Positions 1-64,000 of a DNA stretch of 64,000 nucleotides are shown piece by piece. Origin of the DNA: Spirochaetia bacterium (GTDB lineage Bacteria > Spirochaetota > Spirochaetia > SZUA-6 > Bin103); the NCBI GenBank assembly GCA_965203055.1, contig OZ241863.1, positions 896,001 to 960,000 on the forward strand, given 5' to 3'. A program made the position numbers and the translations under genes. The notes beneath the pieces were generated by a model. It did no database searches. It was not told the DNA's origin and worked only from the letters and a program-made list of their open reading frames with translations. Every line of letters starts with the position of its first letter. The first letter of the stretch is position 1.

Positions 1-216
1 GGGCTCGGGATCTTCTCCCACTCCACGTGCGCCGCCACGAGTTCACTGTAGCGCAAGTCCGCCGCAACGCAACCGGCGCGCGCGGCGGCGCGCGGCGGCG
101 CGGGCGCGGCGCTCGGCTCGCCGCCGGCAACGCGCGGTCAAGGTTGCGCCCGGCTGCGCCGGGCGCGCGATGGCAGGCGCGCGGGGGGTGGCCTATACTG
201 CCGGCGAGGTATTCAA

Positions 217-1227
217 GTGAGCGCAAAGCGGAAGGTAATTCTCGATCCCGCGTTTCGCCGGATCGAAGAGGTGTTCCACCCTGACGATCTGGAGCACCTG
301 CACCGGATCGCGGAGGTGGTGTGGGGCCGCAACGAACCGATGCCGGCGGCGGAGTTCGCGGCCGCCAGGGAGGATGCGTTCGCCATCGTCACCGGCCGCT
401 GGCGCCACGGCGACGTGGCGGAGATGCCCCGGCTGCAGGCGATCCTGGAGCTGGGCGGCCGCCACCCCAGTCCGCAGGCGCTCGACTACCACGCCTGCTT
501 CGCGCGCAACATCCGCGTGCTCAGCGTCGCGCCGGCGTTCGGACCGATGGTGGCCGAGATGGCGTTGGCCATGGCCCTGGCCGCGGCGCGCGACGTGGTG
601 GCCGGTTCGGCCGCGTTCCGCGACGGCTCCGAGCGCTATCAGCACCGCGGCAACGAGCACACCTTCACCCTGTACGACGAGAGCGTGGGCCTGATCGGCT
701 GCGGCAGCCTGGCGCGCAATCTCATGCCGCTGCTGGCCCCCTTCCGCTGCCGCCTGCTGGGCTACGACCCGTGGTTGTCGGAGCGCTACCTCGCGCGGAT
801 GGGCGTGCGGCCGGTAGCGCTGGAGACGCTGCTCGAACAGGCCCGGGTGATCTTCGTGCTGGCCATTCCCTCCAACGAGAACCGCGCCCTGCTCGACCGT
901 TCCCGTCTGGAGCTGATCCGGCGCGGCGCGGTGCTGGCGCTGATGAGCCGCGCCCATGTGGTCGACTTCGACGCGCTGACCGATTTGCTCTACGCCGGCC
1001 GCTTCAAGGCGGCCATCGACGTGTTTCCCAAGGAGCCGGTGCCGGCGGACCACCCCATCCGCCATGCTCCGGGGGTGGTGTTGGCCGCCCACCGCGCGGG
1101 CACGGTACCGGAAGACATGCGGGAGCTGGGCCGCATCGCGGTGAACGATCTGGAGGCGCTGCTGCAGGGGCTGCCGCCGCGCGAGATGCAGCCGGCCGAT
1201 CCCGCCATCGTGTTCCGCCTGCCGTAA
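217..1227 (+). CDS. D-isomer-specific 2-hydroxyacid dehydrogenase, NAD-binding
   Basis: Rossmann GLIGCGSLA..LLGYDP, LMSRAHVVD, AIDVFPKEP and AAHRAG motifs. Confidence 0.85.
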   Translation: MSAKRKVILDPAFRRIEEVFHPDDLEHLHRIAEVVWGRNEPMPAAEFAAAREDAFAIVTGRWRHGDVAEMPRLQAILELGGRHPSPQALDYHACFARNIRVLSVAPAFGPMVAEMALAMALAAARDVVAGSAAFRDGSERYQHRGNEHTFTLYDESVGLIGCGSLARNLMPLLAPFRCRLLGYDPWLSERYLARMGVRPVALETLLEQARVIFVLAIPSNENRALLDRSRLELIRRGAVLALMSRAHVVDFDALTDLLYAGRFKAAIDVFPKEPVPADHPIRHAPGVVLAAHRAGTVPEDMRELGRIAVNDLEALLQGLPPREMQPADPAIVFRLP

Positions 1228-1263
1228 CCGGCGGGGCCGGCCACAGCGGGCCGCCGGCGGCGC

Positions 1264-3957
1264 TTACTTGGCGGCGGCGCGGCGCCGGGGCGAGGCCGGC
1301 CGCCGGGCGGCGGCAGGGCGGTTGGCCGCGGACCGCCGCTTCGGCGCCGGGCCGCGCTCGCGCCGCAGCAGCAGCAACTCCGCGGCCCGCTCCGCGGTAA
1401 TCCGCTCCACCGTGTCGCCGGTCCGCAGGGAGGCGTTGGTCTCGCCGTCGGTGACGTAGGGACCCCAGCGGCCCTCCTTGAGCAGCATCGGCTTGCCGCT
1501 GGTCGGATCCGGACCCAACTCGCGCAACGGGGGCTTGGCGGCCTGGCTGCGCCGCCGCTTGGGCTGGGCGAAGATCCGCGCGCTCTGTTCCAGGGTAATG
1601 GTGAACACCAGCTCCTCCGAATCCAGCGTGCGGTTGTCGGCGCCCTTCTTGAGGTAGGGACCGTAGCGCCCGTAGTGCGCGGTGATCGGCTTGCCGTCGG
1701 CCGGATCGTTGCCGATCAGGCGCGGCAGCGCCAGCAGCTTGAGCGCCTCGTCCAGGGTCACCGAATCGCTGCTCATTCCGGCGAACAGCGAGGCCGTCCG
1801 GGGCTTCTCCTTGCCGCCGGCGCCGCCCTCGCCGGCCTGCACGTAGGGGCCGAACCGCCCGGCGCGGACGATCACCGGCAGGCCGGTGGCCGGCTCCTCG
1901 CCCAGTACGCGGTCGTCGTTCGGCGCCTGGATCAGCTCCAGCGCGCGTTCGACGGTCAACTCGTCCGGGGCAATCTCGTCGGGCACGCTGGCGCGCTGCC
2001 CGCCGCGCTCCAGGTAGGTGCCGTAGCGCCCCACCCGCACCACGACGCCGGCCCCGTCGGCGTCGCTGCCGATGGCCACCGAGTTGACGGCGCGCGCGTC
2101 GATGTCGCCGAGCCGGTCTCCCACCATCGCCTTCAGGCCGCCGTCGGCGTCGCTGTCTTCGGCGCCGGCGCCGAAGTAGAAGCGCTGCAGCCAGGGCAGC
2201 ACCTGCTCGTCGCCGGTGGCGATGTTGTCGAGGTCATCTTCCATGCGGGCGGTAAAGGCGTAGTCGACCAGATCTGGGAAATGCTGCTCCAACAGGCTCG
2301 TGACCGAGAACGCGGTAAAGGTGGGTACCAGGGCCGTTCCCTTCTTCCAGACGTAGCCGCGCTGCTGGATGGTGGTCATGATCGCGGCGTAGGTGGAGGG
2401 GCGGCCGACGCCCAGGGCTTCCAGCCGCCTGACCAGCGAGGCCTCGGTAAAGCGCGCCGGGGGCAGGGTAGCGTGGCCGGCCGGCTCCAACCCGGCGGCA
2501 TGCAGGTCGTCGCCGGCCGCCAGCGCCGGCAGGCGGCGCTCCTCATCCCCGGCGGGGTTTGCGCCGCCGCGCTCCTCGTCGGTCCCTTCCGAATACACCC
2601 GGCGGAATCCATAGTGCGAGATGGTGGTGCCGGCGGCGGCGAATTCGACCTCGCGCCCATCGGCAGCTTCGCCGCCGATCCGCAGATGCACGGTGCTGCC
2701 GACCGCATCGGTCATCTGCGAGGCCACGGTTCGCTTCCACACCAGTTCGTACAGCGCCGCTTCGCGGCTCGGCAGGGCGCCGCGTACCTGTTCGGGCGCG
2801 CGAAAGCTGTCCCCGGCGGGCCGGATCGCCTCATGAGCTTCCTGGGCGTTCTTGACCTTCCCGGTGTAGCGGCGCGGCTTTGGCGGCAGGTAGCTGCCGC
2901 CGAAACGCTCCCGGACGATCGCGCGGGCGGCGCGGTGGGCGGTGTCCGACAGGGTAGTGCTGTCGGTCCGCATGTAGGTGATGTAGCCCTTCTCGTACAG
3001 CGACTGCGCGGTGCGCATCGCCGCCGTCGCGGACATGCGCAACTTGCGCCCCGCCTCCTGCTGCAGGGTGGAGGTGATGAACGGGGCCGCGGGGCGGCGC
3101 CGGTAGGGCTTCTCGTCCACCGCGCGCACCGCGAACCGGCTTTCCGCCAGGCCGGCGGCGAGGGCGCGCGCGGCGCGCTCGTCGAGGCGTATGGTGTCTT
3201 TCCGCTTCAGCCGCCCGCCGCGGTCGAAGCTGGCCCCGGTGGCGACGGCGCGGCCGTCCACCTCGACCAGCGCCGCGCTGAAGTCGCGGGGATCGCCGGC
3301 CGCGACCTCGCCGGGAACGCTGAAGGTGGCCGTCAGACTCCAGTACTCGGCGGCCACGAACGCGATGCGCTCGCGCTCCCGTTCGACGACGATGCGCGTG
3401 GCGACGCTCTGCACGCGCCCCGCGGACAGGCGCGGCTGCACCTTCTTCCACAGCACCGGCGAGACCTCGTAGCCGTACAGCCGGTCGAGAATGCGGCGCG
3501 CCTCCTGGGAGTCGACCAGCCGGCGGTCGATGGCGCGCGGCTGCTCGATCGCCGCCCGGATGGCCGGCGCGGTGATCTCGTGGAACACCATGCGCCTGAC
3601 GGCGACCCGCTTGGCCGGCTTCAGCACCTGCTGCAGATGCCAGGCAATCGCCTCCCCCTCGCGGTCCTCGTCCGTCGCCAGGTAGAGCACCTCCGCCTTG
3701 GCCAGCAGCGCCTTGAGCTTGCGGATCTGCGGCCGCTTGTCGGGCGGTATCACGTAGAGCGGTTTGAAGCCGCCATCCACGTCGATGCCGAGCCGGGCCC
3801 AGGACTGGTCCTTGTACGCCTTGGGGACGTCCGCGGCGTTCTGCGGCAGGTCGCGGACGTGGCCGATCGAGGACTCGACGACGAAGTTGGAGTCGAGATA
3901 GCCGGCGATGGTGTTCGCCTTGGCAGGCGATTCTACGATGACTAGTGCCGCTGACAC
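1264..3957 (-). CDS. topA: DNA topoisomerase I (type IA) with C-terminal repeats and basic tail
   Basis: LVIVESPAK, LATDEDREGE, SAGRVQS, GYITYMRTDS (catalytic Tyr) and repeated GRYGPY C-terminal units; GTG start at 3957 chosen. Confidence 0.97.
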   Translation of the reverse strand: MSAALVIVESPAKANTIAGYLDSNFVVESSIGHVRDLPQNAADVPKAYKDQSWARLGIDVDGGFKPLYVIPPDKRPQIRKLKALLAKAEVLYLATDEDREGEAIAWHLQQVLKPAKRVAVRRMVFHEITAPAIRAAIEQPRAIDRRLVDSQEARRILDRLYGYEVSPVLWKKVQPRLSAGRVQSVATRIVVERERERIAFVAAEYWSLTATFSVPGEVAAGDPRDFSAALVEVDGRAVATGASFDRGGRLKRKDTIRLDERAARALAAGLAESRFAVRAVDEKPYRRRPAAPFITSTLQQEAGRKLRMSATAAMRTAQSLYEKGYITYMRTDSTTLSDTAHRAARAIVRERFGGSYLPPKPRRYTGKVKNAQEAHEAIRPAGDSFRAPEQVRGALPSREAALYELVWKRTVASQMTDAVGSTVHLRIGGEAADGREVEFAAAGTTISHYGFRRVYSEGTDEERGGANPAGDEERRLPALAAGDDLHAAGLEPAGHATLPPARFTEASLVRRLEALGVGRPSTYAAIMTTIQQRGYVWKKGTALVPTFTAFSVTSLLEQHFPDLVDYAFTARMEDDLDNIATGDEQVLPWLQRFYFGAGAEDSDADGGLKAMVGDRLGDIDARAVNSVAIGSDADGAGVVVRVGRYGTYLERGGQRASVPDEIAPDELTVERALELIQAPNDDRVLGEEPATGLPVIVRAGRFGPYVQAGEGGAGGKEKPRTASLFAGMSSDSVTLDEALKLLALPRLIGNDPADGKPITAHYGRYGPYLKKGADNRTLDSEELVFTITLEQSARIFAQPKRRRSQAAKPPLRELGPDPTSGKPMLLKEGRWGPYVTDGETNASLRTGDTVERITAERAAELLLLRRERGPAPKRRSAANRPAAARRPASPRRRAAAK

Positions 3958-4048
3958 GCGCAGAAAATACGACCGGCGCGGCACCGCGTGTCAATACGCC
4001 CCGCCGAACCGCGACGAACCGCGCGTCAGGCTTGGGGTCCGCGGCCGC

Positions 4049-6088
4049 TCAGGAGCCGTTCGCGGTCTGCTTGACGATGGCAAGGATCCGGTCGCCGTAG
4101 CGCTGCACCTTCGCCGGGCCGATGCCGTGGGCCAGTTCCAGGGCCGCCGGCGAATCGGGCCGGAGCAGCGCGATGTCGCGCAGGGAGCGGTCGCTGGCGA
4201 TGACGTAGGGGGGCACCTGCTGGCGGCGGGCCTCGGCGAGACGAAATGCGCGCAGCGCCTCGAACAGCGCGCGCCCGCCTGCGTCCAGCTCCTCGCGGCC
4301 GCCGCCGCGGGCGGCCTCCGGCCCCGCGCCGGCGGCGCGTTGCGCCGCGCCGGCGGGCGGCGCAACGCGGCGGGCGCGGGCCGGCAGCAGCAGGCGCACC
4401 GGCCGCCGGGCATAGATCACCTCCCGCCCTTCCGCGGTAACCACCGCCAACGGGCGGTCGCCGCCGATGAAGTCGACCCATCCGGCGGTGACGCAGCGCC
4501 GCAGCAGGCGCAGCAGCCACTCTTCCGGAAAGTCGGCCAGGGTACCGAACGTCGGGGTGCGCTCCAGGCCGGCGCGCTGCAGGCGCGCATCCGCCGCCCC
4601 CTTGAGCAGCTTGACCGCCGCCGCCAGCCCGAAGCGGGCATGGACCCGCGCGACGCCGCACAGCGCCTTGCGCACTACCGTGGTGGTGTGCTCCTCGTCG
4701 TGCTGCGGCTCCTCGGCCAATTGGACGCACACGTCGCACCGCCCGCAGCCGGCCAGCGTCTCCTCTTCGTCGCCGAAGTAGCGCAGAATGGCGTCGTGCC
4801 GGCAGCCGCCGCCCTCGGCCCAGCGCATCAGCTCCAGAAACAGATTCCACTTGTGGCGCGCCAGCTCCGGCTCGGGCGCCGCGCCGTTCACGTCGCTGTC
4901 GATGAGGTGCCGGCGCAACGCCATGTCGCCCGGTGAGATGAGCAGCAGACACACCGCCGGCTGCCCGTCGCGCCCGGCGCGGCCCGCCTCCTGGTAGTAG
5001 GCCTCCAGCGAGGCGGGCGGCGCCAGATGCGCCACGCAGCGCACGTCCGCCCGGTCGATGCCCATGCCGAAGGCGTTGGTCGCCACCACCACCTGCAGCG
5101 CGCCTTCCATGAACGCGCGCTGCACCCGGTCGCGCTGCGCGCCGTCCAGACCGGCGTGATAGGGCTGCACCGCCCAGCGCCCGGCGGCGAGGCGCTCCGC
5201 CTCGGCTTCGGCCGCGCGCCGCGTGGGCGCGTACACGATGGCGCTGCCGCCGCGTTGGCCGGGGCCGCCGAGGGTTTCCGCGAGCACGGCGTCGAGCTGG
5301 CGCTCGCGTTCCCGCTTGCTCTGCACCTCCACCGCCCGCAGCGCCAGGTTGGGGCGGGCGAAGCCGTGGATGAGCTGCGGCGTATCGGCCGGCAGTCCGA
5401 GGCGTTCCAGGATCTCGTCGCGTACCACCGGCGTGGCGGTCGCGGTGCAGGCCAGCACCCGGGCTCCGGGCAGAAGCTGCAGCAGCTCGCCGAGCTGCAG
5501 GTAGTCGGGACGAAAGTCGTGGCCCCAGGCGCTGATGCAGTGCGCCTCGTCGATCGCCACCAGCGGGCACGCGATCCGCGTCAGGGCGGCCCGCAGCCAG
5601 TTGTTGGCCAGCCGTTCCGGCGCGACGTAGACCAGCTTGTAGGCGCCGCCGGCCAGGGCGGCGACGCGCCGCCGCACCTCTTCGTGCGGCAGGGTGCCGG
5701 CCAGGTAGGTGGCGGCCACGCCGCGCCGGTCGAGCGCCGCCACCTGATCGTGCATCAGGGCGATCAGCGGCGAGATTACCACCGTGGTGCCGGGCAGCAG
5801 CACGGCCGGAAGCTGGTAGGTCAGGCTCTTGCCGCCGCCGGTGGGAGCCACCAGCAGCAGCCGCCGCGCCCGCAGCAGGGTGTCGATCGCTTCGCGCTGG
5901 CCGGCGCGGAAGGCGCTGAGCCCGAGCCGGCGCAAGCCTTCGCCCAGGTCGCCCCCGGAACGTTGCGCGCCGCCGGCTGCGGCGCCGGAGCGGGCCGCGG
6001 GCGGAGCAGCGGCCGCGCGCGCGCCGCCGGAACGAGGGCCGGCGGCCGCCGTTGCCGCGGGCCGGGCTGCGAACAGATTTCCTTGCAT
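4049..6088 (-). CDS. recQ: ATP-dependent DNA helicase RecQ
   Basis: APTGGGKS, DEAHCISAWGHDFRPDY, QEAGRAGRDG, Zn-binding CGRCDVC, and RQC and HRDC (PPYVIASD..L) domains. Confidence 0.95.
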   Translation of the reverse strand: MQGNLFAARPAATAAAGPRSGGARAAAAPPAARSGAAAGGAQRSGGDLGEGLRRLGLSAFRAGQREAIDTLLRARRLLLVAPTGGGKSLTYQLPAVLLPGTTVVISPLIALMHDQVAALDRRGVAATYLAGTLPHEEVRRRVAALAGGAYKLVYVAPERLANNWLRAALTRIACPLVAIDEAHCISAWGHDFRPDYLQLGELLQLLPGARVLACTATATPVVRDEILERLGLPADTPQLIHGFARPNLALRAVEVQSKRERERQLDAVLAETLGGPGQRGGSAIVYAPTRRAAEAEAERLAAGRWAVQPYHAGLDGAQRDRVQRAFMEGALQVVVATNAFGMGIDRADVRCVAHLAPPASLEAYYQEAGRAGRDGQPAVCLLLISPGDMALRRHLIDSDVNGAAPEPELARHKWNLFLELMRWAEGGGCRHDAILRYFGDEEETLAGCGRCDVCVQLAEEPQHDEEHTTTVVRKALCGVARVHARFGLAAAVKLLKGAADARLQRAGLERTPTFGTLADFPEEWLLRLLRRCVTAGWVDFIGGDRPLAVVTAEGREVIYARRPVRLLLPARARRVAPPAGAAQRAAGAGPEAARGGGREELDAGGRALFEALRAFRLAEARRQQVPPYVIASDRSLRDIALLRPDSPAALELAHGIGPAKVQRYGDRILAIVKQTANGS

Positions 6089-6202
6089 TCAGGCGCCGCC
6101 GATTCGGCGCCAGCATATCATCAGTCGCGCCCCGGCGCCTCTCGCCTGCGCTTGCCGGTGCGCGCCCTCGACGTTCCGCTTGCGCCGCACTACCATGGCG
6201 GC

Positions 6203-7330
6203 ATGGCTCTCAACGTGGGTGTAGTAGGGTACAACGGAATCGGCCAGCGGCATGCCGCCTGCCATCATGAAGATGATCTCGCCGCGCTGGTGGCGGTGTG
6301 CGACGTGGTCGCCGAGCGCGCCGAACCGGCGCGGGAGCGGTATGGCGCCGCGGTCTACGGCAGCGTGCCCGACATGCTGGCGGCGCATCCGGAGCTGGAC
6401 GTGGTCGACGTCTGCACCGGCGGCGACGAGAACGGCGGCTGGCACTTCGAGCCCACCATGCAGGCGCTCGACGCCGGCAAGCACGTGCTGGTCGAAAAAC
6501 CGCTGTCGAACGATCTGGACGAGGCGCGCCAGATGGTGGAGTTCGCGGCGCGCCGCGGCCGCTACCTGGGCTGCAACCTGAACCACCACTTCAGCGAGCC
6601 GGCCGACCGCGCCATGGAGCTGGTGCGTGACGGCAAGATCGGCGAGCAGATCTACTGCCTGATGCGGATGGGGTTTCAGGGCGGCGAGTACACCTACTCC
6701 GGTCCGGACGCCAAGGCCAACGGACGCGGCTTTCCCTACTTCCACGTCAAGGCGTTCCTGTCGCACCCGTTCGCCATCATGCGCCACTTCTGCGGCGACG
6801 TCACCCACGTGCAGGCGTTCATGAACCGCCCCGCGTTTCGGCGCGCCGCCGGTGATCCCATGGTCTCGCTGAACAGCATTCACGTGCGCTTCGCCTCCGA
6901 CGCCGTGGGCTACCTGTTCAGCCAGCGCGGCGACGCGCGCTTCGGCTACGGCGGCTGGTGGAGCTTCGAGCTGGGCGGTACCCGCGGCACGTTCGCCATC
7001 GAGAACTGCGTGGAGAAGCTGATCCACTACCCGGCGCCCGGCGCCGAGGGCGCCGCCGATCCCGCCGCCATCAACCTGGGAAGCGCGCCCGAGCCGACCG
7101 TGCTGAACACCGGCATCACCGACTTCGGCGCCACCTTCCCGCGCCGCATCCACGCGTTTCTGGAGGACGTCACGAATGGGGTGCCGGCCAGCGAGTTGCG
7201 CGCCTCCGGGCGCGACGCGCTCGCCACCCTGGAGTACACCTTCGCCGCCATCGAATCATACGAGCTGGGCGGCGAACTGGTGCGCCCGCAGTCGCTGCCG
7301 TCCGCCTCCCGCGATCCCCGGTTGCAGTAG
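6203..7330 (+). CDS. Gfo/Idh/MocA family oxidoreductase
   Basis: N-terminal VGVVGYNGIG and GKHVLVEKPL motifs; ATG at 6203. Confidence 0.88.
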   Translation: MALNVGVVGYNGIGQRHAACHHEDDLAALVAVCDVVAERAEPARERYGAAVYGSVPDMLAAHPELDVVDVCTGGDENGGWHFEPTMQALDAGKHVLVEKPLSNDLDEARQMVEFAARRGRYLGCNLNHHFSEPADRAMELVRDGKIGEQIYCLMRMGFQGGEYTYSGPDAKANGRGFPYFHVKAFLSHPFAIMRHFCGDVTHVQAFMNRPAFRRAAGDPMVSLNSIHVRFASDAVGYLFSQRGDARFGYGGWWSFELGGTRGTFAIENCVEKLIHYPAPGAEGAADPAAINLGSAPEPTVLNTGITDFGATFPRRIHAFLEDVTNGVPASELRASGRDALATLEYTFAAIESYELGGELVRPQSLPSASRDPRLQ

Positions 7331-7343
7331 CGCGGCGCCCCGG

Positions 7344-9065
7344 TCACGCTTCGTCCTCCCTGTCTCCGCGGCCCACGCGCAGGCTGCGCAGGCGGTTGAG
7401 CGCCGCGGCCACCTCGAAGCGCCGCGGCCGCGCCCGATCGCCGAAGCCGGCCTGCGCCAGGGAGTCGAGGCCGCCCGCCTGCAGCTCGCCGTCGAGCGCG
7501 GCGAGGATGCGCGGCAGGTCGCGGCGCCCGTCGCACAGGCCGCGCGCGAGCCGCAACAGCAGATCGCCGATCATGCGGCACTGGGCGGCGTCCACGAGTT
7601 GATACAACAGGCTGACGTCGATCTCCTCATGTCCGAACTCGATGGCGCGCGTCTTGACGGCGCGCACCCGTTCCGGGCGCCGCCCGCGGCGCGGGTCGAG
7701 ACTTTCCGGCAGCGGCACGCGCGGGGCGCCCGGCGGCCAGGCTCCGGGAGCGCGCGGCGCCGCGCCGCCGAGCGGCTGCGCGGCGGCCACTTCCCGCGCC
7801 TGCGCCGTCACGTCGCGCGGCTGGTAGGCGTCCATCCGGATCACGCAGTCGGCCACGTCCAGGTAGTCGCCGGCGCCGCCCACCACCAGCACCGACGACA
7901 CGCCGCGTTCCTCCCGGAGCTGGCGCACGCGGTCGATGAAGGGGGTAATCGGTTCCTGCGCCTCCGGTACCAGCCGGCGCATGCGGGCATCGCGGATCAT
8001 GAAGTTGGTGGCCGCGGTGTCCTCGTCGATCAGCAGCCCGCGGGCTCCCGCCTCCAGCGCTTCGACGATGGCCGCGGCCTGGGAGGTGCTGCCGGACGCA
8101 TCGTCGCTGTCGAAGAAGGAGGTGTCCCGCCCCAGGGGCAGGGCGCCGATGAACGGCGTCAGGCACACGCCGCGCACCGCGCGGCCATCCTCGGCGCGCA
8201 CGCACACCAGTTCCTCGGCGGCGACGCAGCGTTCGCGCCCGTCGCCGGGCAGGTGGTCGTATACGCCGAGCGCCAGCGCCTGCAGCAGCGTGGACTTGCC
8301 GTGGTAGCCGCCGCCTGTGATCAGCGTAACGCCGGCGCGGATGCCGAGGCCGCGCAGGGTTCCGGCGTGCGGCGCCCGCAGCTCCGCGGCCAGCGCGGGC
8401 GGCGCCTGCAACCGCCGCGCCTGCGCCAGGGGCCGCGCGTCGGCGCCGCTGCGGCGCGGCAGGATGCTGCCGTCGGCCAGAAACGCAATCAGTCCGCGCG
8501 CGCCGAGCTGCGCGCGCAAGGCAACCTGGTCTTCCACCACCTGCACGTGGGTGCGCAGCGCGGCGAAGTCCAGCCCTTCCGCCACTCCTTGCAGCGCCGC
8601 CTCGAGGCGCCGCGCCAGGAGCTCGGCCGCGGCGCGGCCCAGGATGCGGCGCCCGGCCGCCGGCAGGCCGGCGCACAGGCGCAGCCGGGCGCTGCCCTCC
8701 GCGCTCACCGCGGCGCCGGTCCGGTCCAGCACCTCCGGGCCGGTCGCGGCGATCTCCAGCAGGCCGCTCCGGCCGCTGCCGGCGCCGCCGGCGGCGCGCG
8801 CCAGAGCCGGTTGCAGCGCCCGCTGCAGGAAGTCGGCGGCGGCGCGGCGCGCGGCGCTGCCCTCCCGCGCCCAGGCCGGCAGCCTCAGCGCCGCGCCCGG
8901 CAGGTCCACCCGCAGGCGGCTCGGCGCGGCGAACGGGTCGCCCTGCACGTGTTCGAAGGTCAGCATGCCGCTCGCCAGCGGGTAGCTGCGCCCGCGCAGA
9001 TCGCGATAGTGGCCGTAGGGCCGCCCATCGATCCGGTGCAGGTCGCGCACCAGCGCGCCGCTCAC
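7344..9065 (-). CDS. ABC-ATPase domain-containing protein (soluble predicted ATPase)
   Basis: HVQGDPFAAPS N-terminal motif, GGGYHGKST Walker A, DASGSTSQAA and LLIDEDTAATNFMIRD. Confidence 0.85.
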   Translation of the reverse strand: MSGALVRDLHRIDGRPYGHYRDLRGRSYPLASGMLTFEHVQGDPFAAPSRLRVDLPGAALRLPAWAREGSAARRAAADFLQRALQPALARAAGGAGSGRSGLLEIAATGPEVLDRTGAAVSAEGSARLRLCAGLPAAGRRILGRAAAELLARRLEAALQGVAEGLDFAALRTHVQVVEDQVALRAQLGARGLIAFLADGSILPRRSGADARPLAQARRLQAPPALAAELRAPHAGTLRGLGIRAGVTLITGGGYHGKSTLLQALALGVYDHLPGDGRERCVAAEELVCVRAEDGRAVRGVCLTPFIGALPLGRDTSFFDSDDASGSTSQAAAIVEALEAGARGLLIDEDTAATNFMIRDARMRRLVPEAQEPITPFIDRVRQLREERGVSSVLVVGGAGDYLDVADCVIRMDAYQPRDVTAQAREVAAAQPLGGAAPRAPGAWPPGAPRVPLPESLDPRRGRRPERVRAVKTRAIEFGHEEIDVSLLYQLVDAAQCRMIGDLLLRLARGLCDGRRDLPRILAALDGELQAGGLDSLAQAGFGDRARPRRFEVAAALNRLRSLRVGRGDREDEA

Positions 9066-9137
9066 GCCGCCCTCCCGCTTGGCGGACCTGCCAGCCTCGC
9101 GCAAGCGCGCGTCAATCGATACCGTGGAGACGACACC

Positions 9138-9159
9138 TGACAAGGATATACTCTTGTCA
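9138..9159. promoter_or_regulatory. Inverted repeat TGACAAG-N8-CTTGTCA enclosing a TATACT -10-like hexamer upstream of modA
   Basis: Perfect 7-bp arms seen directly in the divergent intergenic region. Confidence 0.5.
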
Positions 9160-9235
9160 CTGATGAGACAGTCACACGCGGCTCGCAACGCCGGTTGCCT
9201 GCCCGCCGCGCTCCCGCCGCACGCCCACCTGCCGG

Positions 9236-10018
9236 ATGGATGCTGACGGCGGCGGGCACCGCGGCCGGCGCCCGCGCCGCGCCGGGCTGCCGGCGGCGCT
9301 GCTCGCGCTGCTGCTGGCGGGGGGCGTGCCCGCCGCGCTGCCCGCCGATGAGGTGCGGGTTGCGGCGGCGGCTAACTTCAGCGCCGCGGCGCAGGAGATC
9401 GGCGCGCTGTTCGCCGCGGCCAGCGGCCACCGCGCGCGGTTCAGCTTCGGCTCCAGCGGACTACTGTATGCCCAGATCATCCAGGGCGCTCCGTTCGACG
9501 TGTACCTCGCCGCCGACCGGCGCTTTCCGCAGCGGCTGGTGAGCGAAGGGCACGGGGTGGCCGGCAGCGGCTTTACCTACGCCGCCGGCCGGCTGGTGCT
9601 GTTCAGCGCCGGCGCGGTCCGGGTGGACGGCCGCGCGAGTCTGGAGCGGGCGGACTTCACCCGGCTGGCCATTGCCAATCCGCGCCTGGCCCCCTACGGC
9701 GCCGCGGCCGGGGAAACGCTCGCCGCCCTTGGCCTCGGCGAGCGGCTGCGCCCCAAGGTGGTGTACGGCAACAACGTCGCCCAGACCTACCAGTTCGTGC
9801 TCACCGGCGCCGCCGAGCTGGGGTTCGTGGCCTTGGCGCAGGTAGCCGGCCACGACCTGGGCTCGCGCTGGGTGGTGCCGCCGGAGTTGCACTCGCCGAT
9901 CGCCCAGGACGCCGTGCTGTTGCGGCAGGGGGCCGGCAACGCCGCGGCGCGCGCCTTCCTGCGGTTCCTGCGCGGACCCGCGGCGGCCGCGGTAAAGGCG
10001 CGCTACGGCTACCGGTGA
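9236..10018 (+). CDS. modA: Molybdate ABC transporter substrate-binding protein
   Basis: [41 protein letters not shown] and a signal peptide. Confidence 0.95.
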
Positions 10019-10692
10019 ACGCCGCCCTGTGGCCGCCGGTCCTGCTGACGCTGCGCCTCGCCGCGGTCACCACCGTCATCCTGCTGGCCGTCGGCACGCC
10101 GATCGCCTGGTGGCTGGCGCGCTCCCCGCGGGCGTGGAAGGAGGCGGTCGCCGCGGTGGTGGCGCTGCCGCTGGTGCTGCCGCCGACGGTGCTCGGCTTC
10201 TACTTGCTCATCGCCCTGGGGCCGGGCGGTCCGGGAGGTTGGCTCGCCGGGCTGTTCGGCGGCCGCTCGCTGGCGTTCACCTTCACCGGTCTGGTGATCG
10301 GATCGGTGTGCTACTCCCTGCCGTTCGTGGTGCAGCCGATCCGCAACGCCTTCGAGGCGTTCGGCGCGCGCCCGCTGGACGTTGCCGCCACGCTGCGCGC
10401 GAACCCGTGGGACGCGTTCTGGAGCGTGGCGGTGCCCCTGGCGCGGCCCGGCCTGGTGAGCGGCGCGGTGCTCGGCTTCGCCCACACGGTGGGGGAGTTC
10501 GGGGTGGTGCTGATGATCGGCGGCAACGTTCCGGGTCACACGCGAGTGTTGTCGGTCGCCGTCTACGAGTACGTGGAGACCCTGCAGTGGCGCGAGGCGC
10601 ACCTGCTGGCCGGCGGCATGCTGCTGTTCTCGTTCCTGGTGATCCTGGCGGTGCGGCTGCTGGAACGGCGCAGCGTCCGGCGGCGCCCGTGA
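10015..10692 (+). CDS. modB: Molybdate ABC transporter permease
   Basis: [15 protein letters not shown] and [17 protein letters not shown]; 4-nt overlap with modA. Confidence 0.95.
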
Positions 10693-11786
10693 GCGGCGCC
10701 GCGCAACCGATCGAGGCGGAGTTCGCCGGCGCCGTTGGCGGGTTTCGCCTGCAGGTGTCGTTCCGCTTCCCCGCGCGCGGCGTGACGGCGCTGTTCGGCC
10801 CGTCCGGCAGCGGCAAGACCACCATCCTGCGGTGCATCGCCGGACTGCAGCGGCTGCGCGGGCGATTTCTGATCGGCGGCGAGACCTGGCAGGACGATGC
10901 GCGCGGCGTGTTCCTCCGGCCCCACCGGCGGCGCCTCGGCTACGTGTTTCAAGAGGCGAGCCTGTTCCCCCACCTGTCGGTGCGCGGCAACCTGCTCTAC
11001 GGCGCCCGGCGCGCCGGCCGGCCGGCGCCGCTGACCTATGACGCGGTGGTGGAGATGATGGGGCTCGGTCGCCTGCTGGAGCGCGCCCCGGCGGCGTTGT
11101 CGGGCGGCGAGCGCCAGCGGGCGGCGGTGGGCCGCGCGCTCCTGTCGCAACCGCGCCTGCTGCTGATGGACGAGCCGCTGTCGGCGCTGGATCAGGGCGC
11201 GCGCGAAGAGATCATCGCCTGCTTCGAGGCGCTCCACCGCGAGTTGTCGATCCCGATGCTCTACGTGAGCCACGATCTCGCCGAGGTGGCGCGGCTGGCC
11301 GATCATCTGGTGGTGCTCGCGGACGGCGCCAAGCTCGCCGCCGGACCGGTGCGCGAGATTCTGGAGCGGCTCGACCTGCAGCCCGTTGCGCAGCGCTTCG
11401 AGGCCGGCGTGGTGCTGGATGCGCAGGTAGCCGCCCACGATGCGCGCTACCATCTGAGCCGGCTGCGGCACCGCCGGCAGATCATCACCGTTCCCTTGAT
11501 CGACGCGCCGGTGGGCGGGCGGGTCCGCCTGCGCATCCGGGCGCGCGACGTAGCCCTCGCCACGCGCCGCCCGCGCGCCATCAGCATCCGCAACGTGCTG
11601 GCGGGTACCGTGGCGGCGCTGCGGGAGCAGCCGGGAACCGCCTACGCCGAAGCGCTGGTGGACCTCGGCGGCGGCCGGCTGCGCGCCCGCATCACCCGCC
11701 AGGCGGCGGCCGAGCTGGAGCTGCGGGAGGGAACGCGGGTCTATGCCCTGATCAAGAGCATCTCCTTCGAGCGTCCCGACGGCTGA
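10689..11786 (+). CDS. modC: Molybdate ABC transporter ATP-binding protein
   Basis: [23 protein letters not shown] and C-terminal TOBE/Mop domain; GTGA overlap with modB. Confidence 0.95.
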
Positions 11787-11838
11787 TCGAACGGCCCGGT
11801 CAGGCGCCCGCGCCGGCTCAACGCAGGCGCTCGTTACT

Positions 11839-12594
11839 TCATCTTGGTGGGAGGGCGCGGGTAGCGCGCGGGTAGCGCGCGTCGGGTGGTTGCAGGATGC
11901 GGCGCTGGCGTTCGGTCACGTCCAGGCCGTCGGCGGCCGGGTAGGCTGCGCTCCAGGCCGCGCCGTGGTGGTTGTACTTGTAGAACAGCGTGCGGCGCTC
12001 GCTCTTGCCGGACCAGGGCAGCGGGCCGTGGGTCAGCGCTTCGGTGAACAGCACGGCAGTTCCGGCCGGTCCGGTGATGCGCTCGACGAACGGCTGCCGG
12101 TCAGTCAGATCGCGCCACTCGCCCGGCAACGGGTAGTTGCTCTTGTGGCTGCCGGGCACGCAGGCGAAGCCGCCGTCCTCCGGGCCCACGTCCGCCAGGT
12201 TGTAGGCCACGACGAACAACCCGCTGTACATGCGGCCGTTGCGGAAGTCGTAGAAGTTGACCCGGCTGTAGGGAGTGCCGCCGCCGTGCAGGGTCGCGCC
12301 GATGGGGCTGAGCCCACTGCGGATCAGGTCAAGGTAGAGGTGGTCGATGCGGAACTGCTCTCCCAGGATCTCCGTCAGGTGCGGTTCCACGCGCGGGTTG
12401 TCCAACAGGTCGACGTACGGCTGCCCCCAGCTCAGCAGATGGGAGAACCGGTGCGTGGAGGCGTTCGCCGCCATCTCCCGCTCGATCCGTTCATCCAACG
12501 CGGCGTTCAGCGCCGCGAGCTGGCCGGCGTCCAGCGCATTCGGAATCACCAGGTAGCCTCGCAGATCGAACAGGTACCGCTCTTGATCGGTCAT
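11839..12594 (-). CDS. Phytanoyl-CoA dioxygenase (PhyH) family protein
   Basis: FDLRGYLVIPNAL, GGFACVPGSHK and LFTEALTHG. Confidence 0.8.
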   Translation of the reverse strand: MTDQERYLFDLRGYLVIPNALDAGQLAALNAALDERIEREMAANASTHRFSHLLSWGQPYVDLLDNPRVEPHLTEILGEQFRIDHLYLDLIRSGLSPIGATLHGGGTPYSRVNFYDFRNGRMYSGLFVVAYNLADVGPEDGGFACVPGSHKSNYPLPGEWRDLTDRQPFVERITGPAGTAVLFTEALTHGPLPWSGKSERRTLFYKYNHHGAAWSAAYPAADGLDVTERQRRILQPPDARYPRATRALPPR

Positions 12595-12628
12595 CTATCT
12601 CCTCTCCGCCGGTACCGATAATATCACG

Positions 12629-15022
12629 TTATGGGCGGCGTTCGGGGGGAGGCGTCTCCAGGCGGGCGCGGTCGCTGCGCTGCAGCCAGATTTCGCTTAC
12701 CTGCGCGCCGCGCCCGGGGCCGCCGAGCTCCTCGTGGAACACGCGCAGGGTGACCGTGCCGTCGGCCGCGCTGCCGGCGGGCAGGTCGAAGCTCAGGGGG
12801 CCGCGCGGGTCGGGCTTGGCGAGCCAGCCGTGCACCGCGCGCGTGATACCGTCCCCGCCGACCGCGTCCATCCGCACCCGCGGCAGGTCGCGGCCGGAAC
12901 GGCGCTCGCCGTATACCACCGCCACGCGGTAGCCGGCGGCAGGGTCGAGCCCGGTGTAGCGGATCTGCAGCGGGCCGCGGCCGATCGACTCGGCGTGGGT
13001 GAGCCAGGCGCTGGGGATTGCCTCGGCGGGGTAGGGGATGGCGAACCCCTGCAGCGCCGAATCGAGAAACGAAGGATCGTCCCGGAACCCGCGGCCGGTC
13101 ACCAGATGAGCCTGCTGCGCCGCCGTCCCGAAGTTGTCGTAGCAGCCGCCGGGGCCGGGGTCGGTGCGGCGCAGGATCGCGTCCACCGCCTCCAGGCGCG
13201 CGTCCTCCGCGGCCTGCGCCGCGATTTCCGCGCACCGCTGCTGCAGCCAGAGGCGGTCGTTGAGCGGGTATTCGAGGCCGTCGAGGCTGGCGCCGCGGCG
13301 CACTGCCTGCGCGCCATAGCGGGCCACCGAGAGTTGCGCGTGGATGCTCTGGAACAGCGCCTCGGCCAGCGCGTAGACGCGCGCCCGCAGCTCACCCTGG
13401 CGCGCCTCGGCCGCGGCGTGGTCGAGAATCCGCAGGGCGCGGTCGCAGGCTGTCCGCGCGCCGAGGTCGGGGGCGCGCCGCAGCTCGGCGATGGCGCGCG
13501 TCCAGGCGGCGGTCTCGGCGATCAGCCGCTCGCGGACGTAAGCGTCGGAGTAAGCGCGGTAGAGGAGCTGCAGGAAGCGCCAGCTCTTGAGCGCCCGCGG
13601 CGGCGCGGCCCGCTCCAGCGCCTGGAAGCGCAGCAGGGTCGTCTCCACCGTGGTGTTGGCCAGCAGCGGCCCGCGCCAGTTGCCCTCCAATCCAAGGATC
13701 CCCGCGGCCACCCCGTCCGCCAGATCGGGGTGAACGAACAACCGCCCATACTGGCGCAGTACGGCGTGGACGTCCGCCTGCGGATCCCACAGCAGGGCGC
13801 TCCACAACATCTTGTTGAGATCGTCGTTGTTGCCCTCGCAGTAGGTCAGGGCGCCGCTCGACCAGGGCGCGCTCAGCGCCGCGATGCGCGCCTGGTCGAG
13901 CGGCCGCGGGTTGATCGGCTCGCGGCCCTGGCAGGCGGCCAGCGCCCAGTCCCAATCCGGGACCGGGTACTGGCATGACCAGCAGTGGGTGATGTCGGGA
14001 TACAGGCGGATCGGGTAGCGCGCCGGCACGCGCGCCCGGAACGCCTCCGGCGTCAGGTGAATCCAGGGGCCGAAGATCACCCCGTCGAGCCAGTCGAGGC
14101 CGCGCTCCAGCGCGGCGTAGAAGTGGGCCTCGTCGGCGCCGTGAAAGCCCTGCGGCGCGATCCACATCTGGGCCGCGGGATGGAGCTCGTTGAGAGAACG
14201 CTTCTGGCGCTCCGCCAAGGCCAGCAGCAGGTCAGCCGGGGTAGCGCCCGGGTCGCCGCCCGGGATGAATACGGCGTCCACCCGCGGCAGGCGCGCGAAC
14301 ACGCCGCGCCACTCGGCAACGGCATGCGCCGCGGCAGCCTCGTTCCCGTAGTCGGCATCCAGGGCGGGAAACCAGATCCAGAGGTCGAGGTCGTAGCGGT
14401 CGGCGATGGCCGAGACCGCGGCCATCATGTCGATCTGGGGGAGCGGGAAGTGGTCGGAATCCGCGGCGTCGTCGGACCGGGGCGGGATGATCTCGACGGC
14501 GTTGGCGCCGAACAGGGCCAGCTCGCGGAGGTATTGCTCCCACTCGGCGACGGTCCAGCCGGCGTAGGAGTTGGTCTTCGGGCGGTAGCCGACCTGATGC
14601 CCGCGCAACGGATAGTGGGGCGCGGAGAGCACCGGTCCGCCGGCCAGCAGCGAGTCGGGCAGCAGTACCGAGGAACGGCGGACTTCCAGGTGGCGCAGCA
14701 GCCAACCCACCCCGTACAGCACGCCGCGGGCGTCGTTGCCGGTGACGCAAAGCGCAGCGCCGCGGCGTTCGATGCGGAATCCCTCCGGCCTCGCGGCGAA
14801 CTGGGCGGCGCGAAACGACTGCGCCTCCTGCGCCGACCAGCGCGCGCCGGCCCGCACCGCGGTGGCGGCGTCGCGCAGCAGGATCACCGGACCGGCGCCG
14901 TCCTCCGCCGGCCACACCTGCTGCGCGCGGCGGGCGACCTCTTCGGCCAACACGGTCCGCGCATGGCGGCAGCGCGGCGAGCCCTCCGCCGCAACTTCGA
15001 TCCGGGCCTCCGTCAGATTCAC
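12629..15022 (-). CDS. Large hypothetical protein with a GH20/GH67-type N-terminal domain (putative glycoside hydrolase-like)
   Basis: PEGFRI..VTGNDARGVLYGVG..P.YPLRGH motif; GTG start after a GGAGGAGG RBS. Confidence 0.55.
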   Translation of the reverse strand: MNLTEARIEVAAEGSPRCRHARTVLAEEVARRAQQVWPAEDGAGPVILLRDAATAVRAGARWSAQEAQSFRAAQFAARPEGFRIERRGAALCVTGNDARGVLYGVGWLLRHLEVRRSSVLLPDSLLAGGPVLSAPHYPLRGHQVGYRPKTNSYAGWTVAEWEQYLRELALFGANAVEIIPPRSDDAADSDHFPLPQIDMMAAVSAIADRYDLDLWIWFPALDADYGNEAAAAHAVAEWRGVFARLPRVDAVFIPGGDPGATPADLLLALAERQKRSLNELHPAAQMWIAPQGFHGADEAHFYAALERGLDWLDGVIFGPWIHLTPEAFRARVPARYPIRLYPDITHCWSCQYPVPDWDWALAACQGREPINPRPLDQARIAALSAPWSSGALTYCEGNNDDLNKMLWSALLWDPQADVHAVLRQYGRLFVHPDLADGVAAGILGLEGNWRGPLLANTTVETTLLRFQALERAAPPRALKSWRFLQLLYRAYSDAYVRERLIAETAAWTRAIAELRRAPDLGARTACDRALRILDHAAAEARQGELRARVYALAEALFQSIHAQLSVARYGAQAVRRGASLDGLEYPLNDRLWLQQRCAEIAAQAAEDARLEAVDAILRRTDPGPGGCYDNFGTAAQQAHLVTGRGFRDDPSFLDSALQGFAIPYPAEAIPSAWLTHAESIGRGPLQIRYTGLDPAAGYRVAVVYGERRSGRDLPRVRMDAVGGDGITRAVHGWLAKPDPRGPLSFDLPAGSAADGTVTLRVFHEELGGPGRGAQVSEIWLQRSDRARLETPPPERRP

Positions 15023-15167
15023 GCGCGCGCCTCCTCCCCTCGCCGCATACCCAAGCACGAGACCGGCGCCCCCGTCGAGTGCCTGCGGGCGGGCCGGGCG
15101 GGGGTGGGGTGGCGCCAACTGGCCCAAGTGGCAGTGAGCAGGTAATCTCAGGACTGGCGCGGCGATA

Positions 15168-16175
15168 ATGGCGATGACGCATCTGGAGCTGATAGAGGAA
15201 TGGTTCGAGGAACGACGTGACGGTACTTGGGAACCTCGGTCCGGATTCAAGCTGGAAAGCACCGACAATCCCGGATGGCTCGCGACCATCGACACGGATC
15301 CCGTTCACCTGGAGTCGATCTCGGGACGGCGCGGAGATGAGGAAACTCGAGTGGAAGGTCAGGTGCTGGACGGAAAGGTTCGCATATTTTCGGAATCATT
15401 GACGGCGTGTATGGAGTCGATCGTGACGTTGATCATCCGGGAGCGTGAGATACGACGGCCAGGCCAGTCCAAAAGCCGCGGGTACATGACTCATACTCAG
15501 GAGATGATGTGCCTGGAAAAGATAGATGAATGGTACCGGGAGCTATGCGACGGCCTGTGGGAACATGAATTCGGGTTCAAGCTGGAAAGCACCGACGTCC
15601 CAGGATGGCTCGTTACCACCGACATGGCTCACGTCGACCTGGATTCTGTCCGGGGGTGGCGCGAAAACATCGAAACCTGTCACCGGGTGGACGTTCGGAT
15701 GGCGGACGGGAAGATCCGCATCCGGTCGGAATCATTGACTTCGTGTCTGGAATCGGTCGTAACGCTGATCATTCATGAGCAAGCACAGCGCGCGTACCGG
15801 GGCGAGCCGTCCCCATTCCTCACGACCGACGAGATCCCGGCAGGCAGTCACGTGACTCGTACGCATGAGAAGGCGCACCTGGCGTTGATGGAAGATTGGT
15901 TCAAGGAGCATCAATGCGGGCTCAAGCTGGAAGGCAGCGGCACCGCCGGATGGCTCGTGACCATCGACGCGGCTCCCGTCGACCGGGAGTCGGTCTTGAG
16001 GTTGCGCGAAATCGTGGAAGCCCGCGAAATCGTGAAAGTTCGGATGGCGGACCGGAAGATCCGCATCTGGTCGAAATCATTGACTTCGTGTCTGGAGGCG
16101 GTCGTCATGCTGATCGATTTTCATGAGCAATCAGGACAACCGAGGCGAGCTGTCCCCAAGACGGTGAGACTGTAA
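15168..16175 (+). CDS. Protein with three tandem Imm53-like immunity domains
   Basis: Repeated EWF..DGxWE..GFKLESTDNPGWLxTID motif (three copies, the third degenerate); DNA-level repeats; more AT-rich than the flanks. Confidence 0.72.
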   Translation: MAMTHLELIEEWFEERRDGTWEPRSGFKLESTDNPGWLATIDTDPVHLESISGRRGDEETRVEGQVLDGKVRIFSESLTACMESIVTLIIREREIRRPGQSKSRGYMTHTQEMMCLEKIDEWYRELCDGLWEHEFGFKLESTDVPGWLVTTDMAHVDLDSVRGWRENIETCHRVDVRMADGKIRIRSESLTSCLESVVTLIIHEQAQRAYRGEPSPFLTTDEIPAGSHVTRTHEKAHLALMEDWFKEHQCGLKLEGSGTAGWLVTIDAAPVDRESVLRLREIVEAREIVKVRMADRKIRIWSKSLTSCLEAVVMLIDFHEQSGQPRRAVPKTVRL

Positions 16176-16311
16176 CGCGGCCCGTCCGGCCCGCCAAGTC
16201 AGGTCAGCGGTCCGGGCGGCGAGCGGGCGGTTGGCCGGCGGCCGTCCGCGCCGGTAAGGCAGCCTCGAATCGGGGGCAGGCTGCCGGTGCCGCGCCGGGC
16301 TGATCGCGCCG

Positions 16312-16599
16312 CTACGCCGGCGCCGCGGCGGTGCGGCCGAACCGCTGGGCCGCGCGCGCCCGCGCCTTGGCCGCCTCCGCCTCGCGGTTGCGCGGCGGAG
16401 CGCTGGTGACCAGCCCGTCCAACAGCCGTTGGGTGGCCCCGGCGACTTCGTCCACCGCGCGCAGGAACACGGCCGCGTTGGCGCGTGACGGCTTGCCGGC
16501 GCCGGCTACCTTGCGCACGTACTGCAGCGCGGCGGCGCGCACCTCCTCGGGCGTCGCCGGCGGCGCGAAATTGTTCAGGGGGCGTATGTTGCGGCACAC
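16312..16599 (-). CDS. DUF2277 family protein
   Basis: MCRNIRPLNNFAPPATPEEVRAAALQYVRKV signature. Confidence 0.85.
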   Translation of the reverse strand: MCRNIRPLNNFAPPATPEEVRAAALQYVRKVAGAGKPSRANAAVFLRAVDEVAGATQRLLDGLVTSAPPRNREAEAAKARARAAQRFGRTAAAPA

Positions 16600-16639
16600 G
16601 GTCTCGCATCATACCATATTGGGCTGGCTGGGTTGACGG

Positions 16640-16688
16640 TTGACAGACCTCTCGTACAGTCGTATCATCGGAAATGATGAAATACGAC
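16640..16688 (+). promoter_or_regulatory. Sigma70-type promoter with overlapping imperfect palindrome
   Basis: TTGACA(16640)-N17-TATCAT(16663); GTCGTATCATC..GATGAAATACGAC dyad over the -10 and start site. Confidence 0.65.
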
Positions 16689-16739
16689 GCGTGCCCGCCG
16701 CAGCGCGATTCAACCATCCGTGAACACTCCGATTCATCG

Positions 16740-16886
16740 ATGGTACCCAGGATGAAGCGGCTGACCATCGACGTATCCGCAGAGCTGCATTCTGCCATAA
16801 AGGTGGATTGCGCCCGGAAGGGCATAAAGATGGCGGACGCCATCCGCGACCTGCTCGCAAGCGAATTTGGCGAGGGTGCGCAGTAG
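16740..16886 (+). CDS. Small ribbon-helix-helix (ParG/CopG-like) DNA-binding protein
   Basis: [34 protein letters not shown] pattern; the start could also be 16674 or 16752. Confidence 0.7.
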
Positions 16887-17641
16887 TGCCTCATCGGCAG
16901 TTGACTCTCCTCACCGAGGCCGAAGAACGTACTCCATCCGGCCGCAAGAGACCGGATGGCGTCGCTACGACGGATTTGGTCCTGTCGGCGTATGTCGGGA
17001 ATAATGCGGATGTCTTCCCTTCGGTGCTGCGTCTTCATGTACCGGACGGAGCGAAGATCGCAGACGTTACCTACGGGAAAGGAGTATTTTGGCGCAAGAT
17101 AGACGTCGAAAGATACGATCTTCATCCATCTGACATAGCCGATGGAGTAGACTGCCGTGATCTGCCCTACGAGGATGCGTCGTTTGACTGCCTGGTCTTC
17201 GATCCTCCGTACATGGAGGGATTCTTCCGCAACGACAACTCGATAAAGGCTGGAGCGGGGACCCACAACACATTTCGCGACCACTACTCCAACGGACATG
17301 AAGCGCCAAGAAAAGGCGGCGGCAAATGGCATGCGGCGGTCGTGGAGCTATACACGGCCGGCGGCCGTGAAGCCTATCGCGTGTTACGGGATGGCGGTAT
17401 TTTCATAGTCAAGTGCCAGGACGAAGTAAGCGCCAACAGACAAAATCTTACACACGTTGAAGTTATCAACGCATATGCGGAAACGGGATTCTTCTGCAAG
17501 GATCTGTTCGTCGTGGTGCGGCCCAACAAGCCTGGAATGAGCCGGGTCATCAAGCAGGTTCACGCCCGTAAGAACCACTCCTATTTTCTGATATTCGTGA
17601 AGATACCGGTTGGAAAGACGGCCTCTCAGATGCGGTTCTGA
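16886..17641 (+). CDS. Amino (N4-C/N6-A) DNA methyltransferase
   Basis: SAM-binding ADVTYGKG followed by catalytic FDPPY; GTG overlaps the stop codon of the RHH gene. Confidence 0.8.
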
Positions 17642-18219
17642 ATTATCTCGTTCATCAGTGTGAACGGCTCTTCCAAGAACGGAGGTTGCGGAGGCCAACT
17701 GACGTTTACCAACGTAGCGAGCAAGTGCCGACGCTGGTAATCGGTGTACTTCCGGTAACTCGACGTGGGAAGATCGTCGTTCTTGGCGAACACGAAGCGC
17801 CAGATGCCTGCAAAGGCGAAGACGTTGACTGCCAGTATGTCGAACTCTCCTTTCAGCAGGCAGGTGGTGGTAACGGCGCTGCCGTCCGGCAACGTGACTT
17901 CCCGACGATCGCTGGCATCGACTTGCGCCTTGCCGGTCCAGCCGTCGTCGGTCCTCCTGATCGTGGCGGTCTGCAGCGACTTGGACTCGAAGATGAAATC
18001 GTGCTCTTTGTAGACAACTATCCGGTCACCCTTCTTCTTTCGGTCATGGTCGTCATGCTTGCCTACATGCGAAATACCTTTACCGGATAACCAGAGTTGT
18101 TCGAGCTTCATCTCGGCCAGATAGCCAATGATCATGCCGCGCAGACTCGGATTCCGGTCGATGACCTTGGTGAGGTCCTCCGCCGTTATGTCCCATCGTT
18201 CAAGTATTGAGTCAGCCAT
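17626..18219 (-). CDS. Putative type II restriction endonuclease (PD-(D/E)xK)
   Basis: GD-x11-ESK catalytic-like motif and FDILAVN; convergent with and overlapping the MTase. Confidence 0.6.
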
Positions 18220-18261
18220 GCGTCGTCCGTGGTCAGGGTATCATGGCGTCGAACCGGTACG

Positions 18262-18980
18262 TCAGCCGTCCGGTCGCCGCTGTTGCAGGTAGCGGCGGCG
18301 CCGTTCGGGGAGAATTTCTCGATGGCGTAGCGGAGCATGGTGCGCGGCATGCGCGCGGCATGGCGATCGAGGAAGCGCTCTTCGACGGCCTGGTCGCGCT
18401 TGCCGACTTCGCGCAGCATCCAGCCGACCGCCTTGTGGATCAGGTCGTGCGGGTGGTCGCGCAGCAGCTCGGCCAGCCGCAGCGTGTCGTCGAACTGGCC
18501 GGCCTCGATGAACCGGAAGGTGGCAAGCACCGCGACCCGCTGGCGCCACAGGCGCCCGGAGCGCGCCAATTCGTAGAGCACTGCGCGGTCGCGGCTCAAC
18601 AGATGGGCGCCCAGGATGTGCGGCGCCGACCCGTCCACCAAGTCCCAACTGTTCACCGCGTCGAGTTGTTGCAGGTAGAAGCCGGCGATCGTCTCCCGCT
18701 CCGCCGGCGCCGCGCGCCGGTAGCGGTCGGCCAGCACGAACAGCCCCGCCTGCCGGTGCTCGTGGCAGGGGCTCGCCAGCACCTCGGCCAGGTCGGGCAG
18801 CGGCAGCTCGCGATGGCGGCGGGCGATCGCGCGCACCTGCGGGACGCGCAGCCCAAGGAAGCGGTCACCTTCACCGTACTCGCCGGGTCCCGTGCGAAAG
18901 AACCGCTGCAGATGCCGCGCCCGCTCGGGATCGGCGGCCCCGTCCAGTTCCGCGCACAGCGAGTGTGCCGCGTTCCTCAT
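18262..18980 (-). CDS. DNA alkylation repair protein (AlkD-like); apparent 1-nt frameshift near the C-terminus
   Basis: FFRTGPGEYGEGDRFLG, NSWDLVD, KAVGWMLRE and MPRTMLRYAIEKF; the expected tail PERRRRYL lies in another frame. Confidence 0.88.
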
Positions 18981-19464
18981 CGCGATCTCCCTCGACAGGT
19001 TGCACGGCATGACGCAGCGCCGCAAGGCGGAGAATCGAACGCGGCGGCGCCGCGGCGCCTGGGCGGCCGCCCGCGAGATCGGATGTTGGACGCTCCGCGG
19101 GCGAGCGTGGTAGAGTGCCGGCAGCCGGCAGCCGCCTACGCTGCCCGCAATCATACGCCGTTCCTGTTTCCGGCGGCGAGTTCGAGGAGGACTGCTCCAT
19201 GCACCTGACGGATACGCTGGCAGGCAACCGGGACGTGTTCCCGCTGCCGGCGCTGAAACGCATCCTACCCCCCCCCCTGATCGACGAGTACGACAACCTT
19301 ACCTGACGCCTCCCGGCGTTTCGGACGCGGACGCCAATCACGCCTCGCCGACGGCGGCCGCTTCTAGCTCTAGCGCAACTTCCTCTCCACGCTCCACGGC
19401 ACCGGGAACGGCTGCTTGGCACGGCTGTTCGTCACCGGCGGGCCGCCGACCGGCAGGGGTCCGC

Positions 19465-21633
19465 TTGCTCGCGCTGTTGATGGCCGCCGGTATCGCCCTG
19501 CTGGCGTGCACGCAAGCGGCGCGGCCGGCGGCAACGACCGGCTCCGGCGGCGCGGGCGCGGGGACCGGAGGGACCGGCGGCGGCGAGTCACCGGCCGCGC
19601 CGACCCCGACCCCGCAGCCGGCCGAGAAGAGCTGGCCGATCGGTGAAGATGCCTTCGATGACGAGGCGAACCTGGGCGCCACGACGATCCGCTCCGCGCC
19701 GTTTGCCTGGGACGGGATCACCGGCGACAAGGTGCGCGTGTCGATCGGCGGCCACGATCTGCCGTTCACGAGCACCACGAACGAGCCGGTCTTCGCGTCC
19801 GACATCAGCGGTGCGGAGTGGTCGGTTGCCGCCGAAGTCAGCGCGGGATCCATCGTGCTCGTGCTCACCGCCCCGGATCAGTCGGAAGACACCGATTTCG
19901 TCGAGTCGGTCGGTATTACGAACCCGGGCAGCGGCTACACCTCGGTCCCCACCATGTCCTTTTCAGCGGCGCCATCCGGCGGCACCACGGCAACCGGCAC
20001 CGCAGTGGCAAGCGGTCGCGTCGATTCCGTGTCGGTCTCGAATGCCGGCAGCGGCTACGCCTCGGTCCCGACCGTGACCTTCTCGGCGGCGCCGTCCGGC
20101 GGCACCACGGCGACCGGCGCCGTGACGGGCAGCGGCAGCGTCGATTCGGTGACGGTCTCGAACGGGGGGAGCGGCTACACCTCGGCCCCTGCCGTGGCCT
20201 TTTCGGGTGGCGGCGGCAGCGGCGCCGCGGCCACCGCGGCGCGTAGCGGTTTCGTAGATTCGGTGACGGTCACGAACGCCGGCAGCGGCTACACCTCGGC
20301 CCCCACGGTGTCCTTTACGGGTGGTGGGGGCAGCGGCGCCGCCGCCACCACGGCGCTGGACCAAGAGGTAGGGCCGGTAACGGTCACGGACGCCGGCAGC
20401 GGCTACACCTCGGTCCCTACGGTGTCGTTTTCGGGCGGCGGCGGCAGCGGCGCCGCCGCCACTGCGATCGGGCCGCTTGGGGTCGATTCGGTGACGGTCA
20501 CGAACGTCGGCGGCAGCTACACCTCGGTCCCTGCGGTGTCGTTTTCGGGTGGCGGCGGCAGCGGGGCCGCCGCTACTGCGATCGGGCCGCTTGGAGTCAA
20601 TTCCGTGTCCGTCTCGGCCGCCGGCAGCGGCTACACCTCGGCCCCCACCGTGGCCTTTTCGGCAGCGCCGTCCGGCGGCTTCACGGCGACCGGCACCGCG
20701 TCAGTGGTGAGCGGGCAGGTCGTGGGAGTGATCCTCTCGAACGTGGGGAGCGGCTACACCTCGGCCCCCACCGTGACCTTCTCGGGCGGCGGCGGCAGCG
20801 GCGCCGCCGCCACCGCAACGCTGCGTACCACCAGTGGCGTCCTCTCGGTGTCGGTCACGACCGCCGGCAGCGGCTACACGTCGGCCCCCGCCGTGGCGTT
20901 TTCGGGCGGCGGCGGCAGCGGAGCCAGCGCCACCGCGGCGCTGCGCACTACCAGCGGCATCGACGGAGTGACGGTCACGAACGGCGGCACCGGTTACGCG
21001 TCGGCCCCCACCGTGGCGTTTTCGGGCGGCGGCGGCAGCGGGGCCAGCGCCACCGCCGCGCTGAGCGTTACCAGTCGCATCGCCGGAGTAACGGTCACGA
21101 CCGCCGGCAGCGGCTACACCTCGGCCCCCACCGTGGCCTTTTCGGCAGCGCCGTCCGGCGGCACCACCGCCGCCGGCACCGCGGCGCTGGACTACGAGGT
21201 AGGGACAGTGACGGTCACGACCGCCGGCAGCGGCTACGCGTCGGCGCCCGCGGTGTCCTTTTCGGGCGGCGGCGGCAGCGGGGCCGTCGCCGCCGCGGTC
21301 ATGGACTACGGGGTCGGACCGGTGGCGGTCACGAACCCGGGGAGCGGCTACGCGTCGGCGCCGACGGTGACCTTTTCAGCCGCGCCGTCCGGCGGCACTA
21401 CGGCCGTGGGCAGCGCGGTCATGGACTACCGGGTACGGTCGGTGCGGATCACGAACCGGGGGAGCGGCTACGCGTCGGCGCCCACCGTGACCTTTTCGCC
21501 GGCGCCGGCCGGCGGCACCACCGCGACCGGCATCGCAACGCTGGCGAAGAGCGGCAACGATCAGAGCCAGAACCTGTATTGGGCGCGCCAAACGCTGGCA
21601 GGCAAGCAGCTTCTGGTGCAGGTAGGGGAGTGA
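19465..21633 (+). CDS. Lipoprotein with 14 [14 protein letters not shown] repeats (paralog 1)
   Basis: Lipobox IALLAC, shared N-domain, repeats at 19900-21543 and C-terminal [18 protein letters not shown]. Confidence 0.85.
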
Positions 21634-21636
21634 TGA

Positions 21637-23610
21637 ATGGTACCTCCCCCATGCAGGACGCTTCCGGCGCTGTTGCTGGCCGCCGGTATCGCCGCCCTGA
21701 TGGCGTGCGCGCCGGCGGCGCGTCCGTCCGCCGCGACTGCCGGCCCGGCCAACGGGGGAGCGGGGGAGCCAGGAGGTAAGCTACCACCGAGCGAGCCGCC
21801 GCCAACCCCGCAGCCGGCGGAGAAGCGCTGGACGATCAGCGCGGCTGACTTTGGTGACGGCGCGAACCTGTTGAGCGAAACGTCCAACCGTTCCGCGCCG
21901 TATGCCTGGGAGCGGATCACCGGCGAGGAGGTGCGCGTTTCGATTGGCGGAAACGAGCTGCCGTTCACGAGCACGAGCGCCAAGCCGGTCTTCGCGTCCG
22001 ATCTCTCCGGCGCGGAGTGGACGGTTGCCGCCGAGGTGCGGGCGGGGGCAGTGGAGCTGGTCCTCACCGCCCCGGATCAGTCGGGCGCCGCCGACACGGT
22101 TGAGTCGGTGACGATCACGAACCCGGGGCGCGGCTACACGGCGGACCCGACCGTGACCTTTGCGGCGCCGCCGTCCGGCGGCACCACGGCAACCGGCACT
22201 GCGGCGAGGTCCGGCTACGTCGATTCGGTGACGATTACGACCGCGGGGGACGGCTACCCGGCGGTTCCGACCGTGACGTTCGGGGCGCCGCCGTCCGGCG
22301 GCACTACGGCGAGCGGCGCCCCGGTGGGGTCCGGCTACGTCGATTCGGTGACGATTACGACCGCGGGGAGCGGTTACCCGGCGGTCCCCGCGGTGACGTT
22401 TTCGGCGGCGCCGTCCGGCGGCGCCACGGCAACCGGCTCCGCGTTGGGGTCCCGGCACGTCGATTCCGTGACGATCGGGACCGCCGGGAGCGGCTACCCG
22501 TCGGTCCCCACCGTGACCTTTTCGGGCGGAGGGGGCAGTGGCGCGGCCGGCACCGCGGTGCTGCAAAGCGGCGTAGCGTCGGTGACGCTCACGAACCGGG
22601 GGGCCTTCTATACCTCTGACCCAACCGTGACGTTTGGCGCTCCGCCGCCCGGCGGCACCACCGCGACCGGCACCGCAACGCGACGATCAGAAGTATGGAC
22701 CGTGTCGATGACGAACGGGGGGAGCGGTTACACCTCCGCTCCAACCGTGACGATTGGCGCTCCCCCGTCCGGTGGCACCCGGGCAACCGGCACCGCGGTG
22801 ATCAGTGGCGGTCAAGTGACTTCCGTCACCATCACGAACGGGGGGCGCGGCTACACCTCTGTCCCTTCGGTGACGTTTTCGGGAGGAGGAGGCAGCGGTG
22901 CGGCCGGCAGCGCGCAGGTGGGAACTGACCAACTGGATGGCGTGACGCTCGCGAATCCGGGGAGCGGCTACACGTCTGCCCCTTCCGTAACGTTTTCGGC
23001 CTCGTCGCTCCCCTCTCATACGGCCGCCGGCACCGCGGTGCTGCAAAGCGGCGTAGCGTCGGTGACGCTCACGAACGGAGGGAGCGGCTATACTTCGGCC
23101 CCGACCGTGACCTTTGCGGCAGCGCCAAGCGGCGGCGCCACGGCAGCCGGCACCGCGGTGCTGCGCTACGGCGTAGCGGAGGTGACGGTTACGGACGGAG
23201 GGAGCGGCTACACTTCGGCCCCGACCGTGACCTTTGCGGCGGCGCCGAGCGGCGGCGCCACGGCCGCCGGTACCGCGGTGCTGCGCTACGGCGTAGCGGA
23301 GGTGACGGTCACGGACGGAGGGAGCGGCTACACTTCGGCTCCGACCGTGACCTTTGCGGCGGCGCCGAGCGGCGGCACCACGGCCGCCGGCACCGCGGTG
23401 CTGCGCTACGGCGTAACGTCGGTGAGGGTCACGAACGGAGGGAGCGGTTACACCGCGGTCCCGACCGTGACGTTTTCGGCGCCGGCCAGCGGTACCCGTG
23501 CGACCGGCACGGCAAAGCTGGCCGAGGGCGGCTACGATCAATACCAGAACCTGTATTGGGCGCGCCAAACACTGGCAGGCAAGCAGCTTCTGGTGCAGTT
23601 GGCGGATTAG
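21637..23610 (+). CDS. Lipoprotein with 12 [14 protein letters not shown] repeats (paralog 2)
   Basis: Lipobox AALMAC, same N- and C-terminal segments, repeats at 22099-23520. Confidence 0.88.
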   Translation: MVPPPCRTLPALLLAAGIAALMACAPAARPSAATAGPANGGAGEPGGKLPPSEPPPTPQPAEKRWTISAADFGDGANLLSETSNRSAPYAWERITGEEVRVSIGGNELPFTSTSAKPVFASDLSGAEWTVAAEVRAGAVELVLTAPDQSGAADTVESVTITNPGRGYTADPTVTFAAPPSGGTTATGTAARSGYVDSVTITTAGDGYPAVPTVTFGAPPSGGTTASGAPVGSGYVDSVTITTAGSGYPAVPAVTFSAAPSGGATATGSALGSRHVDSVTIGTAGSGYPSVPTVTFSGGGGSGAAGTAVLQSGVASVTLTNRGAFYTSDPTVTFGAPPPGGTTATGTATRRSEVWTVSMTNGGSGYTSAPTVTIGAPPSGGTRATGTAVISGGQVTSVTITNGGRGYTSVPSVTFSGGGGSGAAGSAQVGTDQLDGVTLANPGSGYTSAPSVTFSASSLPSHTAAGTAVLQSGVASVTLTNGGSGYTSAPTVTFAAAPSGGATAAGTAVLRYGVAEVTVTDGGSGYTSAPTVTFAAAPSGGATAAGTAVLRYGVAEVTVTDGGSGYTSAPTVTFAAAPSGGTTAAGTAVLRYGVTSVRVTNGGSGYTAVPTVTFSAPASGTRATGTAKLAEGGYDQYQNLYWARQTLAGKQLLVQLAD

Positions 23611-23657
23611 CCACGCGGTCCGCAGCGGGCAGGGCCACGCGTGGCGCGGCCTTCCGG

Positions 23658-23686
23658 TTGCCCTTTCCGTGAGTCTGCGGTAGCCT
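23658..23686 (+). promoter_or_regulatory. Candidate promoter for ABC cluster 1
   Basis: TTGCCC-N17-TAGCCT. Confidence 0.35.
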
Positions 23687-23879
23687 GCCGCTCATTGCCT
23701 GGAGGCCGTACCGGTGGCCGCCTTCCCGGGCTTCCCGGGGCGCCGCCCGCGGCCGCGGTTCCGAGCGGGGCACTGAGTGCCGGTGCCGCAGCCGGCGGTG
23801 CCGCGGCCGGCGGAGCCGGCCGGTCGAGCGGCACGCGGGTCTGCAGGCGCATCTTTCATTCCTCCAAGGGGGTGTTCAC

Positions 23880-25946
23880 ATGAGGAACCGAGTGCTCGCG
23901 CTCACCTGCTGGGCGCTGGGAATCGCGCTGGCGGCAAGCCCGCTGTACGCGGGCGGTACCGAAGAGGGAACGCAGGGCGGCGAGGCCGCCGCCATGGCCG
24001 CGACCGGCAGCGACATCGTCAAGGTGGTGGGCCGCTACACCGTGCGGGAGAGCTGGCTCAACCCGCCGACCGCGTCGCAGGTCGGCATCACCAGCTTCCG
24101 GGAGGCGCCGATGCTCGCCGCCATGGTGCAGGCCGGAGACCTGCCGCCGGTGGAGGATCGGCTGCCCGACGATCCGCTGGTGCTGGAGCCCTATGCGGAG
24201 GTGGGCAAGTACGGCGGCGAGCTGCGCGTGGCGCGCACCGGTCCCGGGGACTACGGCGACATGCACCGCGGAGCCAAGACCTTCCTGTTCCGCGCCGACC
24301 CGACGCTGAACGAAATCATCCCCTACGGCGCCAAGGGCTACGAGCTGTCCGCCGACCGCACCGTGCTCACCCTCTACCTGCGCGAGGGGATGAAGTGGTC
24401 GGACGGCATGCCGTTCACCACCGCCGACTTCATGTGGGTGTACGACAACCTGTTCCAGAATCCGGAGATTCCCAGCCAGCGCATCCGCTGGTCGCTGGGC
24501 GGTGAGCTGTCCAAGTGGGAGGCGGTCGACGACTACACGCTGCGCATGACCTATTCCGCGCCGCTGACGCCGACCTACCTGATCCCGCTGCTGAACTTCC
24601 ACCGCACCCGGCAGGGCAACATCTACACGCCCGTGCACTATGTCGAGCAGTTCCACGCCGACTTCAATCCGAAGGCCGAGGAGCTCGCCAAGGCGGAAGG
24701 ATTCGAAAACTGGATCGCTCACCTGAGCGCCCGCATGTCGACCGCGCCTACGGAGCCGTATCCGCAGCCGAAGCTGGCCGCGTGGGTGATGGAGAGCCGC
24801 GACTCGACCGGCAAGTTCAGCATGCGCAATCCCTACTTCTTCGCGGTGGACAGCGCCGGCAACCAGCTTCCCTACATCGATAGCCTGCGGGCGGTCTACT
24901 TCGCCGACAAGCAGGTGGCGATTCTGAACATGATGCAGGGCAAGGTGGACGTCGGCGGGCGCCTGATGGATCCCAGCAGCTTCGCCCTGTACAAGCAGAA
25001 CGAAGAGGTGGGCGGCTACAACTTGCGCGAATGGCAGGACACCAAGACCAGCCGCGTCATCTTCATGTCGAACATGAACCATCCCGATCCGGTCAAGGGG
25101 CCGGTCATCACTGACAAGCGGTTCCGGCAGGCGCTGTCGCTGGCGCTCAACCGGCCCGAGATCAACGAGTTCGTGTTCCTCGGTCTGGCCACGCCGGCGC
25201 AGTACACGGTCGATCCGGGCGCGGCGTTCTACGACGAGGCGTGGGCCCGGTCGTACGCCGATTACGACCCGGAAGGGGCCAAGGCCAAGCTGGACGAGAT
25301 GGGCATGACCGACCGTGACGGCGACGGCTGGCGCGAGGCGCCCGGCGGCGAGGAGTTCATCCTCAACATGCGCCCGCACACCAGCTCGGTGCTCGGCACC
25401 ATGGGCGACAACATCGCCGAGCTGACGCGCACCTACTGGGAGGAGATCGGCATCCGAATCAACTTCAAGCAGATCGCCCAGGAGTTGCAGTGGGAGCTCC
25501 TGCAGGCCAACGAACTGGACATTCTGGTCTGGGTCTCCGAGAATTACATGCCGAGCCGGCTGTCGTCGCCGCCGCCGTTCGGCCTCGACGTGATCATGTA
25601 CTCCACCGAGTGGCGCAAGTGGTACGCGCATCAGCGCTGGGTGGACGGCGGCCGCCAGGGCGACGAGCCGGTTATGGGCACCGAGCCGCCGGCCGAGTGG
25701 AAGCAGTGGCTGGACGACTGGCACGCCTGGGTCGATGCCCCGAACGCCGAGGAGTTCAACCGTCTCGGCGCCAGGGTGTGGGCGTTCCAGGCGGAGCAGC
25801 TGCCGGTCATCGGCACGGTGGCCAAGGCGGTGCGGCCGATCATCATCAACAACCGCATCAACAACGTGCCGGACGTGCTGCCGTTCTCGTTCGAGAGCTT
25901 CCTCTGGGTGCAGACCCTGCCGGCGCAGTGGTACATCGACGAGTAG
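23880..25946 (+). CDS. ABC transporter substrate-binding protein, family 5
   Basis: Signal peptide, EAPML..GDLPPVEDRLP, LREGMKWSDG.PFTTAD, NPYFFAVDSAGNQLPYID and FRQALSLALNR. Confidence 0.92.
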   Translation: MRNRVLALTCWALGIALAASPLYAGGTEEGTQGGEAAAMAATGSDIVKVVGRYTVRESWLNPPTASQVGITSFREAPMLAAMVQAGDLPPVEDRLPDDPLVLEPYAEVGKYGGELRVARTGPGDYGDMHRGAKTFLFRADPTLNEIIPYGAKGYELSADRTVLTLYLREGMKWSDGMPFTTADFMWVYDNLFQNPEIPSQRIRWSLGGELSKWEAVDDYTLRMTYSAPLTPTYLIPLLNFHRTRQGNIYTPVHYVEQFHADFNPKAEELAKAEGFENWIAHLSARMSTAPTEPYPQPKLAAWVMESRDSTGKFSMRNPYFFAVDSAGNQLPYIDSLRAVYFADKQVAILNMMQGKVDVGGRLMDPSSFALYKQNEEVGGYNLREWQDTKTSRVIFMSNMNHPDPVKGPVITDKRFRQALSLALNRPEINEFVFLGLATPAQYTVDPGAAFYDEAWARSYADYDPEGAKAKLDEMGMTDRDGDGWREAPGGEEFILNMRPHTSSVLGTMGDNIAELTRTYWEEIGIRINFKQIAQELQWELLQANELDILVWVSENYMPSRLSSPPPFGLDVIMYSTEWRKWYAHQRWVDGGRQGDEPVMGTEPPAEWKQWLDDWHAWVDAPNAEEFNRLGARVWAFQAEQLPVIGTVAKAVRPIIINNRINNVPDVLPFSFESFLWVQTLPAQWYIDE

Positions 25947-26017
25947 TCACCGTCCAGGGATAAGGAATTGCAGGCGGCGCCTCCCCGGCGCGGGAGGCGC
26001 CGCCGTGAGAGAGCACG

Positions 26018-27013
26018 ATGGTCGACTATCTGATCCGCCGCTTCATGAACATGCTGCTGGCGCTGGTGGTGATCTCCTTCCTGTCGTTCGTGATCATCCA
26101 GTTGCCGCCGGGAGACTTCCTGACCAGCTACATCACCCGCCTGCGCGCCCAGGGCGAGGCGGTGAGCGAGGAGATGGTGGCGAGCCTGTCCCTGCAATAC
26201 GGGCTGGACAAGTCGTTCCTGGGCCAGTACTGGTCGTGGATCACCAACTTCGTGCAGGGCGACATGGGGCAGTCGTTCCGCTACCAGACCCCGGTCAACG
26301 AGCTGGTGTGGGAGCGGATCGGGCTGACCTTCGTCATCTCCCTTTCGTCGCTGCTGTTCATCTGGATCGTGGCCTTCCCGGTGGGCATCTACGTGGCGGT
26401 GCGCCAGTATTCGCCGGGCGATTACGCGGCCACCTTCTTCAGCTTCATCGGGCTGGCGGTTCCCAACTTCATGCTGGCGCTGGTGCTGATGTACGTGAGC
26501 TTCCGCTACTTCCGGATTGACGTTGGCGGCCTGTTCTCGCTGGAGTATCAGGACGCGCCGTGGTCGTTCGGCAAGCTGCTCGATCTGCTCGGCCACCTGT
26601 GGATTCCCACCGTCGTGCTCGGTTCGGCCGGCACCGCCGGCCTGGTGCGCATCATGCGCGCCAACCTGCTCGACGAGCTGCGCAAGCTGTACGTGATCAC
26701 GGCGCGGGCGAAGGGTCTGGCGGAGAATCGGATCGTCATGAAGTATCCGGTGCGGGTGGCGCTCAACCCGTTCATCAGTACGGTCGGCTGGACCCTGCCG
26801 CAACTGATTTCCGGCGCCACCATCACCGCGGTGGTGCTCAACCTGCCCACGACGGGGCCGCTGCTGATCGACGCGCTGTTGGCGCAGGACATGTTCCTGG
26901 CCGGCAGCTTCATCATGCTGCTGAGCATCCTCACCGTCATCGGCACGCTGATATCGGACCTGCTGCTGATCGTCGTCGACCCGCGCATCCGGTTCGAGAG
27001 GAAGACGGGCTGA
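26018..27013 (+). CDS. ABC transporter permease (DppB/OppB-like)
   Basis: IIQLPPGD, YVITARAKGL and VDPRIR. Confidence 0.93.
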   Translation: MVDYLIRRFMNMLLALVVISFLSFVIIQLPPGDFLTSYITRLRAQGEAVSEEMVASLSLQYGLDKSFLGQYWSWITNFVQGDMGQSFRYQTPVNELVWERIGLTFVISLSSLLFIWIVAFPVGIYVAVRQYSPGDYAATFFSFIGLAVPNFMLALVLMYVSFRYFRIDVGGLFSLEYQDAPWSFGKLLDLLGHLWIPTVVLGSAGTAGLVRIMRANLLDELRKLYVITARAKGLAENRIVMKYPVRVALNPFISTVGWTLPQLISGATITAVVLNLPTTGPLLIDALLAQDMFLAGSFIMLLSILTVIGTLISDLLLIVVDPRIRFERKTG

Positions 27014-27017
27014 GCGG

Positions 27018-28205
27018 ATGGCCGAGGCAGACCGCGAGCGCGCCGCCGGCACGGTGGTCGAAACGCGCGAGCTGGTGGTGCCGCGCGTGCCTGAGGCGGC
27101 GGCCGCGGACGACCGCGACGACCGCGCCTTCTACGCCTCGCAGTGGCAGCTCATGCGGCGCCGCTTCTTCCGCCACAAGGTGGCGGTCGGGGCGACGCTG
27201 GCGCTGGCCGCGCTCTATCTGGCGGCGCTGTTTTCGCCGTTCCTGAGCCCCCACGATCCGCTGCAGCGCAGCCTCGCCTACAAGGAGGCGCCGCCGCAGG
27301 TGGTGCGCGTCTTCGCGGAGGGCCGCCTGCGCCGGCCGTTCGTCTACCCGCTGGTGAGCGAGATGGACCGGGAGACCTACGAGAACGTCTACCAGGAGGA
27401 CCGGACGCAGCGCTACCCGGTGCGGCTGTTCGTGCGCGGGTTCTCATACCGGCTGTTCGGGCTGTTTCCCTCCGACCTGCACCTGTTCGGCACCGGCGTC
27501 GAGGGGGTGCCGGTCCATCTGTTCGGCACCGACTCCATTGGCCGCGACGTGTTCTCGCGCACCCTGTACGGTTCGCAGATCTCGCTGTCGGTCGGCTTGG
27601 TGGGGGTGGTGATCAGCTTCTTCCTGGGCATTCTGATCGGCGGCGTGGCCGGCTTCTTCGGCGGCACCGTGGACGAGGTGATCCAGCGCCTGATCGAGAT
27701 CATCATCGGGATTCCGAGCCTGCCGCTGTGGATGGGGCTGAGCGCGGCGCTGCCCACCGGCTGGCCGGTGGTCCGAGTGTACTTCGCCATCACCGTGATC
27801 GTGTCGCTGATCGGCTGGACCAGCCTGGCGCGGGTGGTGCGCGGCAAGTTCCTGTCCCTGCGCGAGGAGGACTTCGTGGTGGCGGCCAAGCTGGCCGGCC
27901 GGCGCGACGTGCCCACCATCTTCCTGCACATGGTGCCCTCGTTCCTCAGCCACATCATCGCCTCGCTGACCCTCGCCATCCCGACCATGATCCTGGCGGA
28001 GACCGCGCTCAGCTTCCTCGGCCTGGGCATGCAGCCGCCGGCGATCAGTTGGGGCGTGCTGCTCAAGGCCGCGCAGAACGTGCACTCCATCGCCCTGGCG
28101 CCGTGGCTGATGATCCCGGGCCTGTTCGTGATCGTCACCGTGCTCGCCTTCAACTTCGTCGGCGACGGCCTGCGCGACGCCGCCGACCCCTACGCCTCCC
28201 ACTGA
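27018..28205 (+). CDS. ABC transporter permease (DppC/OppC-like)
   Basis: FGTDSIGRDVFSR, ETALSFLGLG and GDGLRDAADPY. Confidence 0.93.
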   Translation: MAEADRERAAGTVVETRELVVPRVPEAAAADDRDDRAFYASQWQLMRRRFFRHKVAVGATLALAALYLAALFSPFLSPHDPLQRSLAYKEAPPQVVRVFAEGRLRRPFVYPLVSEMDRETYENVYQEDRTQRYPVRLFVRGFSYRLFGLFPSDLHLFGTGVEGVPVHLFGTDSIGRDVFSRTLYGSQISLSVGLVGVVISFFLGILIGGVAGFFGGTVDEVIQRLIEIIIGIPSLPLWMGLSAALPTGWPVVRVYFAITVIVSLIGWTSLARVVRGKFLSLREEDFVVAAKLAGRRDVPTIFLHMVPSFLSHIIASLTLAIPTMILAETALSFLGLGMQPPAISWGVLLKAAQNVHSIALAPWLMIPGLFVIVTVLAFNFVGDGLRDAADPYASH

Positions 28206-29428
28206 CGGGCCGACCAGATGACGAGTCGCAGCTCGCTGTCGTCGATCAAGGTGTACTCCGGCGGCCGCCCGGACAACTCCTGGCTCTCCCGGAGAATGAC
28301 AGGAACGCCGTCGCCGCGCCGGTCCATGAGGTAGGAGCGCCCGATCCCTGCCGGCGCGGGACAGCGGCCGAGCAGTGAGACGATCAGTTCGTTGCGGTTG
28401 GCCTGCCGCAAGTGCAGGCTGTCGGTAGTCAGCGTGTTGACCAGATCCCCAGGTACGTAGAGCTCCAGCCGATTGGCAAACAGGTGCAGGCGAACGCGTG
28501 TCCCCGCCATCGAGTAATCCCGGTGCGCCACCGCGTTCACCAATGCCTCGAACACCGCCCGGTCGCTGAATTGCGGGCGCTCGACCCGCGCCGTCACCTT
28601 CGTGGCGCGGACGAGCATGTTGCGGCGCACGAAGTGCAGCGCCTCCTCGATCTGCGCGTCCAGCGGTCCTTCCAGATCGCGCGCGTCGTTCTGGTAGTTC
28701 ACGTCGTGGCGTTCGCCGGCGTAGCTCACCGTCTGAATCTGCGCGTGCGGCAGCCACTGCTGCGGGTTCCGCGTGCAGAGCAGGGCTCCGGCCAGCGACA
28801 GCGGCGCGTCGCCGCCGTCAGGGTCTTCGCTCACGATTCGCAGCTTGCGCAGGGTATCCTCGCTCAGCGGGGTATCGTCGCGCAGGAATCGCCGCGTCAG
28901 CGCGTCGTCAAGATACCGCGGCGAGCTTCCCGGCACGGCCGATTCGTCGAAGCGGATCACTCGACTCTGGCTGCGATTCTGAAACAGACGCGCCAACGAC
29001 TCCGGTTGCAGCTCCCGCGTCGAATCTCCGACCCGGCGAAAATATCCGCCGGGGCTTCGGTGAACGAACAGACTGCGGGGCACGTCGACGCGAATGATCG
29101 CTACCGGATCGCCGTCATCTCGCCGTACTTCGACGATGCGAATGTCGACGTCGTCCAGCGGCGGCTTGATGGTATCGGTGCAGATGTTTCTGATCCAGAC
29201 TACGGCGGTGTCCAGCCGCGGCGCCGGCACGCCGACGATCTCACGCGTGCCGTCATCGACGCCCAGCACGAAGGTTCCGCCGCGGCCGTTGGCAAAGGAC
29301 GCCAGGGTGTCGGCTACGCGGTGGCTCCTGGGTTCGGTGACGCGGCCCCCGGAGAAGAATATCCGTTTGTATTCAAGACGGCCGTCCTCTCCGAGGCGGA
29401 TGCGCCGGAGGAGGTCAGTGTCGATCAT
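28190..29428 (-). CDS. Schlafen/AlbA_2 domain plus RecG C-terminal-like (HATPase_c_4) protein
   Basis: GEDGRLEYKR..ASFANGRGGTFVLGVDD; EALVNAVAHRDYS, RNELI and MDRRGDGV. Confidence 0.85.
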   Translation of the reverse strand: MIDTDLLRRIRLGEDGRLEYKRIFFSGGRVTEPRSHRVADTLASFANGRGGTFVLGVDDGTREIVGVPAPRLDTAVVWIRNICTDTIKPPLDDVDIRIVEVRRDDGDPVAIIRVDVPRSLFVHRSPGGYFRRVGDSTRELQPESLARLFQNRSQSRVIRFDESAVPGSSPRYLDDALTRRFLRDDTPLSEDTLRKLRIVSEDPDGGDAPLSLAGALLCTRNPQQWLPHAQIQTVSYAGERHDVNYQNDARDLEGPLDAQIEEALHFVRRNMLVRATKVTARVERPQFSDRAVFEALVNAVAHRDYSMAGTRVRLHLFANRLELYVPGDLVNTLTTDSLHLRQANRNELIVSLLGRCPAPAGIGRSYLMDRRGDGVPVILRESQELSGRPPEYTLIDDSELRLVIWSARQWEA

Positions 29429-32132
29429 CGCGTCCAGCTCCCGGCATGATGCGCCGGTATCGTACCCGGAACGCATCGCGGCCGCCCTCCATCACCCGGC
29501 AGATCTCGTCTCTGACCGTGCGCTCCTGGAGACCGCCGGAACAGACCGAAAACGACTCACCCTTGCGCGTATCGAGCGACATCACCAGCTCCGCGTCCCC
29601 GTGTACCACGATGTTGGGATTGTGGGTGACGACGACGATCTGCCGCCGCGTCTTTTGTTCGCGCAGCCGGCGCACGAGCAGTTCGTAGATGAGGGTGCTG
29701 TCCAGGTCGTCTTCCGGCTGGTCCAATATGATCGGTTCGACGCCGTAGCCCAGCACGAAGGCGAGCAAGGCAGCGGTCTGCTGGCCGGGAGATCCATGCG
29801 CCAGGGGTTTCCACGGTTTCCGGGGTTGGCGTTGATCGCGAAAGCTCACCGCTACGGCGTCTTCCGGATCGTACAGCGCCAGCCGGTCCAGGCGTTCCGG
29901 CTGGAGACGCTTCAGCGCCCGTTCGAACCTTGCATCCTGCGCGTCCCATGAACCGGAGCCCGCGACGACTGCGTGTAACTTGCCGAGTGTCCGGTCAAGT
30001 GCGCGCCACGTCCATGCACGCTGGGGCTGGGGATCGATCCGCTTCGCCAGCGCCCGGTGATCCTGATCGAAGTGCGCGATGCCCATGGTGGTGCGCAGAA
30101 ACGCCGGCAGGGAGCTCCGGTCGCCGTCAGCATCGATCGAGATACGGACCAGGTCGCTTGACGTCTCACCTGCGAATCGCTGTCTCCTGCCGCTCAAGTC
30201 GGCCCGTACGGCGCGGTACTGCTCAAGGACGGATGCGGCATCCACTTCACGTTCCTGCGCCTCGGCTTGTTGCTGCTCAAGGCGCTCTATCTCCCGTTGC
30301 AGCGCGGCCTGCTGATCGAGAAGGTCACGGTACTCGGCAGGACTGGAAATCCCCGCTCCGCTGAGCTCTGAGCTGATCAGCCGGTATTCCTCCGCGTTCG
30401 CCGCCAGGGCCCGTTGCCAGGAGTGATCGGGATCGTCGTCCAGATTCCCGATTCGTCGGCTGGCGCTCGCGGTGGCCTCGCGCACGGCATCGGTCAGCGA
30501 GCGGACGATCCGCGCCAGTTCGTCGTGCGCGCTCCGCAGGGCGGCGCCGGCAGGATCCGCCCCGGTCTCGATCTCCTGATCCAGGTCCGCAACCGTGACG
30601 GCTGCCGCTGCGCGATCGATCTCGTCGATGCCATCCACGACGTTTTTCTGAATCGACTGCCACGCCGCGTCGTACCGCCGGAAGGTCCGGTATCGTTTGA
30701 GCGCGGCTTCGTGTTCACCGGTCTGCAGCACGCTGAGCTTTCGCCGTACGTCGGATAGCGCGGCGTTACGGGGGGGAAGGTCAGCCGCCGCCGCGCGCAG
30801 CGCACGCGCTTCGGCGCGCAGTGCCAGGTAGCGCGCGGCCAGTTCCTTGCTCCGCCGGCGCAGGGCCGCTCCGTCGACGGCGCCGGTGTCGTCGATCACC
30901 GCAAGCAGCGCATCAGGATTACGAGCGATCTCGAAGAGTTGCTTCTGGCTGTAGATGCGGACGGGAAATCGTTCTCGAATGTCGCCATCCTCCGGAATGA
31001 GCGCGCCGCCGTCGCAGCGCGAGATCGCCGGCGCCGTGCCGTCGCGACTCCAGGCCAGCTCGAAGCGCGCGCCATCTTTTCGGTAGATGAGTCTGATGGT
31101 CGTAGCGTCCGTCAGAAGCCCTTCATCGCCGCGTGCGCGAGGCACCTGGAGGCGTTGTCGAAATGCGCGCTGCAGCTCGTCGTGACGGTCGAGCTCGGCC
31201 TCGCGGCGCAGCGCCGTTCGACAGAAATCGACGAGCGTGGACTTGCCGGTGCCTCGTCCTCCTATGATCGTGTTGAACCAGGGGTTGAACGGGACCTGCA
31301 ACGGCTGCGATCGTCCCAGGTACCGGGCCTTGTGGACGATGATGCTCTCGATTGCCGATGCCGCATGAAGATTGGGATCGCCGGTGGTTCCTGCCGCTGC
31401 GGGCCGGACCGAGTCAGCGCCGTCGAGCAGCGCCAGGCGAAGACCTTCGGCGTCCGGTCTGGTCATTTTGATCCAGGTACCGCGGCGCCCGAACTGATCG
31501 AGGCGGTGGCTGTCGGAGCTCCAGAGCCGCGGGATGCTGCGTCCGATCTCGGGTTTGCGGCCGTCGATCCACGATTCGTCGAACGGGACGTCAGGAACGA
31601 TTTCGACGGCCGCCAGAAGCGGATGACGCAACTCGGCGATGCGTTGCTGGCCGTCGTGCTCGAGCAAGCCGCCCGGCTGGTTGACGTGCGCGCCGATCAC
31701 GAGCGCGTCGGCCGGGCACGCGGCGAGAATCTGTTCGACGCTGAGCGGAGATCGAGCGTCCTCCCGGCCCCGTCCATCTACGGGGATCTCGATGCGGGAC
31801 AGAAAGTCCTCGACGTGCTGCCGGGTGCGAGTCGGGTCCATCAGCATCAGCAGGTGCACACCGTCGTTCGCCGTGACCTCGGCGCCGGGAAAGAGAACCG
31901 GGCTACCTTCTACCATGGCCGCAGCTTGCTGCAGCGGCGCTATGCCCGCCGCGGTGTTGTGGTCCGTGACGGCCACGGCGTGGAGGCCGGCGTCGCGGGC
32001 CGCGGCCACCCACGCCTCCCAGTCCGGATGTGCGCGCTCATCTCTGCTGCCGAAGTCATAGGACGCCGGCGTATGCGCGTGGAGGTCGACGCGCCACCAG
32101 CGCGAACCCGGCCCTTGCCATGATGCGGTCAC
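29415..32132 (-). CDS. PHP phosphoesterase fused to an SMC/ABC-type ATPase (Ppl/TrlF-like)
   Basis: VDLHAHTPAS, AVTDHN, SSDSH; GGRGTGKST, coiled coil, SPGQQ, IILDQPEDDLD and VTHN. Confidence 0.88.
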   Translation of the reverse strand: MTASWQGPGSRWWRVDLHAHTPASYDFGSRDERAHPDWEAWVAAARDAGLHAVAVTDHNTAAGIAPLQQAAAMVEGSPVLFPGAEVTANDGVHLLMLMDPTRTRQHVEDFLSRIEIPVDGRGREDARSPLSVEQILAACPADALVIGAHVNQPGGLLEHDGQQRIAELRHPLLAAVEIVPDVPFDESWIDGRKPEIGRSIPRLWSSDSHRLDQFGRRGTWIKMTRPDAEGLRLALLDGADSVRPAAAGTTGDPNLHAASAIESIIVHKARYLGRSQPLQVPFNPWFNTIIGGRGTGKSTLVDFCRTALRREAELDRHDELQRAFRQRLQVPRARGDEGLLTDATTIRLIYRKDGARFELAWSRDGTAPAISRCDGGALIPEDGDIRERFPVRIYSQKQLFEIARNPDALLAVIDDTGAVDGAALRRRSKELAARYLALRAEARALRAAAADLPPRNAALSDVRRKLSVLQTGEHEAALKRYRTFRRYDAAWQSIQKNVVDGIDEIDRAAAAVTVADLDQEIETGADPAGAALRSAHDELARIVRSLTDAVREATASASRRIGNLDDDPDHSWQRALAANAEEYRLISSELSGAGISSPAEYRDLLDQQAALQREIERLEQQQAEAQEREVDAASVLEQYRAVRADLSGRRQRFAGETSSDLVRISIDADGDRSSLPAFLRTTMGIAHFDQDHRALAKRIDPQPQRAWTWRALDRTLGKLHAVVAGSGSWDAQDARFERALKRLQPERLDRLALYDPEDAVAVSFRDQRQPRKPWKPLAHGSPGQQTAALLAFVLGYGVEPIILDQPEDDLDSTLIYELLVRRLREQKTRRQIVVVTHNPNIVVHGDAELVMSLDTRKGESFSVCSGGLQERTVRDEICRVMEGGRDAFRVRYRRIMPGAGRDDRH

Positions 32133-32276
32133 GGTTGGTTCTTCATCGGATCGTGCCCAGCCTCGGCTCCATGATAGCCGGCCGCGCAGGGCTAAGCTAC
32201 CGGATGGTCACCGGCGCCGCGGACCGGGGGCTGGACGGTGTACCGCGGCGGGCTTCTCCGATATATTGCGGCTGAC

Positions 32277-32735
32277 ATGTTGCAGACAGGCGATCCCGCT
32301 CCCGACTTCTCCCTCAGCGATCAGGATGGCGCCATCCACACCCTCGCCGACTACCGCGGCCGCAAGCTGTTGATCTACTTCTATCCGCGCGCCGACACTC
32401 CCGGCTGCACCCGGCAGTCGTGCGCGGTGCGCGACGCGAGCAGCGAGTTGGAGGGCCGCAGCGTGGCGGCGGTGGGCATCAGCCCGGACACGCCGCAGGC
32501 GCAGAAGAAGTTCGACGACAAATTCGAGCTGGGCTTTCCGCTGCTCGCCGACGCCGGCCATCAGGTCGCCGAAGCGTACGGTGTGTGGGGCGAGCGCAAG
32601 CGCTACGGGCGCACCTACCTGGGGATCAACCGCTCGTCGTTCCTGGTGGATGAGGCCGGCAACCTGGAGGCGGTGTGGTACGGGGTGAAGCCGGAGGCGA
32701 CCGTGCCCAACGTCCTGGCGCAGGTGGGCGGCTGA
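32277..32735 (+). CDS. bcp: Thioredoxin-dependent thiol peroxidase (Bcp/PrxQ)
   Basis: YFYPRADTPGCTRQSC and RSSFLVDE. Confidence 0.92.
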   Translation: MLQTGDPAPDFSLSDQDGAIHTLADYRGRKLLIYFYPRADTPGCTRQSCAVRDASSELEGRSVAAVGISPDTPQAQKKFDDKFELGFPLLADAGHQVAEAYGVWGERKRYGRTYLGINRSSFLVDEAGNLEAVWYGVKPEATVPNVLAQVGG

Positions 32736-32768
32736 CCCTGGCCGCTTTGGCGCCGGCCGGTTGGCCGG

Positions 32769-33146
32769 TCAGCGCTCGCCGGCGATGAGTGGCCGCTGGT
32801 TTCCGCCGGCGGCGTCCATCAGATAGAGCTCCACCGCGCCGTTGCGGTCCGAGCTGAACACGATGGCGGCGCCGTCCGGCGACCAGCTCGGGAAGAAGTC
32901 CTGGTTGTCGTTGTCGGTGAGTTGGCGCGCGTCGGTTCCGTCGGCGTTGACGACGTAGATCTCCAGGTCGCCGTCATGGTTGGCGGCGTACAGGATCGTG
33001 GAGCCATCTGGCGAGAAGGAAGCGTCGGTCGAGGCCGGCTGCTGCGCTGCCTGACCGGTCGGCAGGCGCGGAAAGCAGCCGGCCAGAACCGCCGCGGCGA
33101 GTCCAAGCAGGAGGCAGCGCAAGAACCGTCCGGCCACGATGGTCAC
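32769..33146 (-). CDS. Short lipoprotein with two TolB-like PD40 repeats
   Basis: Lipobox VLAGC; FSPDG..DGDLEIY and PSWSPDG..SDRNG; start uncertain. Confidence 0.7.
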   Translation of the reverse strand: MTIVAGRFLRCLLLGLAAAVLAGCFPRLPTGQAAQQPASTDASFSPDGSTILYAANHDGDLEIYVVNADGTDARQLTDNDNQDFFPSWSPDGAAIVFSSDRNGAVELYLMDAAGGNQRPLIAGER

Positions 33147-33210
33147 CGCGCCAGGCTGCCCGTTCGACCGCGGAGGTGCCAGCATCGGGGTATCGGCAGG
33201 CCGGTGCCTG

Positions 33211-33747
33211 CTACCGGGTCATCTCCGGCATGTCCGAGATTATGCCGCAGGCGATGCGGCCGCCCGCGCCGCCGATGGGTTGGGTCCGGTGGTCGTCCGG
33301 CAATTCATGGATGATCACCGCCGAACCGTCCGCGTCCAGCAGCGCCGGCAGGTCCCTGGCGCCGGCGAGCGAGACGCGCGTGGTGAAGAACTCGGCCAGC
33401 GCGGTGCCGTCGGCCGCCACGTACAGGTTGGGCAGGTCGCCGGCGTCCGGTCCATCGGGACTGCGCAGGCCGTGCGCCTTTCCGTGAGGGTTGATGTGGC
33501 CGCCGGCCGCCGTGAAGTCGGGAGCGCAGGCGCCAACGGCATGCAGGTGGATGCCGTGGGGGCCGGGCGGCAGGCCGTCGGCCGCGACGTAGATGAGCAC
33601 ACCAGAGGGCGTCTGCTCGAAATCGACCCGTCCGATGATTGCTCCGGCGGCGTCGATCAGGTCGGCCTCGGCTACGTCAGCCAAGGCCGCGGCGGGAGCG
33701 ATGACGATGGCCGCGATCGCCGCGGCTGCGCATGCAAGCGTCTTCAT
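33211..33747 (-). CDS. sodC: Cu/Zn superoxide dismutase family protein, exported
   Basis: HGIHLH, AGGHINP, GDLPNL, IIHELPDD and GGAGGRIACG. Confidence 0.88.
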   Translation of the reverse strand: MKTLACAAAAIAAIVIAPAAALADVAEADLIDAAGAIIGRVDFEQTPSGVLIYVAADGLPPGPHGIHLHAVGACAPDFTAAGGHINPHGKAHGLRSPDGPDAGDLPNLYVAADGTALAEFFTTRVSLAGARDLPALLDADGSAVIIHELPDDHRTQPIGGAGGRIACGIISDMPEMTR

Positions 33748-33763
33748 ACGGATTCCTCCTGCC

Positions 33764-34264
33764 CTAGGGGAGCAACCATTCCATCACCCGCTGAAGAACC
33801 GGAATCAATACCGTAGCGCCGACCATGACGGCCAGGATCCAGCGGGTCTGCGTAGTAATTTCCTTGCGCACCTCGCCGATTTCCTTGCGTACGTCGGTGA
33901 TTTCCTTGGTGAATTCTCTGCGCAGATCGGCGATTTCGCCGGTGAATTCCTTGCGTAGATTGGCTGTCTCGTTGCGTACGCCGGCGATTTCGCCGGTGAA
34001 TTCCTTGCGCAGATCGGCGATTTCCTTGCTGACATCTGCGCGCAGGGCGCCCATCTGACGTTGGAGTTCCAGAAAGCCGGCCTGCATTTCGCTGCGCAGG
34101 CGGCCCTCGCTCTCCGCCACGTGGCGCAGGAACCGATCCTCGACCGACTGCAACAGCAGTTGTCTCTGGCCGTTTTGAGCCTCGTGCAGCAGGTCGATCA
34201 GCGCTGCGCTGGCGTCGTCCCCGAGCTTGTCCCGCAACAGAGGTGGTACCGTGAGCTTCGCCAC
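33764..34264 (-). CDS. Coiled-coil repeat protein with C-terminal TM helix (DUF1640/Bdr-like)
   Basis: LRKEFTGEIA repeats, TQTRWIL plus hydrophobic tail. Confidence 0.7.
   Translation of the reverse strand: MAKLTVPPLLRDKLGDDASAALIDLLHEAQNGQRQLLLQSVEDRFLRHVAESEGRLRSEMQAGFLELQRQMGALRADVSKEIADLRKEFTGEIAGVRNETANLRKEFTGEIADLRREFTKEITDVRKEIGEVRKEITTQTRWILAVMVGATVLIPVLQRVMEWLLP
33929..34009. repeat. 27-bp direct repeat with 54-bp period inside the coiled-coil gene
   Basis: GGCGATTTCGCCGGTGAATTCCTTGCG at 33929 and 33983. Confidence 0.8.
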
Positions 34265-34347
34265 TGTTCGCCGAGCATACCGCGTGGTACGGAATCCGTC
34301 TACCTGCTTGGCGGAAGGGAAGGAACTGACACTGCGAAGGCGCCAAG

Positions 34348-35622
34348 CTAAGGCCAGGTGGATTCGGGGTCGTGGAGCCAGCGCCAGACCGGGAGCAGGC
34401 GAATGCGGCCCCGGTTGCCGTACCACTCCACCTCCTCATCGGAATCGGTGTCGGCGGTGAGCACCAGCAGCCGGTCGCAGGCAAGGTCGCGGCCGGCCTG
34501 AAGCAGGGCGCGGAGCTCGCGCTGCCGCGTGCGTTCCCCGCTAAGGTCCCAACAGACCTGGATGAGCTGCGTCACCTGCCGGCCCTCCTTGACCACGAAG
34601 TCAACCTCCCGTTGGCGGGCATCCTTCCAGAAGAACAGCTCGCATGCGCCGTCGAGCGCCCGCTTGCGGAGCGCGACGGCGACCAGGTTCTCGACCATTC
34701 TGCCGGTGTCCGGGCTAAACCGCACGCCGCGGGCACTCACCAGACCGTTGTCGATGCAATAGATCTTGCGGTTGGCCGCGGCCTGTTGCCGGGCCTTGAA
34801 GGAGAAGCGGGGCAGCGAAAAGAACAGGAATGCCTCCTCCAGGTGGCCGATGTACTTTGCCACCGTGTGGACGCTCTTGCAGCGGGTGACGGCGGTCAGG
34901 CGGTTCAGGGAGTACTCACGCGCGACGTTGGCGAGCAGGTAGCCGGCTAGGTCGTCGATGCCCGCCACCGAGCGAATGCGGCGCCGGCGCACGATGTCCT
35001 TGTAGAGGACGGCGTCCCACAGGGTCCGCAGGTAGTAGTCGCGGTCCACGTCGCGCAGCAGCGGCTCCGGGTAGCCGCCGCCGGCGGCGTAGCGGCGAAA
35101 CGCTTCCATCAGCTCCGGCCCGGTGCGGGTGGCCGGGAAGGCGCGCAGCGCTTCGGCGAACGAGAACGGAAACAGGACCAGGGGGAGATGGCGCCCGGTC
35201 AGGTGGGTCGCCAGCTCACTGCTCAGCAGGTGGGCGTTGCTCCCGGTGAGCAGCAACCGGAATCCCTGCCGTTGCAGCCGATTCACGAACAGCTCCCAAC
35301 GCGGCAGGTTCTGGATTTCATCCAGCAGCAGATGGCGTGGATTGCCGTATACCGCGTTGACCGCGGCGATGAGGCGGTCGTAGTCGGTCACGCCAACCAG
35401 CCGCTCGTCGTCGAAGTTGAGATACCCACGAGACTCTACCTGTCCCAGCAAGTGCATTGCCAGAAATGATTTTCCGCAGCGGCGGGGACCCATGATGACC
35501 GTGATCAACGGGTCGTCGCGGAGCGGCCGCGCGAGCTGGCGCGGGACGTACCGCTCGCCCAGGCGCGCGCGCAGTTCGCGGCGTTGCGTCTCGACCGCGT
35601 CGTGGAGCATCGAACCCTGCAT
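34348..35622 (-). CDS. AAA_14 ATPase with C-terminal DUF4143
   Basis: GPRRCGKS, LLDEIQ, LTGSN, KIYCIDNG, ENLV and EVDFV..LIQV. Confidence 0.88.
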   Translation of the reverse strand: MQGSMLHDAVETQRRELRARLGERYVPRQLARPLRDDPLITVIMGPRRCGKSFLAMHLLGQVESRGYLNFDDERLVGVTDYDRLIAAVNAVYGNPRHLLLDEIQNLPRWELFVNRLQRQGFRLLLTGSNAHLLSSELATHLTGRHLPLVLFPFSFAEALRAFPATRTGPELMEAFRRYAAGGGYPEPLLRDVDRDYYLRTLWDAVLYKDIVRRRRIRSVAGIDDLAGYLLANVAREYSLNRLTAVTRCKSVHTVAKYIGHLEEAFLFFSLPRFSFKARQQAAANRKIYCIDNGLVSARGVRFSPDTGRMVENLVAVALRKRALDGACELFFWKDARQREVDFVVKEGRQVTQLIQVCWDLSGERTRQRELRALLQAGRDLACDRLLVLTADTDSDEEVEWYGNRGRIRLLPVWRWLHDPESTWP

Positions 35623-35638
35623 GAGTGTGCCTTCGATA

Positions 35639-35680
35639 CATCATAATGCACGAAACTTGCAACTTTCGTGCGTTACGATG
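35639..35680. promoter_or_regulatory. 42-bp imperfect palindrome upstream of the AAA_14/DUF4143 gene
   Basis: CATCaTAAtGCACGAAAcTTGCAAcTTTCGTGCgTTAcGATG. Confidence 0.65.
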
Positions 35681-35742
35681 CGACGGCCGCCACCGCCGGA
35701 CGCCGCAGTTCTCCGTACCCTGCGCAGTCAGGGCAGGGCCGC

Positions 35743-36645
35743 TCATCCGGCCACCAGAGTGGAGTAGGCGACGGTGATCTCCTGGCAGCGCCGGAGGCCG
35801 CGCGGGTTGACGTCGGGGTGGAACCGCTTCATCAGTTGCTTGTAGCGGGACTTCAGCCGCTCCGGGGTGAGCGGTCCCGGTTCGAGTCCCAGGGCCTCGC
35901 GCGCCTGATCGGCGGCTGAAGGGGCGGCATTGCCGCCTTCGCCGCCGTCAAGGCGGGCGCGCCGGGCGCGGCGCCGCGTATCGTCGGCGTAGCCCGCGCT
36001 GGCGGCGGCCGCGAGGAACGCCCCGCGCAGCGCGCCGAAGAGGTTCTCCGCGCGCAGCACGTGCTTCGAAAACAGGAAGCGGAGGACGCCTTCGGCGTTG
36101 CGCAACGCCAGCCCCGGAATGGTGAACTCCCGTCCGGCGCAGTAGCGGCGGGCGGCGCGCCGCCGGAGGGCCTCCAGGTCGAAGTAGTGCTCGAGGTATA
36201 CCCGGCGCGCGTGCGCGGCGCTGCCGAACGTGCGCAGCATGGCGGTGAACTCGTCGGCCCGGAACCGGTGCGCGCCAACCTCGTTGGCGGCGGCGCCCAG
36301 AAACTGCGCGGTGAGTTCCGCCTGCTGGTCACGGGAGAAGAAGATGCCGGCCCGTTCCAGAGCGGACTCGGTCCCGGCTCCGCAGAGATGTTCCAGCAGG
36401 TTGACCAGCGGGAGAATCGACGCCTGCGAAAATGATTCGGCGGCCAGGGCCAGCGAGATCAACGGATGGCCCGCCATCTGCGCGCCGTAGATGGCCCGGT
36501 AGTACTGCTCCGGGGTCAGGCCAAGGAGCCGCTGCAGGTCCGCCGGCGCCAACTGCCAGGCGCGCCCGGCGGCGTCCTGCCGCCCGATTTCGGCAATCAG
36601 TCCGGTCAGTCCGGCTGCAAGCGCCGTGCGCGCCGACCGGCTCAC
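35743..36645 (-). CDS. Protein with C-terminal J-domain
   Basis: ALGL..LKSRYKQLMKRFHPDVNP...ITVAY; GTG start overlaps the stop of the upstream gene. Confidence 0.75.
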   Translation of the reverse strand: MSRSARTALAAGLTGLIAEIGRQDAAGRAWQLAPADLQRLLGLTPEQYYRAIYGAQMAGHPLISLALAAESFSQASILPLVNLLEHLCGAGTESALERAGIFFSRDQQAELTAQFLGAAANEVGAHRFRADEFTAMLRTFGSAAHARRVYLEHYFDLEALRRRAARRYCAGREFTIPGLALRNAEGVLRFLFSKHVLRAENLFGALRGAFLAAAASAGYADDTRRRARRARLDGGEGGNAAPSAADQAREALGLEPGPLTPERLKSRYKQLMKRFHPDVNPRGLRRCQEITVAYSTLVAG

Positions 36646-37910
36646 AGCGCGGCCAGCAGCTTGGAGCCGAACTCCGGCGGATCGCTGTGCTCGATTACCA
36701 AGTCGCCGGCGTCGTGGAAGCGCAGGAAGTCGCGCATGCCGCGCGCGACCGCGGTGACCAGCCGGGCGCCGGGTTTGACGCCCGGCTCCAGGTACAGATG
36801 CTTGAGCCGCAGCCGCCCCGCGGCCCGTTCCAGCTTGGGATCCAACCGCCCTACCAGCCGGTCGCGATGCAGGATCGGCAGGCAGAAGTAGCCCCACTCC
36901 CGCGCCGGTTGCGGTTTGTAGCACTCCAGCACCTGCCGGAACCCCCACCAGCTCAGAACCCGGTCCCTGACCCAGAACAGGTTGTCGAACGGACTGAGAA
37001 AGGTGGTCCGGCGCGGCTGCAGCGCGCCGTCCGCGGCCTGCTGCAGCCGCGCCGCGTGGTCGCGGTGCACCACCAACCGGTGCGCCTCGCCGTCGGCCAA
37101 CCGCGCCGTCACGGCCACGGCGCGGCCCTCGGCCAGTAGCCGGTCGATGCACCGCCTCGACTCGGCCCGCGGCAGGTAGAAGTAGTCGCCGACCTGGTGG
37201 GGAGCGCAGATCCCGAGCGCCTGCAGGGAGATCTCCAGCAGCGCCCGCCTGGCCTCCTCCGCGTCCGGCGCGCGGCGGTCGACCCACGCCGGCAGCACCC
37301 GCTCGCGGAGGTCGTAGACGCGCTGGAAGTTGACCCGGTTGCGAATGGCCAGCTCGCCGGTGTCGTACAGATGCTCCAGGGCGATCTTGGCGGCGTCCCA
37401 GTTCCACCAGGTGCCCGGCGGCTTCTTCTCGCTGCGTACGTCGGCCGGCCGGCACGGTCCGTCGGACTCGATCCGCGCCCGCACCGCCTGCAGCAGGCGG
37501 GCGTTGTCCGGGTCGCGCGCCCACCGGCGGTGCCAGCCGGCGCGGCCTTCCGCCCGCTGCCGCATCGTCGGCATCACTAGGCGGTAGTGGGCCAGCGGGA
37601 TGATGCAGGCCGCGTGCATCCAGTACTCGAACAACCTGCGGCCGTTGTCGGGTCCCGCGGCGCCGCCGGCGAACAGCAGGCGGTCGAGGTCGGCCGGGTC
37701 GTAGGCGCCGAGCCTGCTCCACAGGGTCAGGTACTGCGCTCGGCGCACCACCTGCAGGGTGTCGATCTGCACCCAGCCGAGGCGTTCGATGGCCGCGTAC
37801 ACGTCGTCGACTCCGGGCCGGGCGCGCGGCCGCGGCTCGCCCAACCCCTGGGCGTGCAGCGCGACGGCCCGCACCGCGGCCAGCGGATAGACGCCGGCCT
37901 GCCGGGTCAC
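36642..37910 (-). CDS. YcaQ/AlkZ (HTH_42) family crosslink-repair DNA glycosylase
   Basis: WVQIDTLQVVRRAQYLTLWSRLG, LFEYWMHAAC, FLSPFDNL and WGYFCLPIL. Confidence 0.9.
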   Translation of the reverse strand: MTRQAGVYPLAAVRAVALHAQGLGEPRPRARPGVDDVYAAIERLGWVQIDTLQVVRRAQYLTLWSRLGAYDPADLDRLLFAGGAAGPDNGRRLFEYWMHAACIIPLAHYRLVMPTMRQRAEGRAGWHRRWARDPDNARLLQAVRARIESDGPCRPADVRSEKKPPGTWWNWDAAKIALEHLYDTGELAIRNRVNFQRVYDLRERVLPAWVDRRAPDAEEARRALLEISLQALGICAPHQVGDYFYLPRAESRRCIDRLLAEGRAVAVTARLADGEAHRLVVHRDHAARLQQAADGALQPRRTTFLSPFDNLFWVRDRVLSWWGFRQVLECYKPQPAREWGYFCLPILHRDRLVGRLDPKLERAAGRLRLKHLYLEPGVKPGARLVTAVARGMRDFLRFHDAGDLVIEHSDPPEFGSKLLAAL

Positions 37911-38141
37911 GGCGCGCTGCTCCGCGGCCCGGCCGCCCGCCTGCCGGCTGCCCGCCGGCGGGCCGGGCGCGACCGCGGCCGGCACCGGATCGTTGCACGA
38001 CGCATCGCGGGCCAGAATAGCGCATCCGCGGCGGCCGCCGCGAGGAGCGCCGCCGCCGCGCACTCGGCGGAGCGGCCCGAACCGCGGGCCGGCCCGGCGC
38101 CGCGGTGGACACGGCGCCGGGCATTGCCCACTATCTGCGCG

Positions 38142-39137
38142 ATGACCCAGTACATCACGCGGCGGCTGTTCTACGTGGTGCTGTCGGCAGTCGCGCTGTC
38201 GATCGTCGCGTTCATCATCATCCAGCTTCCGCCGGGGGACTACGTCACGCAGTTCGTGTTTCAGATGGAGCAGCGCGGGCTGGTAGTGGACGAGGCGATG
38301 ATGCGCGCCCTGTACCAACGGTTCGCCTTCGATCGGCCCCTGCACGAGCAGTACCTCAGATGGATCGGGAACATCATCCTGCGCGGCGACTTCGGCGAAT
38401 CGATGGCGTTCAACGCGCCGGTGGCGGAGCTGATCGGGGAACGCATCGTGCTTTCCGTCACTATCTCCATCAGTACGCTCATCATCACCTACCTCATGGC
38501 TGCGCCGATCGGCATCTACTCGGCTACCCATCCCTATTCGGTGGGGGACTACGCGGCTACGGTGTTCGGGTTCATCGGTGTGGCGACGCCCAACTTCCTG
38601 CTGGCGCTGATCCTGATGTACCTGATGCACAGTCTGTTCGGGTGGAGTCCCGGCGGTCTGTTTTCGCGCGAATACCTGGCCGCTCCCTGGAGCTTCGGGC
38701 GGGTGATCGACCTGCTGAAGCACCTGCCGGTGCCGCTGATCGTGATCGGCACCGCCGGCACCGCCGGTTTGATCCGGGTCCTGCGCAGCTCCCTCGCCGA
38801 CGAGCTGGGCAGGCAATACGTCATCACCGCGCGCGCCAAGGGGGTGGGCGAGCGGCAGATCCTGTTCAAGTACCCGGTGCGCATCGCCATCAACCCGATC
38901 ATCAGCGACATCGCCTATCTGCTGCCGGCGATCGTCTCCGGCGAGGCGCTGGTGGCCATCGTGATGAATCTCCCCACCATCGGCCCGCTGCTGCTCGACG
39001 GACTGCGGCAACAGGACATGTTCCTGGCCAGCAGCGTGGTGCTGATGCTCGGCATGTTGGTCATGATAGGCACCCTGATATCCGACTTGATGCTGGTGGT
39101 CGTCGATCCCCGCATCCGCTTCGAGCGGAAGAACTGA
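38142..39137 (+). CDS. ABC transporter permease (DppB/OppB-like)
   Basis: IIQLPPGDY, YVITARAKG and VDPRIR; paralog of 26018..27013. Confidence 0.92.
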   Translation: MTQYITRRLFYVVLSAVALSIVAFIIIQLPPGDYVTQFVFQMEQRGLVVDEAMMRALYQRFAFDRPLHEQYLRWIGNIILRGDFGESMAFNAPVAELIGERIVLSVTISISTLIITYLMAAPIGIYSATHPYSVGDYAATVFGFIGVATPNFLLALILMYLMHSLFGWSPGGLFSREYLAAPWSFGRVIDLLKHLPVPLIVIGTAGTAGLIRVLRSSLADELGRQYVITARAKGVGERQILFKYPVRIAINPIISDIAYLLPAIVSGEALVAIVMNLPTIGPLLLDGLRQQDMFLASSVVLMLGMLVMIGTLISDLMLVVVDPRIRFERKN

Positions 39138-39138
39138 A

Positions 39139-40245
39139 GTGGCCAAACCAACCGTCGCCGACCGGACCGAGCAGTACTACGTCGCCTCGAGTTGGACCCT
39201 CATGCGGCGCAAGTTCGCCAGGCACCGCTTTGCCGTGGCCTCGGGTTGCGTGCTCGCGGCGTTGTACCTTGCCGCGGCGTTCGCCGGGTTCGTCGCCCCC
39301 TACGACCGGCTGGACAGCCGCACCGAGTTTGCGCTCGCCCCGCCCACGCGCCTGCGCCTGTTCCACGACGGCCAACTGCAGCGCCCGTTCGTGTACGGGC
39401 TCACCCGGCAACGCGATCCGGAGACGCTGCTGATGGTGTACCGGCAGGACCCGGAGCAACGGCACCCGCTGCGCCTGTTCGTGACCGGCGACGAGTACCG
39501 GGTGGTGGGCCTGTTCCGTTCCACCACGCACCTGTTCGGGGTGGATGAGCCGGGCGTGATGTTCCTGTTCGGCGCCGATCAGCTCGGGCGCGACATCCTC
39601 TCCCGCATCATCCACGGGGCGCGCGTTTCCCTCTCCATCGGACTGCTCGGCGTCGCCGTGAGCTTCATCCTGGGCTGCCTGCTCGGCGGGGTGTCCGGCC
39701 TGGTCGGAGGACCGGTCGACATGGCGATTCAGCGCGTCATCGAGTTCCTGCAGTCGCTGCCGCCTATCCCGCTGTGGATGGCGTTGAGCGCCGCCGTCCC
39801 CTTCGATTGGCCCGCGCTGCGCAAGTACTTCATGATCACCCTCATCCTGTCGATCATCGGCTGGACCGGGCTGGCGCGGGTGGTGCGCGGCAAGCTCCTC
39901 CAGCTCCGCGAGGAGGACTACGTGACCGCCGCCGGCGTGAGCGGTGCGACCCGTCTCAGCGTGATCGTACGCCACATGCTGCCCAACTTCCTGGGATACC
40001 TGATCGTCCATCTCACGCTGGCGGTGCCGGCGATGATCCTCGGCGAGACCGCGCTCAGCTTCCTGGGCCTCGGCCTGCAGGCGCCGGTGGTGAGCTGGGG
40101 CGTGGCCCTGCAGCAGGCGTTTAGCATTCGCGTCGTGGTGCTGTACCCGTGGTTGCTGATCCCGGCGCTGTTCGTGGTGCTCGCCGTGCTGTGCTTCAAC
40201 TTCGTCGGCGACGGCCTGCGCGACGCCGCCGACCCCTACCGCTAG
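39139..40245 (+). CDS. ABC transporter permease (DppC/OppC-like)
   Basis: FGADQLGRDILSR, ETALSFLGLG and GDGLRDAADPY. Confidence 0.92.
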   Translation: MAKPTVADRTEQYYVASSWTLMRRKFARHRFAVASGCVLAALYLAAAFAGFVAPYDRLDSRTEFALAPPTRLRLFHDGQLQRPFVYGLTRQRDPETLLMVYRQDPEQRHPLRLFVTGDEYRVVGLFRSTTHLFGVDEPGVMFLFGADQLGRDILSRIIHGARVSLSIGLLGVAVSFILGCLLGGVSGLVGGPVDMAIQRVIEFLQSLPPIPLWMALSAAVPFDWPALRKYFMITLILSIIGWTGLARVVRGKLLQLREEDYVTAAGVSGATRLSVIVRHMLPNFLGYLIVHLTLAVPAMILGETALSFLGLGLQAPVVSWGVALQQAFSIRVVVLYPWLLIPALFVVLAVLCFNFVGDGLRDAADPYR

Positions 40246-40394
40246 CGGGCGGCGGGGGCGCTGCGCCGCCCGGCGTCAGCCCGCGGTCTCCTCTCTCTCG
40301 CGGCCGCGCTTGCGGGGGCACTCGGTTTGTGGGATAGTCGAACCGGTTGCGTGTCTACCCTCATACTTCACGCAAACACGCAAAAGGAGCAGCT

Positions 40395-42401
40395 ATGGAG
40401 ACTGCGAAAATGATCAAGAAGCTGATCCCCGCCCTGATAGGGGGGGGGGCATTTCTCATCGGTACGTTGGTCTGGGCCAGCGGGACCACCGACGCCGCGG
40501 CCGGCGAAGACGCCGCGATGGCCGCGGGCGGCCAATACCGGGAAGCGCCGATGCTGGCGGCGATGGTGGCGGCCGGGGAGCTGCCGCCGGTGGATGAGCG
40601 GCTGCCCATCGAACCGAAGGTGCTGGTACCGCTGGAGGAAGTGGGTACCTACGGCGGCACGCTGAACGTGATCGGCACCGGCGCCCATCCCTGGGTGGAC
40701 GGCGGCGATTCGCCCGAGCGCAGCCAGTACCCGCTGCGGATGAACTTCGACGGCTCGATCGAGCCGGACCAGGTGAAGGGCTACGAGCTGGCGCCTGACA
40801 ACATGACCTTCACGATGTACCTGCGCGAAGGAATGAAGTGGTCCAACGGCGACGACTTCACCGCCGAGGACTTCCGCTTCAAGCACGAGATGGACCGCGA
40901 CGAGGGAATCAGCACCTGGGGCTATCCCGAACAGCTCGAGTCGATCACCGCGGTCGACGACTACACGGTGCGCTACGACTTCCGGGTGCCCTATCCGCGC
41001 GTGATCCTCAACATGCTGCACTGGCGCGGCAGCGACTGGCGCGCCTACGCGCCGAGCAAGTGGCTCAAGCAGTGGCACATCGAGTACAACCCGAATGCGG
41101 ATGCCAAGGCCAAGGAGGAGGGCTTCGACAACTGGGCCGCGGCGTTCAACGACCACTACACCTTCTGCTGCCCGGCGAAGGACATCACCAAGCCCACCGT
41201 GCACGCCTGGCAGTGGGAGGAGCAGACCACGACCGTGCGCATCTGGGAGCGCAACCCCTATCACTACGCGGTCGACACCGCCGGACAGCAGCTCCCCTAC
41301 ATCGACCGCATCGTCAGCGAGACCGTCAACTTGGCGACCTACAAGCTGAAGGTGATCGCCGGCGAGGCCGACTACGCGACCAGCATGGCGCTCACCGACT
41401 ATCCGCTGCTCAAGCAGAACGAGGAACAGGGCAACTTCACCGCCACTCTGGTGGAGGGCGTGCAGGGCGCGAACGTGGCGTACACCTTCGGCGTCGCCCA
41501 TCTCGACCCGGTGAAGCGCGAGCTGTTCAACAACGTGGAGTTCAACCGCGCCATGTCGCTGGCGATCGACCGCGACACCGTCAACGAGACGGTGTGGCTG
41601 GGACAGGCGGTGCCGCGCCAGGCGACGGCGCGCAACGACGTGCGCTTCTACAAGTCGGAGTGGGGCGAGGAGCATCCCTACGCGCGCTACGATCCGGACG
41701 AGGCCAACCGGATTCTCGACTCGATCGGCCTCGACAAGCGCAACGGCGCCGGCGTGCGGCTGATGGCCAACGGCGAGCCGCTGAACCTGGTGCTGACCTT
41801 CGGCTCTCCCGATGACGGCGGTACCGCGGGCAGCAATCCCGAAGTGCTTACCCACGAGCTGGTCAAGGAATACTGGGGGGCCGTCGGCGTCGACGTCCGG
41901 CTCAACCCGTTGGACGGCGACTCGATCCGCGCCGCCGAGACCGACGGCAGCATGGACATCCGCGCCACCAGCACCTCGGGCATCGAGTTCTACGACTTCG
42001 TCTCCGGCAACAGCAGCCTGATGGGCGCCGGCCACCGCGGCGCGGGCCGCTATTACGCCTACTGGTCGGCGGAGAACAACGCGCGCAGCGCCGGCGTCCA
42101 GAACACCGACGGCACCGACCTGCCCGGCGAGAAGCCGCCGCCAGACTTCCAGCGTCTCTACGACATGGCCCGCGTCGAGATGCAGTCGACGGTCTACGGC
42201 AGCCCCGAGTACATGGACGTGCGTACCCGAATCTACGATCTGCATGCGGAGAAGCTGTGGACCATCGGCGTGGTGGGGCAGGCTCCCGCGCCGATCGTGG
42301 TGCGCAACAACCTGGGCAACGTGCCGCGCGAACTGCCGGCTTCGGCGGAAGGTATGTTGAGCTTCAACTACTACTTGAACATGGTCTTCTTCAAGAACTG
42401 A
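40395..42401 (+). CDS. ABC transporter substrate-binding protein, family 5
   Basis: AAAGGAG RBS, EAPML..GELPPVDERLP, LREGMKWSNG and GQQLPYID. Confidence 0.92.
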   Translation: METAKMIKKLIPALIGGGAFLIGTLVWASGTTDAAAGEDAAMAAGGQYREAPMLAAMVAAGELPPVDERLPIEPKVLVPLEEVGTYGGTLNVIGTGAHPWVDGGDSPERSQYPLRMNFDGSIEPDQVKGYELAPDNMTFTMYLREGMKWSNGDDFTAEDFRFKHEMDRDEGISTWGYPEQLESITAVDDYTVRYDFRVPYPRVILNMLHWRGSDWRAYAPSKWLKQWHIEYNPNADAKAKEEGFDNWAAAFNDHYTFCCPAKDITKPTVHAWQWEEQTTTVRIWERNPYHYAVDTAGQQLPYIDRIVSETVNLATYKLKVIAGEADYATSMALTDYPLLKQNEEQGNFTATLVEGVQGANVAYTFGVAHLDPVKRELFNNVEFNRAMSLAIDRDTVNETVWLGQAVPRQATARNDVRFYKSEWGEEHPYARYDPDEANRILDSIGLDKRNGAGVRLMANGEPLNLVLTFGSPDDGGTAGSNPEVLTHELVKEYWGAVGVDVRLNPLDGDSIRAAETDGSMDIRATSTSGIEFYDFVSGNSSLMGAGHRGAGRYYAYWSAENNARSAGVQNTDGTDLPGEKPPPDFQRLYDMARVEMQSTVYGSPEYMDVRTRIYDLHAEKLWTIGVVGQAPAPIVVRNNLGNVPRELPASAEGMLSFNYYLNMVFFKN

Positions 42402-42431
42402 CCGCCGCGAACGACGGTCTTCGGAAAACTG

Positions 42432-42460
42432 GCGCCCCGCTTCGGCGGGGCGCTTTTTTT
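42432..42460 (+). terminator. Rho-independent terminator
   Basis: GCGCCCCGC-TTCG-GCGGGGCGC followed by T7. Confidence 0.92.
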
Positions 42461-42592
42461 GGTCGGCGGATCGCGGTGCGGGCTGAGCGGCGGCGCGGAG
42501 GCGGCGTAAGGGCGGCCGGCGCCTCCCGCAGGAGGGCGCAGTCAGCGGGGGAGCTTGCCGGTAAACCCGGCCGCGCCGTAGACTCGCGGCAT

Positions 42593-44482
42593 ATGAGCAA
42601 GGCGACCCCGTCCCTGGAGATCCGCGCCAGCCTGGAGCGCGAGTATGACGACGTATACACCCCCGCGGTGGTGGACGCGCTGCACGCCCTGGCCGGCTTC
42701 AACGGGCGCCGCCGGCGGCTGATGCGCGAGCGCATCGAGCGGCGCGCCCGGCGGGCGCGGGCCGGGGAGCGGATCGGCTTCCTCGACCCGGGGGCCGCCC
42801 TGGCCGGGACCGGCCTCAGCGTGCAGGCGGCGCGCGCCGGCGCCTTTGCCGGCAGTGAGATTCCGCCCGACCTGCAGCGCCAGTGGATTCAGGGCACGGG
42901 GCCGGGCGCCAAGCCCAACGCGCCGGTGCCCCGCAGCATCCGCAACGTCGCCTATGCCCTGCTGTCCGGCGCCGACGGCTGGATGTTCGACGGCGAGGAC
43001 GCGCTGGGGCAGATCACCACCATGTCGCTGGACAATCAGCGCAACCTGCGCCTAGCCTTCGCCCATGACCCGGTGTTTCTGCAGGCCGCTGAGGGGGTGG
43101 CCGCGGCGATGAACGCCTGGGGCGAGAGCTTCTTCGGGCGCGCCATCGTGCCCGACTGGAAGCGGCAGTTGGGGTTTACCACCAGGATCTTCCGCGCCCG
43201 CGGGTTGCACCTCGACGACCGCCACGTGCGCGAGACCGGCGGCACCGGGTTCTCGGCCTCGATCGTGGACACGGTCATGTACCTCGTGCACAACCAGCGG
43301 CGCCTGCGCGACGCCGGCTCCTCCCTGGTGCTCTACCTGCCGAAGATTCAGACCGCCGAGGAGGCGGCGTTGTGGAACGACCTGCTCGACGCGCTGGAGG
43401 GCCACCTGGGATTGAGCGCCGGCGCGATCAAGGCCTACGTGCTGGTGGAGCAGTTGGAGGCGGCGTTCCAGCTCATGGAAATCCGCGCCGCCCTCGGCCG
43501 CCACTTCGTCGGCTACAACACCGGCCGCTGGGACTACATCAACAGCGTGGCCGACGCCATGGCCTGGGACGCCGACTTCATCAACCCCAACATCGACGCC
43601 ATCCTCATGACCTACGGCTACATGCGCAACTACGAAGACCGCGTGCGGCGCGCCGTCAACACGCCGGACGCGAACGGCAACTGCGCCCTGTGGCAGGGCG
43701 GCATGGAGCCCAACATCCCGGTGGGCTCGGCCGCGGGCGTGGCGGCGTCGATGCGCAAGGCGGTGGCCGGCGGCGAGCGCGAGCAGCAGGCCGGCGCCAG
43801 CGGCAAGTGGGTGGCGCACTGGAAGATGGTGCGCATCGTGCGCCCGGTATGGGAACGGGCCGGCGCCGCCAACCAGCTCGGCCGCGAGTTCCCGCCGCTG
43901 ACCTACACCGCGGCGGACGCGGCGGGGCTGATCGAGCTGGAGGAGGCGCCGCGCACCGTGCGCGGGGCGCGGGACCTGCTGAGCGTGGCGCTGCAGTACG
44001 GCAACGCCTTCGGCCAGGGGATGCAGGCCGCGGCGCTGAAGCCGGCGGATTCGTTCGGCGATGACAACGTGCTCTACCTGATGGAAGACATGGCGACCGG
44101 CGAGATCCGCCTCAGCATCCTGTGGGAGTGGCTGCACAAGGGCGCCGCGCTCACCGAGGACGACCCGGAGACCGGCCTCCGCGCCGGTACGCGGTTCAAC
44201 TCCGAGCTCGTCGAGCGGCTGCTGGCCGAGGAGTACGCGAAGCTGCAGGCCGCGCGGAACCGCGACGTGCACGACGACTCCAAGCGCACCACGCTGCCGA
44301 TCGCGCGGGCGATCGCGGAGGTCTACGTGCGGGATGAGACCAAGCCGCCCTGGTACATCGATCTGCTCAACGTCAACCTCGACAACCACGACCTGACAGA
44401 GGCGCAGCGGCGCATCGACAGCTACGTGGACGCCTTTCGCCGCGACGGCACCCGCATCACCGAGAATCAGGACTTCGCATGA
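42593..44482 (+). CDS. Malate synthase
   Basis: WMFDGED, LYLPK, YNTGRWDYINS, GKWVAH and LMEDMATGEI. Confidence 0.88.
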   Translation: MSKATPSLEIRASLEREYDDVYTPAVVDALHALAGFNGRRRRLMRERIERRARRARAGERIGFLDPGAALAGTGLSVQAARAGAFAGSEIPPDLQRQWIQGTGPGAKPNAPVPRSIRNVAYALLSGADGWMFDGEDALGQITTMSLDNQRNLRLAFAHDPVFLQAAEGVAAAMNAWGESFFGRAIVPDWKRQLGFTTRIFRARGLHLDDRHVRETGGTGFSASIVDTVMYLVHNQRRLRDAGSSLVLYLPKIQTAEEAALWNDLLDALEGHLGLSAGAIKAYVLVEQLEAAFQLMEIRAALGRHFVGYNTGRWDYINSVADAMAWDADFINPNIDAILMTYGYMRNYEDRVRRAVNTPDANGNCALWQGGMEPNIPVGSAAGVAASMRKAVAGGEREQQAGASGKWVAHWKMVRIVRPVWERAGAANQLGREFPPLTYTAADAAGLIELEEAPRTVRGARDLLSVALQYGNAFGQGMQAAALKPADSFGDDNVLYLMEDMATGEIRLSILWEWLHKGAALTEDDPETGLRAGTRFNSELVERLLAEEYAKLQAARNRDVHDDSKRTTLPIARAIAEVYVRDETKPPWYIDLLNVNLDNHDLTEAQRRIDSYVDAFRRDGTRITENQDFA

Positions 44483-44928
44483 TCTACGGCGCGCTGGCCG
44501 ACGGCGTCCTCGTCTTCCACCTGGCGTTCATCGTGTTCGTCGTGCTGGGCGCCCTGCTGGTACTGCGCTGGCCGTGGGTGGCGTTGCTGCACGTGCCGTC
44601 GTTCCTGTGGGGAGCGCTGATGGAGTTCGCCGGCTGGATCTGCCCGCTCACCCCGCTGGAGTTGCACCTGCGGGCGCTGGCCGGCGCGTCCGGCTACGAG
44701 GTGCGCTTCCTCGAACACTACCTGCTGCGGCTGATCTACCCCGGCAGCCTGACACGCGGCATGCAGATCGCCATCGGCGCCGGCGTGCTGGCCGTGAACG
44801 GCCTCCTCTACGCCCGCGTGCTGCTCCGGGTCCTGGCGCTCAAGCGCATGGAATCCGCCGAATCCGGGCGCGCTTCCGTGCCTGAGGCGCGGCAGATCGG
44901 CAACGACCGGCGCGCCCGACCGGCATGA
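44479..44928 (+). CDS. DUF2784 family membrane protein
   Basis: HLAFIVFVVLG and WICPLTPLE. Confidence 0.85.
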   Translation: MIYGALADGVLVFHLAFIVFVVLGALLVLRWPWVALLHVPSFLWGALMEFAGWICPLTPLELHLRALAGASGYEVRFLEHYLLRLIYPGSLTRGMQIAIGAGVLAVNGLLYARVLLRVLALKRMESAESGRASVPEARQIGNDRRARPA

Positions 44929-46406
44929 GTTCCCCGTCGGCCGCCGGCCCGGACGGCAACTACCGCATCGAGGTCGCCAACTTCGGACCAATCGGTCACG
45001 CCCGCGTCGACCTGCGGCCGCTCACGGTATTCGCCGGTCCGAGCAACACCGGCAAGTCCTACCTGGCGACGCTGGTGTACGCCCTGCATCGGTGCTTCGA
45101 CCCAATTAACCACGACGGCACGATCCAAAGGCTCAAATCGCTACCGGATCACAACGCCATCGCCAAGCGTGTGGAGGACTGGTGGTCCAACGGGACCGAG
45201 CGGGAACCGGCGCCGCTGCCGGACGACTTGGCGGCGGAGCTTCGCGCCGCGTTGGAGCAGACTGCCGGAGCCGAGCGCCATCTGGAGCAGGAAGTGCGCC
45301 GCTGCTTCGGCATTGATACGCTCGCCGAGCTGGTAAGCCAGGAAATTCCCGAAGCCGGAGCCGCGATTGAGCTGTGTGTACCGCAAGCACATGGTGGGGA
45401 GCCGTTCCGCTACCTTGTCGAGTTCGGACCGGAGCAGATAACGGCTTCGGGAAAGGTTTCTTCACTGCCCGAGCTATCAAGTACAATGGTTGAGGTTCAG
45501 AAATCCATTCCGGATTGGGTTGATACCGAACGATGGCCACTACTCCTGCACGAGGTCTTGGACGTCATGTTCAATTTGCTGACTGGCCCTCTGACCCCGC
45601 TAGCATACTACCTGCCGGCCGACCGCACCGGCGTGATGCACAGTCATCAGGTATTGGTCAGCACCCTGATCCAGAGCGCGACTACGGCAGGGGTGCGTCC
45701 GTCCACCAACGTTCCGCTGCTGTCGGGAGTGGTGGCTGACTTCCTGGAAGGCTTGATCGGAATGAGCCGAATGAAGAGGCCGGCGCGCGCGATGTCCGAG
45801 GTCGTGGAGCAGAATCTGCTTGCCGGCGCAATCCGGCTGCGGCACTCGGAGACGGGGTATCCTTCGTTCGCCTATCGACCGGCCAACTGGGACGCCGATC
45901 TGCCGCTGATGCGTACTTCTTCGATGGTGTCGGAACTCGCTCCCGTGGTCCTCTATCTGCGGTACCTCGTTCGGCCGGGCGACCTGCTGATCATCGAAGA
46001 GCCGGAGTCGCACCTGCATCCAGCGATGCAGGCGAGGTTCGCCCGCGAGCTGGCGCGTCTGGTCCGGTTCGGGGTCCGCATCATGTTGACCACGCACAGC
46101 GAATGGATGCTGGAAGCGCTGGCCAATCTGGTGCGCCTGTCGGACCTCCCGGAGCCGCAGCGCGAGGGAATACCGGGCGCGGACGTCGCACTCACTCCGG
46201 GCCAAGTGGGCGCGTGGTTGTTCAAGCCGAGTACCGGCGCCGCTGGCACCGTGGTCGAGGAGATCCCGCTAGACGTCGAGGTTGGAACCTATCCGGCCGG
46301 GTTCGACGAGGTTACCGAGTCGTTGTACAACGAATGGGTCGGAATCTCCAACCGCATCGAAGCCGCGCGAGCGGACCGGCGCGGCCGGCGCCGCGCTGCG
46401 TCTTAG
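44925..46406 (+). CDS. AAA_15/AAA_21-type (ABC-class) ATPase
   Basis: NFGPI, GPSNTGKS, YLPADRTG, SSMVSELAP, IIEEPESHLHP and TTHS. Confidence 0.85.
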   Translation: MSSPSAAGPDGNYRIEVANFGPIGHARVDLRPLTVFAGPSNTGKSYLATLVYALHRCFDPINHDGTIQRLKSLPDHNAIAKRVEDWWSNGTEREPAPLPDDLAAELRAALEQTAGAERHLEQEVRRCFGIDTLAELVSQEIPEAGAAIELCVPQAHGGEPFRYLVEFGPEQITASGKVSSLPELSSTMVEVQKSIPDWVDTERWPLLLHEVLDVMFNLLTGPLTPLAYYLPADRTGVMHSHQVLVSTLIQSATTAGVRPSTNVPLLSGVVADFLEGLIGMSRMKRPARAMSEVVEQNLLAGAIRLRHSETGYPSFAYRPANWDADLPLMRTSSMVSELAPVVLYLRYLVRPGDLLIIEEPESHLHPAMQARFARELARLVRFGVRIMLTTHSEWMLEALANLVRLSDLPEPQREGIPGADVALTPGQVGAWLFKPSTGAAGTVVEEIPLDVEVGTYPAGFDEVTESLYNEWVGISNRIEAARADRRGRRRAAS

Positions 46407-46468
46407 CTTAGCTGGCGGCAGGTGGACGGTGCCGGCCATTGGTGCAGGCAGAGAACAGGAGGTGCTGC

Positions 46469-47518
46469 GTGCCGTTGGAGTTGATTGCCACCGCGCCGCG
46501 AACGCCGGAGTTGCGTTCCTACGACGAACCGCCGCTGGAGACCGACGAGGTGCGCCTGCGCAGTACCTTTTCCACGGTCAAGCACGGCACCCAGCTCCGG
46601 GCGTACCGCGCCGACACCCGAGACGCGTCTGAGCCGTTCGATCCCGAGCTGCGCCTGCACCTGCGTGGCGGCGACCCGCCGCCGCAGGGCTGGCGGCCGC
46701 AGTTCCCGTTGGCCCTGGGCACGGCGACCGTGGGCGAGGTAATCGCCGTCGGCAGCGCGGTCGACACCTTCGCGGTCGGGGACGTGGTCTACGGAGACCT
46801 GCCGATTCGCGAGACCCACACCGTGCCGGCTGCCCGGCTGCGGCCGGTGCCGGCGGGGATGGACCCTCACGCGGTGGTGTGCGCGGACCCGGCCTGCGTC
46901 GCCCTGTCGGGGGTGCGCGACTCGGCGCTGGGGGTAGGGGACCGGGTGTTGGTGACCGGTCTCGGCGCCATCGGTCAGATGACGGTGCAGTTGGCGCGGC
47001 TGCAGGGCGCCGCCTGGGTAGCCGGCGCCGACCCCATCGCCCGCCGCCGCGCGCTGGCCGGCCGCCGCGGCGCCGACCTGGTGATCGACCCGGCCTCCCA
47101 GGACACCGGCCTGGTGGTAAAGAACGCGACCGATCGGGTGGGCGCCGACGCCGTGATCGAAACCAGCGGCAGCTATGCCGGCCTCAACGATGCCCTGCGC
47201 GCCGCCGCCTACGGCGCGACGGTGGTGTCGGTGGCCTACTACCCTGGGGATGGCCGCGGCCTCAGTCTGGAGGGCGAGTGGCACCGCAACCGCATCAATC
47301 TGCTCTCCAGTCGCGACGTCAGCGCGCCCCACCGCCTGAGCCCGCGGTGGGATGCCGGCCGGCTCTTTGCCGCCGCCTTCGCCTTGCTGGAGCGCGGACG
47401 CCTGCGGGTGGACGGGCTGCTCGATCCGGTGGTGCCGTTCGCGGACAGCGCCGCCGCTTACCGCCAAATCGACGCCGACCCGGCGTCCAGTATCAAGTTG
47501 GGCGTCACCTACCAGTAG
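46469..47518 (+). CDS. Medium-chain (zinc-type) dehydrogenase/reductase family protein
   Basis: AGGAGG RBS, VGEVIAVG, VLVTGLGAIG and DAVIETSG. Confidence 0.85.
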   Translation: MPLELIATAPRTPELRSYDEPPLETDEVRLRSTFSTVKHGTQLRAYRADTRDASEPFDPELRLHLRGGDPPPQGWRPQFPLALGTATVGEVIAVGSAVDTFAVGDVVYGDLPIRETHTVPAARLRPVPAGMDPHAVVCADPACVALSGVRDSALGVGDRVLVTGLGAIGQMTVQLARLQGAAWVAGADPIARRRALAGRRGADLVIDPASQDTGLVVKNATDRVGADAVIETSGSYAGLNDALRAAAYGATVVSVAYYPGDGRGLSLEGEWHRNRINLLSSRDVSAPHRLSPRWDAGRLFAAAFALLERGRLRVDGLLDPVVPFADSAAAYRQIDADPASSIKLGVTYQ

Positions 47519-47724
47519 ATGCGCTGAGCCCCCTGGGGTACGGCAGGCTTCCTGATCCAGGCCGGACAGCGGCAGCCGCGAGCGGGGTGAGTAAGGACAC
47601 CCCAAGCGGGTAACCGGCGCCGGCGTCCGCCGGCGGCGTTCGTCACCCGGGCGAGCGGGATGGGCATTTCCAAAAATGTAGGTAAGCGTCAGGCCGCTTG
47701 GCGGCCAAGCTCAAGTCCCAGTGA

Positions 47725-49074
47725 TCACCGGTCTACCGGCGCCTGCCGATCGTCGCCGGGGCGCCCGAATCCGGCGCCGACGTGGCGGTAGCGGTGATGG
47801 GCGGCGCACAGCAGGCGGAGATTGTTCGGCTCGGCGGCGGCGCCGCAGGCATACGGCACCACGTGATCGATCTGCAGCAGGTGTTGGGAGCCGCAGCGGC
47901 GCCCGCTGGTGCGGTCCACGTAGCGGCAGCGGCCCCGGTCGCGCCGCCAGATCTCGCGCTTGACCGCCGCCGGGATGGCGCGGCCGGTCAAGCCCGGCTT
48001 CGCTGCCGAAATCCGGGTCTGCGGCGGCGCAGCCGGCTGCGCGCACGCCGCAGCCGGCCGGTCGAGGCGCCGCGTCTTCGGCGCCGAAGTGGTGTCGCCC
48101 GCCGGCTTCGCTGCCGAAGTGTCCGGTCGGTCAGCGGCTTCCTCTCCCGGCTGAGCCGGCGCCTGAGCCGATACCTTCGCCGCCGAAGGATCGGCGCGGT
48201 CCGCGCTGGCGTCCTGCTTCGCTGCCGAGGCAGCGCCGCGAGCCGAGGCCGCCTGCGTCTTCGGCGCCGAAGTTTGCTCGGCGCCTTTGGCCGGCGCGGC
48301 GCGCCGCCCGCGCGGCGGCCGGGCCGGGTCGTGACGGTCGAGCCCTTCCCGCACCAGCCGCCCCATGAGCTGCCCCATCGTCAGGTGCGGGTCAACGTGG
48401 GACAGGAGGCCCTGGAGCCGCTCCAAGCCGCGCCGGCACTCATCGTCGATCACCGCCTTGAGTTCGCAGCGCCCGCCGCCCAGGGGCCGCACCCGATCCG
48501 CCGGCGCCGCCAGCTCCGGGTCCACCTCGGCCAGCAACTGCATCACCTCCCGGCTGCTCTTGCCGGACGCCTGCTCCACCAGCTCCCGCCGCGCCTCCGA
48601 GTCCAGCACCGGCGCCGGCTTCCGCTCCGCGGACCGCGGCGGCGCCGAACCCTCCTGCGACTGAGCGGCAGCCCCGAACCCGGCCCCGCGCGGCGCGCTA
48701 CGCGCCGCGCGTTCCTTCTTGCGCTCCTGCCGGTCGAAGGCGTTCTGCAACTGCGCCGCCGCGTTCAGCGTCATCGCGCCATTCTGCAGGCGCTCGCGCA
48801 CGCCGTCGACGTCGGCACAGAGCCGCATCGCCTTGATGCGCCGCCACGCTGCGGCGTCGCTGTAACCCAGCTCGCGCACCGCGTAATCGAACAGGCTCGA
48901 GAACCCGCGGCGCAGATACAGGCGGCGCTTCTGAATCTCGCGCAGGTGGTCGATGACGACCACTTCGAGATGGTGTTCGATGCCGGAAAGTTCCTTGGTC
49001 CGCTCCAGCAGACGGTCGTCTGAGAGGGCGGAAACGGTAGTGGTGACGGCCCCGTTGGAAGCATGATTGTTCAT
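47725..49074 (-). CDS. HNH endonuclease with long DUF222-like N-terminal region
   Basis: RRLYLRRGFSSLFDY..LGYS..AWRRI N-domain; C-terminal RDRGRC..C..LQIDHV...NNLRLLCAAHH. Confidence 0.85.
   Translation of the reverse strand: MNNHASNGAVTTTVSALSDDRLLERTKELSGIEHHLEVVVIDHLREIQKRRLYLRRGFSSLFDYAVRELGYSDAAAWRRIKAMRLCADVDGVRERLQNGAMTLNAAAQLQNAFDRQERKKERAARSAPRGAGFGAAAQSQEGSAPPRSAERKPAPVLDSEARRELVEQASGKSSREVMQLLAEVDPELAAPADRVRPLGGGRCELKAVIDDECRRGLERLQGLLSHVDPHLTMGQLMGRLVREGLDRHDPARPPRGRRAAPAKGAEQTSAPKTQAASARGAASAAKQDASADRADPSAAKVSAQAPAQPGEEAADRPDTSAAKPAGDTTSAPKTRRLDRPAAACAQPAAPPQTRISAAKPGLTGRAIPAAVKREIWRRDRGRCRYVDRTSGRRCGSQHLLQIDHVVPYACGAAAEPNNLRLLCAAHHRYRHVGAGFGRPGDDRQAPVDR
47998..48272. repeat. 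Six copies of a CTTCG-N4-CGAAG-like palindrome encoding SA(A/P)K motifs
   Basis: Copies at 47998, 48076, 48106, 48174, 48217 and 48259; two are the perfect 14-mer CTTCGGCGCCGAAG. Confidence 0.75.
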
Positions 49075-49080
49075 GACATA

Positions 49081-49109
49081 AGTATAATCATGGAACGTAT
49101 TTGAGTCAA
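49081..49109 (-). promoter_or_regulatory. Sigma70 promoter of the HNH gene (leaderless)
   Basis: TTGACT-N17-TATACT, then 6 nt to the ATG. Confidence 0.75.
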
Positions 49110-49181
49110 GTTTTTTCGTCCGGTACGATGCCACCTGCGGGCGTGACTCGGCGGCACATTTCCAAGCGGCTGGGCGTTCCG

Positions 49182-50015
49182 TCAGATGCTACTGCCGAGA
49201 ATGTCGCCGGCGTCGACAGGGCGCGATTTGCCGGGTCTGCCGGGTACCGAGGGGCCGGCTTCGGCGCCGGCGCGGGCGGCGCTGAGGGCGAGCAGGCGGG
49301 CGAGCACTTCGTCGCGGACTTCGTCGGGCCAACGCCAACGGTAGGGTTTCTTACGGCCACTGGCAGATGATCAGCGACCACTCGGCCTGGCGCCCGGCCC
49401 CTGGCCGCCAGCCGCCGAGATCATCGGCGAAGTGCGCTGGATGGCCCGCGTACTCTAGTTCAAGCGGGAGGACGGCTGCTTTCGTCCTTATTTCATCGAC
49501 CGGCCGGGGCCCTCCGCTATGGAGCGGTCGACCGGATTGTCCCAGTCCGGGTGGCCGTCATCCTTGATCGGATAGTACTTGCCTCCGGTGTAGGCGAGCT
49601 CAGTACCATCCGGCAGAACCGCTACCATGTCATACGATGGCCGCCTCGGAGGCCCGGCCGCGGCGGCTGCTATCGCTTCTGCGACGGTGGCCCGTCGGAT
49701 CGGACGTCCGGACATGTCGGTCGCGAGGTTCTGCTCAGCCATCCCAACTCCTCGAACAAGACATCGAACGCTTCCACTATAGGCAGAAACTCCTCGTACG
49801 GCCAGTGCTCGAGATGTGTCCTCGGGTCACCGTCGGTCCCAGGCGGCCTCGTCGATCTCGTAGTCGAGGAGGAGTCGCAGGCGATGGAAATGTCGCTCCC
49901 AGCCGCAGGCGTCGAGCACGGCGCGGTCCATGGCGGCGTGCAGCGCCGCGCGGTACTCGTAGTACGCCTTCCGGCGGCTTCGAGGGCGGGATCGGTACCA
50001 ACAAATTGGAAATGC
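49182..50015 (-). pseudogene. Degraded C-terminal relic of a large type IIG/IIL-like restriction-modification enzyme, split by an insertion
   Basis: Frameshifted pieces TDPALEAAG / KAYYEYRAALHAAMDRAVLDACGW / LLDYEIDEAAW (about 49830-50015) and RKKPYRWRWPDEVRDEVLARLLAL (49182-49358). Confidence 0.65.
49488..49742 (-). CDS. Small hypothetical protein inside the insertion
   Basis: 84-aa ORF with GAGGAG upstream; no family recognised. Confidence 0.4.
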   Translation of the reverse strand: MAEQNLATDMSGRPIRRATVAEAIAAAAAGPPRRPSYDMVAVLPDGTELAYTGGKYYPIKDDGHPDWDNPVDRSIAEGPGRSMK

Positions 50016-50153
50016 GCCCTGCGGGCGGGCGGGATCCGTGGGTTGTCAGCGTTGGGAGCGCGTGCTACCATCGCGCCGTCCGGCTCGCGGGCCCAATCGC
50101 CCGGCAGCGGCCGGCGCGTGATCGACGGGCGGACACGCCACCGGAGGGGAATC

Positions 50154-51869
50154 TTGGGTAGAGCATCGCTGGGATCGCTGTTGCTGGCCGCCGGCATCGC
50201 CGCGTTGATGGCGTGCGCGCCCGCGGCGCGCCCCTCCGCCGCGCCCGCCGCCCCGGCCCAAGGGGGGGGGGGTAATCCGCCGAGCGAGCCGCTACCGCCG
50301 CCCTCGCAGCCGGCCGAGAAGACCTGGACGATCAGCGCGGCTGACTTTGGTGACGATGAACCGGACCTGACGGGCGCCGCGTCCAGCCGTTCCGCGCCGT
50401 ATGCCTGGGAGCGGCTCACCGGCGGCAAGGTGCGCGTTTCGATCGGCGGACAGGAGCTGCCGTTCACGAGCACGAGCGCCAAGCCGGTCTTCGCGTCCGA
50501 CATCTCCGGCGCGGAGTGGACGGTTGCCGCCGAGGTCCGGGCAGGCGCAGTGGTGCTGGTGCTCACCGCCCAGGATCGGTTGGTCGTCGGCGACACGGTT
50601 GAATCGGTAGACATCACCAACCCGGGGAGCGGCTACGCGGCGGACCCGACCGTGACGTTTTCGGCGCCGCCGGCCGGTACCACCGCGACCGGCACCGCGG
50701 TGAGGCCCAGCGGCGTTGATTCGGTAGACATTACGACTGCCGGGACCGGCTACACGGCGGTTCCAACCGTGACGTTTTCGGCGCCGCCGTCCGGCGGCAC
50801 CACCGCAACCGGCGCCGCAGTGGGGTCCGGGTACGTCGATTCCGTGACGGTCGGGACTGCGGGGAGCGGCTACACTTCTGCCCCTTCCGTGACGTTTTCG
50901 AGCGGCGGCGGCAACAGCGCAGCCGGCACCGCGGTGCTGCAAAGCGGCGTAGCGTCAGTGACGATCACGAACCGGGGGGTCGGCTATACCTCTGATCCCA
51001 CCGTGACGTTTGGGGCGGCGCCGTCCGGCGGCACCACGGCGACCGGCACCGCAACGCGGCGCACCGAATTGGGTCAATTGCTGATTACGAACACGGGGAG
51101 CGGTTACACGTCTGCCCCGACCGTGACGATTGGCGCTCCGCCGGCCGGTGGCACCCAGGCAACCGCAACAGCAAGTATAAGTGGCGCCGGTACAGTGCAA
51201 GCCCTGAGCTGGGAGAACCGGGGGAGCGGCTACACCTCCGCCCCTTCCGTCACGTTGTCGGGCGGAGGGGGCAGCGGTGCGGCCGCGAGGGCGACGATAT
51301 TGACGACCAGGGTAGAGGAAGTGAGGATCACGAACCGGGGGAGCGGCTACACCTCTGCCCCAACCGTCACGTTTTCGGCGGCGCCGGGCGGCGGCACCAC
51401 GGCCGTCGGCACCGCGGTGCTGCAAAGCGGCGTAGCGTCGGTGATGGTCACGACCGGGGGAAGCGGCTACACCTCCGCCCCGACCGTGGCCTTTGGGGCA
51501 GCGCCGAGTAGCGGCGCCACGGCCGCCGGAACCGCGGTCATACGCTACGGCGTAGCGTCGGTGAGGTTCACCAACCGCGGGAGCGGCTACACGTCTGCCC
51601 CAACCGTGACGTTTTCGGCGGCGCCGGGCGGCGGCACCACGGCCGTCGGCACCGCGGTGCTGCAAAGCGGCATAGCGTCGGTAAGGGTCACCAACGGCGG
51701 AAGCGGCTACACGTCTGCCCCGACCGTGACGTTTTCGGCGCCAGCCAGCGGTACCCGCGCGACCGGCACGGCACGACTGGCGGAGAGCGGCTACGATCCA
51801 TACCAGAACCTGTATTGGGCGCGCCAAACGCTGGCGGGCAAGCCGCTTCTGGTGCGGCTGGCGGATTAG
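50154..51869 (+). CDS. Lipoprotein with 10 [14 protein letters not shown] repeats (paralog 3)
   Basis: GGAGG-N6-TTG start, lipobox AALMAC, shared N- and C-terminal segments, repeats at 50598-51779. Confidence 0.85.
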   Translation: MGRASLGSLLLAAGIAALMACAPAARPSAAPAAPAQGGGGNPPSEPLPPPSQPAEKTWTISAADFGDDEPDLTGAASSRSAPYAWERLTGGKVRVSIGGQELPFTSTSAKPVFASDISGAEWTVAAEVRAGAVVLVLTAQDRLVVGDTVESVDITNPGSGYAADPTVTFSAPPAGTTATGTAVRPSGVDSVDITTAGTGYTAVPTVTFSAPPSGGTTATGAAVGSGYVDSVTVGTAGSGYTSAPSVTFSSGGGNSAAGTAVLQSGVASVTITNRGVGYTSDPTVTFGAAPSGGTTATGTATRRTELGQLLITNTGSGYTSAPTVTIGAPPAGGTQATATASISGAGTVQALSWENRGSGYTSAPSVTLSGGGGSGAAARATILTTRVEEVRITNRGSGYTSAPTVTFSAAPGGGTTAVGTAVLQSGVASVMVTTGGSGYTSAPTVAFGAAPSSGATAAGTAVIRYGVASVRFTNRGSGYTSAPTVTFSAAPGGGTTAVGTAVLQSGIASVRVTNGGSGYTSAPTVTFSAPASGTRATGTARLAESGYDPYQNLYWARQTLAGKPLLVRLAD

Positions 51870-52098
51870 GCGCCGGCGGAGCCGGCCGGCGGAGCCGGCC
51901 GCCGCCATCCGTGCCGGCCTCAGCCGCCCCGGCCTCAGCCGCCCCGGCAAAGCGGGGACGGCTGCGGAAGTCGGTCGCCCTGCCGGCCCGGTGCGGGCGG
52001 CGCCGCCGCAACCCAAATGGCTGCGCCACCTTGTGGCTTGTGGCGGCGTTGCCGCGGTGCTCATTACGCGTTAGAATCCGAAGCGGCGAACGACACGT

Positions 52099-52620
52099 AT
52101 GGCGCTTAACGATGAACGGCAGCACGTGCTGCGCATGATCGAGGAAGGCAACGTCTCTCCCCGAGACGGGGCGCGGCTGCTGATGGCGCTTGGCGAGCTC
52201 GGCGACAGCGAGCCGCTGAGCGGCGAGCCGCAACAGGTGCTGCGCATGGTGGAGGAGTCCAAGATCTCCGTCGATGACGGCGCGCGGCTGCTCATCGCAC
52301 TGGGCGGAATCAACGACAACGAACCGGCGGCGCCGAGCGCGGCCCCGGCGGCGGCACCTGCTTCGGACCCGCGCGACGATGGGATGCTGGTACACATCAC
52401 CGTGAAGCGCAAGGACGGCAAGATGGTCAGACTGTCCATACCGTTGGAGGGCGCCCGCATGGTGTTGCCGCTGTTCGACCTGCCGCACGCCGCGCTGCTC
52501 GGCGAGCATGGCCGCGACGTCAACCGGATTCGAGACGCGCTGCGCTCAGGCGAGCCGGGTGAGATCATGGACTATCACGACGCGGAGTCCGGGCACAGCG
52601 TACACATCGCCATCGGCTGA
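52099..52620 (+). CDS. Protein with two SHOCT-like (YvlB/DUF2089-type) helical repeats
   Basis: VLRMIEEGNVSPRDGARLLMAL and VLRMVEESKISVDDGARLLIAL. Confidence 0.7.
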   Translation: MALNDERQHVLRMIEEGNVSPRDGARLLMALGELGDSEPLSGEPQQVLRMVEESKISVDDGARLLIALGGINDNEPAAPSAAPAAAPASDPRDDGMLVHITVKRKDGKMVRLSIPLEGARMVLPLFDLPHAALLGEHGRDVNRIRDALRSGEPGEIMDYHDAESGHSVHIAIG

Positions 52621-52721
52621 AGCCCTGCGCCGGGACGAACGGAGGCAAGCTGCTGCCACCGGGCCGATCTGCGATGATACCACCAAGCTCATTTCCAGTG
52701 CCCTTAGGCTAGAGAGACACA

Positions 52722-53345
52722 GTGCCTATCACCAGGAGCCAAGTCGATCGGAACAGCTTCAATCTCGCGTATCGGTTCCCTTATGAGCTTCGGATCAGCG
52801 ACTTCGATTCGGCGATGCAGGACGTTTATGACTTCTTCTTTGATGTCAATTCTCATTTGGTAGGCAAAGGGTTGCAGCGGCTCGACGACATGCTGCGGCC
52901 GGCAATCATGTCCGGCATGCTGTCCGACATGGTAACGGCGAGTCTGGCGAAGCACTCTCGGGTGCTTACGGAGAACACCTATTTCAACGGCCACCCCGAC
53001 CTCGTTGTACGGGGCGTCTACGCTCAAAACGCTGTCAAGGCCGGTAGCCAGGGCGTCGAGATCAAGACGACTAGAAAGAAGGGAGGCGCCGTCGACACGC
53101 ACGGAGCCCGTGATCAGTGGATGTGTGTGTTCGTCTACGATATAGACAGCGAAACGGAACCGGCGATCGACAGAAATCCGATGACGTTTACTGAAGTCTA
53201 TCTGGCCAACGTAACGGTCAATGACTTCAGAAGGAATCCAAGAGGCGAACTCGGGACACGGACCGCTACGTTGCACCGGCACGGGGTGGAGAAGCTGCGC
53301 GCGAATTGGCTCTATCGCGTACCGGGTGTCATGCTGGGCCGTTGA
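52722..53345 (+). CDS. Putative type II restriction endonuclease (PD-(D/E)xK)
   Basis: GHPDL..GVEIKTT motif; AT-richer; convergent overlap with an MTase. Confidence 0.65.
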   Translation: MPITRSQVDRNSFNLAYRFPYELRISDFDSAMQDVYDFFFDVNSHLVGKGLQRLDDMLRPAIMSGMLSDMVTASLAKHSRVLTENTYFNGHPDLVVRGVYAQNAVKAGSQGVEIKTTRKKGGAVDTHGARDQWMCVFVYDIDSETEPAIDRNPMTFTEVYLANVTVNDFRRNPRGELGTRTATLHRHGVEKLRANWLYRVPGVMLGR

Positions 53346-54477
53346 CCGGAAGCTCGGCCAGGAGCGGCATCGCTCTGGCGGCCATCTCGAAATAGTGATG
53401 GTCCTTTTCGACGCCCACCGAGGCATAGCCCACGGCCTGCGCCGCCGCGAGCGTCGATCCCGCTCCGGCGAAGGGATCGACCACCACGCCTTCGCCGAGG
53501 GGCAGCACGCTGCGCACGAGTTGCCGGAGAAACGCCTGCGGCTTCAGACTGGGGTGAGGAGCGATGCCCCTCTCCCGCTTTCCGGTCGGGGCCGACCTGA
53601 TGACGTCGCCGAACGGCGACCGGTCCGACGGCCGGCGAAATCCTCCGGTACGCCATTTCCGCAGGTTGTCCTGAACCCTGCCTTCGACCGGTTTGCGAAA
53701 CAGTACCCACGGTTCCCACATCGACCTCGGCAGCACGCTGACGCCTTCGAACTCCTCGTGGGCGCCCTTGGGGCGATCCCCGCCGCGCATGGTCATGACC
53801 AGCCTGATGATCTCGCCCCTTCGTTGCAGCCCGCCGCCCGCCAAGGCCGCGGACACGATGTGCGACAGCAGCGGACTGGAGGCGACCACGACATTCGCCC
53901 CCGGTACCAGCTTCGGGATCAGAAGGCGCGTCCAGATGAAGAAGAACTCATGGAGATACTTCTTCTGCGAATCGGTCAGCGTGGTGAATCGCGGCAGCGG
54001 AGATCGCGCGTGACCGTCGAACGATGGCGGCAGTCTCCAAACTCCTCCCCGGCCTGCTCTCAGCTTCGACTGTTCTTTCGGCGTGTACTCCTGAAGCCCG
54101 TACGGCGGGTCGGTGACCACCGCATGGATCGTATTGTCTTCTCGCTCATCCAACCAGTCGAAGCAATCGCCGTGAACCAGCGTAGCCTTGCCGTGGTGGT
54201 ATGGTTCCTGCCACAGGGACAGCCCCGGCAGCAGGCGCTGCACGCCGCTTGCGGATTCCGTTCTCAACCGATAGACGCCGCGCCGTTCTTTGACGAAGAG
54301 CGAAGGAGTGTTCAGGCGCAGAAACGACCGAACGGAGGACTCGGGTGTCGGGCCGTTTACTTTGGCGACCCGCTGCGCGACCTGCTTGGCTGACAGGCCC
54401 TCGGAGGTGAGGCTCAGGATATCGAGAATCGCGTCTCGTACCTGGCCGGGAGCGTATCTGAGAGCCTGCTCACTCAT
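53329..54477 (-). CDS. Beta-class N4-C/N6-A DNA methyltransferase with N-terminal winged-helix-like extension
   Basis: HGDC, VTDPPY, HPSLKP and VVDPFAGAGST; N-terminal VRDAILDIL..SVRSFL..RGVYRL. Confidence 0.9.
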   Translation of the reverse strand: MSEQALRYAPGQVRDAILDILSLTSEGLSAKQVAQRVAKVNGPTPESSVRSFLRLNTPSLFVKERRGVYRLRTESASGVQRLLPGLSLWQEPYHHGKATLVHGDCFDWLDEREDNTIHAVVTDPPYGLQEYTPKEQSKLRAGRGGVWRLPPSFDGHARSPLPRFTTLTDSQKKYLHEFFFIWTRLLIPKLVPGANVVVASSPLLSHIVSAALAGGGLQRRGEIIRLVMTMRGGDRPKGAHEEFEGVSVLPRSMWEPWVLFRKPVEGRVQDNLRKWRTGGFRRPSDRSPFGDVIRSAPTGKRERGIAPHPSLKPQAFLRQLVRSVLPLGEGVVVDPFAGAGSTLAAAQAVGYASVGVEKDHHYFEMAARAMPLLAELPVNGPA

Positions 54478-54484
54478 TCGGAGG

Positions 54485-54514
54485 ATTATATGACGTCCGG
54501 ACGTCTAGGATCAA
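54485..54514 (-). promoter_or_regulatory. MTase promoter with a perfect 14-bp palindrome in the spacer
   Basis: TTGATC-N18-TATAAT, 7 nt from the ATG; GACGTCCGGACGTC at 54492-54505. Confidence 0.7.
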
Positions 54515-54586
54515 GCGGCGGTGCCCGGTGCCCTTGGCTTGGCCGGCCTGGCCGGCCTTGGCCGGTGGCCCTTGTGAGAAGGGCGC

Positions 54587-55451
54587 GGATTCTGTTATAT
54601 GAGGACCTGCCGAGGCGGCGCCTTCACGTCTTGGTGCGGAGAGGCAGGAGCAGGTGGGTTTGGCAGAGATAGAGATCGGCGATCTTCTTGGACAGTGGGA
54701 CGGCTACGAAGTGGTGGCCGCCGCGCGGCGCCGCGGAATGGTCGAGATCGAGTTGGAACCGATCGCCGGGGAGCCTGGTATCTGCACCGGCTGCGGCCAG
54801 GAGGTGGCCGCCGTCCACGGGTACGAGCGGCGCCGGGTGCGCGATCTTCCGGTCCTCAACGCGCCGACCAGTCTGCTCCTGCGGCGGCGGCGGCTGGCCT
54901 GTCAGCGCTGTGGGCCAAAGCTGGAACGGTTGAGCTGGCTGGTCCGCTATGCGCGGGTAACCCAGCGGCTGGCCGACAACGTGACGCAGTTGTGCGCGGT
55001 GATGACGATCAAGCAGGTGGCCGAGTTCTACCGGTTGGGTTGGGACACCGTGAGGGACCTTGACAAGCGGTACCTGCAGCGTTCCTTTGGGCCGGTCGAT
55101 ATGCAAGGGGTGACCCAGTTGGTGCTGGACGAGTTCGTGCTGCTCGCCGGCAAGAAGTACGCCACGGTGATCACCGACGCGGTGACCAAGCGCGTCTTGT
55201 GGGTGAGCCGCGGGCATCGGCGCGAGAACGTGCGGCCGTTCTTCGAGGCGGTGGGCAGCGCCGGCTGCCACGCCGTCAGAGCGGTCGCAATGGACATCAA
55301 CAGCACCTACGAACAGGAAGTGCGGCGCCACTGCCCGCGCGCCAGGATCGTGTACAACCTGTTCCAGGTAGCGGCCGAGCACGGCGCGCGGCGCGATCGG
55401 GCGGACGCGCGCCGGTTGAAGCCGGGAAGCCCGCGCGGGAACGACGCATAG
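54587..55451 (+). mobile_element. Truncated ISL3-family element (transposase 54654..55451, probably inactive)
   Basis: CTGCG..HGYERRRVRDLP..CQRCG zinc finger, LDEF and VAMD; the DxFH motif reads NLFQ and the ORF then ends; GGATTCTGTT as a possible left end. Confidence 0.85.
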
Positions 55452-55485
55452 GCCATTTCCGTCCGGTCGGCCCGGCCCGTTCGCG

Positions 55486-55515
55486 TTGACACTCCGGCCG
55501 GCGCTAGCCGATACT
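55486..55515 (+). promoter_or_regulatory. Candidate promoter for the NHLP precursor
   Basis: TTGACA-N18-GATACT. Confidence 0.45.
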
Positions 55516-55565
55516 GTTTACCGCAGTGGAGTAGAACTCAAATTGGGAGGTGAAGAAGCAAGGTC

Positions 55566-55868
55566 ATGGATAGCAAAGCCCGGACCATCGACGATCTTCG
55601 AGAACACGTGGGCGAGAAGGCGACCACCGACGAAGCGTTCCGCGCTCGGTTGATCGCGGATCCAAAGGCCGCCATCGAGGAAGAACTGGGTCTGACGATA
55701 CCCGACGGCTTCAGCATCAAGGTGCACGAGGACCACGTGGACACCAGTCACATGGTGCTGCCGCCGGCCACCCAACTCACGCCGTCGGACCTGGAACACG
55801 CGGCCGGCGGAGCCGGGCAACACGCCGGCGACGCCCCCCAGACCTTCTGGGACGACCAACCCAAGTAG
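55566..55868 (+). CDS. NHLP (nitrile hydratase-like leader) RiPP precursor
   Basis: DEAFRARLIADPKAAI..VHE..VLPP..LTPSDLEHAAGG leader; predicted core AGQHAGDAPQTFWDDQPK. Confidence 0.9.
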   Translation: MDSKARTIDDLREHVGEKATTDEAFRARLIADPKAAIEEELGLTIPDGFSIKVHEDHVDTSHMVLPPATQLTPSDLEHAAGGAGQHAGDAPQTFWDDQPK

Positions 55869-55875
55869 TAGTCCG

Positions 55876-58842
55876 TCAGGCCATCTGCCGCAGGGCCAGG
55901 TTGCGGAACGGCCCCTCCGCCTCAATCAACTCATCGAAGGTGCCGGTCTGGACTACCCGGCCGCCCTGCAGCACGTAGATGCTGTCGGCCCGGCGGATGG
56001 TCGACAGGCGGTGCGCGCTTACGAAGCGGGTAATCGCAAGGTCCGCCACGCTTTGCATCACCTGCGCCTGGCTGTTGTTGTCGAGCCAGTTGGTGGCCTC
56101 GTCCAGGAACAGGATGCTCGGATCGCGTACCAGCGCCGCGGCCAGCATGATGCGCTGGATCTGCCCGCCCGCAAACGTTCCCGAGCCGGCGACCGTGTGC
56201 ATTCCCATCGGCATGGCGGCGATGTCCTGGTCGATGGCGGCCAGGGCGGCGGCGCGCCACGCGTCCTGTTCGGTGAGATCGGTGGCCAGTCCGACGATGT
56301 TCTCCAGCACGGTGCCGGGACGCATCGACGCGTCCTGCACCACCATGCTGATTTGGCTGCGCACCGCGCGCCGGTTGAGGCGCGCCAAGTCGCGCCCGTC
56401 GTAGTAGACGGCGCCCGACAGGGGCGACTCCAGTCCCAGCGCGAGCCGGAACAGGGTGCTCTTGCCGGCTCCGGACTCGCCGACGATGGCCACGAACTCG
56501 CCCGCGCGGGCACGGATCGAGACGTCGTCGACGACCGGGGGGCCGTCGTCGGCGTAGCGGAAGCTCACGTGATCGATGAGCACGTCGCCGCTCAGATCCG
56601 GCGGCGGCTCGCCTTCCGTAGCGGCGCCCGGTACCGCCTCCAGGATCGGCGTCGCCTGCTCGTACGCGGGCAGGATGGAGGCTATCGCCGAGAACGAGCC
56701 GCCGAGCCGGGCGACCGCCATGTAAAACACCATGAAGGCGGCGTAGATGGTCAGGAAGTCGCCGGTGGCGAGCGTTCCGCCGGCGCCCAACGCGACCGCG
56801 AATACCGCCGCCACGGCCAGCAGCGGAGCCGCGGCGAGGAAGGCGCCAAGGTGTTCGCCCAGCATGCCCAGCCGCATCTCGGTCCGCTTCTGGTCCCGGT
56901 AACCCTTCGCCCATTCGGCAAAGCCGATGCCTTCCGATCCCGTAGACCGCAGCTTGCCGACGCCGTTGAGCAGTTGCAGCACGTCTCCTGCCAGCTTCCG
57001 GGTGGTCTCCAGCAGGCGCCGAATGATGGGGAGCTGCAGGATGCCGATGACTGACGTCACTCCCAGGGAGAGCGTGCCCAGCCCCAGCCCCAGCCAGCCG
57101 ATCCGGTTGTCGTAGAGAAACAGCAGAATGAACGTCGGCAGCAGGAAGATCACCGACAGGATGGCGCTGGCGACCACGCCGGAGACCTGATCGCGCAGTC
57201 CCTGCAAGGCCATGGCGCGCATCGCCAGGTCGCCGGAGGCGAAGCGGCGGAAGAACCGCTGCGGCAGACCGAGCATACGGTCCCAGACCGCGGCGCCGAC
57301 GCGGGCGGAAGCAAGCGCTTCCAGCCGCATCAGGGCCGTTCCCTGCAGGACCTGCAGGAGCGCCGTGAGGAACGCCAGCAGCACCAGCGCCAGCGCCACC
57401 TCCAGGAGCCGCCCGCCGGAGCCGCTCGGAATCACGCTGTCCACGACCGCGCCAAGCAGGATCGACGGGGCCAGCATCAGCAGGCCGACGACCATCCCGG
57501 CAAGGATGAAGCGGGCGAGCTCCCGGCCGAGCCCGCGGCATGCAAAGCGCAACAACGGGACGACGCGGACCGGTTCCTCCGGCGGCAGTGAGCGGTAGAA
57601 GAAGCGCCCCTCGGCCTCCAGGCTGCGCGCCAGGCGCGCGTCGACTCGTTCCGTGCCGCCCGTCGCCGGGTCGATCATGCGGTAGCGCCCCGACAATCCC
57701 GGCAGCAACGCTACCGGCGCGCCCGACTCGCGGCGGAACGCCAGCAGCGCGCCGCTGTCGCCGAGCCACCAGCGGTCGTCCGGGGCCAGCTTGATCTGGC
57801 GCGCGCGGACCCCCGACACGCGCTGGATCTCGGCCAGATCGAGATTGCCATCCTCGCCCTCGCGCCAGCGGGGCGGAACGCGGAATTGGATGCCCTCGTG
57901 GTCGCCGACCAGCTTGAGAGCGCTCAGCAGGGCCGACCCCTCGTCCGCGGCGAGGGGCCGGCGCGTGTCCAGGACGCCGAACAGGCTGTCGCGGGCGCGT
58001 TCCTCGCTCTGGCGCCGGTGCTGGACCTGCGCGCGCTGCAGGTTGGCCATGTCGACCAGCATCAGGCGCTGGTTCATCTCGTCGACCGACAGCGCCAGCC
58101 GATGGAACTCGGCCAGAGCGTCGAACAGCAGCCCGCGCGCTTCGAGCCCCCGGGAGGAGGTGGCCTTTACCGGGGAGGGGCTGAACAGCGTGATCCAGCT
58201 ATGGACCGACATGGGAATGAAACCGGGCCCGTCGCCGGTTGGCTCACCGGTGTCGAGGAACGCTCCGCCGTTCGGGCAGTGGGCCCAGACCACGCCCTGC
58301 CGGGTCGACAGAATCCGTTCGCTCACGCTGTCTACTTCTTCACCGGCGGTCAGGAAGCGCTCGGGGCGCGGGCGCGGCACCACCTCGCGGGCAATGGTGG
58401 CGGCGACGTCGGTGATCCAGGCGTCGACCTGCGCGGTCAGCAGCTCGGCCGCCTCCGGGGCGGTGAACGCGCTGCGCGGGACGCGGCGCAGATGCGTGTC
58501 CGGCAGCCCCTTGCCGATGTATACCGACGACGACAGGGTATCGTCGCTGCCGACGCCGAAGATCAGCCGGCCCGGCCCCGCGCGCAGGAGTTGCCTGAAG
58601 TTCGATGCCGACTCCTCTTCCGAGTACTCGGCTACGAACACGTCCACCGCGCCTTCCACGACGTACCACACCAGTTCCGGATCGGACAGGCTGATGGGCC
58701 GGTTGCCGCCGCCGACGAACTCCTCGCCCTGCGCGAGCGCGATCGTCGCGATCGGGTCCTGCGCCGGCTGCTGCGCGTCATCCTCCCTTCCGCGTTGGGG
58801 GCGCAGGCCGATTCCCTCATCCGTATCGATCTGATCCATCAT
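55876..58842 (-). CDS. NHLM/NHLP bacteriocin-system ABC transporter, permease/ATP-binding subunit
   Basis: cNMP-like N-terminus, SGVRARQI..WWLGDSG, TM domain, GESGAGKST and LFLDEAT; the alternative start is 58878. Confidence 0.9.
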   Translation of the reverse strand: MMDQIDTDEGIGLRPQRGREDDAQQPAQDPIATIALAQGEEFVGGGNRPISLSDPELVWYVVEGAVDVFVAEYSEEESASNFRQLLRAGPGRLIFGVGSDDTLSSSVYIGKGLPDTHLRRVPRSAFTAPEAAELLTAQVDAWITDVAATIAREVVPRPRPERFLTAGEEVDSVSERILSTRQGVVWAHCPNGGAFLDTGEPTGDGPGFIPMSVHSWITLFSPSPVKATSSRGLEARGLLFDALAEFHRLALSVDEMNQRLMLVDMANLQRAQVQHRRQSEERARDSLFGVLDTRRPLAADEGSALLSALKLVGDHEGIQFRVPPRWREGEDGNLDLAEIQRVSGVRARQIKLAPDDRWWLGDSGALLAFRRESGAPVALLPGLSGRYRMIDPATGGTERVDARLARSLEAEGRFFYRSLPPEEPVRVVPLLRFACRGLGRELARFILAGMVVGLLMLAPSILLGAVVDSVIPSGSGGRLLEVALALVLLAFLTALLQVLQGTALMRLEALASARVGAAVWDRMLGLPQRFFRRFASGDLAMRAMALQGLRDQVSGVVASAILSVIFLLPTFILLFLYDNRIGWLGLGLGTLSLGVTSVIGILQLPIIRRLLETTRKLAGDVLQLLNGVGKLRSTGSEGIGFAEWAKGYRDQKRTEMRLGMLGEHLGAFLAAAPLLAVAAVFAVALGAGGTLATGDFLTIYAAFMVFYMAVARLGGSFSAIASILPAYEQATPILEAVPGAATEGEPPPDLSGDVLIDHVSFRYADDGPPVVDDVSIRARAGEFVAIVGESGAGKSTLFRLALGLESPLSGAVYYDGRDLARLNRRAVRSQISMVVQDASMRPGTVLENIVGLATDLTEQDAWRAAALAAIDQDIAAMPMGMHTVAGSGTFAGGQIQRIMLAAALVRDPSILFLDEATNWLDNNSQAQVMQSVADLAITRFVSAHRLSTIRRADSIYVLQGGRVVQTGTFDELIEAEGPFRNLALRQMA

Positions 58843-58867
58843 CCTCCCTTCCGCGTTGGGGGGCGCA
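58778..58867. repeat. About 28-bp direct repeat carrying RBS+ATG at the start of the ABC gene
   Basis: TCATCCTCCCTTCCGCGTTG(5/6)CGCA at 58778 and 58839. Confidence 0.8.
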
Positions 58868-58874
58868 TGCCCAT

Positions 58875-61106
58875 TCACGACGACTCCACGAGCCGATAAT
58901 AGCGACCGCCCTTGTCCTGCATCAGGTCCTGGTGGGTGCCGCGCTGCACCTCGCGCCCGTGTTCCAGGACCACGATCAAGTCACTGTCGCGGATGGTGCT
59001 CAGCCGATGGGCCACGATGATGCAGGTGCAACCCCGGCGCCGCAACGCGTCGTCGATGCGCACCTCGGTGATCGTGTCGAGCGACGAGGTAGCCTCGTCC
59101 AGGATCAGCACCGACGGGTTGTTGACCAGCGAGCGCGCGATCTCCAGCCGCTGCCGCTGGCCGCCGCTGAAGTTGCGCCCCTCCTCGTCGACCGGCGAGT
59201 CGTAGCCGAGCGGCCGGGAGATGATCTCTTCGTGGATGTACGCGTCTTGCGCGGCCGCCAGCAGGGTATGGTCCGGCACGTCCGGGATCCACATGGTCAG
59301 GTTGTCGCGGACCGTGTCCGCGAACAGGAAGATATGCTGGTCGACCAGAGACACGGAGCTGGTCAGCAGCTCGCGCGGGATTGCGCTGCGCGGGAGCCCG
59401 TCGATCAGGATCTCGCCGGACCACGGCTGATAGATGCCGGCCACCAGCGCCGACAGCGTCGACTTGCCGGAGCCGCTGGGGCCGACGATCGCCACCCGCT
59501 GGCCCGGCTCGATGGTCAGGCTGAAGTCCTTGAGCAGGGGCTCGCGGTTGCCCTGGTAGCCGAAGGTGACGTTGCGCAGCTCGATCCGCCCCTTCAGCCG
59601 CAGCCGCCCGGCCAAGGTCGAGACCCGGCCGCCGGAGGTGTCGGCAGCCGTCTCGTAGGTGCGGTCCTCGGGCGCGTCGAGCACGTCGTCCAGGCGCTGC
59701 AGATCCGCTTCCAGAATCTGAAACTGATCCGCGAACTGGATGAAGCGTCCGATCGGCAGCAGGAAGTTGGCCGCCGCCATGTAGAACGCCGTCAGCATGC
59801 CGACGGTCATGTCGCCGGCCATGACGCGCCAACCGCCGATGCCGAGCACGGCTGCGTTGCCGAGGACCAGGAACAACATCGGCAGGGCGGCGTTCACGTA
59901 GCCCAGCTCGGCGAACCGTTGCCGGGCGAGCAGCTCGCGCGCCTGATACCCGGTCCAGCGGGCGAAGAAGTGGTCCTCGGCGGCGGTCGCCTGCAGGGTG
60001 TCGATCTTGCCGACGCCGAACATGCCGATCCCGTAGAGCATGCCCTGCTCGCGTCGGAGGCGGCGGTTTTCGTCCACCCGGGCGCGCGCCAGCAGGCGCA
60101 TGGCGAGGGCGCTCGACGCGCCGATCGCCACCACCACCGCGCACAGCAGCGGGTCGTACACCAGCATGAGCGCGAGGAACGCCAGGCTGGTGACCAGCTC
60201 GAGGGCGATGCCGAGGAGGTGGCGCGTGGCGACGTTCGACACCGAGTCGAGAAGCTGGATGCGGGAGGTCAGGTCGCCGGCCAGGCGGTCCGCGAAGAAC
60301 CGCATCGGCAGCCGGAACATCCGGGTCATGAAGTGCGTGGCGTGATCGATGGAGAGGCGCACGGCGAGCAGCCGGAGGCAGCGCTCCCGGAGCCAGGTGA
60401 GGAGGTAGAGCAGGCCGGCGGCGCCGACGAGAGTGCCGGCCAGCACCGCGCCCCAGGACGGTTCGTGCCCGGGGAGCACGTAGTCGACGAACAGGCTCAC
60501 CAGGAACGGCAGCGCAAGGGAGGGCAGGGCCAGCAGCAGCCCGCAGCACATCGCGTACGCCATCGGTTTCTTGACGTCGCGCAGCCACGGCAGGATGCGG
60601 TACAGGAGGCCGGGGCGGGTGCCGCCGGGCTGGAACTCCGGCTCCGGCTCGAACGTCAGCGTGACCCCGGTGAACGCCTGGTCGAACTCCTCCGCGCTGA
60701 CCGAGCGGTGGCCGCTGGCCGGGTCGTTGATCAGGTAGCGGTCGCCGCGAAACCCTTCGAGGACCACGAAGTGGTGGAACTCCCAGAACAGGATCATCGG
60801 CAGCGGCGAGCCGCGCAGTTGGTGCGGCTGCTTGCGCCATCCCCTGGCCTTGAGACCGTAGCGGCGCGCCGCGCGGAAGATGTCGGCCGCCGAGCAGCCG
60901 TCGCGGCCGACCGAGCACGCGTCCCGCAGCTCCTCGATGGATACCCAGCGCCCGAAGTGCGACAGCACGATTCCCAGGCACGCGGCGCCGCACTCCGTCT
61001 CGGTGAGCTGCAGCAGCACGGAGGTGCGCACCCGCTGCCGCGCCGGGACCGCGCGCGTGGCCCTGATCCGTTTCAGCGCCTGATCGAGCGCAGCTTGAGA
61101 GCTCAT
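58875..61106 (-). CDS. NHLM/NHLP C39 peptidase-containing ABC transporter
   Basis: QLTETECGAACL, HHFVV, INDPA; GPSGSGKST, FSGGQRQR and LDEATS. Confidence 0.93.
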   Translation of the reverse strand: MSSQAALDQALKRIRATRAVPARQRVRTSVLLQLTETECGAACLGIVLSHFGRWVSIEELRDACSVGRDGCSAADIFRAARRYGLKARGWRKQPHQLRGSPLPMILFWEFHHFVVLEGFRGDRYLINDPASGHRSVSAEEFDQAFTGVTLTFEPEPEFQPGGTRPGLLYRILPWLRDVKKPMAYAMCCGLLLALPSLALPFLVSLFVDYVLPGHEPSWGAVLAGTLVGAAGLLYLLTWLRERCLRLLAVRLSIDHATHFMTRMFRLPMRFFADRLAGDLTSRIQLLDSVSNVATRHLLGIALELVTSLAFLALMLVYDPLLCAVVVAIGASSALAMRLLARARVDENRRLRREQGMLYGIGMFGVGKIDTLQATAAEDHFFARWTGYQARELLARQRFAELGYVNAALPMLFLVLGNAAVLGIGGWRVMAGDMTVGMLTAFYMAAANFLLPIGRFIQFADQFQILEADLQRLDDVLDAPEDRTYETAADTSGGRVSTLAGRLRLKGRIELRNVTFGYQGNREPLLKDFSLTIEPGQRVAIVGPSGSGKSTLSALVAGIYQPWSGEILIDGLPRSAIPRELLTSSVSLVDQHIFLFADTVRDNLTMWIPDVPDHTLLAAAQDAYIHEEIISRPLGYDSPVDEEGRNFSGGQRQRLEIARSLVNNPSVLILDEATSSLDTITEVRIDDALRRRGCTCIIVAHRLSTIRDSDLIVVLEHGREVQRGTHQDLMQDKGGRYYRLVESS

Positions 61107-61110
61107 GGCG

Positions 61111-62013
61111 TCAACCGCTCCGGCCGAACAGCAGGGCCGCCGGCGACCGCCTGCCCAGCGCGATCCGCACCCGCCCGCCGGTGCCGTCGGCGAGCGGCGG
61201 GGCCGGCGGGTCGTCCAGCACCAGCCGCAGCAGGTACGCCGGGGCGGGCGGCGCCAGCCCCAGGTCGGCCAGCCACTCGGGGGCCGCGACCGGCCCCGGC
61301 GACACCGTCTCCACGCGCGCCGGCAGCGTGCCGGAACCGGGCTGCTCCGGCTGCGCCACCAGCACCTCCGCGGGCATGCCGTCCTCCAGCCGCTCGGCCT
61401 CCTGCGGCGACAGGAAGGCCAGCGCCTGCCAGGCGTCGGCGGACCTGCCGCGCACCTGCGCGACCGTCTCTCCGGCGCGCACCGGCTGGCCCGGAACCAG
61501 ACGGTGCGCCACCAGCGTGCCCGGGTGGGTGGCGGCGATCGTCTCTCCCGCGCGGACTTCGATCTCTCCCAGCTCGTCCCGCGCCGCCGCGACCAGTGCG
61601 TCGCGGAGCGCCGCGGCGGCGGCCTCGGCGGGCCGCGGCTCCTCCTCGACCACTCCTACGATGGTGCGCGTGATCCGCGCCTGGCGCTCCGCTTCCGGCA
61701 GGCGCACGCGGGCGATCGCCTGCCCCGCCTCCAGCGTGTCGCCGGCGTCGGCCAGTATCTCGATGACGGTACCGGTCACCGGGGACACGATGGCGTAGCG
61801 CTCGCCCGGCCGGACCAGCACCGCGTTGGCCGAGAGGTGGCGCTCCACGCTGCCGAACATCGCCCAGACGAGGAACACGAGCAGCGCCGCGCCGAGTCCG
61901 GCCAGCACCATCCACTCATGGGGCGCGGTGACCTGCAGCCGCCCGTCGAGCGGCTCCGGGCGCGACCGGCGGGCCACCGCCTCTTCCCTGAAAACCTTGC
62001 TATAGAATAACAA
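61111..62013 (-). CDS. NHLM-type HlyD/membrane-fusion secretion protein
   Basis: VFREEAV..PEPLD..LQV, one TM helix, lipoyl-like SPVTGTV and C-terminal SPAALLF. Confidence 0.85.
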   Translation of the reverse strand: MLFYSKVFREEAVARRSRPEPLDGRLQVTAPHEWMVLAGLGAALLVFLVWAMFGSVERHLSANAVLVRPGERYAIVSPVTGTVIEILADAGDTLEAGQAIARVRLPEAERQARITRTIVGVVEEEPRPAEAAAAALRDALVAAARDELGEIEVRAGETIAATHPGTLVAHRLVPGQPVRAGETVAQVRGRSADAWQALAFLSPQEAERLEDGMPAEVLVAQPEQPGSGTLPARVETVSPGPVAAPEWLADLGLAPPAPAYLLRLVLDDPPAPPLADGTGGRVRIALGRRSPAALLFGRSG

Positions 62014-62164
62014 CGAGCGTGCCCCCCGACTCCTTGATCTGGCTCCGACCACGCGCGGCAGCCGCCGGGCGGCTGCCGCGCGCCGGTATCGGCTACCGGC
62101 CTGGCAGGTTTATGGCGGCCGCAGTATAACCGCTTGCCGCATGCGTTTGTAGTAGTAGCGCTAC

Positions 62165-63691
62165 CTAATGGGTGGCGGGTTCCCAGATGCGGTTCCGGCG
62201 CGCCTCGAAGAAGCCCTGGTTGGTGGGCCGCAGCTTCCACAGCTCGACCTTGCGCAGCGTCAGCGGCGGCGTGGCGCGCGCCCGGCTCCCGAAGAGATAG
62301 GCGCGCAGCTCGGCGCCGCGGCTGGGGTACGGCATGAACGCGGTCAGCGCCGCCTGGCGGTCGTTGACGAACACCTCCACCAGGTACTTGTCGACGAAGA
62401 CGCGCAGCTCCAGGTCTTCGCCCGGAGGCAGCTCGGCCACCGCGAACGGCGCCTCGGTGCCGCCGACGCTGATGGTGCCCGACTCCGGCCGGATCAGAAT
62501 CGGCAGCCCCTCGTGGATGTCGCTGGAGAACAGCAGCAGGCCGAAGCGGCGGCGCTCGGCCTGGGCGCGGTCGACGGTGACCCGTATCTCCAACGCGTCG
62601 TGGTACATCTCGGCGAGCGTGGTGGCGGCGTAGGGGCGATCTCCCTTGGAGACGGTGTACGGCTGCACCGCCACGTCGCGCAACTCCACCGGATCGTAGC
62701 GCAACGACTCCAGCTCGCGCAGCGGCGCGATTCGCAGGCTGCCGTCGTCGTGCAGGCTCAGCTCGCGCGGCAGCGACTGCACCGTCTTCAGGTCGATCTC
62801 CTCGTCGGCGGTGGCCAGCCAGGCCCACATCACCCGCCGCCCGTCCGCGGTGAGCACGCTCTCCGGCGCGAAGAAGTCGCGGTAGGCCGGCGCGGTGATC
62901 GACTGGACGGCGCGCCGCCAGTTCATCCGCCCGTGAGTCTGCGGCACGAACTGTTCCGCCTGCGCGTCCCAGTCGCCGAGGTAGTAGCGGCAGCCGATCT
63001 GGTGGCTGATGCACAGCAGCATCCACTTGTCGCCGAGCGGGAACAGGTTGGCGCACGAGGTGTCCTCGCCCATGGCGACGGCGGGCAGCTCGTGCTTGAG
63101 GAGCGGCCCGACGTAGCGCCAGTTCACCAGGTCGGTGGACTTGACCAGCTCCAGGTTGTCGCCCGCGGAATAGGCGTAGTAGGCGTCGCCGACGCGGAAC
63201 AGGTCGGGGTCGCCGCTCAGGATCACCCGCTTGCCGGGAGGCACGCCGGCCGGAAGGATCGGGTAGGGCTTGCCCCAGCGGCTGAGCTGGTTGTCCTCGG
63301 CTACGGTGACGTAGGTGCGGCCCGGATCGGACAGGCCGGGATAGATCGCCGCCGGCTTGCCCTCCTTGGTGATGAAGCCGGTGCCGCTGAAGGTGCCGTG
63401 GCCGGTAAAGCTTGGCTGCAGCTTGGTGGTCTGCCACTTCCAGTGCAGCATGTCGGTGCTGGTCACGTGGATGAAGCAGAACGAATGCTTGCCGTCCCGG
63501 AGCCGCGCCGTGCCGCCCTGCCACGGGTGGCGCAGGATGTAGTGCAGGTGATAGACGCCGTCCAGGCAGTAGGCGAGGTTGGGGTCGCCGGGCTGGCTGT
63601 CCTCGCCGGGGTGCATCAGATGGAAGTTGAGGGCCAAGTCGTAGGTTACGGTGGTGGCGGCATCGAAGCCGGGTGATGGTGATGGTAGCAT
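62165..63691 (-). CDS. Glycoside hydrolase family 32-like protein
   Basis: FHLMHP..GDPN..YHLHY, FSGTG, GDPD, FAPES, SLPREL and VDKYLVEVFVN; start uncertain. Confidence 0.78.
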   Translation of the reverse strand: MLPSPSPGFDAATTVTYDLALNFHLMHPGEDSQPGDPNLAYCLDGVYHLHYILRHPWQGGTARLRDGKHSFCFIHVTSTDMLHWKWQTTKLQPSFTGHGTFSGTGFITKEGKPAAIYPGLSDPGRTYVTVAEDNQLSRWGKPYPILPAGVPPGKRVILSGDPDLFRVGDAYYAYSAGDNLELVKSTDLVNWRYVGPLLKHELPAVAMGEDTSCANLFPLGDKWMLLCISHQIGCRYYLGDWDAQAEQFVPQTHGRMNWRRAVQSITAPAYRDFFAPESVLTADGRRVMWAWLATADEEIDLKTVQSLPRELSLHDDGSLRIAPLRELESLRYDPVELRDVAVQPYTVSKGDRPYAATTLAEMYHDALEIRVTVDRAQAERRRFGLLLFSSDIHEGLPILIRPESGTISVGGTEAPFAVAELPPGEDLELRVFVDKYLVEVFVNDRQAALTAFMPYPSRGAELRAYLFGSRARATPPLTLRKVELWKLRPTNQGFFEARRNRIWEPATH

Positions 63692-63724
63692 GATTGACTG
63701 CGAATGTATCATATTGTCGTCATC

Positions 63725-64000
63725 ATGTACTTGAATCGGATTACCTCTCGACTGGGGCCGGCGCTGGCGGCGGCGCTGTTGATGGTTCCCGCGGCCGGGT
63801 TTGCGCGGGTCAGCGACGACACCATAACGCTGGGCGCCGCGGTGTCGCTGACCGGCAAGTACACCACCGCCGGCAACCACACCCGCAAGGGCTACGACCT
63901 TGCCGTCGATCTGATCAACCGGGCCGGCGGCGTGCGCGTCGCCGGCAAGGACTATCGGCTCGAAATCCTCTATTACGACGACGAGTCGACGCCCGCGCGC
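63725..64000 (+). CDS. Branched-chain amino acid-type ABC substrate-binding protein (partial, runs off the window)
   Basis: Own translation: signal peptide, then ITLGAAVSLTGKY..GYDLAVDLINRAGG..YYDDES. Confidence 0.85.
   Translation, partial: MYLNRITSRLGPALAAALLMVPAAGFARVSDDTITLGAAVSLTGKYTTAGNHTRKGYDLAVDLINRAGGVRVAGKDYRLEILYYDDESTPAR

Follow-up and report, generated by a model that had tools for sequence, protein, structure and literature searches.

As a rule, a tandem array can gain or lose repeats one at a time. The window analysed here (the whole 64-kb stretch of DNA, 64,000 nt) contains three paralogous lipoprotein genes, P1, P2 and P3, whose repeats are even in number and arranged about a single central turn, and the question raised by this locus is what kind of fold would favour such an arrangement. 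The first-pass annotation had suggested that each array runs out and back as a hairpin. It is argued below that a rod formed by folding the array back on itself is probably the best explanation of P1–P3 and of their family.

All three genes lie on the forward strand. P1 (19465–21633) encodes 722 aa with 14 repeats, P2 (21637–23610) 657 aa with 12, and P3 (50154–51869) 571 aa with 10, so that the proposed rods would have seven, six and five repeats out and the same numbers back. The P2 start follows the P1 stop after a gap of 3 nt, and no further copies of the repeat-lipoprotein gene were found within the window. The actual start of P3 is the TTG at 50154, which has GGAGG upstream; its homologues begin with MGRASL. 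Signal peptides were read from the translations at 19465–19509 in P1, 21637–21708 in P2 and 50154–50216 in P3. They end in LLAC (Cys15), LMAC (Cys24) and LMAC (Cys21), respectively, each after a hydrophobic stretch, in what we take to be the lipobox pattern. Most homologues share the hydrophobic stretch and the lipobox cysteine. P1–P3 are predicted, from these features, to be bacterial lipoproteins (signal peptidase II substrates), with putative lipidation and processing at the cysteine.

In each protein the array is situated between a base domain of approximately 95 aa and a conserved 24-aa tail. The base domain comprises residues 52–143 in P1 (19618–19893), where it is conserved across the family, 60–152 in P2 (21814–22092), which served as the query for the homologue searches, and 53–146 in P3 (50310–50591), where its AlphaFold2 pLDDT is about 90. 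The arrays occupy residues 144–697 (19894–21555), 153–633 (22093–23535) and 147–547 (50592–51794), as determined by a motif scan, a repeat HMM and Tandem Repeats Finder, the last of which reports periods of 114/120 nt. The motif scan and the HMM agree on the even counts of 14, 12 and 10 first reported, with units of 38–43 aa. The tails lie at 21556–21630 in P1, whose tail closes with a 21-residue stretch and would return to the base domain (the modelled relatives have a helix and a strand there); at 23536–23607 in P2 (motif scan); and at 51795–51866 in P3, where AlphaFold2 places a helix at 497–508 and a strand at 512–517 (pLDDT 86–93). The base domain and a 17-residue segment of the tail are kept throughout the family, in agreement with the flanking domains originally described.

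The midpoint turns were also found where they had been placed. In P1, VSGQ at junction 7/8 (20707–20718) was assigned by homology to modelled turns, the junction having five residues rather than the usual four. In P2, ISGGQ is at junction 6/7 (22801–22815; motif scan and junction lengths), and in P3, ISGAGT is at junction 5/6 (51177–51194), where the AlphaFold2 model has a strand break. An SGG-type motif by itself was rejected as a turn marker, since L047, a different repeat lipoprotein, has this turn-like motif at several of its junctions.

Linkers had been described as pairing across the centre. From the centre outward, those of P1 are PLG, PLG, DQE, SGF, SGS and SGR on one side and RTTSG, RTTSG, SVTSR, DYE, DYG and DYR on the other; those of P2 are RSE, QSG, SRH, SGY and SGY against GTDQ, QSG, RYG, RYG and RYG; and those of P3 are RTE, QSG, SGY and PSG against LTTR, QSG, RYG and QSG. 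These lists are as originally given, but their mirror similarity is at chance level within P1, P2 or P3 taken singly (fractions of shuffles reaching it 0.26, 0.27 and 0.07). It becomes significant only in the pooled data for 21 family members (1007 versus 909.6±40.6, reached by 13 of 2000 shuffles).

At the DNA level, adjacent repeats of P1–P3 are the most alike (71–77% identity), and mirror partners (68–73%) are not clearly more alike than other pairs (68–70%). The symmetry therefore resides in the architecture and in the class of linker, and not in the sequence of the repeats. The high identity of neighbours is what tandem duplication predicts for an ordinary head-to-tail array, in which single repeats or two-repeat units would form successive beads, the ends would lie far apart and the tail, at the C terminus, would be an element in its own right. 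The SG motif present at every odd junction of P3 would likewise fit tandem pairs. The symmetry could also be a by-product of repeat turnover, through gene conversion and local duplication near the array ends, with no structural meaning and with over-confident predictions as its apparent support. In keeping with this, repeats 9–11 of P2 are 90–97% identical in DNA as compared with 85% for repeats 2–3, a pattern of concerted evolution that is local and unequal between the arms, and the within-protein linker tests, as noted, do not reach significance.

Relatives were recovered by their base domain (24+70+67). All Pfam and NCBIfam families score below their cut-offs; the highest-scoring ones are FIT1_2 (17.9 bits versus 26.1) and TraA (16 versus 22.6). 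Among genome records, the base domain was found in Spirochaetia MAGs only, and a single genome carries 12 or more members of the family, spread over 10 loci. One Spirochaetia genome record matches the window with 97.75% identity over 4445 nt, and its genes likewise carry 14, 12 and 10 repeats. Judged by sequence, P1–P3 are paralogues within a lipoprotein family that has no name and that was encountered here in uncultured Spirochaetia alone. The open-access literature searched yielded neither an account of this family nor a parity rule for a nested β repeat.

Repeat numbers are even in all 21 complete relatives from Spirochaetia genome records (4, 6, 8, 10, 12, 14 and 30), and a frameshifted gene at a genome locus, outside those 21, has 12. 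With all sources included, counts are even in 77 of 90 proteins by HMM and in about 83 after correction for HMM undercounting, although these figures overstate the evidence because relatives are non-independent samples. The seven odd counts remaining after correction (P0015, 7; P0041, 5; P0057, 5; P0097, 3; P0145, 3; P0140, 1; P0119, 1) all belong to proteins predicted from metagenome assemblies. The parity count among homologues that had been called for thus gave 7 odd of 90, and none of 21 among genome-record genes. The longest relative, in a genome locus, has 1422 aa and 30 repeats; a base-domain search restricted to relatives above 1150 aa in length returned no match even though this protein exists, so that blank is uninformative.

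A head-to-tail array could have inherited even counts from two-repeat duplications. However, unit-level alignments of P3 with P2, and of P2 with P1, show one extra repeat in each arm, and the difference between P2 and P3 consists of single repeats at two separate places, with no two-repeat block. In addition, the conserved central turn falls at an even-numbered junction in proteins with 4, 8 and 12 repeats, which is incompatible with tandem pairs. Turn positions were read by eye, and in nearly all relatives so read the two arms are equal. An exception is L004 (10 repeats), in which the orthologue of the central pair is at junction 4/5, leaving four repeats before the turn motif and six after it. 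The proposal that length changes only by paired duplications is thus too strong: the gain of one repeat per arm between paralogues agrees with it, whereas the 4+6 arrangement of L004 and the few odd counts do not.

Homologues with no repeats bear on how the array relates to its flanks. In P0086 and P0060, a tail-like segment directly follows the base domain (tail score 25, reached by 7 and 46 of 1000 shuffled tails, respectively). Base domain and tail being contiguous in these forms, the array constitutes an insertion within that domain, as had been proposed for a lipid-anchored domain, and this speaks against the independent tail that a head-to-tail array would have.

Junction lengths are also mirrored. 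The summed length differences between mirrored junctions amount to 68, as compared with 90.3±7.9 when shuffled, a value reached in a fraction of 0.0036 of 5000 shuffles. In L010, junctions 1 and 11 are both two residues shorter, and in L017 the mirrored junction lengths are 13 and 11. The central junction exceeds four residues in 23 of 24 proteins, versus 47 of 190 other junctions (our own count). The linkers of P0028, a six-repeat homologue, read ISSS, AYYY, centre, AYYY, ISSS.

P0028 and P3 were modelled with AlphaFold2. In P0028 (array pLDDT 87–93, pTM 0.44), 17-residue strands run across junctions 1/2, 2/3, 4/5 and 5/6, and junction 3/4 alone is strand–turn–strand, a predicted β-hairpin. 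The P3 model (pTM 0.43) has a strand at 285–290, a turn and a strand at 296–303 (mature numbering), that is, a break at junction 5/6; junctions 2, 3, 6 and 7 are crossed by uninterrupted strands. Repeats 4 and 9 of P3, which are not mirror partners, have pLDDT below 50, so the nested fold is not modelled from end to end for any window protein.

The two arms of P0028 (residues 157–283 and 284–403, cut by us at the presumed turn) were then submitted as separate chains. The ipSAE was 0.72, 0.72 and 0.72 in three runs, versus 0.00 for the best of three controls; 116 of 157 solved complexes and 2 of 215 mismatched pairs attain this mark, a calibration only roughly valid for a prediction made, as here, from an alignment of our own. 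Between runs, at least 99% of contacts coincide; partner pLDDT is at least 91, and the approximately 580 contacts extend over the full length of both chains. Among the contacts listed, the residue numbers of each pair sum to 563–568, except for two cross contacts of Y298 (538–539). Those listed include 240–242 with 323–321 (YYY on YYY), 205–207 with 359–357, 221–223 with 344–342, 260–263 with 306–304 and 273–274 with 293–295. In the contact list of this one homologue, the predicted contacts are antiparallel about the central turn and place repeat i against repeat n+1–i. The out-and-back pairing originally proposed thus stands as a prediction for P0028, accompanied by hairpin breaks at the midpoint in both models.

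The low pTM of both models could be taken to favour a head-to-tail array. Its turns, however, would be needed at junctions 1/2 and 5/6 of P0028 and 3 and 7 of P3, which are instead spanned by unbroken 17-residue strands, and the predicted contacts between the P0028 arms extend along the whole chains, beyond repeats 3 and 4. We consider such an array unlikely. Sequential i/i+1 domains, which the first-pass annotation had named as a refuting outcome, are absent from the P3 and P0028 models; as frequent odd counts did not occur either, the hairpin reading is supported, by computation and comparison.

The use of separate chains in the arm test means that it cannot separate intramolecular from intermolecular pairing. 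Extended arrays of two or more molecules might zip together antiparallel, or swap arms, to bury their hydrophobic face, and in that case modelling one chain on its own would have produced the hairpin as an artefact; a Val/Phe/Ala-rich face on each strand does require a partner. A dimer, however, imposes no parity on n, and yet all 21 genome-record genes are even. Moreover, the single-chain models have a tight β-hairpin at the centre, the arms are of equal length in nearly all proteins read, and the base domain and tail are contiguous in the zero-repeat forms, so that the ends would meet within one chain. Pairing between molecules therefore seems a rather poor prospect. Turnover fares worse and is very improbable: it leaves unexplained the parity over counts of 2–30, the mirrored junction lengths, including the paired two-residue deletions of L010, and the contrast of the P0028 arms with their controls, and the palindromic linker order of P0028 is beyond the reach of direct duplication.

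In the fold-back rod that we favour, each protein would consist of a signal peptide with its lipid anchor, a Pro/Thr/Gly-rich tether of about 35–45 residues and a small β-rich base domain, whose last helix and strand (the conserved tail) would be split off from the remainder by the array. The last strand of each repeat would run straight into the first strand of the next, with a short strand between the long ones. The chain would pass outward through n/2 repeats, reverse at one β-hairpin and return through n/2, with repeat i antiparallel on repeat n+1–i and linker i against linker n–i. The product would be a rod with two arms and n/2 levels, its tip distant from the base domain, and each level would measure perhaps 25–30 Å if the rise is half of a 17-residue strand. 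Since no repeat could remain unpaired and the array would have to begin and end at the base domain, viable counts would be even (2 to 30 are seen), and because of the same requirement a change in length would need one change per arm.

If this fold of distant partners is correct, it supplies a simple, checkable rule, even numbers and equal arms, and a covariation between protein repeats of a kind so far familiar from RNA stems. There is perhaps an even chance that the family represents an RNA-stem-like class of nested β repeats, having a parity constraint, compensating indels (of which the matching deletions in L010 would be an example), 1 to 15 levels, and the rare odd counts as unstable intermediates of paired changes. 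The natural series of 2, 4, 6, 8, 10, 12, 14 and 30 repeats would allow rod length to be compared with copy number, and such rods are a possible scaffold for designed stiff β rods of set length. As to function, it is a tentative guess that the proteins act as stiff spacers or binding rods, at the surface or in the periplasm, supplied in several lengths by a multigene family.

Comparison with known systems places these proteins further. In the nested hairpins of flagellin and hook-type proteins, levels are built from N-proximal and C-proximal segments with variable material at the tip; those levels are distinct domains rather than copies of one repeat, and no parity rule is known to apply. Flagellar chains appeared in the PDB fold search as non-significant matches only (E 0.35–0.36). 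The streptococcal antigen I/II adhesins (SspB, SpaP and AspA) have N- and C-terminal repeat regions that pair into a stalk and project the intervening region away from the anchor (PMC3178794), an out-and-back course like that of the proposed rod. In those adhesins the arms (the A and P repeat regions) differ from each other (an Ala-rich α-helix and a Pro-rich polyproline helix) and carry a head at the tip, whereas both arms of P1–P3 are made of the same β repeat, the tip would be a bare hairpin and the globular domain is at the base by the lipid anchor. No sequence relation to antigen I/II was found, nor any Pfam match. The proposed rod would work like the antigen I/II stalk, but P1–P3 are not members of that family, having neither Ala-/Pro-rich arms nor a tip domain. 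Periscope proteins are surface proteins whose length varies through repeat number (PMC8201768). Their arrays resemble those of P1–P3 in being rod-like and in having copy numbers that differ between genes or strains and set the length, but they are linear, take any integer count and lie between an anchor and a functional head. The P1–P3 array, by contrast, would return to its start, has an even count and projects no head domain.

The repeat itself is shared with phages. PHROG families 701, 460, 5342, 19630, 708 and others match the window repeats in 3–8 stretches per protein (E 1e-47 to 1e-97), with whole-protein E values of 1e-49 to 1e-97 for the window proteins and down to 1e-117 for the 30-repeat relative. 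BFVD gave 54 matches at E≤0.001, to models of cyanophage and uncultured phage proteins, with local superpositions of 78–84 columns, rmsd of 1.0–2.1 Å and 35–47% identity. The phage profiles match about 75–80 positions, equivalent to two adjacent repeats, and in 15 of 20 proteins examined the best-matching stretch is off-centre; both observations would suit a head-to-tail array. The best phrog_5342 stretch, which marks the central pair in P1, P2, P3, L004 and L010, was for the same reason dropped as a turn locator.

By sequence, the repeat belongs to the class of phage-type two-repeat modules, which does not make P1–P3 phage proteins. Phage virion, tail-fibre and baseplate proteins share the repeat, but in them the module is an insertion or run in a large structural protein that has no lipoprotein signal, base domain or tail. 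The same repeat is also present in giant proteins from many bacterial and archaeal phyla. No solved structure of it was found in the PDB: fold searches with the two models produced no useful match (best E 0.25 and 0.026, TM≤0.10), and the sequence search returned chance-level pilin and antibody matches only. Neither P3 (best 0.76) nor the base domain had a usable match in the ESM Atlas. The rod would thus offer a fold hypothesis for a repeat without a Pfam entry, one that is abundant in the tail-fibre and baseplate proteins of phages as well as in giant surface proteins, and parity might serve as an assembly check for such genes. No virion genes were seen in the gene neighbourhoods of P1–P2 or P3; the neighbours of P1 and P2 encode a DNA alkylation repair protein and an ABC solute-binding protein, and P3 has HNH, SHOCT-like and methylase genes.

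Three paralogous lipoprotein genes were identified in the window, all on the + strand: P1 (19465-21633, 722 aa), P2 (21637-23610, 657 aa), whose start lies 3 nt past the P1 stop codon, and P3 (50154-51869, 571 aa), for which the likely start is the TTG at 50154, with GGAGG upstream. Each product begins with a hydrophobic signal closing with LLAC or LMAC, which by its pattern we take to be a lipobox. This is followed by a Pro/Thr/Gly-rich stretch, a conserved domain of approximately 95 aa (the base domain), the repeat array and a conserved tail (...[17 protein letters not shown]...). Whether counted by a motif scan or by an HMM trained on the repeats, the units number 14, 12 and 10 in P1, P2 and P3, respectively, and are 38-43 aa long; these counts are those reported in the first-pass annotation, and the turns and linkers that it described were found in place. 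The array periods were 114 and 120 nt (Tandem Repeats Finder). A search across the window revealed no array copies besides those of P1-P3, and no Pfam or NCBIfam family reached its curated cut-off with the three proteins. Arg/Gly-rich ORFs of 130-290 aa overlap the arrays on the opposite strand or in other frames (19338-23568). They were rejected as spurious, since the 69% G+C content of the window, together with the repeats, gives rise to long ORFs of this kind.

It had been proposed that each array runs out for half of its n repeats, turns once and returns, so that repeat i packs on repeat n+1-i. Several independent computational lines, drawn from sequences and from predicted structures, support such a hairpin stalk in the family; for P1-P3 that support comes through homology. 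One AlphaFold2 model is that of P0028, a six-repeat relative, built from an alignment of 14 sequences that share its architecture. The whole array was predicted with a pLDDT of 87-93; the overall pTM is low (0.44) because about 100 N-terminal residues are disordered. Strands of 17 residues are continuous over junctions 1/2, 2/3, 4/5 and 5/6, and junction 3/4 alone is broken (strand 274-279, turn 280-285 with the sequence ISGFGG, strand 286-293). The P3 model (mean pLDDT 76, pTM 0.43) breaks at junction 5/6 (ISGAGT), as in the middle of P0028. Its strands are continuous at junctions 2, 3, 6 and 7, with short breaks at junctions 1 and 9, a mirror pair. Repeats 4 and 9 have pLDDT values below 50, probably where the mixed alignment consists mostly of gaps. 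The P3 model is thus incomplete but consistent with the hairpin.

The two arms of P0028, residues 157-283 and 284-403, were also folded as two chains, with the base domain and the tail left off. The arm-arm score, which is the model's own confidence, was 0.72 in all three runs, and the best of three controls gave 0.00. Of 157 solved complexes 116 attain this mark, as do 2 of 215 mismatched pairs, which is a rough guide since a custom alignment was used here. Contacts agreed between runs to at least 99%, partner pLDDT was at least 91, and the approximately 580 contacts extend end to end on both chains. For the listed pairs (205-207/359-357, 221-223/344-342, 240-242/323-321, 260-263/306-304 and 273-274/293-295) the sum of the residue numbers is 563-568; residues 240 and 241 also make cross contacts with 298, the Tyr of a GAGY motif. 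The arms are predicted, in other words, to be antiparallel, out and back, mirrored about the turn near residue 282, with repeat 1 stacked on 6, 2 on 5 and 3 on 4, and the YYY linkers on each other. A row of tandem two-repeat domains would place contacts at repeats 3/4 alone, whereas those predicted span both chains. The same contacts might form between the arms of two molecules rather than within one, alternatives that a two-chain prediction does not separate.

The mirror symmetry expected of the hairpin is also apparent in the sequences. The linkers of P0028 run ISSS, AYYY, centre, AYYY, ISSS, a palindromic order that direct duplication cannot yield. Pooled over 21 members, several of them close kin, the likeness of mirrored linkers was 1007, compared with 909.6 +/- 40.6 for shuffled linkers, and 13 of 2000 shuffles reached 1007; within P1, P2 and P3 taken singly, it was not significant (0.26, 0.27 and 0.07). 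The summed length difference between mirrored junctions in 24 proteins was 68, versus 90.3 +/- 7.9 after shuffling (fraction 0.0036 of 5000). Among the individual cases, junctions 1 and 11 of L010 are both two residues short, and mirrored junctions measure 13 vs 11 and 2 vs 4 in L017 and 10 vs 7 in L006. In 23 of the 24 proteins the junction at n/2 is longer than 4 residues, the usual length, as are 47 of the 190 other junctions. Aligned repeat by repeat, P2 comes out as P3 plus one repeat per arm, and P1 as P2 plus one per arm. Carrying the P0028 register over to P1 and P2, we infer that the Gly of outbound SGx linkers would face the Tyr of inbound DYx or RYG. The longest array observed, of 30 repeats, is in the 1422-aa product of L020:3740-8005 (+), from another Spirochaetia MAG; it has a turn-like VPSGQ after repeat 15, and its two tip repeats carry insertions. 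By eye, its outbound linkers alternate between SLTLDx and LxAGx and its inbound linkers between VTMxGG and LSxG, the two-repeat periodicities being in phase about junction 15/16.

Repeats were counted with an iterated HMM in 90 proteins, all with base domain and tail. Even counts were obtained for 77 (two repeats in 5 proteins, four in 29, six in 22, eight in 7, ten in 3, twelve in 5, fourteen in 5 and thirty in 1) and odd counts for 13 (one repeat in 2, three in 8, five in 2 and seven in 1); because the relatives have a common descent, the counts do not amount to independent trials. Seven or more distinct even counts occur among the relatives. Six of the odd counts (P0016-P0019, P0124 and P0139) fall in a divergent group whose siblings score 4. 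Four units, one of them degenerate, were discerned by eye in P0016 and P0019, and from their likeness the remaining four would also have four. The odd number is genuine in seven proteins: P0015 (7 repeats), P0041 and P0057 (5), P0097 and P0145 (3), and P0140 and P0119 (1). All seven were predicted from metagenome assemblies, and five lie on contigs of at most 100 kb, size being listed for all but P0041 and P0057. In the base domain, P0119 is 97% identical to four-repeat P0121 and P0122, P0015 is 94% identical to eight-repeat P0014, and P0140 is 92% identical to two-repeat P0118. The P0118/P0140 (2 vs 1 repeats) and P0119/P0121 (1 vs 4) pairs are near-identical genes from different metagenome assemblies, a difference that probably reflects the collapse of such arrays during short-read assembly. 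The odd counts could represent collapsed short-read assemblies or real deletion variants. All 21 complete genes at loci in genome records are even. A 22nd, the 12-repeat paralogue L013:3833-5810 (+) of the related genome (a closely matching chromosome-level Spirochaetia MAG record), is split by a frameshift within repeat 8, and is either a pseudogene or the product of a sequencing error.

The proposal that array length changes solely by paired outbound and inbound duplications is too strong as written. Several observations also count against the hairpin reading or are left unexplained by it. Mirror repeats are no more alike than other repeats; adjacent repeats are more alike, which argues that arrays grow through ordinary local duplication and conversion. 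DNA identity in P2 is 90-97% among repeats 9-11 and 85% between repeats 2 and 3, indicating that homogenisation does not act jointly on the two arms. In the related genome, the 10-repeat paralogue L004:3914-5575 (+) carries a clear counterpart, by orthology, of the central pair (RRTE, repeat 4, IGGGQVL, repeat 5, LRTSR) at junction 4/5, with four repeats out and six back about that motif, so that the even count is kept and the symmetry lost. A slipped tip would account for this, as would local pairing of two inbound repeats. Repeat 3 of L004 resembles both repeat 3 and repeat 4 of P3, as a hybrid would, and there is an additional RYG-type repeat in the inbound arm. A second repeat lipoprotein, a 493-aa ORF with the lipobox LLAC from offset 3580 (+) of L047 in the same genome, is composed of the same repeats, and base domain and tail are absent. 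Its SGG-type junction, VSGGAVTGV, recurs at several places, and the motif by itself therefore proves no turn. Turn positions outside P3 and P0028 were set by homology and by eye.

Repeats are absent from P0086 and P0060, two distant relatives in which a tail-like segment comes directly after the base domain. The tail alignment scored 25 in each, a value that 7 and 46 of 1000 shuffles of the tail attained. AlphaFold2 models the tail as a helix and a strand both in P3 (pLDDT 86-93) and in P0028 (about 56-70). From these comparisons the array appears to be an insertion in the base domain.

Searching with the P2 base domain returned 24 relatives of comparable length and 67 that are shorter. None that is longer was returned, the search having overlooked L020. 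In a library of 1.84 billion proteins it matched 70 cluster representatives, 38 of them at E <= 1e-10, and the weakest matches were unrelated beta-propeller repeats. In the genome collection searched, the base domain is confined to Spirochaetia MAG records, one chromosome-level record, the related genome, having no fewer than 12 family genes, spread over 10 loci. Identity between this genome and the window is 97.75% across 4445 nt at P1-P2 and 94% at P3, and the orthologues there also have 14, 12 and 10 repeats. The repeat without the base domain is far more widespread: large proteins from Planctomycetota, Acidobacteriota, Verrucomicrobiota, Bacteroidota and Actinomycetota, and from archaea, carry it. 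So do phage virion, tail-fibre and baseplate families (PHROG E values for the window proteins down to 1e-97; 54 matches to BFVD folds at E <= 0.001), the phage profile matches spanning about 75-80 positions, or two repeats. PDB fold and sequence searches found no solved structure of the repeat.

Out-and-back stalks are already known, and flagellin has a nested hairpin build. The A and P repeat regions of streptococcal antigen I/II pair as a stalk with the V region at the tip (PMC3178794), and Periscope proteins are surface proteins that vary in length by repeat number (PMC8201768). The open-access literature searched yielded no parity rule or description of the present family. Unlike the known stalks, both arms here are copies of one beta repeat, a module abundant in phages, the globular domain sits at the base beside the anchor, leaving a predicted bare hairpin tip, and copy number tends to follow a parity rule. 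As a tentative guess, P1-P3 might be stiff envelope-associated rods that act as spacers or multivalent binders and come in several lengths. This guess draws on their lipid anchor and long flexible tether, on the number of paralogues that differ in length, and on the presence of the repeat in phage fibres and in giant surface proteins.

The neighbours of P1-P3 are unrelated housekeeping or mobile/defence-type genes. On either side of P1-P2 lie a DNA alkylation repair gene (PF08713; 18186-19154, - strand) and a family-5 extracellular (ABC) solute-binding protein with its own lipoprotein-like signal (23880-25946, +). An HNH-endonuclease-domain protein (47725-49134, -) lies on one side of P3. On the other is a cluster comprising a SHOCT-like protein (52099-52620, +), an unassigned 207-aa ORF (52722-53345, +) and an N6/N4 DNA methylase (53329-54477, -); the ORF and the methylase gene overlap tail to tail and could be a restriction-modification pair. 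In the related genome, a third paralogue (L007:6266-8302, +), truncated at the locus edge and with at least 10 repeats, lies in tandem behind the P1 and P2 orthologues, in the place where the window carries the solute-binding gene.
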